This document shows positions 1-64,000 of a stretch of 64,000 nt of DNA, piece after piece. The DNA lies in contig NC_086108.1 in NCBI RefSeq assembly GCF_963921235.1, forward strand, positions 40,984,001 through 41,048,000. Reading direction: 5' to 3'. This stretch comes from Mobula hypostoma (taxonomy: Eukaryota). Made by a program: the position numbers and the translations under genes. Each line of letters opens with the position of its first letter. The stretch's first letter is position 1. Below the pieces are notes generated by a model. That model ran no database searches and was not told the DNA's origin. It worked only from the letters and a program-made list of their open reading frames with translations.

Positions 1-379
1 CGATTCCGATGATGGGAATGGTCATTGCTTGATGTATGTGTATAGTGGCTATTGCCCCTTTATCAGGCCGTGCCTCATGAAGGGGAAGCCCCAAAGTGCT
101 CCAATAGCAATAAACCACTTCTGTAGTTATACCTTCGTCAACCTGCCTACTGCAAGCAGTCAGTCCGTTTTATCAGTATCAGTTGCTGACTGACTCTCTT
201 CCCATGTATCAAAAAGCTCCCACTCTCTTCCTGAGCTAGAGCCACAGCATTTCTACACCTGAACACCCAGTCTTGGTACTTCCAGCTGCAAAAGGCTTCG
301 CCCCACAACTCACGTGAGATGCAGTGAAATGCCACAGAGTGGATTACCCTGAAACATTGTGGTTACCACTATGTGGATA

Positions 380-930
380 ACTATAGTGTCAATGTAGAAG
401 AGTGCACCAATATAAAAGAGCCAAAAAACATAATTAAGCTCCATTTGGTGAACATTCGGCGTGAAGATCTATCCTGGGGCGAACATGCTGATGTGGTTCC
501 CAAGGTGGGATGTCAGCAACCATATCTCATTAAGCGTTTAAGGACATTTGACATGTCAATAAAGACTCTTACAAATTTCTATAGCTGTACCACGGAGCGC
601 ATTCTAACTGTTTGTGTCACCGTCTGGTGGGGAAGGGCCACGGCACAGGATCAGAAGAAGCTGCAGGGGTTTCCAAGCTCTGTCAGGTCCAACATGGGTA
701 TTACCTTGCCCACTATCAACATTTTCAAAAGGCAAAACCTCAAAAAGGTGGCAGCCATCATTAAGAACCCCCATCACCCATGCTCTCTCCTTACTTCTAC
801 CATCAGTGGAGATACTGGAGCTGAAGAGACACACATTCAATGTTTTAGGAACAGCTTCTTCCCCTCCACCATCAGATTTCTGAATGGCCAATGAACTCAT
901 GAACTTTACCTCACTATTATTGGTCTCATT
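380..930 (+). mobile_element. Rex1/Babar-clade LINE, decayed 3' end; its 3' UTR continues at ~3153-3310 after the CR1 insertion
   Basis: ORF 373-894 has 'EDLSW..H...LTNFYSCTTERILTVCVTVW...FRNSFFPSTIRFLN', homologous to the C-terminus of the 6688-8556 RT ORF. Confidence 0.8.
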
Positions 931-931
931 T

Positions 932-3152
932 TAGAACATAGAACATAGAAAAGTACAGCACAGTACAGGCCCTTCGGCCCACAATGTTGTGCCGACCCTC
1001 AAACCCTGCCTCCCATGTAAGCCCCCACCTTAAATTCCTCCATATACCTGTCTAGTAGTCTCTTAAATTTCACTAGTGTATCTGCCTCCACCACTGACTC
1101 AGGCAGTGCATTTTACTCTCTGAGTAAAAAACCTTCCTCTAATATCTCCTTTGAACTTCCCACCCCTTACCTTAAAACCATGTCCTCTTGTATTGAGCAG
1201 CGGTGCCCTGGGGAAGAGGCACTGGCTATCTACTCTATCTATTCCTCTTATTATCTTGTACACCTCTATCATGTCTCCTCTCATCCTTCTTCTCTCCAAA
1301 GAGTAAGGCCCTAGCTCCCTTAATCTCTGATCATAATGCATATTTTCTAAACCAGGCAGCATTCTGGTAAATTTCCTCTGGACCCTTTCCAATGCTTCCA
1401 CATCCTTCATATAGTGAGGCGACCAGAACTAGACACAGTACTCCAAGTGTGGCCTAACCACAGTTTTATAGAGCTGCATCATTACATCGCAACTCTTAAA
1501 CTCTATCCCTCGACTTATGAAAGCTAACACCCCATAAGCTTTCTTAACTACCCTATCCACCTGTGAGGCAACTTTCAGGGATCTGTGGACATGTACCCCC
1601 AGATCCCTCTGCTCCTCCACACTACCAAGTATCCTGCCATTTACTTTGTACTCTGCCTTGGAGTTTGTCCTTCCAAAGTATACCACCTCACACTTCTCCA
1701 GGTTGAACTACATCTGCCACTTCTCAGCCCACTTCTGCATCCTATCAATGTCTCTCTGCAATCTTTGACAATCCTATACACTATCTACAACACCACCAAC
1801 CCTTGTGTCGTCTGCAAACTTGCCAACCCACCCTTCTACCCCCACATCCAGGTCGTTAATAAAAATCACGAAAAGTAGAGGTCCCAGAACAGATCCTTGT
1901 GGGACACCACTAGTCACAATCCTCCAATCTGAATGTACTCCCTCCACCACTACCCTCTGCCTTCTTCAGGCAAGCCAATTCTGAATCCACCTGGCCAAAC
2001 CTCCCTGGATCCCATGCCTTCTGACTTTCTGAATAAGCCTACCTTGTGGAACCTTGTCAAATGCTTTACAAAAATCCATATAGATCACATCCACTGCACT
2101 ACCTTCATCTATATGCCTGGTCACCTCCTCAAAGAACTCTATCAGGCTTGTTAGACACGATCTGCCCTTCACAAAGCCATGCTGACTGTCCCTGATCAGA
2201 CCACGATTCTCTAAATGCCCAGAGATCCTATCTCAAAGAATCTTTTCCAACAGCTTTCCCACCACAGACGTAAGGCTCACTGGTCTATAATTACCCGGAC
2301 TATCCCTACTACCTTTTTTGAAAAAGGGGACAACATTCGCCTCCCTCCAATCCTCCAGTACCATTCCCGTGGACAACGAGGACATAAAGATCCTGGCCAG
2401 AGGCTCAGCAATCTCTTCCCTTGCCTCGTGGAGCAGCCTGGGGAATATTCCGTCAGGCCCCAGGGACTTATCCATCCTAATGTATTTTAACAACTCCAAC
2501 ACCTCCTCTCCCTTAATATCAACATGCTCCAGAACATCAACCTCACTCATATTGTCCTCACCATCATCAAGTTCCCTCTCATTGGTGAATACCGAAGAGA
2601 AGTATTCATTGAGGACCTCGCTTACTTCCACTGCCTCCATGCACATCTTCCCACCTTTATCTCTAATCGGTCCTACCTTCACTCCTGTCGTCCTTTTTTC
2701 CTTCACATAATTGAAGAATGCCTTGGGGTTTTCCTTTACCCTACTCGCCAAGGCCTTCTCATGCCCCCTTCTTGCTCTTCTCAGCCTCTTCTTAAGCTCC
2801 TTTCTTGCTTCCCTATATTCCTCAATAGACCCATCTGATCCTTGCTTCCTAAACCTCATGTATGCTGCCTGTTCCACCTGACTAGATTTTCCACCTCACT
2901 TGTCACCCATGGTTCCTTCACCCTACCATTCTTTACCTTCCTTCCCGGGACAAATTTATCCCTAACATCCTGCAAGAGATCTCTAAACATCGACCACATG
3001 TCCATAGTATATTTCCCTTCAAAAACATCATCCCAATTCACACCCGCAAGTTCTAGCCTTATAGCCTCATAATTTGCCCTTCCCCAATAAAAAATTTTCC
3101 TGTCCTCTCTGATTCTATCCTTTTCCATGATAATTCTAAAGGCCAGGGAGCG
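932..3152 (-). mobile_element. CR1 LINE, 5'-truncated, young, ORF2 broken by stops and frameshifts
   Basis: ORF pieces 'PGNYRPVSLTSVVGKLLEKIL', 'KGRSCLTSLIEFFE..YMDFCKAFDKVP', 'RPHLEYCV'; (AGAACAT)n tail at 932-950. Confidence 0.95.
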
Positions 3153-3916
3153 CTACTTATATTTTGCACTACCTATATAATTTAATATATATAATGTATG
3201 TACATTTCTTATTGTAATTTATACTTCTAATGTATTGCACTGTAATGTTGCTGCAAAATAACAAAATTTATGACATGTGTCAGTGATAACTAACTTGATT
3301 CTAATTGTGAGTCCTGACTCAGGCTAGAACAGCTAATTATGTACAGTGTTACCAAGGATCAGACCAACGAAGTCAGGGAGCATTGTAGACTCTTCGCTGA
3401 TCAGGTTCCTCAAAGAAAAATACATAAAACAGCGACATATCATATTTCCCCCATTAACAAGAGCCCACTAATAGGAATGATTAATTAGGCAAGACTTTCA
3501 ATATTTTTTCTCTCTGTGTAAACATTATTCTGGTTTTGTAAATGAAACAAGCCTCACTTAGAAGTTATTTAAAGCACAACTCCCACAGCTCAATCCTCCC
3601 TCCACCACACTACACCCACCTCCTCCACCGCCCCCACCCCCAGAACAATCTCAGGTGGGAGTTTGCTTTGGAGAGGTGCAAATACCAACAGCCTTTCATT
3701 TATATGAACCAGACATGCAAAGCCCACAATCTAGTTTGGCTAAAATTTTTGAAATGGATTTTCTGTCTGGTTTCCATAGTGACACTAAATGCACTAAGTA
3801 TTAATTTGGGCTGATCTCACAGTACTGATCTAGTTTTGGTGTCTGTTGGTATTTGTCACTTTAAGAGACTGAACAAAATCTGAAGAAATTGAGCAAAACA
3901 AGTATAAGGAGAAGGA

Positions 3917-4031
3917 ACAAGAGAAAATCTGTAGATGCTAGAAGTCCAGGGGCTTGGCCCGAATCGTCGACTGTCCTCTTTTTCATAGATGCTGCCTGGT
4001 CTGCCGAGTTCCTCCAGCATTTTGTGTTTGT
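3917..4031. repeat. Penelope pLTR-derived short repeat (inverted piece joined to a forward piece)
   Basis: 'ggcccgaatcgtcgactg...gatgctgcctggtctgccgagttcctccagcattttgtgt' matches the tail of the Penelope at 14640-14738 and copies at 26604 and 40415. Confidence 0.7.
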
Positions 4032-5139
4032 TATAAGGAAAATGAAGTTAATTTTGAGCTGAACTGAACTCGACAAGAGCTGATGATTCTCTCGCAACTG
4101 GTCACACCTCAGTAAAAGCCCCTAGATTTTCAGAAAAGCCAGAGCAGTTCAATGATGTCCTCCAGAAAAAAGGTTGAACCTTCTTCACTTCAATTGGTGA
4201 CTCTATATGTGACTGCTGTCATTAACAATCAAGTTTATTCATGAGGGCAGACATACATTATCACCGGCTAGGGTGATATTTCAAACACCATCAGTTACTA
4301 TCTTGTACTTTTTTCACTAAAGGCAAAATAGAAAAAGACATGGGTAATATTGCTGTGAGTTTTGAGTAGGAGGCTCCAGTAGTGGGTAAGGAACCACAGA
4401 TTCCATTATGTGTCTGTGATGTATGGGAACCATAGTTTTATAACAAATAACATCATGCCAATTTGTCCCTTCTGGCTGGCACAGCAGCTTCCTATATTCC
4501 CTACAATTTAAACTAAGTATGGATCACTCTCACTGAGCAGGGTGGCAGCTCATGGCATCAATCATGCCATCAATCACTGTACAAAACTAACTTGATCCCA
4601 TGCTCTCATCTTGGAGCTCAGCCCTCCAGCTTACCCACTTCATTCAGTTCACAGAGCAGAGCAACCTTGTAGCAGATTTTTCCGGATACCACAGGGCCCT
4701 TCTTAAAGGGATCATCAAGCAAAGGTTCAGAAATATTTCATGGCAGGAGGCAAAGCAAAGCCGCCCTGTGTTCTCTATAGTCTTTCTGCGACTCGAGGAA
4801 AGTGTGCAAGAGTGTCATCAAGTACATGGGGATTTGGTATGAAGTGTTGGTAGAGATTATTGACAAGGAGAGGAAGGGATGTGATACTTTGAGCAGCTTA
4901 TAGGCAAGAACAATACATGATATATTCACTGATATTGACTACTTTTGAGTGCTTCTTGAATTTCTCATAACGTCTCATCAAGATCCTGGGCTCTTGGCTC
5001 CAGCCACTGACCACTGCAACTATCTGCTCCCACTAACCATAGAAACTTGTCTAAAAAAATCTCCTCCCTTCATCTCCCTCACCGAGGCCATAAGTGTAGT
5101 GCACAAAACCTTGGAACCCATTCTGCCGGGTGCCCTTGT

Positions 5140-5483
5140 TTAACGAAGCAACGCCAATGCTCTAACCATGTTAGTAACTTTCCTGTAATACCATGGGTTC
5201 TTAACTTGGTAAGCAGCCTCATGTGTGGCACCTTGTCAAAGGCCTTCTGAAAGTTCAAATATACAACATCCACTGCATCTCCTTTATCTATCCTACTTGT
5301 AATCTGCTCAAAGAATTCCAACAGGTTCGTCAGGCAGGATTTTCCTCGAAGGAAACCATGCTGACTTTGTACTATTTTGTCCTGTGTCACCAAGTACTCC
5401 ATCATCTCATCCTTAACAATTGACTCTAACATCTTCCCAGCCACTGAAGCTAGGCTATCTGGTCTATAATTTCCTTTCTGCTG
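5140..5483 (-). mobile_element. CR1 RT fragment
   Basis: 'SQHGFLRGKSCLTNLLEFFE...YLNFQKAFDKVPH'. Confidence 0.9.
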
Positions 5484-5774
5484 ATCATGCTGATACTACC
5501 CAACCCCTACCCTGAATGACTCCAGCCTTCCTTTCCAGAGGAATGTATCAATCAACAGTACACTTAGAACTGGTTGTATGCAGCATTATTCAAAAGAGCA
5601 GGTAAACAGAACATTGAACAGTAGAGCACTGTACAGGCCCTTTGGCCCATCATGTCGTGCTGACCATTAAACCTGCTCTGAGATCAATCTAACCCTTTCC
5701 TCCTACATGGTCCTCCATGTTTCTATCATCCTAGGTATTCCTTAAAAGTCCCTCATGTATTTTGCAAAAGTCAC

Positions 5775-5904
5775 GTGAAACACCTGGTTACCTCGGCTGC
5801 GTGAGTCTACGGAAGACAACCTCTAGCCCTGCCAAAATAGTGAAACACCTGGTTTCCTCGGCTGCGTAAGTCTACGGAAGACAACCTCTAGCCCCGCCAA
5901 AATA
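5775..5904. repeat. 65-bp tandem duplication (2 copies) at the LTR end
   Basis: gtgaaacacctggtt..cctcggctgcgt.agtctacggaagacaacctctagccc.gccaaaata occurs at 5775 and 5840. Confidence 0.9.
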
Positions 5905-6441
5905 GTGAGATTCAGGCACCCTCCCACCTCAAAGCCCCAGTCTGTGTGACTGCTGTGTAATTTGCCACCGTGTTACAAATTGGTGCTACGAAAAAACAGA
6001 CAGATACAATTACAATTAAAGGAATTATGTATATGAATCTTAACTAAAGGATTAGTAAAGAATAACAAAAAGAAAAGGGCCCATTCTAATTAAACAGTCA
6101 AATGTACTCAAGTTGGAGCTCATCTTGTGCACATCTTGGGCCCACATCAGTGTGAATGCCCACACTACTGCTCACAATCCATCTCTAACTAACGGATCTC
6201 CCACTGGATCGTATGCTACTTCTGGTTCTCCCTAGCATCTTCTCTCTTCATCTCCCACCGAACACAAAAAAAACCCAAGCCGAACCTTATTGTCCCTCAC
6301 CAAAAAAGCCTCCTGTTAAGTGGATGGCACACATTCCACATCATCCCTTATCTACAACAGTAACCCAAATAAGCTGGTCTTACAGAACTGCCGAAATGAA
6401 ATACATACAGCATAGCAGTAAAAATATGAACCAGGGCATTA

Positions 6442-8839
6442 TACTTTATACTTTATTGTCGCCAAACTATTGATACTAGAACATTCAATCATCACAGCGA
6501 TATTTGATTCTGCACTTTCTGCTCCCTAGATTACAAATATTAAATATTAAAAATAGTAAAAATTAGTCAATATTAAAAATTTAAATTATAAATCATAAAT
6601 AGAAAATAGAAAAATGGAAAGTAAGGTTAGTGCAAAAAAAACCGGGAGGCAGGTCTGGATATTTGGAGGGTACGGCCCAGATCTGGGTCAGGATCCGTTC
6701 AGCAGTCTTATCACAGTTGGAAAGAAGCTGTTCCCAAATCTGGCTGTACAAGTCTTCAAGCTCCTGAGCCTTCTCCCAGAGGGAAGAAGGACGAAAAATC
6801 TGTTGGCTGGGTGGGTCGTGTCCTTGATTATCCTGGCAGCACTGCTCCGACAGCATATGGTGTAAACTGAGTCCAAGGACGGAAGATTGGTTTGTGTGAT
6901 GTGCTGCGCCGTGTTCATGATCTTCTGCAGCTTCTTTCGGTCTTGGACGGGACAACTTCCATACCAGGTTGTGATGCACCCTAGAAGAATGCTTTCTACG
7001 GTGCATCTATAAAAATTAGTGAGGGTTTTAGGGGACAGGCCAAATTTCTTTAGTTTTCTCAGGAAGTAAAGGCGCTGGTGGGCCTTCTTGGCAGTGAACT
7101 CTGTTTGGTTGGACCGAGTCAAGTCATTTGAGATATTGACCCCGAGGAACTTAAAGCTTTTAACCTGTTCCACTTGTGCACCACCGATGTAAACTGGGTC
7201 GTGCGGTCCACTACTCCTTCTGAAGTCAACAATCAATTCCTTCGTCTTGCTGACGTTGAGGGATAGGTTATTGTCTTTGCACCATGCCACTAGGTTCTTA
7301 ATTTCCTCTCTGTACTCAAACTCATCATTACCCGAGATACGACCTACAATTGTTGTGTCATCAGCAAACTTATATATTGAGTTTGATGGAAACTTGGCTA
7401 CACAATCATGGGCGTACAGTGAGTACAGCAGGGGGCTGAGTACACAGCCTTGTGGGGCACCGGTGCTCAGAGTGATTGTAGAGGAGAGCTTGTGCCCTAT
7501 TTTTACAGCCTGGGTCCTGTCTGTGAGGAAGTTGAAGATCCAGCTGCAGATCTGAGTGCTAAGGCCCAGGTTTCGGAGCTTAGGATTCAGTTTATTTGGA
7601 ATGATGGTATTGAAGGCAGAGCTGTAGTCAATGAAAAGGAGCCTTACATATGCGTCTTTATTCTCCAGGTGTTCTAAATAGGAATGTAGGGCCAGAGAGA
7701 TGGTATCTGCCGTTGACCTGTTGCTCCGGTAGGCGAATTGCAAAGCATAGAGGTTGACCGGTAGGCTGTGGTTGATGTGTGCAATAACCAATCTCTCGAA
7801 GCACTGCATAGCAATTGATGTCAGAGCCTCAGGTCGATAGTCATTCAGGCATGCCACCTTGCTCTTCTTCAGCACTGGGATTATCGTTGCCTTCTTAAAA
7901 CACGAGGGGATCTTAGACTGAAGCAAGAAGCAGCTGAAGATGTCAGCGAACACTCCAGCTAGCTCGCTTGCACAAGCCCGGAGAACCTGTCCCAGGACAC
8001 CATCTGGGCCTGTCGCCTTCCTTGGATTTATCTTCAGGAAGGCTCTTCTAACGTCCTCCTCGGTGATGATGAATCTCAATGCCACCAGGTCCGATTCATC
8101 CGGAGGGAGCGGGACGCTCCTCTTCTGTTCGTATCTTGCGTAGAATACGTTTAGTTCATCAGGAAGAGAAGCGCCACAGTTATTGATATTCCCAGCCTTT
8201 TCTTTGCGTCCACTGATCTCATTTAGACCCTGCCATAGTCTACTAGCATCCCTCTGGTTAGCCTGAGCTTCCAACTTGGCTCGATATTTCCTCTTGGCAC
8301 CCTTAATGGCTTTCTGGAGTTCACGCCTGGATTCCATGTAGCGACTGGTATCCCCAGACCTAAAAGCCGCAGCTCTAGCCTTTAAAAGGGACTTGACCTC
8401 ATAATTCATCCAAGGTTTCCGGTTAGGAGACACACGGTCCTCCGTGCATTTCCAAATAAAGTCCGTGACAGCTGAGGCATACTCATCGAGGTTAGCTGCC
8501 GAGTCCTTGAATACTAACCAGTCCACCGATTCAAAGCAGGTCATGGAGGACCTCATTCGTTTCCTCTGTCCAACGCGACACTACTTTTGACACCGTGACC
8601 TCCCGCTTCAATTTCTGTTTGTAAGCCGGGAGGTAGAGTACGGCCTGATGGATGGATTTTCCAAAGTGAGGTCGTGGAATGGAACGGTAGGCATCCTTGA
8701 CTGCAGTGTAGCAGTGGTCAGGTATATTCGGGCCTCTAGTCGGGCAGAAGACATGTTGGTATAACTTTGGCAGCGCCTTTCTGAGGTTGGCCTGGTTAAA
8801 GTCTCTGGCTGTAATGAGCAAAGCCTCCGGATACTTGAT
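6442..8839 (-). mobile_element. Rex1/Babar-clade LINE, truncated within the APE domain, young
   Basis: APE remnant 8531-8842 ('DFNQANL..PTRG..DHCYT..PHFGKS.H'); RT ORF; (TAAAGTA)n-like tail; CATTA TSD at 6437-6441 and 8840-8844. Confidence 0.92.
6688..8556 (-). CDS. Rex1-type reverse transcriptase ORF (622 aa, open; N-terminus frameshifted off the APE part)
   Basis: Motifs 'NDYRPEALTS', 'QFAYR', 'LLFIDYSSAFNTI', 'GAPQGCVLSPLLY', 'KFADDTT', 'FKFLGV'. Confidence 0.9.
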   Translation of the reverse strand: MRSSMTCFESVDWLVFKDSAANLDEYASAVTDFIWKCTEDRVSPNRKPWMNYEVKSLLKARAAAFRSGDTSRYMESRRELQKAIKGAKRKYRAKLEAQANQRDASRLWQGLNEISGRKEKAGNINNCGASLPDELNVFYARYEQKRSVPLPPDESDLVALRFIITEEDVRRAFLKINPRKATGPDGVLGQVLRACASELAGVFADIFSCFLLQSKIPSCFKKATIIPVLKKSKVACLNDYRPEALTSIAMQCFERLVIAHINHSLPVNLYALQFAYRSNRSTADTISLALHSYLEHLENKDAYVRLLFIDYSSAFNTIIPNKLNPKLRNLGLSTQICSWIFNFLTDRTQAVKIGHKLSSTITLSTGAPQGCVLSPLLYSLYAHDCVAKFPSNSIYKFADDTTIVGRISGNDEFEYREEIKNLVAWCKDNNLSLNVSKTKELIVDFRRSSGPHDPVYIGGAQVEQVKSFKFLGVNISNDLTRSNQTEFTAKKAHQRLYFLRKLKKFGLSPKTLTNFYRCTVESILLGCITTWYGSCPVQDRKKLQKIMNTAQHITQTNLPSLDSVYTICCRSSAARIIKDTTHPANRFFVLLPSGRRLRSLKTCTARFGNSFFPTVIRLLNGS

Positions 8840-8945
8840 CATTACACATGCAAATTATGAGGTTGCTCACAATTTGCAATAATCTTGCAAAAGACAAATA
8901 CAGTGTTTACAGGTTTGTCACAGTCCTTTCATCCAGTGTTGAGGT

Positions 8946-10950
8946 GGGGTGAAGGAACCATGGGTGACAAGTGAGGTGGAAAATCTAGTCGGGTGGAAGA
9001 AGGCAGCGTACATGAGGTTTAGGAAGCAAGGATCAGATGGGTCTATTAAGGAATATAGGGAAGCAAGAAAGGAGCTTAAGAAGGGGCTGAGAAGAGCAAG
9101 AAGGGGGCATGAGAAGGCCTTCGCGAGTAGGGTAAAGGAAAACCCCAAGGCATTTTTCAATTATGTGAAGGAAAAAAGGATGACAGGAGTGAAGGTAGGA
9201 CCGATTAGAGATAAAGGTGGGAAGATGTGCATGGAGGCAGTGGAAGTAAGCGAGGTCCTCAATGAATACTTCTCTTCGGTATTCACCAATGAGAGGGAAC
9301 TTGATGATGGTGAGGACAATATGAGTGAGGTTGATGTTCTGGAGCATGTTGATATTAAGGGAGAGAAAGTGTTGGAGTTGTTAAAATACATTAGGACGAA
9401 TAAATCCCCGGGGCCTGACGGAATATTCCCCAGGCTGCTCCACAAGGCGAGGGAAGAGGTTACTGAGCCTCTGGTTAGGATCTTTATGTCCTCGTTGTCC
9501 ACGGGAATGGTACCAGAGGATTGGAAGGAGGCGAACGTTGTCCCCTTGTTCAAAAAAGGTAGTAGGGATAGCCCGGGTAATTATAGACCAGTGAGCCTTA
9601 CGTCTGTGGTGGGAAAGCTGTTGGAGAAGATTCTTAGAGATAGGACCTCTAGGCATTTAGAGAATCATGGTCTGATCAGGGACAGTCAGCATGGCTTTGT
9701 GAAGGGCAGATCATGTCTAACAAGCCTGATAGAGTTCTTTGAGGAGGTGACCAGGCATATAGATGAGGGTAGTGCGATGGATGTGATCTATATGGATTTT
9801 AGTAAGGCATTTGACAAGGTTCCACACTGTAGGCTTATTCAGAAGGTCAGAAGGCATGGGATCCAGGGAAGTTTGGCCAGGTGGATTCAGAATTGGCTTG
9901 CCTGAAGAAGGCAGAGGGTAGTGGTGGAGGGAGTACATTCAGATTGGAGGATTGTGACTAGTGGTGTCCCACAAGGATCTGTTCTGGGACCTCTACTTTC
10001 TGTGATTTTTATTAATGACCTGGATGTGGGGGTAGAAGGGTGGGTTGGCAAGTTTGCAGATGACACAAGGGTTGGTGGTGTTGTAGATAGTGTAGAGGAT
10101 TGTCAAAGATTGCAGAGAGACATTGATAGGATGCAGAAGTGGGCTGAGAAGTGGCAGATGGAGTTCAACCCGGAGAAGTGTGAGGTGGTACACTTTGAAA
10201 GGACAAACTCCAAGGCAGAGTACAAAGTAAATGGCAGGATACTTGGTAGTGTGGAGGAGCAGAGATATCTGGGGGTACATGTCCACAGATCCCTGAAAGT
10301 TGCCTCACAGGTGGATAGGGTAGTTAAGAAAGCTTATGGGGTGTTAGCTTTCATAAGTCGAGGGATAGAGTTTAAGAGTTGCGATGTAATGATGCAGCTC
10401 TATAAAACTGTGGTTAGGCCACACTTGGAGTACTGTGTCCAGTTCTGGTCACCTCACTATATGAAGGATGTGGAAGCATTGGAAAGGGTACAGAGGAGAT
10501 TTACCAGGATGCTGCCTGGTTTAGAGAGTATGTATTATGATCAGAGATTAAGGGAGCTAGGGCTTTACTCTTTGGAAAGAAGGAGGATGAGAGGAGACAT
10601 GATAGAGGTGTACAAGATAATAAGAGGAATAGATAGAGTGGATAGCCAGCGCCTCTTCCCCAGGCACCGCTGCTCAATACAAGAGGACATGGCTTTAAGG
10701 TAAGGGGTGGGAAGTTCAAGGGGGATATTAGAGGAAGGTTGTTTACTCAGAGAGTGGTTGGTGTGTGGAATGCACTGCCTGAGTCAGTGGTGGAGGCAGA
10801 TACACTAGTGAAATTTGAGAGACTACTAGACAGGTATATGGAGGAATTTAAGGTGGGGGCTTACATGGGAGGCAGGGTTTGAGGGTCGGCACAACATCGT
10901 GGGCCGAAGGGCCTGTACTGTGCTGTACTATTCTATGTTCTATGTTCTAT
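8946..10950 (+). mobile_element. CR1 LINE, 5'-truncated, nearly intact ORF2 RT (one TGA at ~9903, one frameshift at ~10662)
   Basis: ORFs 8949-9905 and 9921-10703 in the same frame with '[12 protein letters not shown]', 'KFADDT'; (TTCTATG)n tail. Confidence 0.95.
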
Positions 10951-11973
10951 AACAGAAACTAACCTCCACTGAATCCTCAGTCTGGAGGGATTGTGGGGGT
11001 AGGCCCTGTCTTTTGGTGGAGTTACTCAGTTCATTTCAGGGTGAAGGGAGACTGTTAAACATGATAGTTTGAAGCCACAGTGAAATCTTTTTATCTTATA
11101 TTGGGTTGAGGGATGAGGAGAAGTGGATTCTGAGGATGATTTGATATGAGCTCTAATTCTTCATCATAGTTCATTGCAGTGGACTGCAGTAAGAAGTAAA
11201 CTCAAGTGACTGAGCCAGTTACGTACTGTACGTTCATTCAGCTGGAAGCTGTACTTCATGTTTTACCACATTTTTTTATCTTATGCTAAAATGATTTCTC
11301 TGGTGAGCGTACAAATGATGATTAAATCCATCCTTGATTTGGTGATGAGTAACAAATAAACTCCAGGCATTAAAGAAGAGACGGGAGAGTGTTAATCAAA
11401 CTGTTTTCACCTCTATTGGAGGAGATAGAAATTCTTCAGTCGCACATTGAATTGTTGATGATGCCTGGCATATTTTCTGAATATGTAATGCGTTTCTCCT
11501 CATTTTAATAAATTCAGCATCATGGATGAGTATACATTGAAATATCTCTTCCTTTGGGATTCATCAGGATATTGCTGAGCATGATATTGCAGATTCACAG
11601 CAAAAAACACAAGGCAATCATCTTATTGCTAATCTGAAGAGGTTTCATTTAAGAAGTCATCGGGACATCACACTGGTATAATTACAGAGCACAGAGAAGT
11701 GTGGTACAGTAAGCAACTGCAAATTTAAGCAATGTTTTGTGTTGAGAACTCCACTGATGATTTCTGCTTGATCTGCACAATTTTCGGTCAACTAGCATTA
11801 AAATCCTCCCAATGCCTGGCATGTGAGGCTTAATTTAGTGACCACAGATAAAAAAAAATATTAAATTGTGCAGAAAGCTATTCATAAATGTCATTTGAGA
11901 ACTCCAGCAAAGTGCTCCTGGCTCTCTAGAGGGGAGAGGGGGTGTAGAATATTGATAGCAGATTGTCTTATCT

Positions 11974-11987
11974 GTTGCCATAGCAAT
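11974..11987. promoter_or_regulatory. RFX X-box-like motif
   Basis: GTTGCCATAGCAAT, close to the X-box palindrome GTTGCCATGGCAAC, in repeat-free DNA; motif match only. Confidence 0.3.
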
Positions 11988-12735
11988 GGTGTCTGTGTGA
12001 CACATTCACTGTAACATTATAAAATCAAAGATAACATATGAACCCAGCATGATTTCTATAATAGTATTTTAAAAGTAATTTTTTTCTATTGAAGCTATGA
12101 AATGGAATAATACGAATTATGGGTGACTGGAAGGCAGTAATCTCATTGAAACAGTTGAATTAAAGTAACATCTCAGAAGAGCAAAGCTTGAAGGATTTAT
12201 AACAGACGTCTGTAGTCCACTCCATGTTAAATTACAAACCTGAGACCACTTCAGCAAAATATATAAATACATTTATGTATAATGTGATACATTGTGTTTT
12301 GGAATTTGTGATTTATTTAATGCTTGTATTCATTACTTCCCACTGTTTTGTCTTTGCTGAAATTGGCTGCAAATGCCTGAGGGGATGTCAGCAATGCATG
12401 ACAGCAGATGCATTGATAATCATGACATAATCAATACAAAAATAACTAGTAGTTATGTATAACGTACATAATATATGTGTTACATCATGGGAGATTTCTG
12501 TAATCACCAAAATTCATTTTCATTAAAGATTTCAGTGGTCTTGCACGTTTTTGCTGCTACATAAATGAAAGGTGATGATCTCATAGAAATGACCTTCTGT
12601 GCGACACTGTTGACAGGTGGTGAAATATTATGTGTTCTTTCTTCTGAGGAGCTGAGTCTTCCAAATTTGCACTCTGTGTAATCCAATCTCCTCATAGTTC
12701 AGGAAGCTGTCCAGATCTCTCAGCCTGGTACTTAC

Positions 12736-12793
12736 CCTTTGGAAGTTACTATTGAATCTGCTTCCACCACTTTCTTCTGATCTATAAAACATT
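12736..12793 (-). other. Candidate 58-nt internal exon of an unidentified host transcript
   Basis: Acceptor tttcttaaacctgctcactctctacag and donor GG|gtaagt; two open frames (CFIDQKKVVEADSIVTSK or MFYRSEESGGSRFNSNFQR). Confidence 0.35.
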
Positions 12794-13093
12794 CTGTAGA
12801 GAGTGAGCAGGTTTAAGAAAGCATTTGTGGCGTTCATTGTCGCTCAGGGGCTGCTTTGGAAAATTTTAGAAGTATAAGTACCTGTGCCATTCAGAATGTG
12901 CAGGATGAGCTCTCCTTTGTCTTGTCCTGGCTTTCAGACGTGGGTTGCAACACTGCTGGGAAATGCCAATGGGAAACTTGGTGTTTGGTCAAACAAAAGG
13001 TCCACTTCATTTCTCCAACTATGTTGACATACAAACTATGGAAGTAAATCATAATTCACAACAATAATTCATATATCAGAAACATTAATATCC

Positions 13094-13385
13094 AAGTGGT
13101 TAATGCTGTTCGTCTAGTGATGCGAAGGTCGCTAGTTCGAGCCTCGGCTGAGGCAGCGTGTTGTGTCCTTGAGCAAGGCACTTAACCACACATTGCTCTG
13201 CAACGACGCTGGTGCCAAGCTGTATGGGTCCTAATGCCCTTCCCTTGGACAATATCAGTGGCGTGGAGAGGGGAGACTTGCAGCATGGGCAACTGCCGGT
13301 CTTCCATACAACCTTGCCCAGGCCTGAGCCCTGGAAACCTTCCAAGGCACAAATCCATGGTCTCATGAAACTAATGGATGCCTAC
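13094..13385 (+). mobile_element. tRNA-derived SINE
   Basis: A/B-box-like head (gtggttaa...agttcgag) then 'gtgtccttgagcaaggcacttaacc' typical of fish SINE2 bodies. Confidence 0.7.
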
Positions 13386-13825
13386 AAAAAATCCTTAAAA
13401 TTAGTTAATTGATAAAATGGTTTTATTGTCGCATATACTGAAGTACACTAAAAAAACTTGCCCTGCCTACTGTCCATACAGATTATTTTATTAGAATAGA
13501 CCACTGAGATAGTGGAAGGTAAAACAATAGCAGATTGTAGAAGGAAGTGTTCTAGCACAGAGAAAATGCAGTAAATACAGACAGTAAGGTGCAAGGTTAT
13601 AATGAGGTATGTTGTAAGGTCAAGCCCATTTTATTGTACTGGGAGAGCATTCAGTAGACAGATAACAGTTGAACTGAAGCTGTCCTTAACTCAGATCGTA
13701 AATGATTTCAGGCTTTTACATCTTCTGCCTAATGGGAGGAGGAGAAGAGGGAATGTCCAGTGTGGGTGGGGACTTTGATTATCTTGGCTGCTTTCCTAAG
13801 ACAGTGAGATGTATAGACAGAGTCC

Positions 13826-14738
13826 AAGGAGGATATCCCACCACCAAGCACATCTTTCTCTCCCCCCCAACTTTCCTCTTTCCTCAGGGATCACTCTCTA
13901 CACAACTCCCTTGTCCACTTGTCCCTCCTCACAGATCTCCCTCCTGCTACTTGCAAGCAGAACAAGTGCTACACCTGTCCATACACCTCCTCCCTCACTA
14001 CCATTCAGGGTCCCAACAGTCCTTCCAGGTGAGGCAACACTTCACCTGTGAGTCTGTTGGGGTCAGCTACTGTATCCAGTGCTCCCGATGTGGACTCCTG
14101 TATATCAATGAGACCCAGTGTAGATTGGGCGACCGCTTTGCCAAGCACCTTCAGTCTGTCCACCACCAAAATCGGAACCTCCCGGTGGTCACTCATTTCA
14201 ATTCTACTTCCCATTCCCATTCCAACATGTCAGTCCATGGCCTTCTCAACTGTCACGATGAGACCACACTCAAGTTGGAGGAGCAACACCTTATATCTGG
14301 GTAACCACCAACCTGATGGCATGAATGTCAATTTCTTGAAATTCCAGTATTTGTCCCCATCCCCTTCACCATTCCCATTCCCATTTCCCTCTCTCACCTT
14401 CTCTTCTTGCCTGCTCACTACATCCCTCTGGTGTTCCTTCCCTTCATTTTCTTCCATGGTCTTCTGTCCTCTCCTATCAGATCCCCCCTTCTCTAGCCCT
14501 TTATCTCTTTCTCCAATCAATTCCCAGCTCTTTACTTCACTCCTCCCACTCCCGGTTTCACCTATCACCTGCCTCCTTGTACTCCTTCCTCCCCTCCATC
14601 TGTCTTCATACTCTGACTTCTCCCCTTCCTTTCCAATCCTGATGAAGGGTCTTGGCCTGAAATGTTGACTGTTTACTCTTTTCCACCGAGTAAAAGAGTC
14701 CACAGAGCCTGCTGAGTTCTTCAAGCATTTTGTGTGTG
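13826..14738 (+). mobile_element. Penelope-like element 3' part (GIY-YIG endonuclease + pLTR with hammerhead-like motif), inserted in a Rex1 copy
   Basis: 'GVSYCIQCSRCGLLYINETQCRLGDRFAKHL' GIY-YIG; CTGATGA...GAAA at 14639-14662. Confidence 0.85.
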
Positions 14739-14739
14739 C

Positions 14740-15437
14740 CGCCAAGGAGGAGAGGCTGGTTTCTGAGGGAAGAGTTCACAACTCTTAGTAGGTATTTTGC
14801 AGTCATGGGCAGAGCAGTTATGATATCAAGCCATGACGCCTTGGGATAGAATGCGTTCTACTGGGGCATCCATAACAATTGGTGAGGGTCGAAGAGGTTA
14901 TGTCCGATTTCTTTAGCTTCCTGAGAAAGTAGAAGTTTTGGTGAGTTTCTTGGCCATGACATCAATATGATTGGACCAGGACAGACCATTGGTGATGTTC
15001 ACTCTTAGGAACTTGAAACTCCCAACCCTCTCCCATCAGCACCATTTATATCAACAGAAGCTTGTGCATTGACCCTTCCTAAAGTTCCTTTGTTTCACTG
15101 ACATTGAAAGAAGATAGTCATCATAACACTGTGTCACTATCTCCTTCCTGCAGTCCATCATTATTTGAAATATGGCCCAATATGGTGGTATCATCAGCAC
15201 ATTTGTGGATCGAGTTAGAGCAGAATCTGGCTCTGCAGTCATGACTCATCGGGAGGAGAATAGGAAGATGAGGATGCAGCCTCATGGGGTGCCAGTGTCA
15301 AGAAAAACTGTGGCAGCCGTCTTGATGCTTATGCTTACTGACTATGATCTGTTGGTCAGAAAGTGAAGGAGCCAGTTGCAAAGAGAGGTGTGGAGTCCCA
15401 GGTCTAAGAATTTTGTGACAAACTTGCTTCGAATTGT
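14740..15437 (-). mobile_element. Decayed Rex1/Babar RT fragment; its 3' UTR lies at ~13415-13825
   Basis: Reverse strand reads 'SKFVTKFLDLGL..LCNWLLHFLTNR' and 'FKFLRV', colinear with 6688-8556. Confidence 0.75.
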
Positions 15438-16042
15438 TGTGACTGTGATCAAAGTCACCGGAGAGACACTGAAGCTGAACATATAGAAGTTTTTATTCAG
15501 CACAACAAGTAGGTATCATTCTCTTCTCCGTGGATTGTCACCTTGTCGTGGTGGAGAAGCCTGTGATCCCGAGAGCAATGCCGTCTGGAGCTATGCTCCT
15601 GGTAGGGTCACCCATGGTGGTAAGGTCGAGGGTGAGGTCCCTGACAAAGAACAATCCAACCAAGATCTCAACGGTGGAATAGGAGGACGAAGTTACTTCG
15701 AACTCAACGGCTGTGAAGGCGGATGAAGGCTGCAACAAATCTATCAGCTCCAGTCGTCGTGGTTTCCATGCCATTGGAATCAGTTGGTTGATTTGTAAAG
15801 TATTGTGTGCTTCTTGGAGTGCAGCATCAAGTACACATTAAACAAATACATGCACAGGCGTCTTCACTCTGTGGGCCACTTCAGAACGAAGACGATCAAA
15901 GGATAGCCATGACGAGATATCATTCTGGGGACATTCTCAGTAGAGGCTCACAAACCCAAAAGTGTATCACATTTTTATATCTTTAAGATCAAAGGAAAGA
16001 AACTATAGGTGATTCAATCCAAATTCAATAGATACAATGACA
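15438..16042 (-). mobile_element. Solo LTR carrying an internal insertion
   Basis: TGTGAC...ATGACA termini, TTGT flanks (15434-15437 and 16043-16046), minus-strand TATAAAA (~15973-15979) and AATAAA (~15492-15497). Confidence 0.6.
15523..15917 (+). mobile_element. Short RTE-derived non-autonomous retroelement
   Basis: 9-bp TSD TATCATTCT (15514-15522 and 15918-15926); head 'caccttgtcgtggtggag...ctggtagggtcacccatgg' resembles RTE (Rex3/Expander-type) 5' UTRs. Confidence 0.7.
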
Positions 16043-16613
16043 TTGTTTACATCAATACTTTGGGTTGACAAATGGTTCCTTTGGTCTGTGGAGCAGCTTG
16101 TACTTTTAGCTTCAATTTACTGCTTAGGATATACAAAAAAAACGAAGACTAATTACAAGCTGCTGAATTTAATTGCATTTACAATAAGAACTGAAGCTTG
16201 GTTCTTGTTTGAATTAATATCTGCTATGTTTACATAACCCCAGAACACTCCCTAACATACCCTCCTCAGCCCCTGGACAGAAATCTGCCCCAGAAAGTGT
16301 CTGATTAAGTGGGGCAGTGAAAAATTGCCCTCTACTTCGAATCCCTTCTCCAATTACAAGCCCATGTGTACCTACATCTACACTATCTAACACCCCTAAT
16401 TGCCTATGTACATGTCTATGCAGAGACGGCAATCAAATTTTCCAGAAATTTGATCACATCTTCTTTGCGCCTTCAATCTCCAATAGATAGAACTGTAGTG
16501 GCTGTCAGTCATTACTCTGTGGGCAGGGTCACAGCAAGGTAACTTTTTACAGATTCACAAACAGCAGTTTACATTCCATGCCATAACTAAGGGTTATCAG
16601 AATGATCATAACA
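16043..16613 (-). repeat. Direct repeat A (putative truncated 3' LTR/U3 of the ERV)
   Basis: Colinear with 27150-27735 (e.g. cccctggacagaaatctg, ccagaaatttgatcacatc, gtagtggctgtcag, cattccatgcca); minus strand begins TGTTA. Confidence 0.6.
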
Positions 16614-16936
16614 ACCAGTCATTTTGATTGATCTACAGGAGGATTTGGAGTAGTGTCCATTCAAATAGCTGTAAGGATCTTGGCCTGGTGCACACCGTCC
16701 TGGACTGTCCTTTTGACCCCTGGCCCAACTAGTGGCTGCTTTCAGACGCTATGTGCGATTTCTTCTCTCTTTCTCAGTCTGCCTCGCCATCGAGGTTGTG
16801 GGACTGGCTGTTTCTGCCTTAACTCGGATCTCTTCCCATCTATTTTCCCCAGTCTATACAACTAACCATCTGCCTCCAAGAACCAGCCTTCATTACAAAG
16901 TATCATTACCATTATATCAAAAAAGGGTCTAGTGCT

Positions 16937-18088
16937 TTCCCAGTGTGTATGATGAATAAACTCTTCTCGAGCTTCCAGCCAGGTACAAATATAGATTGCA
17001 ACCAATGTTTCGATGACAAACTCTGCCATCTTTTCAGGGATGATGCCTGGGCATGTCTAGCCCAGTGGTATATATAGCCCCATCATCCGTCCCTCCTGAT
17101 TGGTTAGTCCTCATCCAATCAGGTTTCCACTCTCCCACCTTGTTTACAATCAAATTCCAGTTCTTACTTAAAGTGAGACCTTCATCTTTGTTAAAATTCT
17201 TTTTCTTAAATTCTTAAATTTCTTAAATTTAAATTCTTAAATTTCTTTTTCTTTTTCCACTGTGGGTCTCATCTGGCCTATATACACTGCTCCATATTCA
17301 CAGGGAATCCTGTAAATGTCTGCCACCCTGAGTCCCAGGTCATCTTGTGGATGGTATCAATCCAGTATTTCTTCAGAATCCTGGCCATCCATCCAGAAAC
17401 TGTGGAACTATAGGGAAGACAGGCGGTAGTGACAGGTTCCTCCTCGTTGTTAGATTTGCTGTTTTTTTTGGTTGGCCTTTTTAAGGGCCTGATTGATTTA
17501 CTTCATCTTGTGGCCATTCTGTAGGAATATTGTGCGTAATGGTGTTACTTCCTCATGGAGACTCTCCAGGTCCAAAATAGTTCCCACACAGTTAATCGAA
17601 GTAGGAAGACCCGCTGTATGTTGGGAGGTGTAATGGTGGATGTTACTGTTGAGGTATAAGTCCGTATGAGTGGGTTTCCAATAGGTGTCATGCCCAAGGC
17701 TACCATCTGGTTTCCGCCATATTAGAATGTCTAGGAACGTGAGGCAACCATTCTTGTCTATCTCCATCATAAATTGAATGTTTAGATGTATGCTGTTCAG
17801 ATAGCCGTGGAACTGTTGGAGCGCCTGGACTCCATGAGGCCACACTACGTAGATGTCATCGATGTATCTGAAGAAGCATTTGGGGCATCAGGGCGATGAA
17901 TTCAGCTCCGTCTACTCAAAGTCCTCAATGTAGAAATTAGCAATAGCTGGCAACAAGGGTAATCCCATGGCTATTCCATTTGTTTATTCATAGTAGTTCC
18001 CCTCATAGAGGAAGTATATTGATGTAAGGATGTATTCAAGAAGGTCAGTTGGTACCCTTGACCACAGGAGGACCAAAGTGTCCTTAAT
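16937..18088 (-). mobile_element. Penelope-like element (RT + GIY-YIG + pLTR), decayed; short inverted RT fragment follows at ~18089-18250 (+)
   Basis: 'GIAMGLPLLPAIANFY', 'FFRYIDDIYVVWPHG', 'LTFLDILI', 'YWKPTHTDLYL', 'IYRIPCEYGAVYIGQ'. Confidence 0.9.
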
Positions 18089-18335
18089 GAGAAATTGCTA
18101 ATTCCTACACTGTCTTTGAGGAGAGGGCGCTGATTTCATCAGTCTTATGCCCCAAATGCTTCTTCAGGTATGTTGATGACATCTTCGTAGTGTGGCTTCA
18201 TGGACTCAGGCATGCCAACAGTTCCATGCCCATCCGAACATCATACCATGAAGCGCAAATGAACTCGGGAGTCCTTGTGCAGGATTCCCTAAAGGTCAAT
18301 TTGCAGGTTGAGTCTGTGGTGAGGAAGGAAAATGC

Positions 18336-21100
18336 TATTAGTGAAACCTGGTTGCAGGAGGAGTGTGATTGGCAACTAAATATTCCTGGATTTCACTGCT
18401 TCAGGTGTGGTAGAAATGGAGGGGCAAGAGGGGGAGGTGTTGCATTATTTGTCAGAGAAAATATTACAGCTGTGCTTTGGCAGGATAGATTAGAGGACTA
18501 TTCTAGGGAGGCTATTTGGGTGGAATTGAGGAATGGGAAGGTGTAGTAACACTTATAGGGGTGTATTATAGACAACTTAATGGGGAGTGAGAATTGGAGG
18601 AGCAAAATTGTAAGGAGATAGCAGATATTTGTAGAAAGCACAAGGTTGTGATCGTGGGAGATTTTAATTCTCCACACATAGACTGGGAAGCCCATTCTGT
18701 AAAAGGGCTGGATGGTTTGGAGTTTGTAAAATGTGTGCAAGATAGTTTTTTGCAGCAATACATAGAGGTACCAACTGGAGAAGGGGCAGTGTTGGATCTC
18801 CTGTTAGGGAATGAGATAGGTCAGGTGACAGAGGTATGTGTTGGGGAGCACTTCGGGTCCAGTGATCACAATGCCATTAGTTTCAATATAATTATGGAGA
18901 AGGATAGGACTGGACCCAGGGTTGAGAGTTTTGATTGGAGAAAGGCTAACTCTGAGGAGGTGCGAAAGGATTTAGAAGGAGTGGATTGGGACAACTTGTT
19001 TTATGGGAAGGATGTAATAGAGAAATGGAGGTCATTTAAAGGTGACATTTTGAGAGTACAGAAACTTTATGTTCCTGTTAGGTTGAAAGGAAAGGTTAAA
19101 AGTTTGAGAGAGCCATGGTTTTCAAGGGATATTGGAAACTTGGTTCGGAAAAAGAGAGAGATCTACAATAAATACGGGCAACTTGGAGTAAATGAGGTGC
19201 TCGAGGAATTAAAGAATGTAAAAAGAATCTTAAGAAAGAAATTAGAAAAGCTATAAGAAGATATGAGGTTGCTTTGGCAAGTAAGGTGAAAATAAATTCA
19301 AAGGGTTTCTACAGTTATATTAATAACAAAAGGATAGTGAGGGATAAAATTGGTCCCTTAGGGAATCAGAGTGGACGGTTGTGTGCGGAGCCAAAGGAGA
19401 TGGGGGAGATTTTGAACAATTTATTTTCTTCAGTATTTACTACAAGTAGGGAAGTTATGGAAACTATGATGATTAAAGAAGAGGATGTACTGGCGCGTTT
19501 AAGGAATATAAAAGTGGATAAGTCTCCGGGTCCTGACATGATATTCCCTAGGACCTTGAGGGAAGTTAATGTAGAAATAGCAGGGGCTCTGACAGAAATA
19601 TTTCAAATGTCATTAGAAATGGGGGTGGTGCTGGAGGATTGCCATATTGCTCATGTTGTTCCATTGTTTAAAAAGGGTTCTAAGAATAAACCTAGCAATT
19701 ATTGGCCTGTGAGTTTTACGTCAGTGGTGGGTAAATTGATGGAAAGTATTCTTAGAGATGGTATATATAATTATCTGGATAGACAGGGTCTGATTAGGAA
19801 CAATCAACATGGATTTGCGCGTGGAAAGTCATGTTTGAGAAATCTTATTGAATTTTTTGATGAGGTTACTAGGAAAGTTGACAATGGTAAAGTGGTGGAT
19901 GTTGTCTATATGGACTTCAGTAAGGCCTTTGACAAGGTTCCCAATGGAAGGTTAGTTAGGAAGGTTCAATCGTTAGGTATTATATTGAAGTAGTAAAATG
20001 GATTCAGCAGTGGCTGGATGGGAGATGCCAGAGAGTAGTGGTGGATAACTGTTTGTCAGATTGGTGGCCGGTGACTAATGGTGTGCCTTAGGGATCTGTA
20101 CTGGGTCCAATGTTGTTTGTCATATATATTAATGATCTGGACGATGGGGTGGTAAATTGGATTAGGAAGTATGCAGATGATACTATCATAGGTGGAGTTG
20201 TGGATAATGAAGTAGATTTTCAAAGCTTGGAGCGAGATTTAGGCCAGTTAGAAGAGTGGACTGAAAGATGGCAGATGGAGTTCAACACTGATAAATGTGA
20301 GGTGCTACATTTTGGTAGGACTAATCAAAATAGGACATACATGGTAAATGGTAGGGCATTGAAGAACGTAGTAGAACAGAGGGATCTAGGAATAATGGTG
20401 CATAGTTCCCTGAAGGTGGAATCGCATGTGAATAGAGTGGTGAAGAAAGCTTTTGGTATGCTGGCCTTTATAAATCAGAACATTGAGTATAGGAGTTAGG
20501 ATGTAATGTTGAAATTGTAGAAGGCATTGGTAAGGCCAAATTTGGAGTATTGTGTACAGTTCTGGTCACCGAATTATAGGAAAGATGTCAACAAAATTGA
20601 GAGAATACAGAGAAGATTTACTAGAATGTTACCTGGGTTTCATCTCCTAAGTTATAGAGAAAGGTTGAACAAGTTGAATCTTCATTCTTTGGAGCATAGA
20701 AGGTTGAGGGGGGACTTGATAGAGGTATTAAAAATTATGAGGGGGATAGATAGGTAGAGTTGACGTGGATAGGCTTTTTCCATTGAGAGTGGGGGAGATT
20801 CAAACAAGAGGACGTGAGTTGAGAGTAAAAGGGCAAAAGTGTAGGGGTAACTTGAGGGGGAACTTCTTTACTCAGAGTGGTAGCTGTGTGGAACGAGCTT
20901 CCAGCAGAAGTGGTTGAGGCAGGTTCGATGTTGTCATTTAAAGTTAAATTAGACAGCTATATGGACGGGAAAGGAATGGAGGGTTATGGGCTGAGTGCAG
21001 GTCGGTGGGACTTGGTGAGAGTAAGAGTTTGGCACGGACTAGAAGGGCCGAGATGGCCTGTTTCTGTGCTCTAATTGTTATATAGTTATATTATATGGTT
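18336..21100 (+). mobile_element. CR1 LINE ORF2 (APE+RT, several stops/frameshifts) nested inside another CR1
   Basis: 'ISETWL', 'VGDFN', 'SSDHN', 'YMDFSKAFDKVP', 'KYADDT'; own 3' tail at ~21075-21100. Confidence 0.93.
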
Positions 21101-21756
21101 ACATGTTGGCATTCATTTCAAGAGGACATGAATATAAAAGAAAAGATGTAATGTTAAAACTTTATAAAGCAATGGTGAGGCCTCACTTGCAGCATTGCGA
21201 GTAGTTTTGGGCCCCTTATCTTTGAAAGGAGGTGTTGAAACTGGAGAGGGTTCAAAGGAGGTTCATGAAAATGATTCCAGGATTGAATGGCTTGTCACAT
21301 AAAGAGCATTTGATGGATCTGGGCCTGTATCCACTGGAATTCAGAAGATTGAGGGGTGACCTAATTGGAATCTATCGAATAGCTGAAAGGCCTTGACTGA
21401 GTAGATGTGGATGAGGAAAGGATGTTTCCTATGGTGGGAGAGTCTAAGGCATGAAGACACAGCCTCAGAAAAGAGGGGTGTCCTTTTAGAATAGAGATGA
21501 GGAGAAATTTCTTTAGCCAGAGTGGTGAATCCGTGGAATTCTTTGCCACGGGCAGCTGAGGAGGTCAAGTCCTTATGTATATTTAAGGCAGAGTTTGATA
21601 GATTCTTAATTAGTCAGGGCATGAAAGGATACGGGGAGAAGGCAGGAGATTGGGGCTGAGAGGAAAATTGTATCAGCCATGTTGAAATAGCAGAGCAGAC
21701 TCGATGGGCCAAATGGCTTAATTCTGCTCCTATATCTCATGGTCTTATGGTCTTAT
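21101..21756 (+). mobile_element. CR1 3' end; its upstream part is 18262-18335
   Basis: 'LGVLVQDSLKVNLQVESVVRK.NA' at 18262-18335 continues as 'MLAFISRG' at 21103; (ATGGTCTT)n tail. Confidence 0.85.
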
Positions 21757-21879
21757 TTGGTCTGTTTCTATCAGTTGCGGTCAGATGTGATGCAGCAGGC
21801 TGGTGTTCTCTGTGATGCTCTGTGATGACACTGTTAATGGGTGCACTTGTTTTGTCTGTGAGAGTGACAAGAAGGTGAA

Positions 21880-24800
21880 TCATACTGTTTATCCTGAGTC
21901 CAGTGTTTCACCGGCTGCCTCGCCAGGTCTGCCCGCAAACACAAGTGTCATTTGTCAGGAGCATCAGCTGTGGTCCTATTTACCTGGGAGCGAACCTTGC
22001 CTTTTCGGCAGCTCCCTTATCGTGACTTGGTTTCCCGGCTGTGGGAGGATTATCTTCTCTCCCTCTGGCTCTCTCTGATCAGCAATGTGTTGCTGTTGTT
22101 TTACACAGTCCTTTGGCACTTTAAGCTGGTTACAGGGCTCCCTTATATACCGGGTCATTTTATCCCTGTAATTTCAAGGTTCACCACAACCAGGAGTCCT
22201 CCCGCAAAGGAGTATCATCGCTGGCCCCGCCATGGGGGTCAGAACTAGCAAGCAGCTTGTGGATGCTTGCATTCTCAGCTGGATTCCTGGCTAAACATCA
22301 GCCCGTGTATTCCCGTCTCTGTTATAGTTTTAGCTAAGGCAGATTAGGTTGTTTGGTTCATCCTTTCTATCATTCCTGAGCTCTGAGGGAGTTAGGATAC
22401 ATGGAATCATTGTCGAATCCCCAACAGTCTGCACGTTTCCTTCATCACTTCCCCTGTGAAAAGCACTCCCTGATCCGAGTCACCCGGACTAGGGCTCCCC
22501 ACCTGGAGAGGATCCCCTGTGCTAAAATCCGTGCTGCTGTGCTGGTGGTGCAATCTCTCGTTAGGAAAACCTCTACCCATTGGCTGAAGTGGTCCATGAT
22601 CACCGAACTGTAGCTTCTCCCCTGCTTTTTGGCCGGGGCTCCATGAAGTCTGTCTGGTTGTTTTCACAGCCCCCTGGCTGTGGCTGGTTGGCCAATTGCA
22701 CCTTTTATGCTCTTACTTGGGTTATGCTGGGCACAAATGATACAACAGTGACAAAATTTCTCAACATACCTGCCCATACCTGGCCACTACTAGTCCCGCC
22801 AGAGAGTCATGGTCATGCTGTTTCTTCCAAGATGCATTACCCCATGATATACTGTAACTTCAGTAGTATCTGCCTAATACTAGGACCACAGTGACTCCTT
22901 CCTTCCCATGAGTCTGGCTCCCACCTGATCCCTCCCTTGTTCCCTCTCTCCTCCATTTCTCCTTCTCCCCTGCCTCCATCTTTTCAAATAGTTTTACTAA
23001 ACTGGCTCCAGTAGTTTCTTCTTGCACACTTGTAACAGCTTCTGCTGTCCATTTTGCCCTCATGCCCGCCCATCCATTCCCTTTCTGCTCCTCACTCTCC
23101 CCTTCCTGGTGAGCCTTTACTTTAATCACTGCAACCTTGACCAGCAGTTGTTGTATTGGGTGCCCATGCCAAATACCTGCCCCGTTGTGGGTACAAATCC
23201 TCATCGTGCCCACGCCATCAGATAATCATGTACCATCCCGGAGCATACCTGCTGTTTGTATATATATTTCCTCGACTGCCCTTACTGCAGCTCAGTGTGT
23301 TTATCAGAGCCACCAGTTCCACCACCAGAGCTGAGCAACCTCCTGGCAACACTCCTGCAGCTAATCTCTCATCTATTTCCTTCACCATGGTCCACCCAGT
23401 CAGTGGCTTCCCATCTATATACCTCCAAGACCCATCTATAAAAAGTTCCTCTGTTTCCCCTTTTAGAGTTGTTTCCATTCACACCAGTATCTTCCTCCTG
23501 CTCTACTTCCATTTTACACGAGTGTGCCTTCCTCTCTGTTAGGATAGTGCTTGCAGGGTTCATTCCGGTGTCCCTAACTATTGTTACTGACTTGCCTTTG
23601 GGGATGAGAACTGCCTCCCAGGCTACCCTTCTGCTGTTGGTGACTGCTCTCAGCCTCCCTGTGGTCAGGAGCTCTACAATGGTATAGGGTGTGTGTAGTA
23701 TGAGTTGTCCCATCACCCTAACAGGTTCACTTAATCACACAGCCCACGCTGTAGCCTTAAGCCCAATTTAACTTCTGCATCAAATGTGTGCTCTGGGTAC
23801 CGTGTACCCTACGCTGTAGGGTGATGTGCACCTCCACAAAAATGTAACTCACGCGTCGTGGCGACGCAGACTGCAACAACTGTGATTGGTCTGCTTGGTA
23901 GCATCGCATTTCCTCCTACACATTTCCGGTTGCTTTTCTCTGCCACGACTGTACACTGATGTGAAATAAATGGTTGGAGACCATGAACCAAATCGTCAAA
24001 TCTACCTGCGGATATCCGAAAATATTTGAAATGCATTTCCTCATCCATGTCTCTCATGAAGAAACTCAACACAGTGGCATAGAAACCCCACCGCCAACTG
24101 GCATTTTGGCGGTGAATTGCAGAGTGACGCAGGCACAACTACGCATGCTCGCTACGGCAAAGGGCTACGCAAAAGTATAGATCAGGCCTACGGCGTAGCC
24201 CGTACGCACATGTATAAATCAGCCTTAATGCTGCTACACAGTGGGGAAATCCTGCTACAACAGATGCATGCCTTGTTAAATAATATGCCACTGATCTTCT
24301 TACATCCCCATGGCCCTGCACCACCACTGCGTTGTAATACCCTCCCTCATTGCTGCAGTAAATGTGAAAGGGGTGAGTCACCTCAGGTAACCCTTGCACA
24401 GGTGCAGAGTTCAGGGCTTTCCTGATATCTGTAAAAGCCTTTTCCTCACCTGGCTACCATTTTTCCTCCCCCAGAGGGGGCTTCCCTCCTTCTATTAAGG
24501 CCTGTATCGGGGCCACTAGTGCTGAGAACCCTGGTATGAAAACATGGCAGTAACTGGATAGACCCATTTACTTTCCTCACTTCTCTTACGTTGAATGGGC
24601 GGGGCATGGAGCTGATTGCAGAACATTTATCATCTGACATGTCCTTCCCGCCCTGTGAAATCATGTATCGTAGAAACTGCATAGTTTTCCCCATCTGAGC
24701 CTTGTGTGGGCTGGTTTTAAACCCCTCATTCCACAATATTTCTAAAACACTGGCTATTGCCCCTAAGTGACTTACTTCTTCCTCCGAGGCAGTTAGTAGA

Positions 24801-25528
24801 TTATCTATGCATCGTAAAATGATCAAGTGGTAGGTTGTTAAATTGAGCTATCCCACAGTCTGTGCCATGACCTTATGAAAAAAGGCTGGGCTATTGTGGA
24901 AACCCTGGGGGAGTCTGATCCACATATACTGCTGCCCACCCAGGGTGAAGGCAAATCAATCTTGGGACTTAGCTGCTAATGGGAGCCCCAAAATCAGATC
25001 CTCCTCTATTTTGACTGGGTTTATCTTCACCCAGATACAGGCTTACTTGTGTCTAGCCAACAACTCTGGCAACTGCTGACAAAGTAACCCATGGATACCA
25101 TCCTGGCACCAGTCCCTGATGACTGGAGCAGCTACAGCTATACTGGTTAGATTGTGTACTATATTGGTTGTACGTTTTCGCTGCCCCTGACGTGTCCATG
25201 TTATTTCTCCATTTCTAGAATCTATAACAGCCCCTGCCTCCCTCAGCATGTCTATTCTGAAGATAGTGTCCTCATTATTCGGACAGACCCAGAATCACGC
25301 TGGGAGCTACACTCCACTGTTTATGAGTACCTGTGACTCACTTCTTTCTAACTTCACTGTTCTTCTCCCTTTATCAGTAATATAAATAGCCTCTCTGGTC
25401 ACTGGCAAAGGAAGGTCAGTTATCGATACTGATGCCCCTGTCCACTCACAGATCGTATTGCTGGCCTCCAACAATGCTGTTATGTACATCTGTTTGTCAG
25501 CAGTGCTGACAATGGAGCCCGCCACCAG
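21880..25528 (-). pseudogene. pol: ERV pro-pol remnant
   Basis: PR 'WTGASVS'; RT 'QYMWIRLPQGFHNSPAFFH', decayed YxDD as 'CIDNLL'; tether 'GLPEVTHPFHIY..VAYY', 'NPA'; RNase H 'LFIDGS..EL.AL..NIYTNSRYA..VKAH..GN'; IN 'HLG..WPGM..CIIC', 'DHFSQWVE', 'SDQG..FTG', 'PQSSGMIERMN'. Confidence 0.9.
23761..24224 (-). mobile_element. PIF/Harbinger non-autonomous deletion derivative inserted in ERV pol
   Basis: TTAA on both sides (contains the TWA target); imperfect TIRs GCCCAATTTAACTTCTGC / GGCTGATTTATACATGTGC; transposase remnant '[29 protein letters not shown]'. Confidence 0.8.
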
Positions 25529-26420
25529 CTATTTGACAGACCTCAAGGCTATCTTTACTATTTCTATAATCTTGTCAGCAGTCAGACTGGACAGAAAGGG
25601 ACTTTGGTCCTGTTGTGGTCTCTGCCTGCCTTCATGTCTTCTTTCCCTGACAGGACATTGTCTCCAGCCATGGCCTGGGAGACTACAGCTGTCACATACC
25701 ATCTCTTCTGCTCTTCTATGTCTAGTGTGGCAGTTCCTCGCTTATTGCCCTGGTTGGTGGCAAACAAAGCAAGTTCTCTACACCTGCTATTGCCATCTTT
25801 CGACCTGTCTTCCATCTCTTTCAATGTACCTCCCCAGCCCGTGAAGCTATTGTGGAGCACATGGATCCCACTGTTATCCTCAAGTCTAAAACTTTGTGGT
25901 GGGCTGAGTTCATCCCTTCCTTGAGCATTTTCAGAAAGACTGGGTCATCCCTCCCTGAATTTTCCAGTCCTGAGTGTTCCTCATAGGCCCAGTATTTTCA
26001 CTCTTCATCGTCCAGGGCAAGTTCATCAGCCTTCCGAGCAACTGACATTATCGTTCCCCAGTTACTGTGTCTTCCTCAAAGCCGCTGTCTCACTTCTTCC
26101 TTGAAGTTCCGATTTCTTTCCTCATTGCTGGCATTCCTACTTGTTGCCCATGTTCCATCCTGCATCGCTGGATTCATCCTGTCCCACGTACTTCTCAGGT
26201 ATTTAGATTTAACCAAGATGTGTACAGCGGGTACATCCGGTGGGTTTCCATTACTTCTTCTCACTTAGGCCAAAATTATTCATTGCCTCACTCAACAGTT
26301 TGGCTGCAGTGTTCTGCTTTTCCTCTGGGGAGAAGGGCTTGTGGATGGTGGTGCTGAGTCTGAGTGGCTGGCTGGGATGATTGAGGTTCTGAGCCTGTTT
26401 CTATAGGTGCCATTCTGACA
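25529..26420 (-). pseudogene. gag: ERV gag remnant (capsid-like region + two zinc knuckles)
   Basis: 'HKPFSPEEK'; 25655-25771 reads CFVCHQPGQ*ARNC...CDSCSLPGHGWRQC; frame ends in TAG at 25529-25531. Confidence 0.75.
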
Positions 26421-26429
26421 GACAGTACT

Positions 26430-26880
26430 GGGTAAAACCACTCCTGTTTATGGGTCTCTAAGGAGCTGCACATTGTGCAGATTTAAATACTGGAGGCCTC
26501 CCAAATTTTCCACATCTCACACAAGGAGCACACCACTACGTTCAGATCCATTCTGAACACAGCAGCCATGTACTAACAGAGAGAAAAGAAAAGAAACTGT
26601 CCTAAACAAGAGAAAGTCTGCAGATGCTGGAAATCCAAGCAACACACACAAAATGCTGGAGGAATTCAGCAGGTCAGACAGCATCTATGGGAAAAAGTAC
26701 GGTCAATATTTCGGGCCAAGACCCTTTGGCAGGATGTTTTACTTACTTACTTAGAACCTCTTCATGTACTTGTCCAAGCCTGTTCTCACTCTAGCCTATT
26801 GAACCAAAGCCAGACCCACTCTAAAATGGCCACTCAGCTAACAGCTTCTGTTTATTTATTGGCCCCACGTTGACTGCTAC
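26430..26880 (-). mobile_element. CR1 5' UTR/ORF1-start fragment in the ERV leader, itself containing a Penelope pLTR repeat (26604-26735)
   Basis: 'VVCSLCEMW...IC...QLLRD' matches the CR1 ORF1 zinc finger at ~47925-48050. Confidence 0.6.
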
Positions 26881-26922
26881 CCGCTGGGAAAAAAAGCCAA
26901 AAAGTATCCAAGCTCTTTTTAA

Positions 26923-26940
26923 CCTCATGCTGCATCACCA
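26923..26940 (-). promoter_or_regulatory. Putative primer-binding site
   Basis: TGGTGATGCAGCATGAGG directly after the putative 5' LTR; tRNA not confidently assignable (Ser-GCT or Arg-ACG nearest from memory, assuming CpG decay). Confidence 0.45.
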
Positions 26941-26943
26941 ACA

Positions 26944-27735
26944 TATGGCCTCTTACACTGATTGACACCCACTAGTATATAGATATGATAAGTACACAAA
27001 AATTATTGAGTGCCTATATCTGTGACCATGTTTGATATGGTAAGTGACAACATCCGTCTGGTCTGTCAGTTGAACTCAAGTCATAATGATGCAAATAATT
27101 TAGCCATGTTGTCAGGTTTGATGCAAGCTAATTAACACAAATCTATTTTCTTAATGTTTGGCTCTTGCATATGCAATTCCTTTGTCTGCGCAGCAGAATG
27201 TGCTTTTCACTTCAATTTATTGCTTGCAATTTACAGGGAAAAAAAACTGAAGGCTAAAAGCAAGCTTCCTGAACTTACTTACATTTACAGTAAGAACGAG
27301 AGCTTGGTTCGTGTTTGAATTAATATGTGCTACAAGCATGTAACTCCAGAATACTCCCTAACATGCCCTCTTCTTGGCCCCTGGACAGAAATCTGTACCA
27401 GGAAGGCCAAACTTAAAGGAGGATCTAATTAAACATGATAGCAAATAATGCCCCTCACATCCAATCCCTTCCCCAACCTCTGTGTACCTACATCTACGCT
27501 ATGTAACATCCCTAACTGGCTATCTACAAGTCTGTGCAGAGATGGCAATCAAACATTCCAGAAATTTGATCACATCCACTACTCCCCTTTAATCTCTGAT
27601 AGTTTAAAACTATCAGTAGTGGCTGTCAGGCATTACTCTGTGGACAGGGTCACAGCAAGTTCCCTCTGTTTCAGGTTCACAGACAACAGTTCGCATTCCA
27701 TGCCATGACAGAAGATTGATAGGAATTATAATACA
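26944..27735 (-). repeat. Direct repeat B (putative 5' LTR of the ERV)
   Basis: 27150-27735 homologous to 16043-16613; begins TG on the minus strand; abuts the PBS-like site. Confidence 0.55.
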
Positions 27736-27789
27736 GAAGGTGGATCTAAAATCAATAATTATAGTCTAATATAGGTGTCTTCAGTGTCT

Positions 27790-29213
27790 AGATGCTGCAG
27801 AGATGAATGTAGGGCCAGGGAGGTGGCACTTGTTTTAATAGTAGGTGAAGTGTACTGACTTGAGGTTTTCTGGGAGGCTGGAGTAAATGTGCGCCAAGAC
27901 CAGCTTCCTGAAACACCTTATGATAGTGGGCATCAGAGTCACTGAGGCACATTACCTTGTTCTCCTTAGGTACTGGAACGATAGTGGTCTTCTTAAAGCA
28001 GTCAATAACCTCGGATTGAAGTGGTTCCGATTCATTCACTTGTCACATGTATGTCAAAACTTACAGTGAAATGTGTTGTTTGCGTTAACAACCAGTACAC
28101 CCTAAGGCTGAGCTGAAGGCAGCCCGTTAGTGTTCCAACACATTCTGCATCAACATAGCATGCCCATGATGTTCCACAAAGCAACACAAGTGACAACAAC
28201 AGCAGAACACCAGTAAAATATTTTACTTGTAAAAATGTATGCAAATACCCCCACCAGCTGACTTGCATAGGATCTAAGGACGCAGCCAGGGACACCATCC
28301 TGACCAGTTGCTTTCCATAGGTTTACTCTCTGGATGACTGATTTTATGGCTGCAATGGTGACTGTGGCTACACACCGGAAGCTTTTGGGGTGAGTGGTGG
28401 CATTCCATTCCCCTTCTGCTCAAAACGAGCATAGAATGTATTAAGCTTATCAGAAAGGGATGAGCTATTGTTATTGATGCTGTCTGACTTCATTTTCTTT
28501 CCCATAATTGCATGTAAGTTCTGCCACAACTGAGAGCTGTGTTGGGACTTTATTTTGGACTAGTATCATCTCTTGGCATCCCTGAAAGCTTCCTGGAGAT
28601 TGTACCTTGATTTCTTGTAAAGGTCAGAGTCAGCTGATTTGAATACCCCAACCCTGGACTTCAGTAGGAAGTGTATCTCCCAGTTTGTCCATGATTTGTA
28701 ATTTGGGAACATACAGATTATCCTCTTTGGTGCACAGTCCTCATCACAATTGCTGATAAAGTGGAGGCATACTCATCTAGGCTGACTGCTGTTCAAACAT
28801 GGACCATTTTACCGACTCAAAACATTTCCATAGAAGCACATCTGTTTTGTCAGACCAGCTCAGTATGACTTTCTACACTGGATCTTTACATTTCAGATTC
28901 TGTTTGCACGCAGGAAGAACGTGGTCTGATTTACCAAAATGTGGGCAGGGCTGGATCGGTAAGGATCCTTGATTGTTGTGGTCAAGAGTGTTTGGTCACC
29001 TGGTGGGACAAGAGACATGCTGGTTATATTTTGGTAACATGCTCTTGAAGTTGGCCTGGATTAAGTCACTGACAATGATCAAAAGGGCCTTGGGGCGTCC
29101 TGTTCAAGGCTGTTGACCAAAGAGTATAGTTTATTGTGTGCAGACTTTGAATCTGCCTGAGGTAAAATGTGGACTGCTGTCAAGATAGCAGAACTAAACT
29201 CCTGTGCTAGGTG
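27790..29213 (-). mobile_element. Decayed Rex1/Babar LINE (APE/RT-N), continuing ~30340-30600 beyond the L2; short SINE-like insert ~28030-28210
   Basis: 'CFKKTTIVPVPKENKVMCL', 'PHFGKSDH', 'QEFSSAILTAVHILPQA'. Confidence 0.75.
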
Positions 29214-30335
29214 TAATAATAATAGTAATAATAGTAATTTATTTATAGAGCACTTCTCATACAAATAATGAAGCTCAAAGTGTTTTACAATGGGGTAAAG
29301 GCAAATATAAAAATAAAAGACAAAATTAATTTAATTAAAAACAAGTTTAAATAAGTTTTGAGCTGGTTTTTAAGAGTGTCAACTGAGTCTGCATCCTTTA
29401 TAGTTTTAAATATTGAGTTCCAGATTAGGAGCAGGGGTTCAAAAATGCTGACCTGTCAATTTTCTTTTGAGGGAGATTGTTTAAATTTAATAGGCTGTCG
29501 GAAGAAGACCTGAGAGCTCCAGCAGGATTTATAAAACTCAAGTGATTCTGTAATTTAGTCCTGTCCCAGACCATTGAGAGCTTTAAAAAGAGTAAGAGAA
29601 CTTTAAAATCAATTCTAAATGATACAGGAAGCCAATGCAGAGTAGCTAGGATGGGTGTGATATGTTTTTTCAACCTGATTTTAGTTAAAAGTCTAGCAGT
29701 GACATTCCGAATGAATTGAAGTTTGTCAATAGATTGCTTTGGAAGGCTAGTAAAAAGTGCATTGCAGTAATCTAGTGTATTCGATAAAAAGGCAGGAATT
29801 AGTTTTTCAGCATTATTACATGATAGAAATGGACGTACCTTTGCAGAATTTCTGAAGTGTGGAAATACTGCTCTGGTCACTTGTTTTATGTGGAATTTAA
29901 AGTACAAATCTGAATCCGGGAGACACCCAGGCTTATTACTTTTGATTTTACGAGGGGAGCCAAGCTCCCAAGCGTATCTCTTTTGGTTTTGGGACCCACA
30001 AGTATTTCAGTTTTATCTCCACTTAGTTTTAGGAAATTATTGCTCATCCATCTTTTTTTTTGCAGCCATATCAGGAGTTGGAGAAGACAGGATGTTATCA
30101 TCATCAGGCTCAACCGAGATGGACAGTTGTATGTCATCTGCATAATTGTGGAGATCAAGTTCATGCTCTCTAATGATGTCTCTGAAGGGAAACATGTATA
30201 AGGAGAAGAGTAGGTGGACCAAGGTAGCTTCCCTGAGCAACAGCAGAAGATATATCTTATCTCTTAGAAAAATGGGCTTGAAGACAGACAAAAGTTTTCC
30301 CTCTAAGATATATGAGTGGATCCAATTAAAGGTGC
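29214..30335 (-). mobile_element. L2 LINE 3' part
   Basis: 'HNYADDIQL', 'LDYCNAL', 'HITPILATLHWLPVSFRIDFKVLLL'; (TTA)n tail. Confidence 0.9.
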
Positions 30336-30599
30336 TATGATGTGTGAAACTTTACTGTTAGATATTTCAGGTTGGGAGAGCAGAAGATCTGAACACAGTG
30401 AGGTGTTGATTAGTAAGCAGACCCCTCTGCCTTTAACTTTGCCTGACAACATCATATGCTCCCTCTTGTGAATTGAGCGTCCTCAGGCTGTCTGGCACAG
30501 GCAGGTGAAGAAGCAGTAAGATCGTTTCAGAGAGACAGAACACACAGCAATCCTTCAGTTCTCTTTGGTTAGTCAATCTTGCTCTTAGTTCATCAAATT

Positions 30600-31697
30600 T
30601 GCTGTTATTCATTGATTACAGCTCAGCATTCAATGCAGCCATACCCTCAAATCTAATCATCAAGCTCCAAAACCTCTATACCTCCCTCTGCAACAGAATT
30701 CCTAGACTTCCTCCCTGGGAGACCACAGCCAGGGAGGAAATAACATCTCCTTATCACTGACAATTAACACTGGTGCACCTCAACGACGCATGCTTAGCCC
30801 ACTGCTCTACTCCCTCTACACCCACCGATTAGGTACAGCTCAAACGCCATCTATAAACCTACTGATGACACAACTGTTGACAGAATTTCAGATGGCGTTG
30901 AGGTGGTCTACGGGAGCGAGATAGATCAGCTGATTGAATGATGTTGCAACCACAACCTTGCACTCAACATCAGTAAGTCCAAGGATTTGATTGTGGACTT
31001 CAGGAAGGCAAATTCAAAGGAACACATACCGATTCCCGTTGAGAGATCAGCAGTGGAAAGAGTAAGCAGTTTCAAATTCCTGGGTGTCAACATCTCAGAA
31101 GATTTATCCTGGGCTCAACATATTGATGCAATTACAAAGAAGGCACGACAGCATCTGTATTTCATTAAGAGTTTAAGAAGACTTGATATGTCACAAAACC
31201 ACTTGCAAATTCCTACAGATGTATTGTGGAGAGCATGCTAACTGGTTGCATCACCATCTGGTATAGGGGGTCCACTGCACAGGACTAGAAAAGGCTGCAG
31301 AAATCTGTAAACACAGCCAGCTCCATCAAAGGCACCATCTTCCACAGCTTCTGAAAGGCGGCATCTGTCATTAAGGACCCCCATCACCCAGGATATGCCT
31401 TGTTCTCATTGCTACCATCAAGGAGGAGGCACAGGAGCCTGAAGATACACACTCAATGTTTCAGGAGCAGCTTCTTCCCCTCCACCATCAGAACTCCAAA
31501 TGGACGATGAATCCATGAACACTACCTCACTATTTTCCCTCTCTTTTTGCACTACGTATTTAACTTAACTTTTTATTTATACTTCTTATTGTAATTTATA
31601 GTTTTTTTATTAGGTATTGCAACGTACTGCTGCTGCAAAACAACAAATTTCACAACGTATGTCAGTGATATTAAACCTGCTTCTGATTCTGATTCTC
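30600..31697 (+). mobile_element. Rex1/Babar LINE RT and 3' UTR, decayed
   Basis: 'IVDFRK..VERVSSFKFLGVNISEDLSW'; (GATTCT)n tail. Confidence 0.85.
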
Positions 31698-31932
31698 AGT
31701 GACCTGGATGTTAGCTGGGGAGGGCGGGACTTAAAACCACGCTATTTCAGCCTTACCCACAGCCCAGCCCTCTCACTACACTTCCAAGGTAAGTGGCGGC
31801 ATCTGGTCTGTTCCGGAATGGGACCATCTGGACAGCAACTTAAATGATGGGTCAAGGATAGACTTGGAAATCCTGCCCCCCCCCCACTCCATTGTTCCCC
31901 CCTGCTAAACTAAAACCATTGTCTATCCATAA

Positions 31933-32270
31933 AATTGATGTGGAGAGGATGATTCCTATGGTGGGAGAGTCTAAGACTAGAGGACACAGCCTCAGAACAG
32001 AAGGTTGTCTTTTTAGAATGGATATAAGGAAGAATTTCTTTAGCCAGAGAGTGGTGAATTTGTGGAATTCTTTGCCGCACTCAGCTATGGAGTCCAAGTC
32101 TGTATGTATACTTAAGGCAGAGGTTGATAGATTCTTGATTGGTCAGGGCATGAGGGGACATGGGGAGAAGGAAGGAGACTGGGGTTGAGCAGAAAAATGG
32201 ACCAGCCATGATGAAATGGCGAAGCAGCTTCGATGGGCCAAATGGCCTAATACTGCTCCTATGCCTTATG
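31933..32270 (+). mobile_element. CR1 3' end
   Basis: 'TRGHSLR..NFFSQRVVNLWNSLP'. Confidence 0.85.
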
Positions 32271-33171
32271 TTTGAAGAATCTGAAAATAGCAACAAAACC
32301 AGTGATCTTTCCAGTGTTACTTGTGGACCAGCTGGAGAGTCCAGACAAACCTGCAGGAGCATGACCCAAATCTTCGCTTTTCCTACTTCCTGTTTGATGA
32401 ATGAAAGTGATTTAGAGGCAGAGTGATTGATAGCCAGTACTGGCAGATGTTACAGAAGCTTTTTCACTCAGAAGTACTTCTTGAATTCTTTAAACTCCTC
32501 TATCCCTGCACATCCAATACATTTAGAATACTCTTCCAAAACTACCAATTTGAGTCTTTAAAAATCAATTCTAAAATCTCTTTATGCAATCTAATATCAC
32601 ACTTTTACTTTGATCGTGTTCCTATGAAATGCTTGGACAAACATTATTGTTAAACGCACAATTTTAATGCAAGTTTGTGTTACTGTAACAATTCTGAGTG
32701 TGGAATATTCTGAAATTTTTAACAATCACATTAACTCTAAAACCATGGTTTACTAAACCTCAGTTACCTGATTTTTTGTTCAGTTCTGTGATTAAATTTA
32801 ATCATTTCCTTTTTCCAATTGACTTTAAATTATTAAACAGCTTAGGGAGATAAGTTGCACAAGAGTTGATTGTCCTTTGAGTGTATAAGAGGAAAAGTTT
32901 ATCTTTGCCTTGTTAACTGCAGGACAGGGTTTTCTCTAGTCACATCACTTAGCAGAGGAAGCCTAAGGCAGAATCAATGGGAACAAGATTCAGCTCTCAT
33001 GGAGTGGTTGTAGGGACTTGCTAAGACAAACCAATTGCCAAAGGTGACCTGGGACTCAGGATGACTGGCATTTACAAGATTCCCTTTGAACGCAGAGCAG
33101 TGTATATTGGCCAGATGGGACACATGGTGGAAATCCGCATCATGGAGCACAGGAGATGTGTTCATTTGGAT

Positions 33172-35489
33172 CACAAGGGGTTTAGTTGGGGTGGAGTTTG
33201 TTAGGTGTGTTCAGGAAGGATTCCTGACGCAATATGTAGATAAGCCAACAAGAGGAGAGGCTGTACTTGATCTGGTATTGGGAAGTGAACCTGGTCAGGT
33301 GTCAAATCTCTCGATGGGAGAGCATTTTGAAGGTAATGATCACGACTGTACCTCATTTACTATAGCACTGGAGAGGGATAGGAACAGACAATTTGGGACA
33401 ACATTTAATTGAGGTAGGGGAAAATACAAACGGTACAATGCTATTAGGCAGAAACTTGGGAACATAAATTGGGAGCAGATGTTCTCAGGAAAATGCACGA
33501 CAGAAATATGGCAAATATTCAGGAGACATTTGCATGGCATTCTGCATAGGTATGTTCCATTGACGCAGGGAAAGGGTGGTAGAGTAAAAGAATCATGGTG
33601 TACAAAGGATGTAGAAAATCTAGTTAAGAAGAGGAGAAAAGCTTATGAAAGGTTCAAGAAACTAGGAGCTCTAGAAAATTACAAAGGTGTCAGGAAGGAG
33701 CTCAAGAAAGAAATTAGAAGAGCTAGAAGGGGGCAAGAAAAGGCCTTGGTGAGCAGGATTAAGAAAAACCTCAAGGATTTCTACAAGTATGTGAAGAGCA
33801 AGAGGATGAGCCGTGTGAGAATAAACCAATCAGGAGTGAGAATGGAAATGTGTGTGGAGCCGGAGGAGGTTGTGGAGGTACTGAATGAGTACTTTGCTTC
33901 AGTATACACCAGTGAAAAGGACCTTGGCAATTGTGGGGATGACTTAAAGTGGACTGAAATGCTTGAGTGTATAAACATTATGAAAGAGCATGTGCTGGAG
34001 CTTTTGAAAGATACTAAGTTAGATAAGTAGACGGGACCAGATGAGATATACCCCAGGCTACTGTGGGAAGCGAGGGAGGAGATTGCTGATTCTCTAGCTA
34101 TGATCTTTACATCATCAATAGGGACAGGATAAGTACCAGAGGATTAGAAGGTTGCAAATTTTGTTCCCCTGTTCAAGAAAGGGAGTAGAAATAATCCATG
34201 AAATTATAGATGAGTGAGTCTTACTTCAGTGGTGGGCAAGTTGTTGGAGAAGATCCTGAGAGCAGGATTTATGAACATTTGGAGAGACATAATTTGATTA
34301 GAGATAGTCAGCGTGGCTTTGTCAAGGGGAGGTCATGCCTTATGAACCTGATAGAATTCTTTGAGTATGTAACAAAACACATTGATGAAGGTAGAGCAGT
34401 GGATGTAGTGTATATGGATTTCAATAAGGCATTTGATAAGGTTTCCCATGCGTGGCTCATTCAGAAAGTAATGAGACATGGGATCCAACGAGACTTTGCT
34501 TTGTGGATCCAGAATTGGCTTGCCCACAGAAGGCAAAGAGTGGTTGTGGATAGTTCTGTTTGGAGGTTGGTGACCAGTGGTGTTCCACAGGGATCTGTTC
34601 TGGGACCCTTCCTCTTCGTGATTATTATAAATGACCGGGGTGAGGATGTAGAAGGATAGTTTAGTAAGATTACTGGTAACACAAAAGTTGGGGGTGTTGT
34701 GAATAGTCTGGAGGGTTGCAAGAGTCTACAGTCGGACATCGATAGGATGCAGAACTGGGCTGAGAAGTGGCAGATGGAGTTCAACCCAGATAAGTGTGAA
34801 GTGGTTCATTTTGGTAGGTCAAATTTGAAGGCAGAATATAATATTAAAGGTAAGAATCTTGGCAGTGTGGAGGATCAGCAAGATCTTGGAGTCCATGTCC
34901 ATAGGACACTACAAGCTGCTGTGCAGGTTGACAGCGTTGTTAAGAAGATGTATGGTGTGTTGACCATCATCAACCGTGGGATTGAGTTCAAGAGCTGTGT
35001 GGTAATGTTACAGCTATATAAGACCTTAGTTAGACCCCACTTTCAGTACTGTGTTCAGTTCTGGTCACCTCATTACAGGAAGGATGTGGGTGCTATAGAG
35101 AGAGTGCGGAGGAGATTGACCTGATAGAGATTAAGATGATGAGAGGCACTGATCGTGTTGATAGCCAGAGGCTTTTTCCCAGGACTGAAATAACTAACAC
35201 AAGAGGGCAAGTTTTAAGGTGCTTGGAAGTAGGTACAAGGGGGATATCAGGTGGAAGTTTTTCACACAGAGTGGTGGGTACGTGGAATGCACTGCCAGCA
35301 AAGATGGTACAGGCAGATACAATGGGGTCTTTTAAGAGAATTTTAGATAGGTACATGGAGCTTAGGAAAATAGAGAGCTATGCAGTAGGGAAATTCTAGG
35401 CAGTCTCTAGAGCAGGTTACATGGTCGACACAACATTGTGGGCCGGAGGGCCTATAATGTGCTGTAGCTTTTCTATGTTCTATGTTCTA
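33172..35489 (+). mobile_element. CR1 LINE ORF2, decayed, inserted in a Penelope GIY-YIG fragment (33060-33171 + 35490-35680)
   Basis: CR1 RT motifs and (TTCTATG)n tail; flanks join as 'AVYIGQMG..RIMEHRRCVHLD|YLEKPVVAEHC..KEAIEI'. Confidence 0.9.
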
Positions 35490-37054
35490 TTACCTGGAGA
35501 AACCGGTGGTAGCAGAACATTGCATTCTGAATGGCTACAGAATTGACTTTGAAGGCACAAAACTGTGCTGCACCATTGGCTTTTGGGACCATCTGGTGAA
35601 GGAAGCCATTGAAATAAAATTAGAGGAAAAGAGTTTTAGCAAAGGTGAAGGTCTCACTCTAAGTAAGAACTGGAACTGTTAATAATGAGAATTACATCCT
35701 GGACAATGAGTGCCCTAATGATGGATGTTACCCTCTTGAGTTACCACCTCTTGAAGATGTCCTCAACGGTGGGGATGTTTGTGCCCATTATGGAGTTGGC
35801 TGAGTCCACAACACTGCAACCACTTCAATCCTGTGCATTTGGAGCCTTCATACCCAGCTGTGATACATCCAATCAGAATGCTTATCACGGTACATCATCA
35901 TCATTATAATATGCTGTGTTGTATGACGTAGACGACCATGATCTCATCACCGTGATTTTTCATGGCAAATTTTGCTTTTCAAAGGTTCAAGGATCCAATT
36001 TAATGTCAGAGAAATGTATGCAATATCCATTCTGAAATGCTTTTTCTTCGCAAACATCCAAGAAAACAGAGAACTGCCCCAACGAATGAACAACAGATAA
36101 ACATAAGACCCCAAAGTCCCCCCAGCTCCTCTCCCTCCCATGCGTAAGCGACAGTGAGCAACAATCCCCCCTCCCTCCACCAGCAAAAAAAAAACAAGCA
36201 TTAGCACCACCACGAGCAATCAAGCGTGAGCAAAGCAATAGCAAAGACACATACTTGCAGTTACCCCAAAGACTTTGCATTTCACCCAGCATTCGACATA
36301 CCACGGGTTCTCTCTCTCCCTAATAAGGGAGGTGTCTCCATTTTCCCCAGCGAGCGGGGAGACATAACAAACAACTCGTTGGTTTACGATGTTAAAAGTC
36401 TGTTATGTCGATTTTTTTCGAGCTCTGTGCCTGAAGATCTTAAAGATCCCAGGTCTCCAGGCACACAGCAGATATCCCAGCTCCCCCGACGACACACGGT
36501 TCTCCTGTCGTGACACCGACTATCAATACACCTATCTCCAGAGCCCCGAAATCTTAGGCTTCTGAATTTGAACTGGACTCTCAGACTGACCTGAAACCCC
36601 GAGAACAGGTCCCATTCTCACAAAGAACCGAAGTCAGCATGTAACTCCAGGTCAGGGTCTTCAAAAGAACCCTGAAAGGGAAAAATAAAGATATTAAAGA
36701 TGGAAATAGAGCTGTTTCCAAATATGCAAGTAAAGGAGTCACTGTATAGTGCCATCTTAACTTCACTCCACCTCCTAAAGTTTCTTCTGTGCAGTGCCCT
36801 TACAAGTTTGCTGATCCCAGCCATCATCTATACTCTTCAGAATTTTTCTGCTTGGCGTCAGTGGTCGGATAGCCAGGACTTGTGATATGCACTAGCTGCT
36901 CATATGACCACCCACTATCTGCTCTCATGGCTTCATGTGACCTTGATCAGGGGGCTAAGCAGGTGCTACACATTGCCCAAGAGTGATCTTCAGGTTAGCC
37001 AAGGGAAAAAGCACCTTATACCTCCTTAGGGAGAAACTTATTTCCACCCTATTG

Positions 37055-37745
37055 TCTGTGATCCATCAGTAGAAATTTGCTAGAGTCTTTGGTGACATAC
37101 CAAATTATCTTAAACTCCTGACAATGTAGAGCTGCTGATGTGCTTTCTTCCTCTGAGATATTGACACCCAGGAATTAAAGCTGCTCACCCTTTCCACTGC
37201 TGACCCCTCAATACGTCTTCTCCCATCTTTCTCTTGCTGAAACCCACAAGCAGTCCTTTTTAGTCTTGCTGACACTGACAGTGTGGTTGTTGTGGCACCA
37301 CTTAACCATCTGAAGTATCTCACTCCTGTACGCCTCCTCGTCAGCATCTGAGGTTCTGTCAACAGTGGTGTCATTGGCCAATTTATAGATGGTATTTGAG
37401 TTGTGCCTAGCCACACAGTCATGAGTATAGAGAGAGTAGAACAGTGGGCTAAGCATCCTGTTTAGTGACAAGGGTGCATCAGTGTTGGCTGACAGCAAGC
37501 AGGACGTATTATCTCCCATCAGCACTGAGTCTCCCAACAAAGAAGCTGAGGATTCAGTTGCAGGGGGAGGTACAGAAGCCCAGGATTTGGAGGTTGTCGA
37601 TTAATACTGAAGGAGCAATGGTATTGAATACCAAGCTGTAATCAATAAATAGCATCCTGGTATATGTTTTGCTAGTGCGTAGATGCTCTAATGTAGAGTA
37701 GAGAGTTCATGAGATTGTGTCTGCTGTTGACCTGTTGTGGTGGAA
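37055..37745 (-). mobile_element. Rex1/Babar RT fragment
   Basis: 'LSPLFYSLYTHDCVA..IYKLANDTT'. Confidence 0.8.
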
Positions 37746-37837
37746 TGGATTATTGAGATCAATCGACAAGAGCCAGTTGGCATTATCCATAAAATGGACC
37801 AAGTAAAATGAAGAGGAACAATATATTAATGGCACAG

Positions 37838-38680
37838 ATAAGACCATAAGACTTAGGAGTCATTTGGCCCATTGTGTTTGCTCTGCTATTTCATCCCCAT
37901 GGCTAATCCATCATCACTCTCAACCCCATCCTTCTGCCTTCTCCCTGTAACCTTTGATGCCCTGGCTAACAAAGAACCTATCAATCTCCATTTTAAGTAT
38001 ACCCAATGGTTTGGCTTCCCCAGTCGTCTGTACCGATGAATTCCACAGGTTCACCATCCACTGGCTAAAGAAATTCCTCATTATCTTATTCTAAAGGGAT
38101 ATCATTTTATTCTGAGGCTGTGCCTTCTGATCCTAGGCTCTTCCACTGCTAGAAATATCCTCTCAACATCCACTCTATCTTGGCCTTTCAAAATTCAATA
38201 AGAATAAGAATCCCCTTATTCTTCTAAACGCCAGCAAGTACAGCCATAAGCAAAGTTCAAAGTTCAAAGTAAATTTACTATCAAAGTACGTACTCCATGT
38301 CACCATATATGTACTACCCTCAGGTTCACTTTCTTGCGGACGTTCACAGTAGATACAAAGGAACACTGTAGAATCAATGGAAAACCGCCTCGGCAAAGAT
38401 AGACAAACAGCCAAATAGCTCCAGTGTCTTATGTTTTTATCTGTGCCATAAATGCAAAAGACAATAAATTGTGCAAGTACCAAAATAATGGTAGTAATAA
38501 ATCAATAAGCAATAAATATTGAGAACATGAGTTGTAGAGTCGTTAAAAGCGAGTCTATAGATTGTGGACTCATCATAGCACTCCTCATATATTAACCCTT
38601 ATATTCCTTGGATCATTCTTGTGTGCCTCCTTTGGACCTCTCCAATGCCAGATAATCTATTCTTAAGTAAGCGGTCCAAA
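37838..38680 (-). mobile_element. CR1 3' end with a Rex-type tail inserted at ~38250-38570
   Basis: (TAAGACCA)n tail and 3' UTR matching the CR1 at 52289. Confidence 0.7.
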
Positions 38681-40064
38681 TCAATTCACAATTATATGCC
38701 AGGGATTTAAAACTTATAAAGAGGAAAATAGAAGCAACATTCATCTGTAAGTTTTCTTTTAAAAGGAATGCCAGGTTCAGATGCATAAAATAAGTTGTTG
38801 TCGGTGATTATTCACTCTTCAATGGACAGTTTTATTTACGTGGTCATAACCAACTTTCACCAAGTTGCTATTCAGCTCACAAGGCCTCTCATCCAAGCCG
38901 TACTCTCCACTTTCTGGTCACCCAGTGACTGCAGCATGAGTGCGCCTATTTCAAATGCTTTGCAAGCTTATTTGTTAACCTTTTGTTAAGATGCACCCTG
39001 TGGGTTTTTAGTGTGTCATTTCTGCTGGTGCAGAGAATATGGCAGCTCTGATTGCAGCTGAATCCACACGAAGGAATTTCAGGAGCTACAGTTCTCTCCA
39101 CCCTATCAGCTCACATTTCATACTTTAATGCAGAGCAATTCTACAAGAATAACTGCGCAATATGTGTGAAGTAGGATATAGACAGAAGAGAGGAGGGCTC
39201 GATATAACAGAAAGACAGCCAGGCTACTGGTTCCTCATTACTTTATACCTGGCTGTCCTTAATACTTCTTAGCCTGGTTCAAGTGGATGAACTCAACATT
39301 TGCTCTAGCTACAATGAACATAATTAGTTTTTTCTATATAGGAGCCCATCCTTCTTCTCAACACCCACCCATAGAAAAAACACTGGGCTCTGTGAAGTGA
39401 CTTCTAACTGCTCTATGTTTAACAACTGACACACAAATGTCCATTTTCCCTGCATCGAGCTGAGAGGAGATAGTGACATGGCTGTCACTGAGAGATCTGC
39501 TCAACAGAAAATGATTGTCTGTGAAAGTCATGCATTTTTCATGGTACAATGGGAAATGAGAGAGAAAGGGTTTGATTGACAAGATGATAGCCACAGCAAA
39601 CCTGTTGCACAAAGTGCATTGCAGCTTGAGGAGGGGGTCATGCAGAGTTCACTTCATGGTTGATTTAGACAACTGTGAAATGGTCTGATGTGAGGAATTG
39701 CTTTTATTATATTTTTACTCTCTCTCTCTGCCATGCTGTTCTTCAAGTATAAATAGTAGTCTGCATAAAATCGGCCCCAGATTTCAACTGCTTTGCAAAG
39801 GCAAAAAAAATGCTGTGGGATAGTGTGAATTAAAAATCTGGTCAGCAGCAGTCCATTAGAGCTAGAGGAACATTAGAGCGTGGTCCCAGGCATAGTTGTG
39901 ACCCCTTCTGGCTTTTAATACTTGAAGAAAAACACAACAAAAGCAATAACTAGCTCTGTTCTGTCAAAATATACCAATGAGTTTGGAAGCATGATAATTC
40001 ATTGGCAATAATTTTCCCACAGTCTCTGGGAAGAAAGATGACAGCCAGATTGTCTGTGCTGGAA

Positions 40065-40412
40065 GCCCAGTGGTCAAGTTACTGGGCGAGAAAACAGAGT
40101 TCTGGATCAATGATCATGAGACATGTCCAAATCCCACATTGCAGCTGGGCGCTCAAATTTATGAACCATGATTGATTTAATCTGGATTTATTTTTAGATG
40201 CTGATTTCAGTAATGGTAACCACGAAACCATAAATCTAATCAGGTTTGCTAATGTCCTTCAGGGGAAGAAATCTGTCAGCCGTACCTGGTTTTGCCTTTA
40301 TTTGACTCAAGACTCACTCTTAACCGGCTCTCTGTCTGGGAGCAGCTAGGGAGAGACAGTAAATGCTGTCACTGCCCATGATATCCATAAACTTGAACAA
40401 CTATATAAAAAA
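40065..40412 (+). mobile_element. Old tRNA-derived SINE
   Basis: 'caaatcccac..gcagctgg...taatgtccttcaggggaagaaatctg' recalled as a shark SINE body; A-rich tail. Confidence 0.45.
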
Positions 40413-40414
40413 AA

Positions 40415-40670
40415 ACAGAGGCTCGTAAAAAGCTGCAAAGGCTGGAAATCTAAAGCAATACACACACAAAATCCTGGAAGAACTAAGCAGGTCTGGCAGC
40501 ATCGATAGAAATGAATAAACAATTCCTCCCCAAATTGTGACAGGGTTTTGAATTGGAATGCAATCATCTTCAGTCTTGAAGAAGAGTATTAGCTCGAAAC
40601 GTTGACTGCTTATTTGTTTCCGTAGATGCTGCCTGGCCTCTTGAGCTTCTCCAGCATTTTGCATGTGCTG
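40415..40670. repeat. Two inverted Penelope pLTR-derived fragments separated by 50 bp of duplicated local DNA
   Basis: 40415-40520 (-) and 40571-40670 (+); hammerhead-like cagtc-TTGAAGA...GAAACGTT-gactg. Confidence 0.7.
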
Positions 40671-43419
40671 CTTAACATCAGAATCTGGAAAATGTGAAAC
40701 AAGTTTAAACATAACCAGGATTTTCAAATTCAGAGTGATCACTCAGAAATTCCTCCCCAAACTGTGACAGGATTCTGAATTGGAATGCAGTCATTTTGCA
40801 TCACATTTTAGACCCAAGGAAGATGTGTTTGTTTCACAAAAATATGGCAAACTGGCAGTAAGGCATTCCATGTTAAGGATCTGATCCCCATTTTCAACTC
40901 CATCCAAGTTGTTGCTTCACTTGATCTTTGTAACCCTGCAATCCCTCACTGATTTCTGTGGCCCATTAGTTTTAGCTTTACTCATCTCCAAGTTTAGTTG
41001 GTTACCCAGCGGTGGAAATTACTTTAACAGTATAGCTCCTATTTCAGAACAAACCACTCTAGTTAAGTTATCAGAGTTAATTTAGTGTACTGCTATTTCA
41101 AAAAAAAAGTTATATTTTCCATTTGATTATAGTAATTATAGCAAAGAATGATCAGTTAGCAACTTTATGTAAAGGTCTGGGAAGGTGAATTATTGAATGT
41201 GACATTGTTTATGTTTTTATTTCTGTTTTCTTATCGTTATTTTGTGGTTTTGAGTACGTAGGGCTTTTATAAACTTTGTTCCTCATTGAAAGTATTTCAG
41301 AAGTTCCTTTTTGTCCAATAAAGCTCATCATATAATTAACAGCCAGGGCTCAATCAAACATTTCTGACATTACCATAACTGAGTAAGCTGACCTCAGATA
41401 TTTTATAATGGATAACAACCTTTACCCTTTATGCAAAATGGAATCACATAATTTACATTTAAATGATGACCAAGCCTGTGGTTAGGACTACAGTCATAAA
41501 ACCAATGAAAGAGCTGCAGGGCAATGCTCTGCTTATTTTCTCATTAAGGAGGGAATGTCTTCTCATAAGTACCATAATTTATTGTCATGAGCATTTAGCA
41601 GACCTTAAACGCTTGGAAGGAATTCAGGAGCAGTGAGAGGCATGCTCACCGAAAATATCAAATGCCCTTTTAGTCTTCCATTGCAGTTTTCCTGTTGCCT
41701 GTGAGTGTGGTTAAACGAAAGAACCACATTAGCCCAAGGTTTCCAAACAGTTTAACAGGATAAATTTAGAACTAGACAGCAATTACAATTGTTTTACCTC
41801 AATTTATAATTTCCTGGAGTAAATAGTATAAGATAGTGTGCAAGCCTTCCTTTAATCTTCTAAATATACATTGCATTTTGAATGACCACATGAAGTTTAA
41901 CTACCATACAGAGAAGCATCCCAATATTTACACCATCATGAGAGGCTCACTGTATGAACTCAGTGTTTGTCATTGACATTCTACAATTCCTGGCATGGAA
42001 ATAAAAGTTATTGGAAACATCTATCAGCTCATTGCCAATTCTACTACAAACCTGGGGCAGAGAGGCTCTCAGAGAAACTAATTGTTTCTGAGAACTGGGA
42101 TGACAGCTGCAATCTCTGGACTATATTTGTAGAGCCACTTCCATGTCTCTCTGAAGATACACAGACTGACGTGCACTGCTGTTGTGTTTGGTCACCTCTG
42201 TAATCAAGGGAAAATGCAGTCAGACTGCGCACAGCGTGGTTCCACAAACAATAGTGATAATGGCCAAACCTCCCCCTGTTGACTGGTGAATAAATATTGG
42301 ACACAATAGTAGGAATAACCTGCTGCACTTCAAATCAGGGCAACAACCTTTTGTACCTAGCTGAGGAAGCAAATGACACTATGTATGGGGAGGTGGGACC
42401 TAAACTTGCCAGCAAGAGTGCCCCTTACAGAGCCAAGATCAAAATCTACGTAAGAAAGACAGCATTTGTATGTACTGCAACATCAGCATTATCCAGAATG
42501 GATGGTGATCCAATAACCTTCCAATTCAAAAACAAGAGTATTATCATTTCAGTTGGATGAATTCTTATTGCCCTGCTCATTAATTTTCAAAGGCATTCCA
42601 CCTAACAAGTTTTTAGGTAACCTGAAAAAGAAAATACCCACTTCCTCAAAAGAAATTTCTGGAGCAAGAGAACGGATTTTCTTCAAGAAAAGTAGCTGAA
42701 GTTTTTTTTTTAATTCTCTAAGATGAGAAGTTACTGCAGCTGTGAATAAATTCGCCTGCTTTATTTGAGTATTTCATTGGCAGAATTACAAGGATTTCAA
42801 AATAGAAGTGAGATTGGAGGCTGGAATGATGAAACTCTATTACACCAAAGTCCCCAGTTTAGCATTTTGCTGTAAGTAAATGATGCAGGCAGTTGATCTG
42901 TTCGCTGTGAGTTATATTATTTCCTTAAAGATATACACTGATACTTCGTGCCATTGAGTGAGAAAGCGCACAATGTCCATATTAGAAGAGGCAACAATCA
43001 TGGTTAAATTCAAGCGGCAATATTGATAATCCACACATTATTACATTATAGGTCTTGCTTCTTTGAGAGAGTAATGCCTCAAAGCAAAGAGCTCCCATTA
43101 TATCCTGGCCTTCTCTTCATTGGCTTTCTTGTACTCATCAGCTCAATTCCAAACTGACTCTGGAATGTCAGGGAGCATCTGCTCAATATTTTTAACATAG
43201 AGTTGAAGGGAATGTTGTTAATTATGGTGGCAAGGTTAATGTAGTTTCAGGGATCCAGATATGATCTTGACCTGGGGTGTGGTCAGTACGGAGTTTCCTC
43301 ATAACCTCCGTGAACATGTGAGGTTTCTTCAGGTACTATCATCAGAAAGTACCACAGGTGCCTGGTGGTAAAGATGAAGGAGCCTTTTGTTAAATGGAAT
43401 AAAGCTAGTGCAAAAGGCA

Positions 43420-44022
43420 TAGGGGATAGTGGTCAGCACAACACTTTACAGTACAGGCGACTGGGTTCCTTTCCCGCTGCTGCCTGCATGGAGATTGCAC
43501 GCTCTCCCCGCGACCACGTGGGTTTCCTCTCAGTGCTCTGGTTTTCTCCCACAGTCCAAAGATGTACTGGCTGGTACGTTAGTTGGTCATTGTAAATTTC
43601 CCTGTGATTAAACTCAAATAAATTGAGGGATTGCTTGGTTGCATGCAATGTTCCCTCTAATTTGTAATGACCAGTGTGTGCAAAACTCTTGTGCGGTGCA
43701 ATTTTTTGTCCTCTTCAATAAAAACAGTGTAAGTAAGGCAGTTGTAAAATCAGTGGACAAGTCATTGCAAACTCCACGTTGTCAACACCATTATATCAGA
43801 AACTGGAAAAGGGAATGTGATTGTGTACAATCATGAGATGTACTTAACATGCTAGTGAGGTAGAGGGTGACAACCTTTTGTGCACAGTTTAAATTCCTTT
43901 GTGTGCTGGTAGCAAAAGATGTGTGCATGTGCACATGCGCACACCTTAGAGGGGACATTGATAGTATGGCTCGAAGGACTGGGAGGGAATATTCCACACA
44001 GTATTTTAATAAATAAATAAAT
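43420..44022 (+). mobile_element. V-SINE (HE1-like) interrupted by a MITE
   Basis: V-domain 'tggagattgcacgctctccccg..cgtgggtttcctc..gtgctctggttttctcccacagtccaaaga'; (AAAT)n tail. Confidence 0.8.
43646..43960. mobile_element. hAT-like MITE
   Basis: TIRs CAATGTTCCCTCTAA / TTAGAGGGGACATTG; decayed 8-bp flanks gttgcatg / atagtatg. Confidence 0.75.
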
Positions 44023-44180
44023 ATTGAAGAGCACCTTTCTAGTCTGGATGTTAGCAAATGCAACAATGTGGAATGGAGAGAAGGAGAGAGTGATTTCAGT
44101 TCTGGATTTAGTTTTGAAGCTGGAAAGAATATCCATGTAGAGAATATTCATGAAAGAATATCCATGGGAGAACATCTCTG

Positions 44181-45054
44181 TGTCATAATGGGGGGCATTG
44201 GGAATGGACCCAAATGCAAGACACAGACACTGAAGTACTAGGAACAGGAACGGACAAAACTAAATGACGGGACAGGACGCAGACTAGGAGTAGGGACAGG
44301 AATGCAGACTAGGCTAGGGAAGCAGGACCAGGGCGAGGGACTGGGAACAAGGAGCCTGGGTGTGGACTCTGAGCCAGAGACTGGACAAGGACCCAGAACC
44401 TGGGTTTTGACTCGGGCTCGGACCCCAAAACCAGGCAAAGATATGATGAGGCTCGGGTTCTTGGAGACCAGGCGAAGACGTGTCGAGGCTCGGGTTCTTG
44501 GAGGCTAGACGAGGACATGATGGGGCAAGAGTACTTCGAGGCAACTCTTGGGCAGGACATGGGACTCCTGGGCAGGACGTGAGACTCACCCCCACGGAGG
44601 CAAGGACAGGGAGGGATAGGCCCAACCGCAGGGTAACAGCAAATGGCCTGGCTTACTCAATGGAGGCACGGGTCAGGGAGGGACAGACCCAACCGCAGGG
44701 TAACGGCGATCGGCCTGGCTTACCGGATGGAGGCAAGGGACAGGAAGGGAGCTAGGTCTGGGGTGGTTCCAAGACTCGAGGCAGCCAGTAACCTCAGCAG
44801 ACTACGGAACAGCCAAATCCATATCTTGATGACTGCACTAGCCTTCCACCAGTGGGTTGCTCCAAGGGGAGACTGACAAAACGACCCAGCAACCACACTC
44901 GATCCCAGGGCCACTTATATTCCCAGCCCCAAGATGAGCATCAGGTGCTTATGGTTAAGTCCACCCAAAACAAGGGACAGCTGGAAGACCCGGAGTCCGG
45001 AGTCCACAGACCGGATAGTGAACCGGAATGCGGGCTTCAGACCTGACCATGACA
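44181..45054 (-). mobile_element. Solo LTR (Gypsy-like) with internal tandem repeats
   Basis: TGTCAT...ATGACA termini; perfect 5-bp TSD CTCTG (44176-44180 and 45055-45059); minus-strand TATAA ~44915-44919; ~36-bp and ~72-bp internal duplications. Confidence 0.9.
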
Positions 45055-45149
45055 CTCTGTAGAAGCAAATATAATTCAGTCATATTTAGCTCACTATACA
45101 AAAGGACAACAATAAAACAGGAGGAAAGGTTCTAAACTGTGGGAAGAGC

Positions 45150-46060
45150 AGTTTTACAGGACAGAGAACCGACTTACTAAAATTGGGCAGAAAAAAAGGA
45201 AATCTTAAATCAGACACTAGGCGCATAATACCACAGAAGACTCTGAAGAACATTGAACATAGGAATGAAATTAAAAGGGAGGATGGGAAAGCAAAGAAAG
45301 AGAATGATATGATGGTAGCAAGTAAAATTGGAAGAAAGTCAAAGATGTTTAGTAAGTACATTCAGAGCTAATGGTTAACAGTAGAAAATGTAGGGTGATA
45401 TGGGGAATAGCAAATCACTTTCATAGAAAAATTTGCCAAGAATAATCATGGTCAAAAGACCATGATCACCCAAATCATACGACATGGCACCTAATGATGA
45501 TGGTGATCTGGGGAAAAGTGTGCTATCTGTGGAGGCAGGAAACATGAAGATTTTTGATGATAATTTTGCAACTGCATTCCAAAAATAGGGACATGATGTC
45601 AACAATGCAGCGAAGACAGGCAATTGTTAAGGGATTAGTATCTTTAAAAATAGATAAATCACCAGACCCAGATGAAATGCATCCCAGCTGTGAAACGGAA
45701 GCAAGGAAATTGAGGAGGTTCCAAGTATATTTTCTATTCTCTCTGACTACAGGCATGATGCCTGAAGACTGGAGAGCCACTGACAATGTACTATATTTAA
45801 AAATGAAGGAACTAGTACACCAACTACAAGCCAATTCATTTAACTTTGATATTGGGAAGATCATTGAAATCCATTCTAAGTTACAGTAGAAAGGCACATA
45901 TGATTCAAGGAATTTTGAAGGTGAAATTATGTCAGTGACTTAATTAATTTTTTTAGGAGGCAATATGAAAGGCAGTGTGTGTTATACCTTGAGGAATTTT
46001 AGTAAGGATTTTCGTAATGCCCATATAGGAGGCTGGACAACTTTGTGATCCAGAGAAGTG
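45150..46060 (+). mobile_element. Old, highly decayed CR1 fragment
   Basis: 'LKIDKSPDPDEMHP', 'TGMMPEDWRA'. Confidence 0.6.
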
Positions 46061-46124
46061 TGATAAATTAAATATGCACTTACAAAAGATCAGCAGGGAA
46101 TTCGACACAGGAAGTAACGTGACA

Positions 46125-46565
46125 TGAAATTACAGAAGGAAACCCAATATATAGTGGACATTATGAGCACATCACAAGTGTTCTCCAGTAGTGCTGCAAC
46201 AAGAAGGAAATATCCTTCAACAAAGACCCCTACCTTCTCTATGTCCAGCCCATGCATTCTTCCCACTACCGTTAGGCAAGAGATACAGGAACCTCAGGTC
46301 CCATGCCACCAGGTTCAGGAACAGTTATTACTCTACAGGTATAAGGCTACTGAACCACCTAAACTCTGTACTGATTCCATAACCTGCAGATGCACATTCA
46401 AGGACAGTACAACTCATGTTCTCAGTATTCTTTATTGATTGATTGATTGATTTACACAATTTATCTCGTTTTGCACATTGGCTGTTCGTTAGTCTTCATT
46501 AATGAATCTCAAGGTTGTATATGGTGACATAGACATACCTCGATAATAAACTTACTTTGACTTTG
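46125..46565 (+). mobile_element. Rex1/Babar 3' end
   Basis: 'LPLGKRYRNLRSHATRFRNSYY..IRLLN'; (ACTTTG)n tail. Confidence 0.75.
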
Positions 46566-47639
46566 TCTATTTAAAAAAAAAAGATTAATTATCTTAATTG
46601 CCACAAGAAGGAATAGTAATGTGGCTCTTGATATTTTGGAGCGCCCCTGGCATGGTGAAGGGCTAACTACAACGGTGAAGTTCGTTGAACAAAATATAGA
46701 TTCTATCAGACCAGATCTGGTCTGCTTTACAACTGTACGTCTGTTGGTCTAATATTTTGTCTACACAGTGTTAACTATCCTTGGTCTTTCTTGAACTATT
46801 TTATATTGTACATTCCCAATTCATTGCAGCTTGGGATTAATAGATTGATGTGTCATAAAAGATTATATTTCCCACATCACCCGGGTATATCTGAAGCGAG
46901 GTTTACTTGGTCCTGTAAAGTTATATTGAAGCCCCTACAATTGATTTTATTTCCATTTATAAACGCGCTGTCACTTTTCCAGGAGAAGTTACTTTTGGCG
47001 GGGATGCCAGAGATACAGTCATGCCAGAAAGCTAACTATAAGGCCAAAAATCACGTTCTAGGAAAACCCCAAACTCCTCCCTTGAGAAAATACATAAATC
47101 TCCTGCCCTCAGTTCATTAGTCAGTTCTAAATTTACCACAGCTGTAAACTGCTCGTTGTTGAACATTAGCCTATTTCTTTTCCTGTCACATCAAAAATGG
47201 ATGCAGTCAAACATATCTGAAACTTAACTTCAGAAGCTTACAACAGTAAAAATTGTCTTTTGGCCTGTTGTGCTGCCTTTTCACTAAGCAGTCCAAGTAA
47301 CAAGACACACTGCTCTCCTTGCCACAATAGTTTTGCTTTTCTTTCTGTGTCAGATATTTATCGAAGTTTTGCAGAAGAGGTACACTGACTCAACTCTTCT
47401 TAAAGCAAATCCATTCATGTTCAAACAGCCTCTTGATTCCTTCTAATGTGCCGGCATTCCTTGGCGTTATCATAGCAAAACTGTCTTGGAACTAGAAGTT
47501 TGCATAGATTTAGCATGCCATTTAAAACAGACAAACTTCTATTGATACACAGTGGAGAATATTGAGTCCACAGCCTTGTTGATCAATCATTGCAATGTGA
47601 CTCTTGTATTTTCCTTTGCCAACAGTGTGACCCATCCGT

Positions 47640-50600
47640 GGTGTCAACAGAGCTTTACTGAGGGATTTCTCGCAGGTTGTCGGTGGTAATTTAAAAAGGG
47701 AGCTTCGAGAGCGTTTGTCCATTGTACATGAGCTATCAGCGGATATAACCTGAGCACCAATCGTGAGTTAGATAGCAAAGAAGGTTCAGGCATAAAAGAG
47801 AGACACTGCCTAGCAGAGCGGTCATTGACAGAGTGACCTGAGGCAGACTGGTAGGGCTTTCGCTCATTCGTGCTTCAGGGTCGAGGTAAGGTAAGTTACC
47901 TGTGAGGAACAGAAATAGGAAGTATGTCTGTGAGGCCGGTGTTCTGTACTGGATGTCAGATGTGGGATGCCCGGGAGACTCCCAGACACTCTGGGCGGCC
48001 ATATCTGCGCCAGATGCATTGAGCTGCAGCTCCTTAGGGACCGTATTAGAGAACTAGAGATGCAGCTCAGTGACTCTCGTCTGGTCAAGGAGAGCGAGGA
48101 GGTGATAGAGAGGAGCTGTAGGCAAGTCGTCACACCGGGGCCTGAGGGAACAGATAAGTGGGTAACAGTCAGGAAAGGGAAGGGCAAGAGGCAGATACTA
48201 GAGAGTACTCACGTGGCTGACCGTTTAGCAGTAAGTATTCCTGTTTGGGTACTGTTAGGGAGGATGACCTTCCTGCGGGAGGCAACAGTGGCCGCGCCTC
48301 TGGCACAGAGTCTGGCCCTGTGGCTTAGAAGGGTAGGGAAAGGAAGGGGATGGTAACAGTGATAGGGGACTCCATAGAATCAGGTGATCCTGTGGATGCA
48401 GGAAAAAGACACAGATGGTAGTTTGCCTCTCAGGTGCCAGGGTCTGGGATGTTTCTGATTACGTCCACGATATCCTGAAGTGGGATGGTGAACACCCAGA
48501 TGTCGTGGTACATATTGGTACGAATGACATAGGTAGGAAAAGGGAGGAGGTCCTGAAAACAGACAACAGGGAGTTCGGAAGAAAATTGAGAAGCAGGACC
48601 TCAAAGGTAGTAATCTCAGGATTACTGCCTGTGCCACGTGATAGTGCGCATAGCAATAGAGTGAGGTGGAGGATAAATGCGTGGCTGAGGGATTGGATTC
48701 AGATTTATGGATTATTGGGACCTCTTTTGGGACAGGCATGACCTATACAAAATGCACGTGTTGCACTTGAATCCGAGGGGGACCAATATCCTGGCAAGGA
48801 GGTTTGCTAAAACTATCGGGGAGAATTTAAACTAGAATTGCTGGGGTGTGGGAATCGAAATGAAGGGACGGAGAAAGGGGTGGTTGGCTCACAAATAGAG
48901 AAAGCTTGGAGACAGAGCGAGAGGGGAGATAGACAGGTGATAGAGAAGGGACACACTCAGACCAATGAATGGATTGAGATGTGTCTATTTTAATGCAAGA
49001 AGCATCACGAACAAAGCGGATGAGCTTAGAGCGTGGATCAGTACGCGGAACTATCATGTTGTGGCCATTACAGAGACTTGGATGGCTCAAGGGCAGGAAT
49101 GGCTACTTCGAGTACCAGGCTTCAGATGTTTCAGAAAGGACAGGGAGGGAGGCAAAAGAGGTGGGGGCATGGCACTGCTGATCAGAGATAGTGTCACGGC
49201 TGCAGAAAAGGAAGAAGTCATGGAGGGATTGTCTACGGAGTCTCTGTGGGTGGAAGTTAGAAACAGGAAGGGGTCAATAACCCTACCGAATGTTTTTTAT
49301 AGACCACCCAATAATAACAGAGACATCAAGGAGCAGATAGGGAGACAGATTCTGGAAATGTGTAATGATAACAGGGTTGTTGTGGTGAGATATTTTAATT
49401 TCCCAAATATTGACTGGCATCTCCTGAGAGCAAGGGGTTTAGATGGGGTGGAGTTTGATAGGTGTGTTCAGGAAGGTTTTGTGACACAATATATAGATAA
49501 GCCTACAAGAGAAGAGGTGGTACTTAATCTGGTACTGGGAAATGAACCTGGTCAGGTGTCAGGTCTCTCAGTGGGAGAGCATTTTGGAGATAGTGATCAC
49601 ATTTCTATCTCCTTTACCATAGCATTGGAATGGGATAGGAACAGATAAGTTAGGAAAGCATTTAATTGGAGTAAGGGGAAATCTGAATCTATCAGGCAGG
49701 AACTTGGAAGCATAAATTGGGAACAGATGTTCTCAGGGAAACGTACAGCAGAAATGTGGCAAATGTTCTGGGGATATTTGTGTGGCGTTCTGCACAGGTA
49801 TGTTCCAATGAGACAGGGAAAGGATGGTAAGGTATAGGAACTGTGGTGTACAAAGGCTGTTGAAAATCTAGTCAAGAAGAAAATAAAAGCTTGTGAAAGG
49901 TTCAAAACTTTAGGAAATGATAGAGATCTAGAAAATTATAAGGCTAGGAGGAAGGAGCTTAAGAATGAAATTAGGAGAGCCAGAAAAGGCCATGAGAAGG
50001 CCTTGGCGAGCAGGATTAAGGGAAACCCAAAGACATTCAACAAGTATGTGAAGAGCAAGAGGACAAGACAAGAGAGATTAGGACCAATCAAGTGTGACAG
50101 TGGAAAAATGTGTATGGAACCAGAGGAGATGGCAGAGGTACTTAGTGAATACTTTGCTTCAGTATTCACTACAGAAAAGGATCTTGGCAATTGTAGGGAT
50201 GATTAACAGTGGATTGAAAAGCTTGATCATATAAACATTAAAAAAAGAGGCTGTGCTAGAGCTTTTGGAAAGCATCAAGTTGGATAAGTCACCAGGACCA
50301 GATGAGATGTTCCCCAGGCTACTGTGGGAGGCAAGGGAGGAGATTGCTGAGCCTCTGGCAATGATCTTTGCATCATCAACAGGGATGGGAGAGGTTCCAG
50401 AGGATTAGAGGGTCGCAGATGTTGCTCCCTTATTCTAGAAAGGGAGTAGAGGTAGTCCAGGAAATTATAGACCAGTGAGTCTTACTTCAGTGGTTGGTAA
50501 GTTGATGGAAAAGATCCTAAGAGGCAGGATTTATGAACATTTGGAGAGGCATAATATGATTAGCAATAGTCAGCATGGTTTTGTCAAAGGCAGGTCGTGC

Positions 50601-51822
50601 CTTACGAGCCTGATCGAATTTTTTGAGGATGTGACAAAAAATGTTGATGAAGGTAAAGTAGTAGATGTAGTGTATATGGATTTCAGCAAGGCATTTGATA
50701 AGGTACCCCATGCCAGTCTTATTGAGAAAGTAAGAGGCATGGAATCCAAGGGATCATGGCTTTGTAGATCCAGAAATGGCTTGCCCACAGAAGGCAAAAA
50801 GTGGTTGTAGACAGGTCATATTCTGTATTGAGGTCAGTCACCAGTGGTGTGCCTCAGGAATCTGTTCTGGGACCTCTATTCTTCGTGATTTTTATAAATG
50901 ACCTGGATGAGGAAGTTGAGGGATGGGTTAGTAAATTTTCTGATGACACAAAGGTTGGGGATGTTGTGGACGGTGTGGAGGGCTGTCAGAGGTTATAGTG
51001 GGACATTGATAGGATGCAAAACTGGGCTAAGAAGTGGCAGATTGAGTTCAACCCAGATAAGTGTGAGGTAGCTCATTTTGGTAGGTCAAATATGAAGGCA
51101 GAATATAGTATTAATGGTAAGACTTTTGGTAGTGTGGAGGATCAGAGGGATCTTGGGGTCCGAGTCCATAGGACTCTCAAAGCTGCTGCGCAGGTTGACT
51201 CTGTGGTTAAGAAGGCATACAGTGTATTGGCCTTCATCAATCGTGGGATTGAGTTTAAGAGCCAAGAGGTAATGTTGCAGCTATATAGGACCCTGGTCAG
51301 ATCCCACTTGGAGTACTGTGCTCAATTCTGGTCATCTCACTACAGGAAGGATGTGGAAACCATAGAAAGGGTGCAGAGGAGATTTACAAAGGTGTTGCCT
51401 GGATTGGGGAGCATGCCTTATGAGAATTAGGTTGAGTGAACTCGGACTTTTCCCCTTGGAGCAGTGGAGGATGAGAGGTGTATAAGATGATGAGAGGCAT
51501 TGATCATGTGGATAGTCAGAGGCTTTTTCCCAGGGCTGAAATGGCTAGCACAAGAGGGCACAGTTTTAAAGTGCTTGGAAGTAGGTACAGAGGAGATATC
51601 AGGGGTAAGTTTTTTAGGCAGAGAGTGGTGAGTGCGTGGAATGGGCTGCTGACAGATACAATAGGGTCTTTTAAGAGGCTCCTGGATAGGTACATGGAGG
51701 TTAGAAAAATAGAGGGCTATGGGTAAACCTAGGTAATTTCTAAAGTAAGTACATGTTTGGCATAGCATCGTGTGCCAAAGGGCCTGTATTGTGCTGCAGG
51801 TTTTCTATGTTTCTGGGTTTCT
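47640..51822 (+). mobile_element. Near full-length CR1 LINE: 5' UTR, ORF1 (zinc finger + SGNH esterase), ORF2 (APE+RT), 3' tail; inactivated
   Basis: 'FCTGCQMW..HICARC..LQLLRDRIRELE', 'VIGDS', 'VHIGTNDIG'; 'YFNARSI', 'ITETW', 'GDSDH', 'KFSDDT'. Confidence 0.93.
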
Positions 51823-52288
51823 AACAGCCAGTGAGAGGGACAGAAAGACCAAACATTAATTGACGTTTGCTCCCATATTTCATCTTTTTGCTTCTTATAG
51901 CTTTTCTAGCTGCCTTTTGTTAGATTTCAAAAGCTTCCCAATCATCCACCTTCCCACTTAATTTTGTTACCATATATGCCCTTTCCTTGGCCTTTTTGCA
52001 GTGCTTCACTTTCCTTGCCAGCCACATTTGCCTACCCCTCCTATTTGAGAACAACTTCTTCTGTGGGACATATCTATCCTACACCTTGTGAACTATTCCC
52101 AGAAACTTCAGCCACCTCTGCCCTGCCATCCTCCAATCTACCTGGCCAGACTCCGCTCTCATGCCTCTGTAATTCCCTTTATTCCAGAGTGATACTGATA
52201 TATGTGACTTATGTCTCTCCCTTTCAAACAGCAGCATGAATTCAATCATATTATGATCACTGTCTCCTAAAGGTTCCTTTACGTTAAG

Positions 52289-55200
52289 ACCATAAGACTG
52301 TAAGATATAGGAGCAGAAGTAGGCCATTTGGCCCATCAAGACTGCTCCGCCATTCAATAATGGGCTGATCCACTTCATCCATTCATCCCCACTCCCCTGC
52401 TTTCACCCCATACCCTTTGATGCCCTGGTTAATCAAGAACCTATCTATCTCTGCCTTAAATACACCGAACGACTTGGCCTCCACAGCCACTCGTGGCAAC
52501 AGATTCCACCCTCTGACTAAAGTAATTTTTCCGCGTCTCAGCTCTGGAGGGATATCCTTCAAACCTAAATCGTGGCCTCTTGTCCGAGACTCCCCTGCCA
52601 TGGAAAATAACTTTGGCATATCTAATCTGTTCAGGCCTTTTAACATTTGGAATGTTTCTGTGAGATCTCCCCTCATTCTCCTGAACTCCAGGGAATACAG
52701 CCCAAGAGCTGCCAGACGTTCCTCATACGGTAACCCTCTCATTCCTGGAATCATTCTTGTGAATCTTCTCTGAACCCTCTGCAATGTTGGTATATCCTTT
52801 CTAAAATAAAAAGCCCAAAACTGCACACAAAACTCCAAGTGTGGTCTCACAAGTGCCTTATAGACCCTCAACATTACATCCTGGCTCTTATATTCTATAC
52901 TTCTAGAAATAAATGCCAACATTGCATTCGCCTTCTTCGCAACCAACTCCTGCAGGTTAACCTTTAGGATATCTTGCAGAAGGACTCCCAAGTCTCTTTG
53001 CACCTCTGCATTTTGAATTCTCTCCCCATCTAAATAATAGTCTGCCTGTTTATTTCTTCCACCAAAGTGCATGACCATACACTTTCCAACATTGTATTTC
53101 ATTTACCACTTCTTTGCCTATTCCCCTAAACTATCTAAGTCTCTCTGCAGGCTCTCTGTTTCCTCAACACTACCCACTCCTCCACCTATATTTGTATCAT
53201 CGGCAAATTTAGCCACAAATCCTTTAATACTGTAGTCCAAATCAATGATATATATCATAAAAAGTAACGGTCCCAACACTGACCCCTGTGAAATTCCACT
53301 GGAAACCGACAGCCAGCCAGAATAGGATCCCTTTATTCCCATTCTCTGTTTTCTGCAGACCAGCCAATGCTCCACCCATGCAAGTAAATTCACTGTAATT
53401 CCATGGGCTCTTATCTTGCTAAGCAGTCTCATGTGCGACACTTTGTCAAAGGCCTTCTGAAAATACATGTACTCCATGTCTATTGCATCTCCTTTGTCTA
53501 CCCTGCTTGTAATTTCCTCAAAGAATTGCAGTAGGTTAGTCAGGCAGGATCTTCCTTTCAGAAAACCATGTTGGCTTTGGCCTATCTTGTCATGTGCCTC
53601 CAGGTATTCCGTAATCTCATCTCTAACGTTCGATTCCAATAACTTCCCAACCACTGATGTCAGGCTAACAGGTCTATAGTTTCCGTTCTGCTGCCTCCCA
53701 CCCTTCTGAAATAGCAGAGTAACATTTGCAATTTTCCAGTCATCCAGTACAATGCCAGAATCTATCAATTCTTGAAAAATCATTGTTAACGATTCTGCAA
53801 TCTCTCCAGCTACTTCCTTTAGAACCCAAGGGTGCATTCCATCAGGTCCAGGAGGTTTACCCACCCTCAGATCATTAAGCTTCCTGAGCACCTTCTCAGT
53901 CGTAATTTTCACTACACAAACCCCACTTCCCTGACACACTTGAATGTCCAGTATACCGCAGACATCTTCCACTGTGAAGACTGATGCAAAATACAAATTC
54001 AGTTCCTCTGCCATCTCTGCATCTCTCATTACAATAACTCCAGCGTCATTTTGTATTTGTCCTACATCTGCCCTCAACTCTCTTTTACCCTTTATATATA
54101 TGCTTTTAGTATTGTTTTTGATATTAGTTACTAGCTTCCTCTCATAATTCATCTTTCATTCCTAATGACCTTCTTAGTTTCCTTCTGCAAGTTTTTAAAA
54201 GCTCCCCAATCCTCTGTCTTCCCACTAGCTCTGGCTTCCTTGTATGCCTTCTCTTTTGCTTTTACTTTGGCTCTGACTTCACTTGTCAGCCACAGTAGTG
54301 TCCTACTTCCTTTGAAAATTTCTTCTTATTTGGAAAATATATGTCTTGCACTTCCCTCATTTTTCACAGAAACTCCAGCCGTTACTGCTCTGCTGTCCTT
54401 CCTTCAAATGTCCCTTTCCAGTCAACCTTGGCCAGTTCCCCTCTCATGCTATTGTAATTTGCTTTATTCCACTGAAATACTGACACATTAGATTTTATAT
54501 TTTTTCCCTCTCAAATTTCAAAGTGAACTCAATCATATTGTGATCACTGTTCCCTAAGGGTTCCTTAACGTTAAGCTCTCTTATCACCTCTGGCTCATTG
54601 CCCAATCCAGCACAGCCGATCCCCTTGTGGGCTCAACAACAAGCTGTTCTAAAAAGCCATCCCTTAGATATTCTACAAATTCTCTCTCTTGAGGTCCAGT
54701 ACTGGCCTGGTTTTCCCAATCCACTTTCATGTTAAAATCTCGAACGATTATCATGACATTGCCTTTCTGACATGCCTTTTCTATCTCCTGCTGTAATTTG
54801 TAATCCACATCCCAGCTGCTGTTTGGAGGCCTGTATACAACTGCTATTAGAGTCCTTTTACCCTTGCCATTTCTTAACTCAACCCATAGAGAATCTACAC
54901 CTTCTAATCCTATGTTATCTTTTCCAATGATATAATATTATTTCTTATACATAGAGCCACACCACCCCCTCTGCCAACTAACCTATCTTTCCAATACATT
55001 GTGTATCCTTGGACGTTCAGCTCCCAATGGCAGCCATCCTTTAGCAAGTTTCAGAGATGGCCACCATGTCATACTTGCCAATCTGTAGCTGAATTTCAAG
55101 ATCATCCATTTTATTTCTTATGCTACATGCATTCAAATACAACACTCTCAGTCCAGTATTTGTTGCTTTCTGTTTTAATTGCACCACATCACTATTGCCC

Positions 55201-55953
55201 TGTAACTCATGCCTTTGGCTTCGATTGAGCCTCCTCTCCTGCCTGTTCTTTCTATAATCTCTGTTGCATGCTACCTTTGATTTATTTCTGTTTTCCCCTT
55301 CCTCAGCCCTAACACTCCGGTTCCTATCCCCTTGCCAAATCAGTTTAAACCCTTCTCTCAGCCCTATTAAATGTGACCCCTAGGATATTGGACCCGTTTG
55401 GGTTCAGGTGTAACCTGTCCTTTTTGTACAGGTCGCACCTCCCCCAGAAGAGGCCCCAAGATCCAGGAATCTGAAGCCCTGTCACCTACACCAGTCTCTC
55501 GGCCACACATTAATATGCCTGATCATGCTATTCTCGCACTGGCTAGCACATAATACAGGCAGCAATCCTGAGATTACTACCCTAGAAGTCCTGCTTTTAA
55601 GCTTCCTACCTAACTCAGTGAATTCTCTCTTCAGGACCTCCTCCCTTTTTCTACCTATGTCATTGGTACCGATGTTTACCAAGACTTCTGGCTGGTCACC
55701 CTCTCCCTTCAGAATACTCTGCACCCGATCCGAGACATCCTGCACCCTGGCACCTGGGAGGCGACACATCATGCGGGTATCTCTATCAGGCTGACAAAAC
55801 CTCCTGTCTTTTCCCCTCACTATGGAATCCCCTATGACTGTGGCATTTCTCATCTTCCTCTTTCTCTTTTGCACCATGGAACCAGACTCTGTGCCAGAGA
55901 CCCGATTGTCGTGGTCGTCCTCTGTCAGATAATCCCCCTCAACTGTGTCCAAA
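52289..55953 (-). mobile_element. CR1 LINE (ORF1 esterase + ORF2) nested in another CR1
   Basis: ORFs 55482-55952, 53118-54152 ('KFADDT') and 52383-53102; TSD ACGTTAAG at 52281-52288 and 55954-55961. Confidence 0.92.
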
Positions 55954-57480
55954 ACGTTAAGCTACCTAATAAAATCTCAGTTATTACACAACACCCAATC
56001 TAAGATAGCCTTTCGCCTAGTAGGCTCAAGCACAAGCTACTCTAAAAAGCCATCTCCTAGGCATTCAGCAAATTCCCTCTCTTGCGATCCAACATCAATC
56101 TGATTTTCCCAATCCCCTTGCATATTGAAGTCCCCCATTACAATTGTGACATTACCCTTATTACATGCCTTTTCCAGATCCCTTTGCAATCTCAATCCCG
56201 AATTTTAACTACTATTTGGAGGCCTATATATGATTCCCATGATGTTTTTTTAACCTTGCAGTTTCTTAATTCCACCCACATAGATTCAACACTCTCTGAC
56301 CCTATGTCACCTCTTTCTAAAGATGTAATTTCATCTCTTACCAACAGAGCCACACCACACCTATTCCCTCCTGTATGTCCTTTAGATACAGAGTATATCC
56401 TTTGATGTTAAGCATCCAACTATGGCCATCTTCCAGCCACGATTCAGTGATGCCTACAACGTCAACGTCAATTTCTAATTGCACCACAAGTTTGTCCACC
56501 TTATTTCAAATGCTACATGCATTTAAATACAACACCTCCAATCCTGCATTCTTCACCCATTTGAATTTTGCCTCGGTGGTACAATTTAACTCTTTGCTCT
56601 GTCTGCATTTGTTCTCAGTCGTTGGTTTGTCCTTCCTTACATTCATGTTACACCCATCATTTACTCGTAATCTTGCTGGCTCATCCTAGTTCTATCATAG
56701 TGGCACCCAGTCCCCTGCCATATTAGTTTAAAGCATTCCCAACTGCTCTAGTAAACCTGACCGCAAAAATATTGGTCACCCTCGATTCAAGTGCAACCCA
56801 TCCCTTTTGTACAGGTCACACTTGCCCGAGAAGAGGTCCCAGTTATCCAGAAATCTGAATCCCTTCCCCCTGCTCCAATTCTTCACCCACACATTTATCT
56901 GTCACCTCATTCTATTCCTATCCTCACTGTCGCATGACACAGGCAGCAATCCTGAAATTACTACTCTTGAGGTCCCGCTTCTCAGCTTCATTCCTCACTC
57001 CCTGTATTCTGTTTTTAGGACCACCTCCCTTTTTCTATCTATGTCATTGGTACCAATTTGTACCACAACTTCTGGCTGCTCACTGTCCCTTTTTAGGATA
57101 TTGTGGACGGATTCAGAAACATTGCAAACCCCATCACCTGGAGACAAGCTACCATCCGTGGTTGTTTTCTGCATCCATAGAATCACCTATCTGTCCCCCT
57201 GACTATAGAGTCACCTATTACTGCTGCCATCCTCTTCGGTTCCCTATCCAGGCTCAGAGCCAGAGGCACAGCCACTGTTACTTCCACTCAGGTAGGTCCC
57301 CCCCCCCCCAAACCAGTACTCAAAATAGAGTACATATTGTTGAGGGGGTGGCCACATGTGTGGTCTCCACTATCTGAAGTTCTCCCTTCCTTCTCCTGAC
57401 AGTCACCCCCTTATCTGTCTCTGGTAGCCTTGGGGTGACCACCTCCCTGTAGCCTCTGTCTATTACCTCCTCACAAACTT
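55954..57480 (-). mobile_element. Host CR1 5' part (ORF1 esterase + APE); continues at ~51855-52288
   Basis: 'PEVVVQIGTNDIDRK'; downstream piece 'NVKEPLGDSDHNMIEF'. Confidence 0.85.
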
Positions 57481-57654
57481 CCTTTCCCTAACAAGCCTTG
57501 ATGCTCCTCTTATAACCTACATCTTCTAACAAGCTTTTCCTCACCTGTTCTAATAATTTTTTTTTGAAGAGGCTTGGTCACAGTTATTGATTGATTACAT
57601 GCTGCGATGTTTCATTGCACTGAAGTACTGACACAATGTGCTATTGGTTTTTAC

Positions 57655-57990
57655 ACTGTGGGTGGTACAGCTGCTCCTGAACTCCAACAGCCTGGGTTCA
57701 TTTCAGACTTCTTGTGCTGTCTGCGTAGAGTTTGCACGTTCTCTCTAAGGTGACATGCCTGTCTGTCTGGTTGCTCCACTTTCCTCCCATATCCCAAAGA
57801 AGCATGCATTGGTAGGTTAATTTGCAACTGTAAGTTGTTCCTCGCATACAAGTAGAGTCAGGCTGGAGCTGAGAAACTACAGAGAGAATAAAATTGTATT
57901 GGTGTCGGATTTGGTCAAAAGGTGCTTGATGGACAGCTCAAATCAATGGGTTGAAGAGTCTGCTTCTGGGCTGGATGACTGTATGACTCT
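57655..57990 (+). mobile_element. V-SINE, decayed
   Basis: 'gagtttgcacgttctc...gctccactttcctcccatatcccaaaga'; (ATGACT)n tail. Confidence 0.7.
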
Positions 57991-58049
57991 GCAAACAGCA
58001 GACAACATTAAGGCGTGTGCTGGTTGTTGAAGTTCTGCCCAGGAATGTA

Positions 58050-58240
58050 AAGCTTCCAGAGTTAAGGCCCACTGCACTTGGCACTCTGGCACTGAATTGA
58101 GGGAATGATGCATTGTACCTGATGCTATGTTTTAGATGTAACTTTAAACCAAAGTCCTAATTGTTACATAAATGATTCCATGACACTATTTCCCAGAAGA
58201 GCAGGGAAGTTGTCTTCTGATGTGATGGATATTCACTGTC
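58050..58240 (+). mobile_element. Ancient DeuSINE-like fragment
   Basis: 'tagatgtaactttaaaccaaagtcc...gattccatgacactattt..agaagagcaggga' resembles the Deu domain as recalled. Confidence 0.45.
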
Positions 58241-59869
58241 TAGGAGGTCTTATCATTCTTTACCAAGCTCAGCTTTCTAAACACTAGCAGCTGGCACTTC
58301 TGATGATCTAAGGGTTGTTTTTTAAATAAGTTAATCTTCCAACCAATATTATTTTTTTCAGTTTCTTGTTGGAAATAGAAGAAAGCCTTCAGTTCTTAAT
58401 GTAAATGGCAAGCAATTATCAATTTGAAGTTAAAAAGACAGCTTTGCAAACAATCACCGTCTATAGAGCAGACTTGTTGGCTTACAGCACTGGGCTAACT
58501 GCTAAGAGTTACAGTGTAACGTAATGGGTATTTTAATTGGGCTTGTTTGAAACTAGATAACACTGGATAATTTGTTTCATTCAAGGAAGCTTGCAGACCA
58601 GATTGATACTATCATTTAGCACATCAAGTAGCTGATCTGTTAATAGCTGGAAGGTTTGTGTGCTCAGAGAGTCAGCTTCACTCCACAGCATTAACTGTGG
58701 GCACCTGGGATCTCTGTCTCCAGAAGCTTTTAGACAACGTTTGCTAAAAGATACCTGAAAAGAAATCACATGTGTGTGAAGTTACCTAAGTGACAAGGAA
58801 AGAGTATAAGTGTAACTCACGGTATAAGTGTATTCCAGACTTGTTGGGGATGGTCCAAGGACATCAAGTAGAATGACAGAAACATAGGGATGATCTGGAA
58901 TCTGTTCTTCTGCTTTCTATTTTGAGGGCAGACAATTCATTCACCTGCAGCATGCCGGTATTTCTCTCTAGCTTATAGGAACTGTACATGTGTTTTGGAA
59001 ATGGTCTGTAATCTGGAAATCTTTTACAAGACAGAATGTCTCGGCGAGTTTTAAATGTGTTTTAAGAATGTTGTTTGTACTTAAATGAGTGTCGCTAAAA
59101 ATAAATGAACTATGTTAGCTGAAAGTGTCTCCTCCTTGGTAGGGAGGGAGGGAGCCTTCACTCAAATAGTGAGCGTTAACAGCTAAATTCACCAAACAGT
59201 TTATCATATTGCCAATCGGGAACTCACCCCACATTCACCAATGACTACAAAGGTACTTTGACACAGGATACGAAAGGCACGATGTGCAAAAAAGTCACAT
59301 TTCAATTCTTTGTTTTTATTTCCCTGCATCTAGTAATCTGAGATATCAATTTGAAAGGGAAGGTTTGAAAGAAAAAAATTGAATCTTCCAAGGTATTAGA
59401 GGTGGTTGACATTGGATCCATTTCTGTTGTTGATAATTCTGAAATAGGTCTTTTCTCGACTGATGTCCAATGCACTGAGGTAATTCAGCCAGCCACCTGC
59501 CCTCAGTGATGCCATTACACCAGGCAGGTACTTGATGTAATTTAACCCTGGATATCATCCCAAGCCTTTGCCCAGACCATTGATATCAGATCCTTAAAAT
59601 AACCACCATCACCGAGAACAAAGGCAGAAAAAAAACACCCAGGCTAGAGCAGGTTGTGAACCGTCAATTCAGTCACACTGACTGAATGACATCATTCATT
59701 CCGACTTATTTTCTACTGCACTATTTATCACTCAGTAACCATTAAGTTAATTTCCTTCCAAGCCAGGAGCATTGCCATAATACCAGCTGACCAAACTTGC
59801 AGCTGTTTAAAATAAGCGTTTGTCCCTCTCTCAACTACTACTGGTTGGGACTGCAAGGCATCTGACTGC

Positions 59870-60345
59870 AGGTCCCTACAAAGGATGGCAAGGTCTGCTG
59901 AGAGGATCTCAGTCTCTCTTCCACCCATTGCAGATATTTATCAAAAGCATTACGTACACAGGATCCTTAACATTGTCAGTGATCCCTCCCATCCTTCCAA
60001 CAATCTCTTGGAACTGCTACCATCAGGCAGGAGATTCTGTAGCATTAGGACAAGAATTGTAGGATGGGAAAAAGCTTCTTCCCCCAGGATGTAAGACTAC
60101 TGAATCCCTGCCACCACCCAGGTCTCATCATGTATGAAGAGCCGGTAGTATTATACTGTTTACATTTTAATGTGTATTGTATATGCACATAATTAATTTT
60201 TAATTTATTTGTGGCAATATTACATTCTGTTACGTGTTTGAGTTGTATGTACTGTCTCGCGCACCTTGGTCCGGAGGAACGTTGTTTCATTTGGTGGTAT
60301 ACATATGTATGGTTGAATAATGACAAACTGAACTTGAATTTGATC
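59870..60345 (+). mobile_element. Rex1/Babar 3' end
   Basis: 'IVSDPSHPS..LLELLPSGRRF.SIRTR'; (TGAACT)n tail. Confidence 0.8.
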
Positions 60346-61524
60346 TGAAAACTTCATACAAGATTCATTCATAAGCAGAGGGGTTTTTCCCCACTTTAAT
60401 CAACAAAGATGATTAAAGTCATTCAGTACCTTCATCTCTCGGTCCCCTGATCTCAGCTGATGCTAAGGAAATGTTTCTTTTGTTTGGAGTCATGTGACCT
60501 GGTGTGGAGTGTTGGGACACAGGAGCTGCCACTAGGGACTGAGGTGAGGCAATACCTCTTTCTTCACACGGCAGTAAATCCATGCAGCAGACAGCTTTAG
60601 CTACCCAGCTATTATTCAGCACTGAGACTGATAGGGTCTTAAATGTCGAGCAAATCATTGGTTTGCATGGGAAAGGGGCTGAAAGAGTGATAGTGTGGCG
60701 GCGCTGCAGCAGAAGCTGAGATTTCAACCGTGAAGCGCAAGTGACTGAAGTCCTGACACAGGGGAAATACTCATGCTCCTGCTAGAAAGAATTGTCTCCA
60801 GACCAAACAAAATTTGGACTTGCATGACGCCAAACTCCTTGATGTTGTTTAAAATCAATAGCAGCAGTGTGCCAGAAGCACCAATGTTTCCACTGGATTT
60901 CTGCAGGTTTCTATCCCAGTCTACTCCAAAAGGACCTAAGGAAGACCTTGCCCTCAGGGGAACTGTTAGCTGGACTCCCCTTGCCCTGGGCCCGGAAACT
61001 TAGCACCCACGTTTTCTGAGCTGGTGTCTGTGTGCAACAGTTAGAGTTTGTGTTTTGCTTTCCTGCCCACTGAGCCACTGGAATCAGGGCAACTAGAAGA
61101 TCTTGGCAATTGGAGAGGTGAAAGATACCTGGATATAATGATGGTGACGGGAGGGAGGGAAGCAAGAAAGAACTACCATCATACATCCCCTGCACCCTAT
61201 GGATCAGACAAGGTGTGGGATGAGTTAAAAGTGAGTTATGAGGAGGAGGGTATATGAGTTTGCTGTCTTCAGGGGCTTTTATAAAGTGCAGCTTGATAAT
61301 GACTTATGCAGCAACCTTTCCATCAGTGCAGATCACCCAATCCTCCATGGTCATGCCTGCTGCCTTTCACTGCTGACACTGACTTGTGCATCACTTGGTG
61401 AGACACAGAGATGGAGAGAAAGAAATGGAGAAGAACATCTGCCTGGGTGTGCTGGTTCAGTTCCCTTGTGGATGGAAATTGTGAAGTCACAGGAAAGATG
61501 CAAAATGCTGGTAGAGTATTTGAA

Positions 61525-62130
61525 TGATAGGAGAAGTTTGGAGTACAGGAGCAAAAATATCTTGCTACAATTATACAGGGCCTTGGTGAGACCAAAGTTC
61601 TGTTCGCAACCCTGGTCTCTTTGACAAAAGCAGAATACAGAAGCCACAGAGGAGTTCAGAAAAGTTCATGAGACTGATTCCTGGGATGGAGGGTTTGCCA
61701 TCTAAGCAAAGGTTAAATAAACTGTATTTGTACTCACTAGAGTTTAGAGGAATAAGAGAGTATCTTATTGAAATTTACAAAATTCTTCAGCAAGCAGATG
61801 TGGAGAGGATGTTACTCCTAACTGGGGAGTGTAGAGGAACTTGTGACAGGATAAGAGCTTTAATACTAAAGTGAGGAGAAATTTCTGCCCTGAGAAGATG
61901 GTGAACATTGGAATTCTCTTTTACACAGGCCTGTAGAGATCCAATTGCCAAACATACTTAAGGAGGTAGATGGATTTCTAATCACAAGACCTATCAAATG
62001 TTACGGAGCTAGAATGGGAACATGAATTTAATTAGATGATCAGCCACAATTATATTGAAAATACAAGACACTGAATGTTAGTGCAGGCTTGGACAACTGA
62101 ACAGCCCATTTCTACTCCTATTTCTCTTTG
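61525..62130 (+). mobile_element. CR1 3' end, decayed
   Basis: 'LEYRSK..LLQLYRALVRP', 'RLIPGM.GL..RLNKL.LYSLEFR'. Confidence 0.75.
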
Positions 62131-64000
62131 CTTCTAAGGAAATCCTGAGTTCAATTGAAGAAGATTGATAGTAGGTGAATGAGGGAAGGGAGATTAGCTG
62201 AGGAAGCAACAGTTTAACAATGGAATTGGATAACATATTCATTGTCTTTGTCACAATGTGAATATATTAGTAAGCTTGTGGCCACCTCCTGTGGGGCTGG
62301 TGGAGCATTTCCAGCCTCCTGTGGGAAAGGCACAGCCTCAAAATTTACCTACCAGAGTCTCCAGAGTCACCTTATCAGATAATCTGCGCCTCATCTCTTG
62401 TCAACTCTATTCATATATTGCCACACGCCGCTGGCTCCAGTTCAATGGCTTCCACCACCATTGCAACCACACAGCCCTTCTCTCTTAAGATGGCAAGGCT
62501 GACTGCAACCACACAAGCCTGAACTGTCGCAGGCCACTAACAAAAAAAAGTTCCCATGGTTACATGCTAGAGTTGCTGCTAGCCAATCCCTGAAACGGTA
62601 TTAATGAGGTCACACCAGAAATTTTACTTGCACTTTCAGAAGTTTCTCTTATACTGTCATCCAAGTTTTCCAGCACCGCCCAGTCAATCCCCACTTAAGT
62701 CAATTTCAATCTTTGAGCAATGTTTTTGTTGGTTACCTGTAAATAACATTGGAGGGAGAGGAAAGATCTGTTCAAATAACGCTGAGAATTAATCTGTTGT
62801 TTCTCAGCTGGCACATGAGGGTGGTATGCCACAGGGTGGTTCACATTGGTAGACCAAGAGTGGAAACAGGGCATAGGAAGTGGGAATGTGATGTGTTTTC
62901 TGCAATTGCCGGAAATGATCTTGCCTTGCTCAGGAGAGGGGACGCACTTCCCTTTAAACATCCGCTCAGGATGATGCATGGTGCACAAACTTTGAGTGAT
63001 ATCTGACCTCACTACCCACAAGCCCACTTGATTCAAGAGTACCTCTGTCTGATGGCTGTAACAGCACAAGTTGGCTTTTATGTCCAGTAAGCCAGTGTAT
63101 GGAGGGTGTTTGCCCAATTTAAGTCAGGCCTGAACCATCATCTAAATGTTTGCTCTAAAGAGAGCTGTCTGAGACAAAAATACATCTCCGTTACCCTTTT
63201 TGTATTACAACCCTGATATCTTCTTTTCTCCCTACAAAGTTTTATTTTAGTTTTAATTTTAAAGTCCATAAATGTCTCAGTTTGTTCAGTTTTCAACATT
63301 TTATGATAAAGGCCTTGAGTTTCCTGATTTCAATAGAGCCTGTGTGTACTCAGTTAATAAAGCATTAAGGAGATATTTAGATTTGCCGTTTGGTACGTGC
63401 TACTACACAGCTACTAGTATTACTTGATGTATAAAGCAGATTTTTGTGCAGAACTTGACTCAAAGTCAACACAGCAGTTGGACTTTTTCCCCTAAGAGGT
63501 AACTTGAGCTGAGTTTGCCAACCCTCCTGATGAACTTGACCATCGTGCTCCAGTACAGACTACTCCAGGGCAAAGTCATTTGTCTGTGTTTTTTAACACA
63601 ATAACAGATCAGGATACTGCAGCAGAAGGAACAGGCAAGACTGAAAAAGGGGCCAGTTTGCAGAGGGCTGGAACCTGCCTGTTCAACAAGAATAAACATA
63701 ACCCTTGTCCCTGAGAAATTTACCTCAGTTGTGCAAAGCCTAGTCCAGATTTGTTATTTGCACAGTTGGGGAAGACATTCAACAGCTGTGTTTGTCTTGG
63801 CTTCAGGTTCCTGTATTAAGTAGTGAAGCTCAGAACTGTGGCTACGTAATGCTGTTCGAACTTCATGAACTCAGAAGTCAGCATTGATGGGGCATTGTCA
63901 ATTCATGTCACACTAAAGCAAGAGCAAGGCTACTTCTGAATCTTTCTGGCCTTTCTCCTTGCAACCACCCTTTTTGCAAAGTACCTCCTCCCTGCTTGAC

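What the first reader, a model, noticed from the sequence alone, without database searches (positions are those of the whole stretch)
16043..27735. Decayed endogenous retrovirus with an atypical mix of features (possible class III or lokiretrovirus-like lineage)
Seen: minus-strand gag-pro-pol with two CCHC knuckles, RT 'LPQGFHNSPAFFH', a tether plus separate RNase H, HHCC-DDE integrase with a GPY/F-like tail, a PBS-like site and flanking direct repeats. Known: tether plus RNase H marks retroviruses rather than Ty3/Gypsy; gamma- and epsilonretroviruses usually have one knuckle and foamy viruses none. Inference: a deep-branching retrovirus in a probable cartilaginous fish, possibly an undescribed family.
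Basis: partly seen in the sequence, partly recalled or inferred. Interest (0 to 1): 0.75.

Follow-up and report, generated by a model that had tools for sequence, protein, structure and literature searches.

The report
Envelope-less deep-branching fish retrovirus fossil
This is one dead, heavily interrupted copy of an old retrovirus family in a likely shark or ray genome; the family has no envelope gene, likely spread by copying itself inside cells, and belongs to a deep lineage already sampled in sharks, bony fish and turtles, so it is not a lokiretrovirus.

Summary
The gag-pro-pol anatomy is confirmed: two CCHC knuckles, an in-frame TAG, then protease, RT, tether, RNase H and integrase. The edges need correcting. 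The element runs 27721→15435 inside a LINE, with a 5-bp target duplication (4/5 match). No PBS survives. The upstream repeat is ~360 nt of 3'UTR plus PPT plus part of U3.

At least 125 related RT segments exist in the genome. Cleaner copies show YVDD, 5-bp TSDs and no env. An older subfamily, this copy's, has a tRNA-Pro PBS (LTR K2P 0.18-0.20); a younger one has tRNA-Leu (0.05-0.09). A gag-only deletion derivative also multiplied.

Trees place the family with shark and teleost ERVs inside canonical retroviruses. On RT+tether, AU tests reject loki (p=1.4e-4) and epsilon (6e-7). The exact sister (foamy, class I+II or snakehead retrovirus) is unresolved. A more distant metagenome relative carries a gamma-type env, so env was likely lost.

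Whale-shark and green-turtle ERVs with near-identical motifs were published in 2018, apparently in clade Huo (class III). Verdict: a new family of a known kind. The scan held no look-alike by sequence; a different shark ERV elsewhere was likewise first called loki-like and rejected.

The parts
27722..27726 (-). Upstream copy of the 5-bp target-site duplication (ATTCC), inside a LINE RT fragment
   Evidence: both flanks map collinearly on one LINE in 8 of 14 LINE loci; the empty site in LINE copies reads AATTCCAAGC
27364..27721 (-). Extra ~360 nt of the family's 3'UTR plus polypurine tract in front of the upstream LTR (abnormal left end)
26974..27363 (-). U3 part of the upstream LTR (starts TGTTAG); R, U5 and PBS missing
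26454..26973 (.). Fragment of an unrelated old repeat, itself interrupted by a 130-nt high-copy element (26604-26734); occupies the place of R/U5/PBS/leader
25529..26453 (-). gag remnant: capsid region, two CCHC knuckles (25771-25730, 25696-25655), TAG stop at 25531-25529
   Evidence: zf-CCHC in cleaner copies
25000..25528 (-). Protease, in frame after the gag TAG; active site decayed
24226..24999 (-). RT (about 97 codons deleted at 24995/24993; LPQGFHNSP at 24913; YxDD decayed) and first part of the tether
23761..24224 (.). Nested DNA-transposon remnant in the tether, TTAA on both sides, imperfect terminal inverted repeats; Harbinger-like by a recalled peptide motif (no Pfam hit)
22900..23760 (-). 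Rest of the tether and the RNase H (gamma/epsilon/SnRV type)
21759..22899 (-). Integrase (HHCC, D-D-E, C-terminal tail) and start of the 3'UTR
16917..21758 (+). Nested inserts, not env: Penelope-like pieces (~16917-18250, label from recalled motifs), an APE+RT LINE of CR1 type (~18250-21094) and the 3' end of a second LINE (21103-21758)
   Evidence: relatives have only 60-100 nt between the two junctions
16258..16916 (-). 3'UTR without env, ending in the polypurine tract
15435..16257 (-). 3' LTR (TGTTAG...CACAACA), with a 395-nt insert at 15523-15918 and a deletion near 16082
15430..15434 (-). Downstream copy of the target-site duplication (ATTCG), followed by the continuation of the host LINE

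Best explanation
The stretch 27721-15435 is one dead copy of a multicopy, envelope-less endogenous retrovirus family of the deep 'class III' grade, which likely lost env and then multiplied by retrotransposition inside germ cells.

Shown: LTR-gag-TAG-pro-RT-tether-RNase H-IN-3'UTR-PPT-LTR; 5-bp target duplications; tRNA-Pro (older subfamily) or tRNA-Leu (younger) primer sites in other copies; no env; a repeated gag-only deletion form.

Inferred: Pol was made by read-through of the gag amber codon; Gag formed intracellular particles; the gag-only form was mobilised in trans; the ancestor was an infectious virus with a gamma-type env, like the metagenome relatives L139/L140. This copy landed in a LINE, likely well over 100 million years ago, and later collected five or more insertions and several deletions.
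For: Copies: 126 of 150 listed RT matches (self included) are 42% or more identical; only 150 of 7691 candidates were scored.

No env: of 10 copies chosen by RT score alone, 7 run from the integrase through a 3'UTR to the LTR with no env; the other 3 are cut earlier. 35 of 40 scored matches cover nearly the whole IN-to-3'UTR junction (this search favours such copies). Four env queries gave no hit at E<1 inside any family copy or the window; the only hit lies 7.7 kb outside a copy. In the 30 best gamma-type env loci of the genome, neighbouring integrases are only 26-49% identical to the family's in the main alignments, and no LTR of the family is seen.

PBS: 6 of 6 younger copies match tRNA-Leu with 0-1 mismatches; 4 of 4 older copies match tRNA-Pro with 3-5 mismatches. 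TSD: exactly 5 bp in 11 of 13 solo LTRs with clean edges; 12 of 30 loci were not parsed. The gag TAG plus its context is found in 6 of 14 copies scanned and in the window.

Deleted form: 7 of 10 loci mapped show the same two gaps (L018 ~3940 to ~5800-5900, and ~5990 to ~6840 or further where decayed) while keeping gag.

Trees: family+kin clade 100/95; kin clade 100/99; canonical retroviruses without loki 100/96 and 100/99. Env in kin: TLV_coat E 1e-20.
Against: The env-bearing relatives are only about 37% identical in Pol, so env loss is inferred across a distance, and an env-bearing minority of the family could have been missed. Read-through and trans-mobilisation were not tested. The sister group changes with the data: foamy on the RT core (97/85), class I+II on RT+tether (85/95). 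A clade with SnRV plus two ERV-L/S-like rows was rejected (p=0.004), so 'class III' here is a grade label, not a shown clade. The long-alignment trees and AU tests used intact kin proteins as stand-ins for the family.
Confidence: 0.82

Rival explanations
1. The family is a stem foamy-like virus (clade Tu) that kept an orthoretroviral Gag and read-through.
For: RT-core tree: family+kin sister to foamy+FLERV-like rows, 97/85. Best PDB sequence hits are foamy RTs (198 bits against 169 for the best Gag-Pol entry and 166 for the gammaretroviral p80 RTs).
Against: The branch is short (0.068). RT+tether moves the clade next to class I+II, and AU gives p=0.037 against foamy. Kin RNase H scores 13-19 bits to foamy against 70-115 to SnRV/gamma/epsilon. 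Fish foamy-like ERVs lack Cys-His boxes and mostly use tRNA-Lys (PMC5210030 passages).
Confidence: 0.1
2. The family is a lokiretrovirus or Odin-like element (Odin elements also have a dual RNase H and no env).
For: Dual RNase H and no env match the Odin description (PMC9040795 passages). On the RT core alone, AU does not formally reject a clade with loki (p=0.064).
Against: Loki RTs carry CPFGY (71 hits, 0 for LPQGFHNSP, in the held part of the supplement). Trees separate it at 100/96 and 100/99. AU on RT+tether gives p=1.4e-4. RNase H scores 25-26 bits to loki. The loki paper lists 0 of 3 chondrichthyan genomes in the row seen. No Odin sequence was in my trees.
Confidence: 0.02
3. The family is an epsilon-like class I ERV.
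For: RNase H and IN are nearest to gamma/epsilon types; amber read-through; tRNA-Pro PBS; gamma-type env in kin.
Against: It is excluded from the gamma+epsilon+alpha/beta/delta clade at 100/99 and 100/100. AU p=6e-7 for a clade with the 8 epsilon rows, although those rows are not one clade in the free tree either.
Confidence: 0.04
4. On the odd left end only: the upstream repeat is the 3' end of a second, tandem copy whose LTR and interior were later deleted. The alternative is a 5' LTR lengthened by plus-strand priming upstream of the normal PPT.
For: The junction has a 6/7-nt microhomology between the target duplication and the 3'UTR. The two repeats are no closer to each other (K2P 0.22) than to other copies (means 0.217 and 0.223, n=24).
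Against: The target duplication sits right at the junction, and the family sequence there begins with TG, as an integrase end would. Shared rare variants (6, against 0-7 and 1-8 with other copies) do not decide.
Confidence: 0.45

Closest known systems
rh_ty_ERV4 (whale shark) and ch_my_ERV12 (green turtle) of Xu et al. 2018, PMC6001957; apparently clade Huo
   Same: By eye on the supplement text: the protease start of rh_ty_ERV4 agrees with copy L018 at 21 of 26 residues, and both share the RT motifs (RLTIDYT, xPQGFHNSP, YVDD). rh_ty_ERV4 also has an in-frame gag stop.
   Different: I could not align them or put them in a tree. The clade is inferred from tip order in S2 Fig and from the statement that Tu has no reptile members. 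In the parts read, the paper gives no anatomy (env status, PBS, knuckles).
Snakehead retrovirus (SnRV) and CmiERV lineage I of the elephant shark (PMC4422223)
   Same: Best viral-genome hit of the RT (39%, E 6e-66; identity). gag-stop-pol in one frame, CCHC Gag, YVDD, the same RNase H group. A clade with it is not rejected (p=0.25-0.26).
   Different: SnRV has one knuckle, a large env, accessory ORFs and a longer Pol, and it never grouped with the family in my free trees.
ERV-L / MaLR and XtERV-S (class III; PMC8278194 passages)
   Same: Works like ERV-L: env-less amplification with a non-autonomous derivative (ERV-L/MaLR biology recalled). The younger subfamily has a tRNA-Leu PBS. XtERV-S shows that class III pol with a class I env and gag-pol stop suppression is known.
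   Different: ERV-L and XtERV-S have YIDD and no Cys-His box, and XtERV-S has a dUTPase. This family has YVDD, two knuckles and no dUTPase, and sits on a separate RT branch.
Foamy viruses and fish/shark FLERVs (PMC5210030, PMC5512871)
   Same: Nearest solved RT structures; sister group in the RT-core tree.
   Different: Cys-His boxes present, pol in the gag frame, Pro/Leu rather than Lys primer, different RNase H and IN.
Cyprinid ERVi elements (Grar.ERVi.1, Rrut.ERVi.3; PMC10435555 supplement)
   Same: By eye, their RT is nearly the same as the Pimephales protein P0005, which falls in the family's wider clade. The lineage has recently inserted members in teleosts.
   Different: About 49% identical in RT to this family; env status not read.

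Membership tests
Retroviridae (canonical) | Tether plus separate RNase H; RT inside the canonical retrovirus clade | tested here: met
   100/96; 100/99
Retroviridae (canonical) | env gene | tested here: not met
   Absent in the window and in all family copies examined; present in clade relatives L139/L140, so likely a secondary loss
Ty3/Gypsy | RT within Metaviridae; single RNase H | tested here: not met
Lokiretrovirus | RT groups with loki | tested here: not met
   AU p=1.4e-4, p=0.064 on the RT core. The loki rows P0323/P0326 were labelled by the CPFGY motif
Lokiretrovirus | Env like Mononegavirales fusion proteins | tested here: not met
   No env; kin env is TLV_coat
Lokiretrovirus | RNase H of group I (loki+foamy) | tested here: not met
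Odin retrotransposons | RT sister to loki | not tested
   No Odin sequence was obtained; exclusion rests on the family being inside canonical retroviruses
Foamy / FLERV (clade Tu) | RT groups with foamy viruses | tested here: inconclusive
   97/85 on the RT core; not on RT+tether, AU p=0.037
Foamy / FLERV (clade Tu) | No Cys-His box; tRNA-Lys PBS; pol in a separate frame | tested here: not met
   features from PMC5210030 and PMC8278194 passages
Epsilon-like class I (clade Mu) | RT within gamma+epsilon | tested here: not met
Class III / clade Huo (SnRV-, ERV-L-related) | RT outside class I and II and outside foamy proper | tested here: met
Class III / clade Huo (SnRV-, ERV-L-related) | One clade with SnRV and ERV-L | tested here: inconclusive
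   With SnRV alone p=0.26 and 0.25; with SnRV plus 2 ERV-L/S-like rows p=0.004 (sparse sampling, simple model); published look-alikes appear in Huo
ERV-L | YIDD, dUTPase, no Cys-His box | tested here: not met
   YVDD in 8 of 14 copies scanned, YVDN in 1, no match in 5; no dUTPase in kin Pol P0118, which is collinear with the window's pol
Existing Repbase/Dfam entry | Sequence match to a named repeat family | not testable with these tools

The most novel reading that the evidence does not exclude
The family belongs to an unnamed, well-supported deep retrovirus clade of sharks, rays, teleosts and likely turtles. The clade is neither SnRV/ERV-L nor foamy but the sister of class I+II retroviruses, and it keeps an ancestral-looking plan (CCHC Gag, amber read-through, gamma-type env). 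In this cartilaginous fish it lost env, swapped its primer from tRNA-Pro to tRNA-Leu and spawned a gag-only parasite, repeating the mammalian ERV-L/MaLR story independently and probably earlier.
Probability: 0.35. Interest if true: 0.5.

Novelty: new member of a known kind. Interest (0 to 1): 0.3.

Why it matters
The locus itself is ordinary decayed repeat DNA. The family is of modest value to paleovirologists. It gives anatomy (knuckles, read-through stop, primer switch, env loss, non-autonomous derivative, two waves of activity) to a deep lineage so far represented mainly by tree tips. It is also a concrete candidate for the abundant, low-diversity clade III ERVs reported in cartilaginous fish (bioRxiv 2023.10.17.562709 passage). 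If its place as sister of class I+II held, clade Huo would be a grade and would need splitting.

Tried and rejected
An open frame at 16862-17056 looked like an env remnant; it lies in the inserted block that relatives lack and has no Pfam or env hit. My first guess for the younger LTR start (after a G run at L018:7868) was wrong; solo LTRs show that it starts TGTTAG about 100 nt later. I first read the upstream repeat as a plain tandem neighbour; the target duplication in the LINE weakened that, and the point stays open.

A single-protein scan of viral contigs found nothing; the alignment scan did. The fold search of the RT model against viral structures only confirmed an RT fold and did not rank lineages. 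The FastTree of 338 RTs was too large to read in full. The 89-row careful tree did not finish; its quick tree agreed. One Pfam query of copy L018 was in the wrong frame and is uninformative. One search was also off frame.

Foamy and alpha/beta/delta RNase H segments scored under the 25-bit cut and were left out of the RNase H tree. Rows labelled FLERV, ERV-L-like, epsilon (P ids), alpha/beta/delta and Gypsy were labelled by motif, Pfam content, genome size or tree position. Only SnRV, MoMLV, REV and four foamy viruses were named by look-up.

Paper searches for 'endogenous retrovirus + env-less + shark', '+ elasmobranch', and 'ERV4/class III/snakehead/zinc knuckle' listed nothing that describes this family. 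Subscription papers and Repbase/Dfam were not searchable. LTR ages use published rates that differ twofold and are not CpG-corrected.

Full report
OBSERVATION. The minus strand carries gag-pro-pol as described. Six-frame reading and motif mapping give two CCHC knuckles (25771-25730, 25696-25655), a TAG at 25531-25529 in frame with the protease, the RT motif at 24913-24875, RNase H acidic residues at 23445-23242, and integrase HHCC and D-D-E at 22849-22356. Pfam finds RVT_1, the tether, RNase_H, Integrase_H2C2 and rve. The copy is dead: 8 stops lie in the 25777-24446 frame, there are several frame changes, about 97 RT codons are deleted, and the YxDD is decayed.

EDGES. Relatives in the same genome (G000, 3.48 Gb) fix the boundaries. 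The LTR starts TGTTAG after a purine tract and ends CACAACA. The window's 3' LTR is 16257-15435, split by an insert at 15523-15918. The upstream repeat begins at 27721 with about 360 nt of 3'UTR and the PPT before U3 starts at 27363, and it stops at 26974. Three of three measurable older copies with two LTRs start normally. An unrelated repeat fills 26973-26454, so no PBS is left; the best matches to the host's tRNA-Leu and tRNA-Pro ends are at chance level. Both outer flanks map collinearly on one LINE in 8 of 14 LINE loci, with ATTCC/ATTCG as the target duplication. The family's duplication is 5 bp in 11 of 13 solo LTRs with clean edges (12 of 30 loci were not parsed). The odd left end is either a 5' LTR lengthened by upstream plus-strand priming or the remnant of a tandem copy; searches do not decide.

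INSERTS. The block 16917-21758 is absent from relatives. It holds LINE pieces with endonuclease and RT domains and Penelope-like pieces (label recalled). A DNA-transposon remnant sits in the tether at 23761-24224 (the Harbinger label is recalled).

THE FAMILY. Of 150 listed RT matches, 126 including self are 42% or more identical; 7691 candidates existed and 150 were scored, so this is a floor. Two subfamilies show up. The older one, with this copy's LTR, has LTR-pair K2P of 0.178-0.195 in 3 copies and a tRNA-Pro PBS in 4 of 4 copies (3-5 mismatches). The younger has K2P 0.053-0.093 in 3 copies and a tRNA-Leu PBS in 6 of 6 (0-1 mismatches). [quoted passage not shown] The rate in PMC4422223 (2.2e-10) would more than double these figures, so the ages are rough.

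NO ENV. Seven of ten copies picked by RT score run from IN through about 800 nt to the LTR; three are cut short. Env queries find nothing inside family copies. The genome's 30 best gamma-type env loci sit beside other integrases. Seven of ten mapped older loci share two large deletions that remove most of pol but keep gag, the pattern of a non-autonomous derivative copied in trans (inference).

PLACEMENT. The closest proteins are from unnamed assemblies and from Mustelus, Heterodontus and Pimephales (47-60% in RT). Reference viruses were fetched from viral contigs; SnRV, MoMLV, REV and four foamy viruses were named by look-up. The RT-core tree (54 rows, 239 columns, mixture model) gives family+kin 100/95, canonical retroviruses without loki 100/96, gamma+epsilon+alpha/beta/delta without the family 100/99, and family+kin beside foamy at 97/85 on a very short branch. 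The RT+tether tree (44 rows, 433 columns, LG+G4, intact kin as stand-ins) gives the kin clade 100/99 beside class I+II at 85/95.

AU tests on RT+tether: loki p=1.4e-4, foamy 0.037, SnRV 0.25, epsilon 6e-7, SnRV+ERV-L-like 0.004. On the RT core: SnRV 0.26, loki 0.064. RNase H is of the gamma/epsilon/SnRV type and IN is nearest class I. Two metagenome relatives in the wider clade have gag with one knuckle, TAG, pol and (L139/L140) a gamma-type env; two others (L137/L138) show no env within their contigs. So the element is a canonical retrovirus of a deep lineage whose sister group is unresolved.

MECHANISM. Shown: the layout, the primer sites, the duplications, the lack of env, the repeated deletion form. 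Inferred from retroviral biology: LTR transcription, Gag-Pol by amber read-through, tRNA-primed reverse transcription in intracellular particles, and integration with a 5-bp duplication. PMC10435555 (passage) lists retrotransposition in cis and complementation in trans as the routes open to env-less and defective ERVs.

WHAT IS KNOWN. Xu et al. 2018 (PMC6001957; parts 1-2, passages, S2 Fig text and supplement passages read) include rh_ty_ERV4 and ch_my_ERV12, whose motifs match this family by eye. In the S2 Fig tip list they stand in a block with turtle ERVs just before the foamy block, and the text says Tu has no reptile members, so I infer clade Huo; the figure itself was not visible. PMC4422223 (first part read) reports an SnRV-like lineage in the elephant shark. 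PMC7947760 (parts 1-2, supplement passages) defines lokiretroviruses, PMC9040795 (passages) Odin, PMC5210030 and PMC5512871 (passages, one section) foamy-like ERVs, and PMC8278194 (passages) a class III ERV with a class I env. [quoted passage not shown] I found no description of this family's anatomy, but Repbase and Dfam could not be checked.

VERDICT. A real feature, largely as seen, with corrected edges and no PBS. It is a new family of a known kind (class III grade, env-less), not loki-like. Interest 0.3; 0.5 if the lineage proves to be a separate deep clade.

Noticed in passing
G000 loci L061-L067, L075: A repeated gag-only derivative of the older subfamily with two shared pol deletions; L071 is a still shorter form with two LTRs and a small interior.
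   Followed up: partly
L139:4254-5825 and L140: Metagenome contigs of a relative with intact pol and a gamma-type env; the gag of L140 seems to lack most of the capsid region (370 aa).
   Followed up: partly
Proteins P0011/P0127: An RT that groups with foamy viruses (96/91) and has a weak spumavirus protease match (E 9e-4), but an RNase H near SnRV; a possible foamy stem lineage.
   Followed up: partly
Proteins P0210 and P0017 (Xenopus tropicalis): Canonical-type RT with an RNase H that groups with loki; P0210's integrase also pairs with loki (SH-aLRT 99), suggesting domain exchange or retained ancestral domains.
   Followed up: no
L072 (G000:C21:82338000-82347999): An older-subfamily copy with part of its pol duplicated in inverted orientation just beyond the 3' LTR region.
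   Followed up: no
window 17788-18246: Two Penelope-like RT pieces lie as an inverted pair (80-84% complementary arms) inside the large insert.
   Followed up: no
window 15523-15918: A 395-nt insert in the 3' LTR, flanked by a short duplication; its start resembles an RTE-type 5' end (recalled).
   Followed up: no
L201-L230: At least 82 gamma-type env matches in the genome; those with an integrase in view belong to other ERV lineages.
   Followed up: partly
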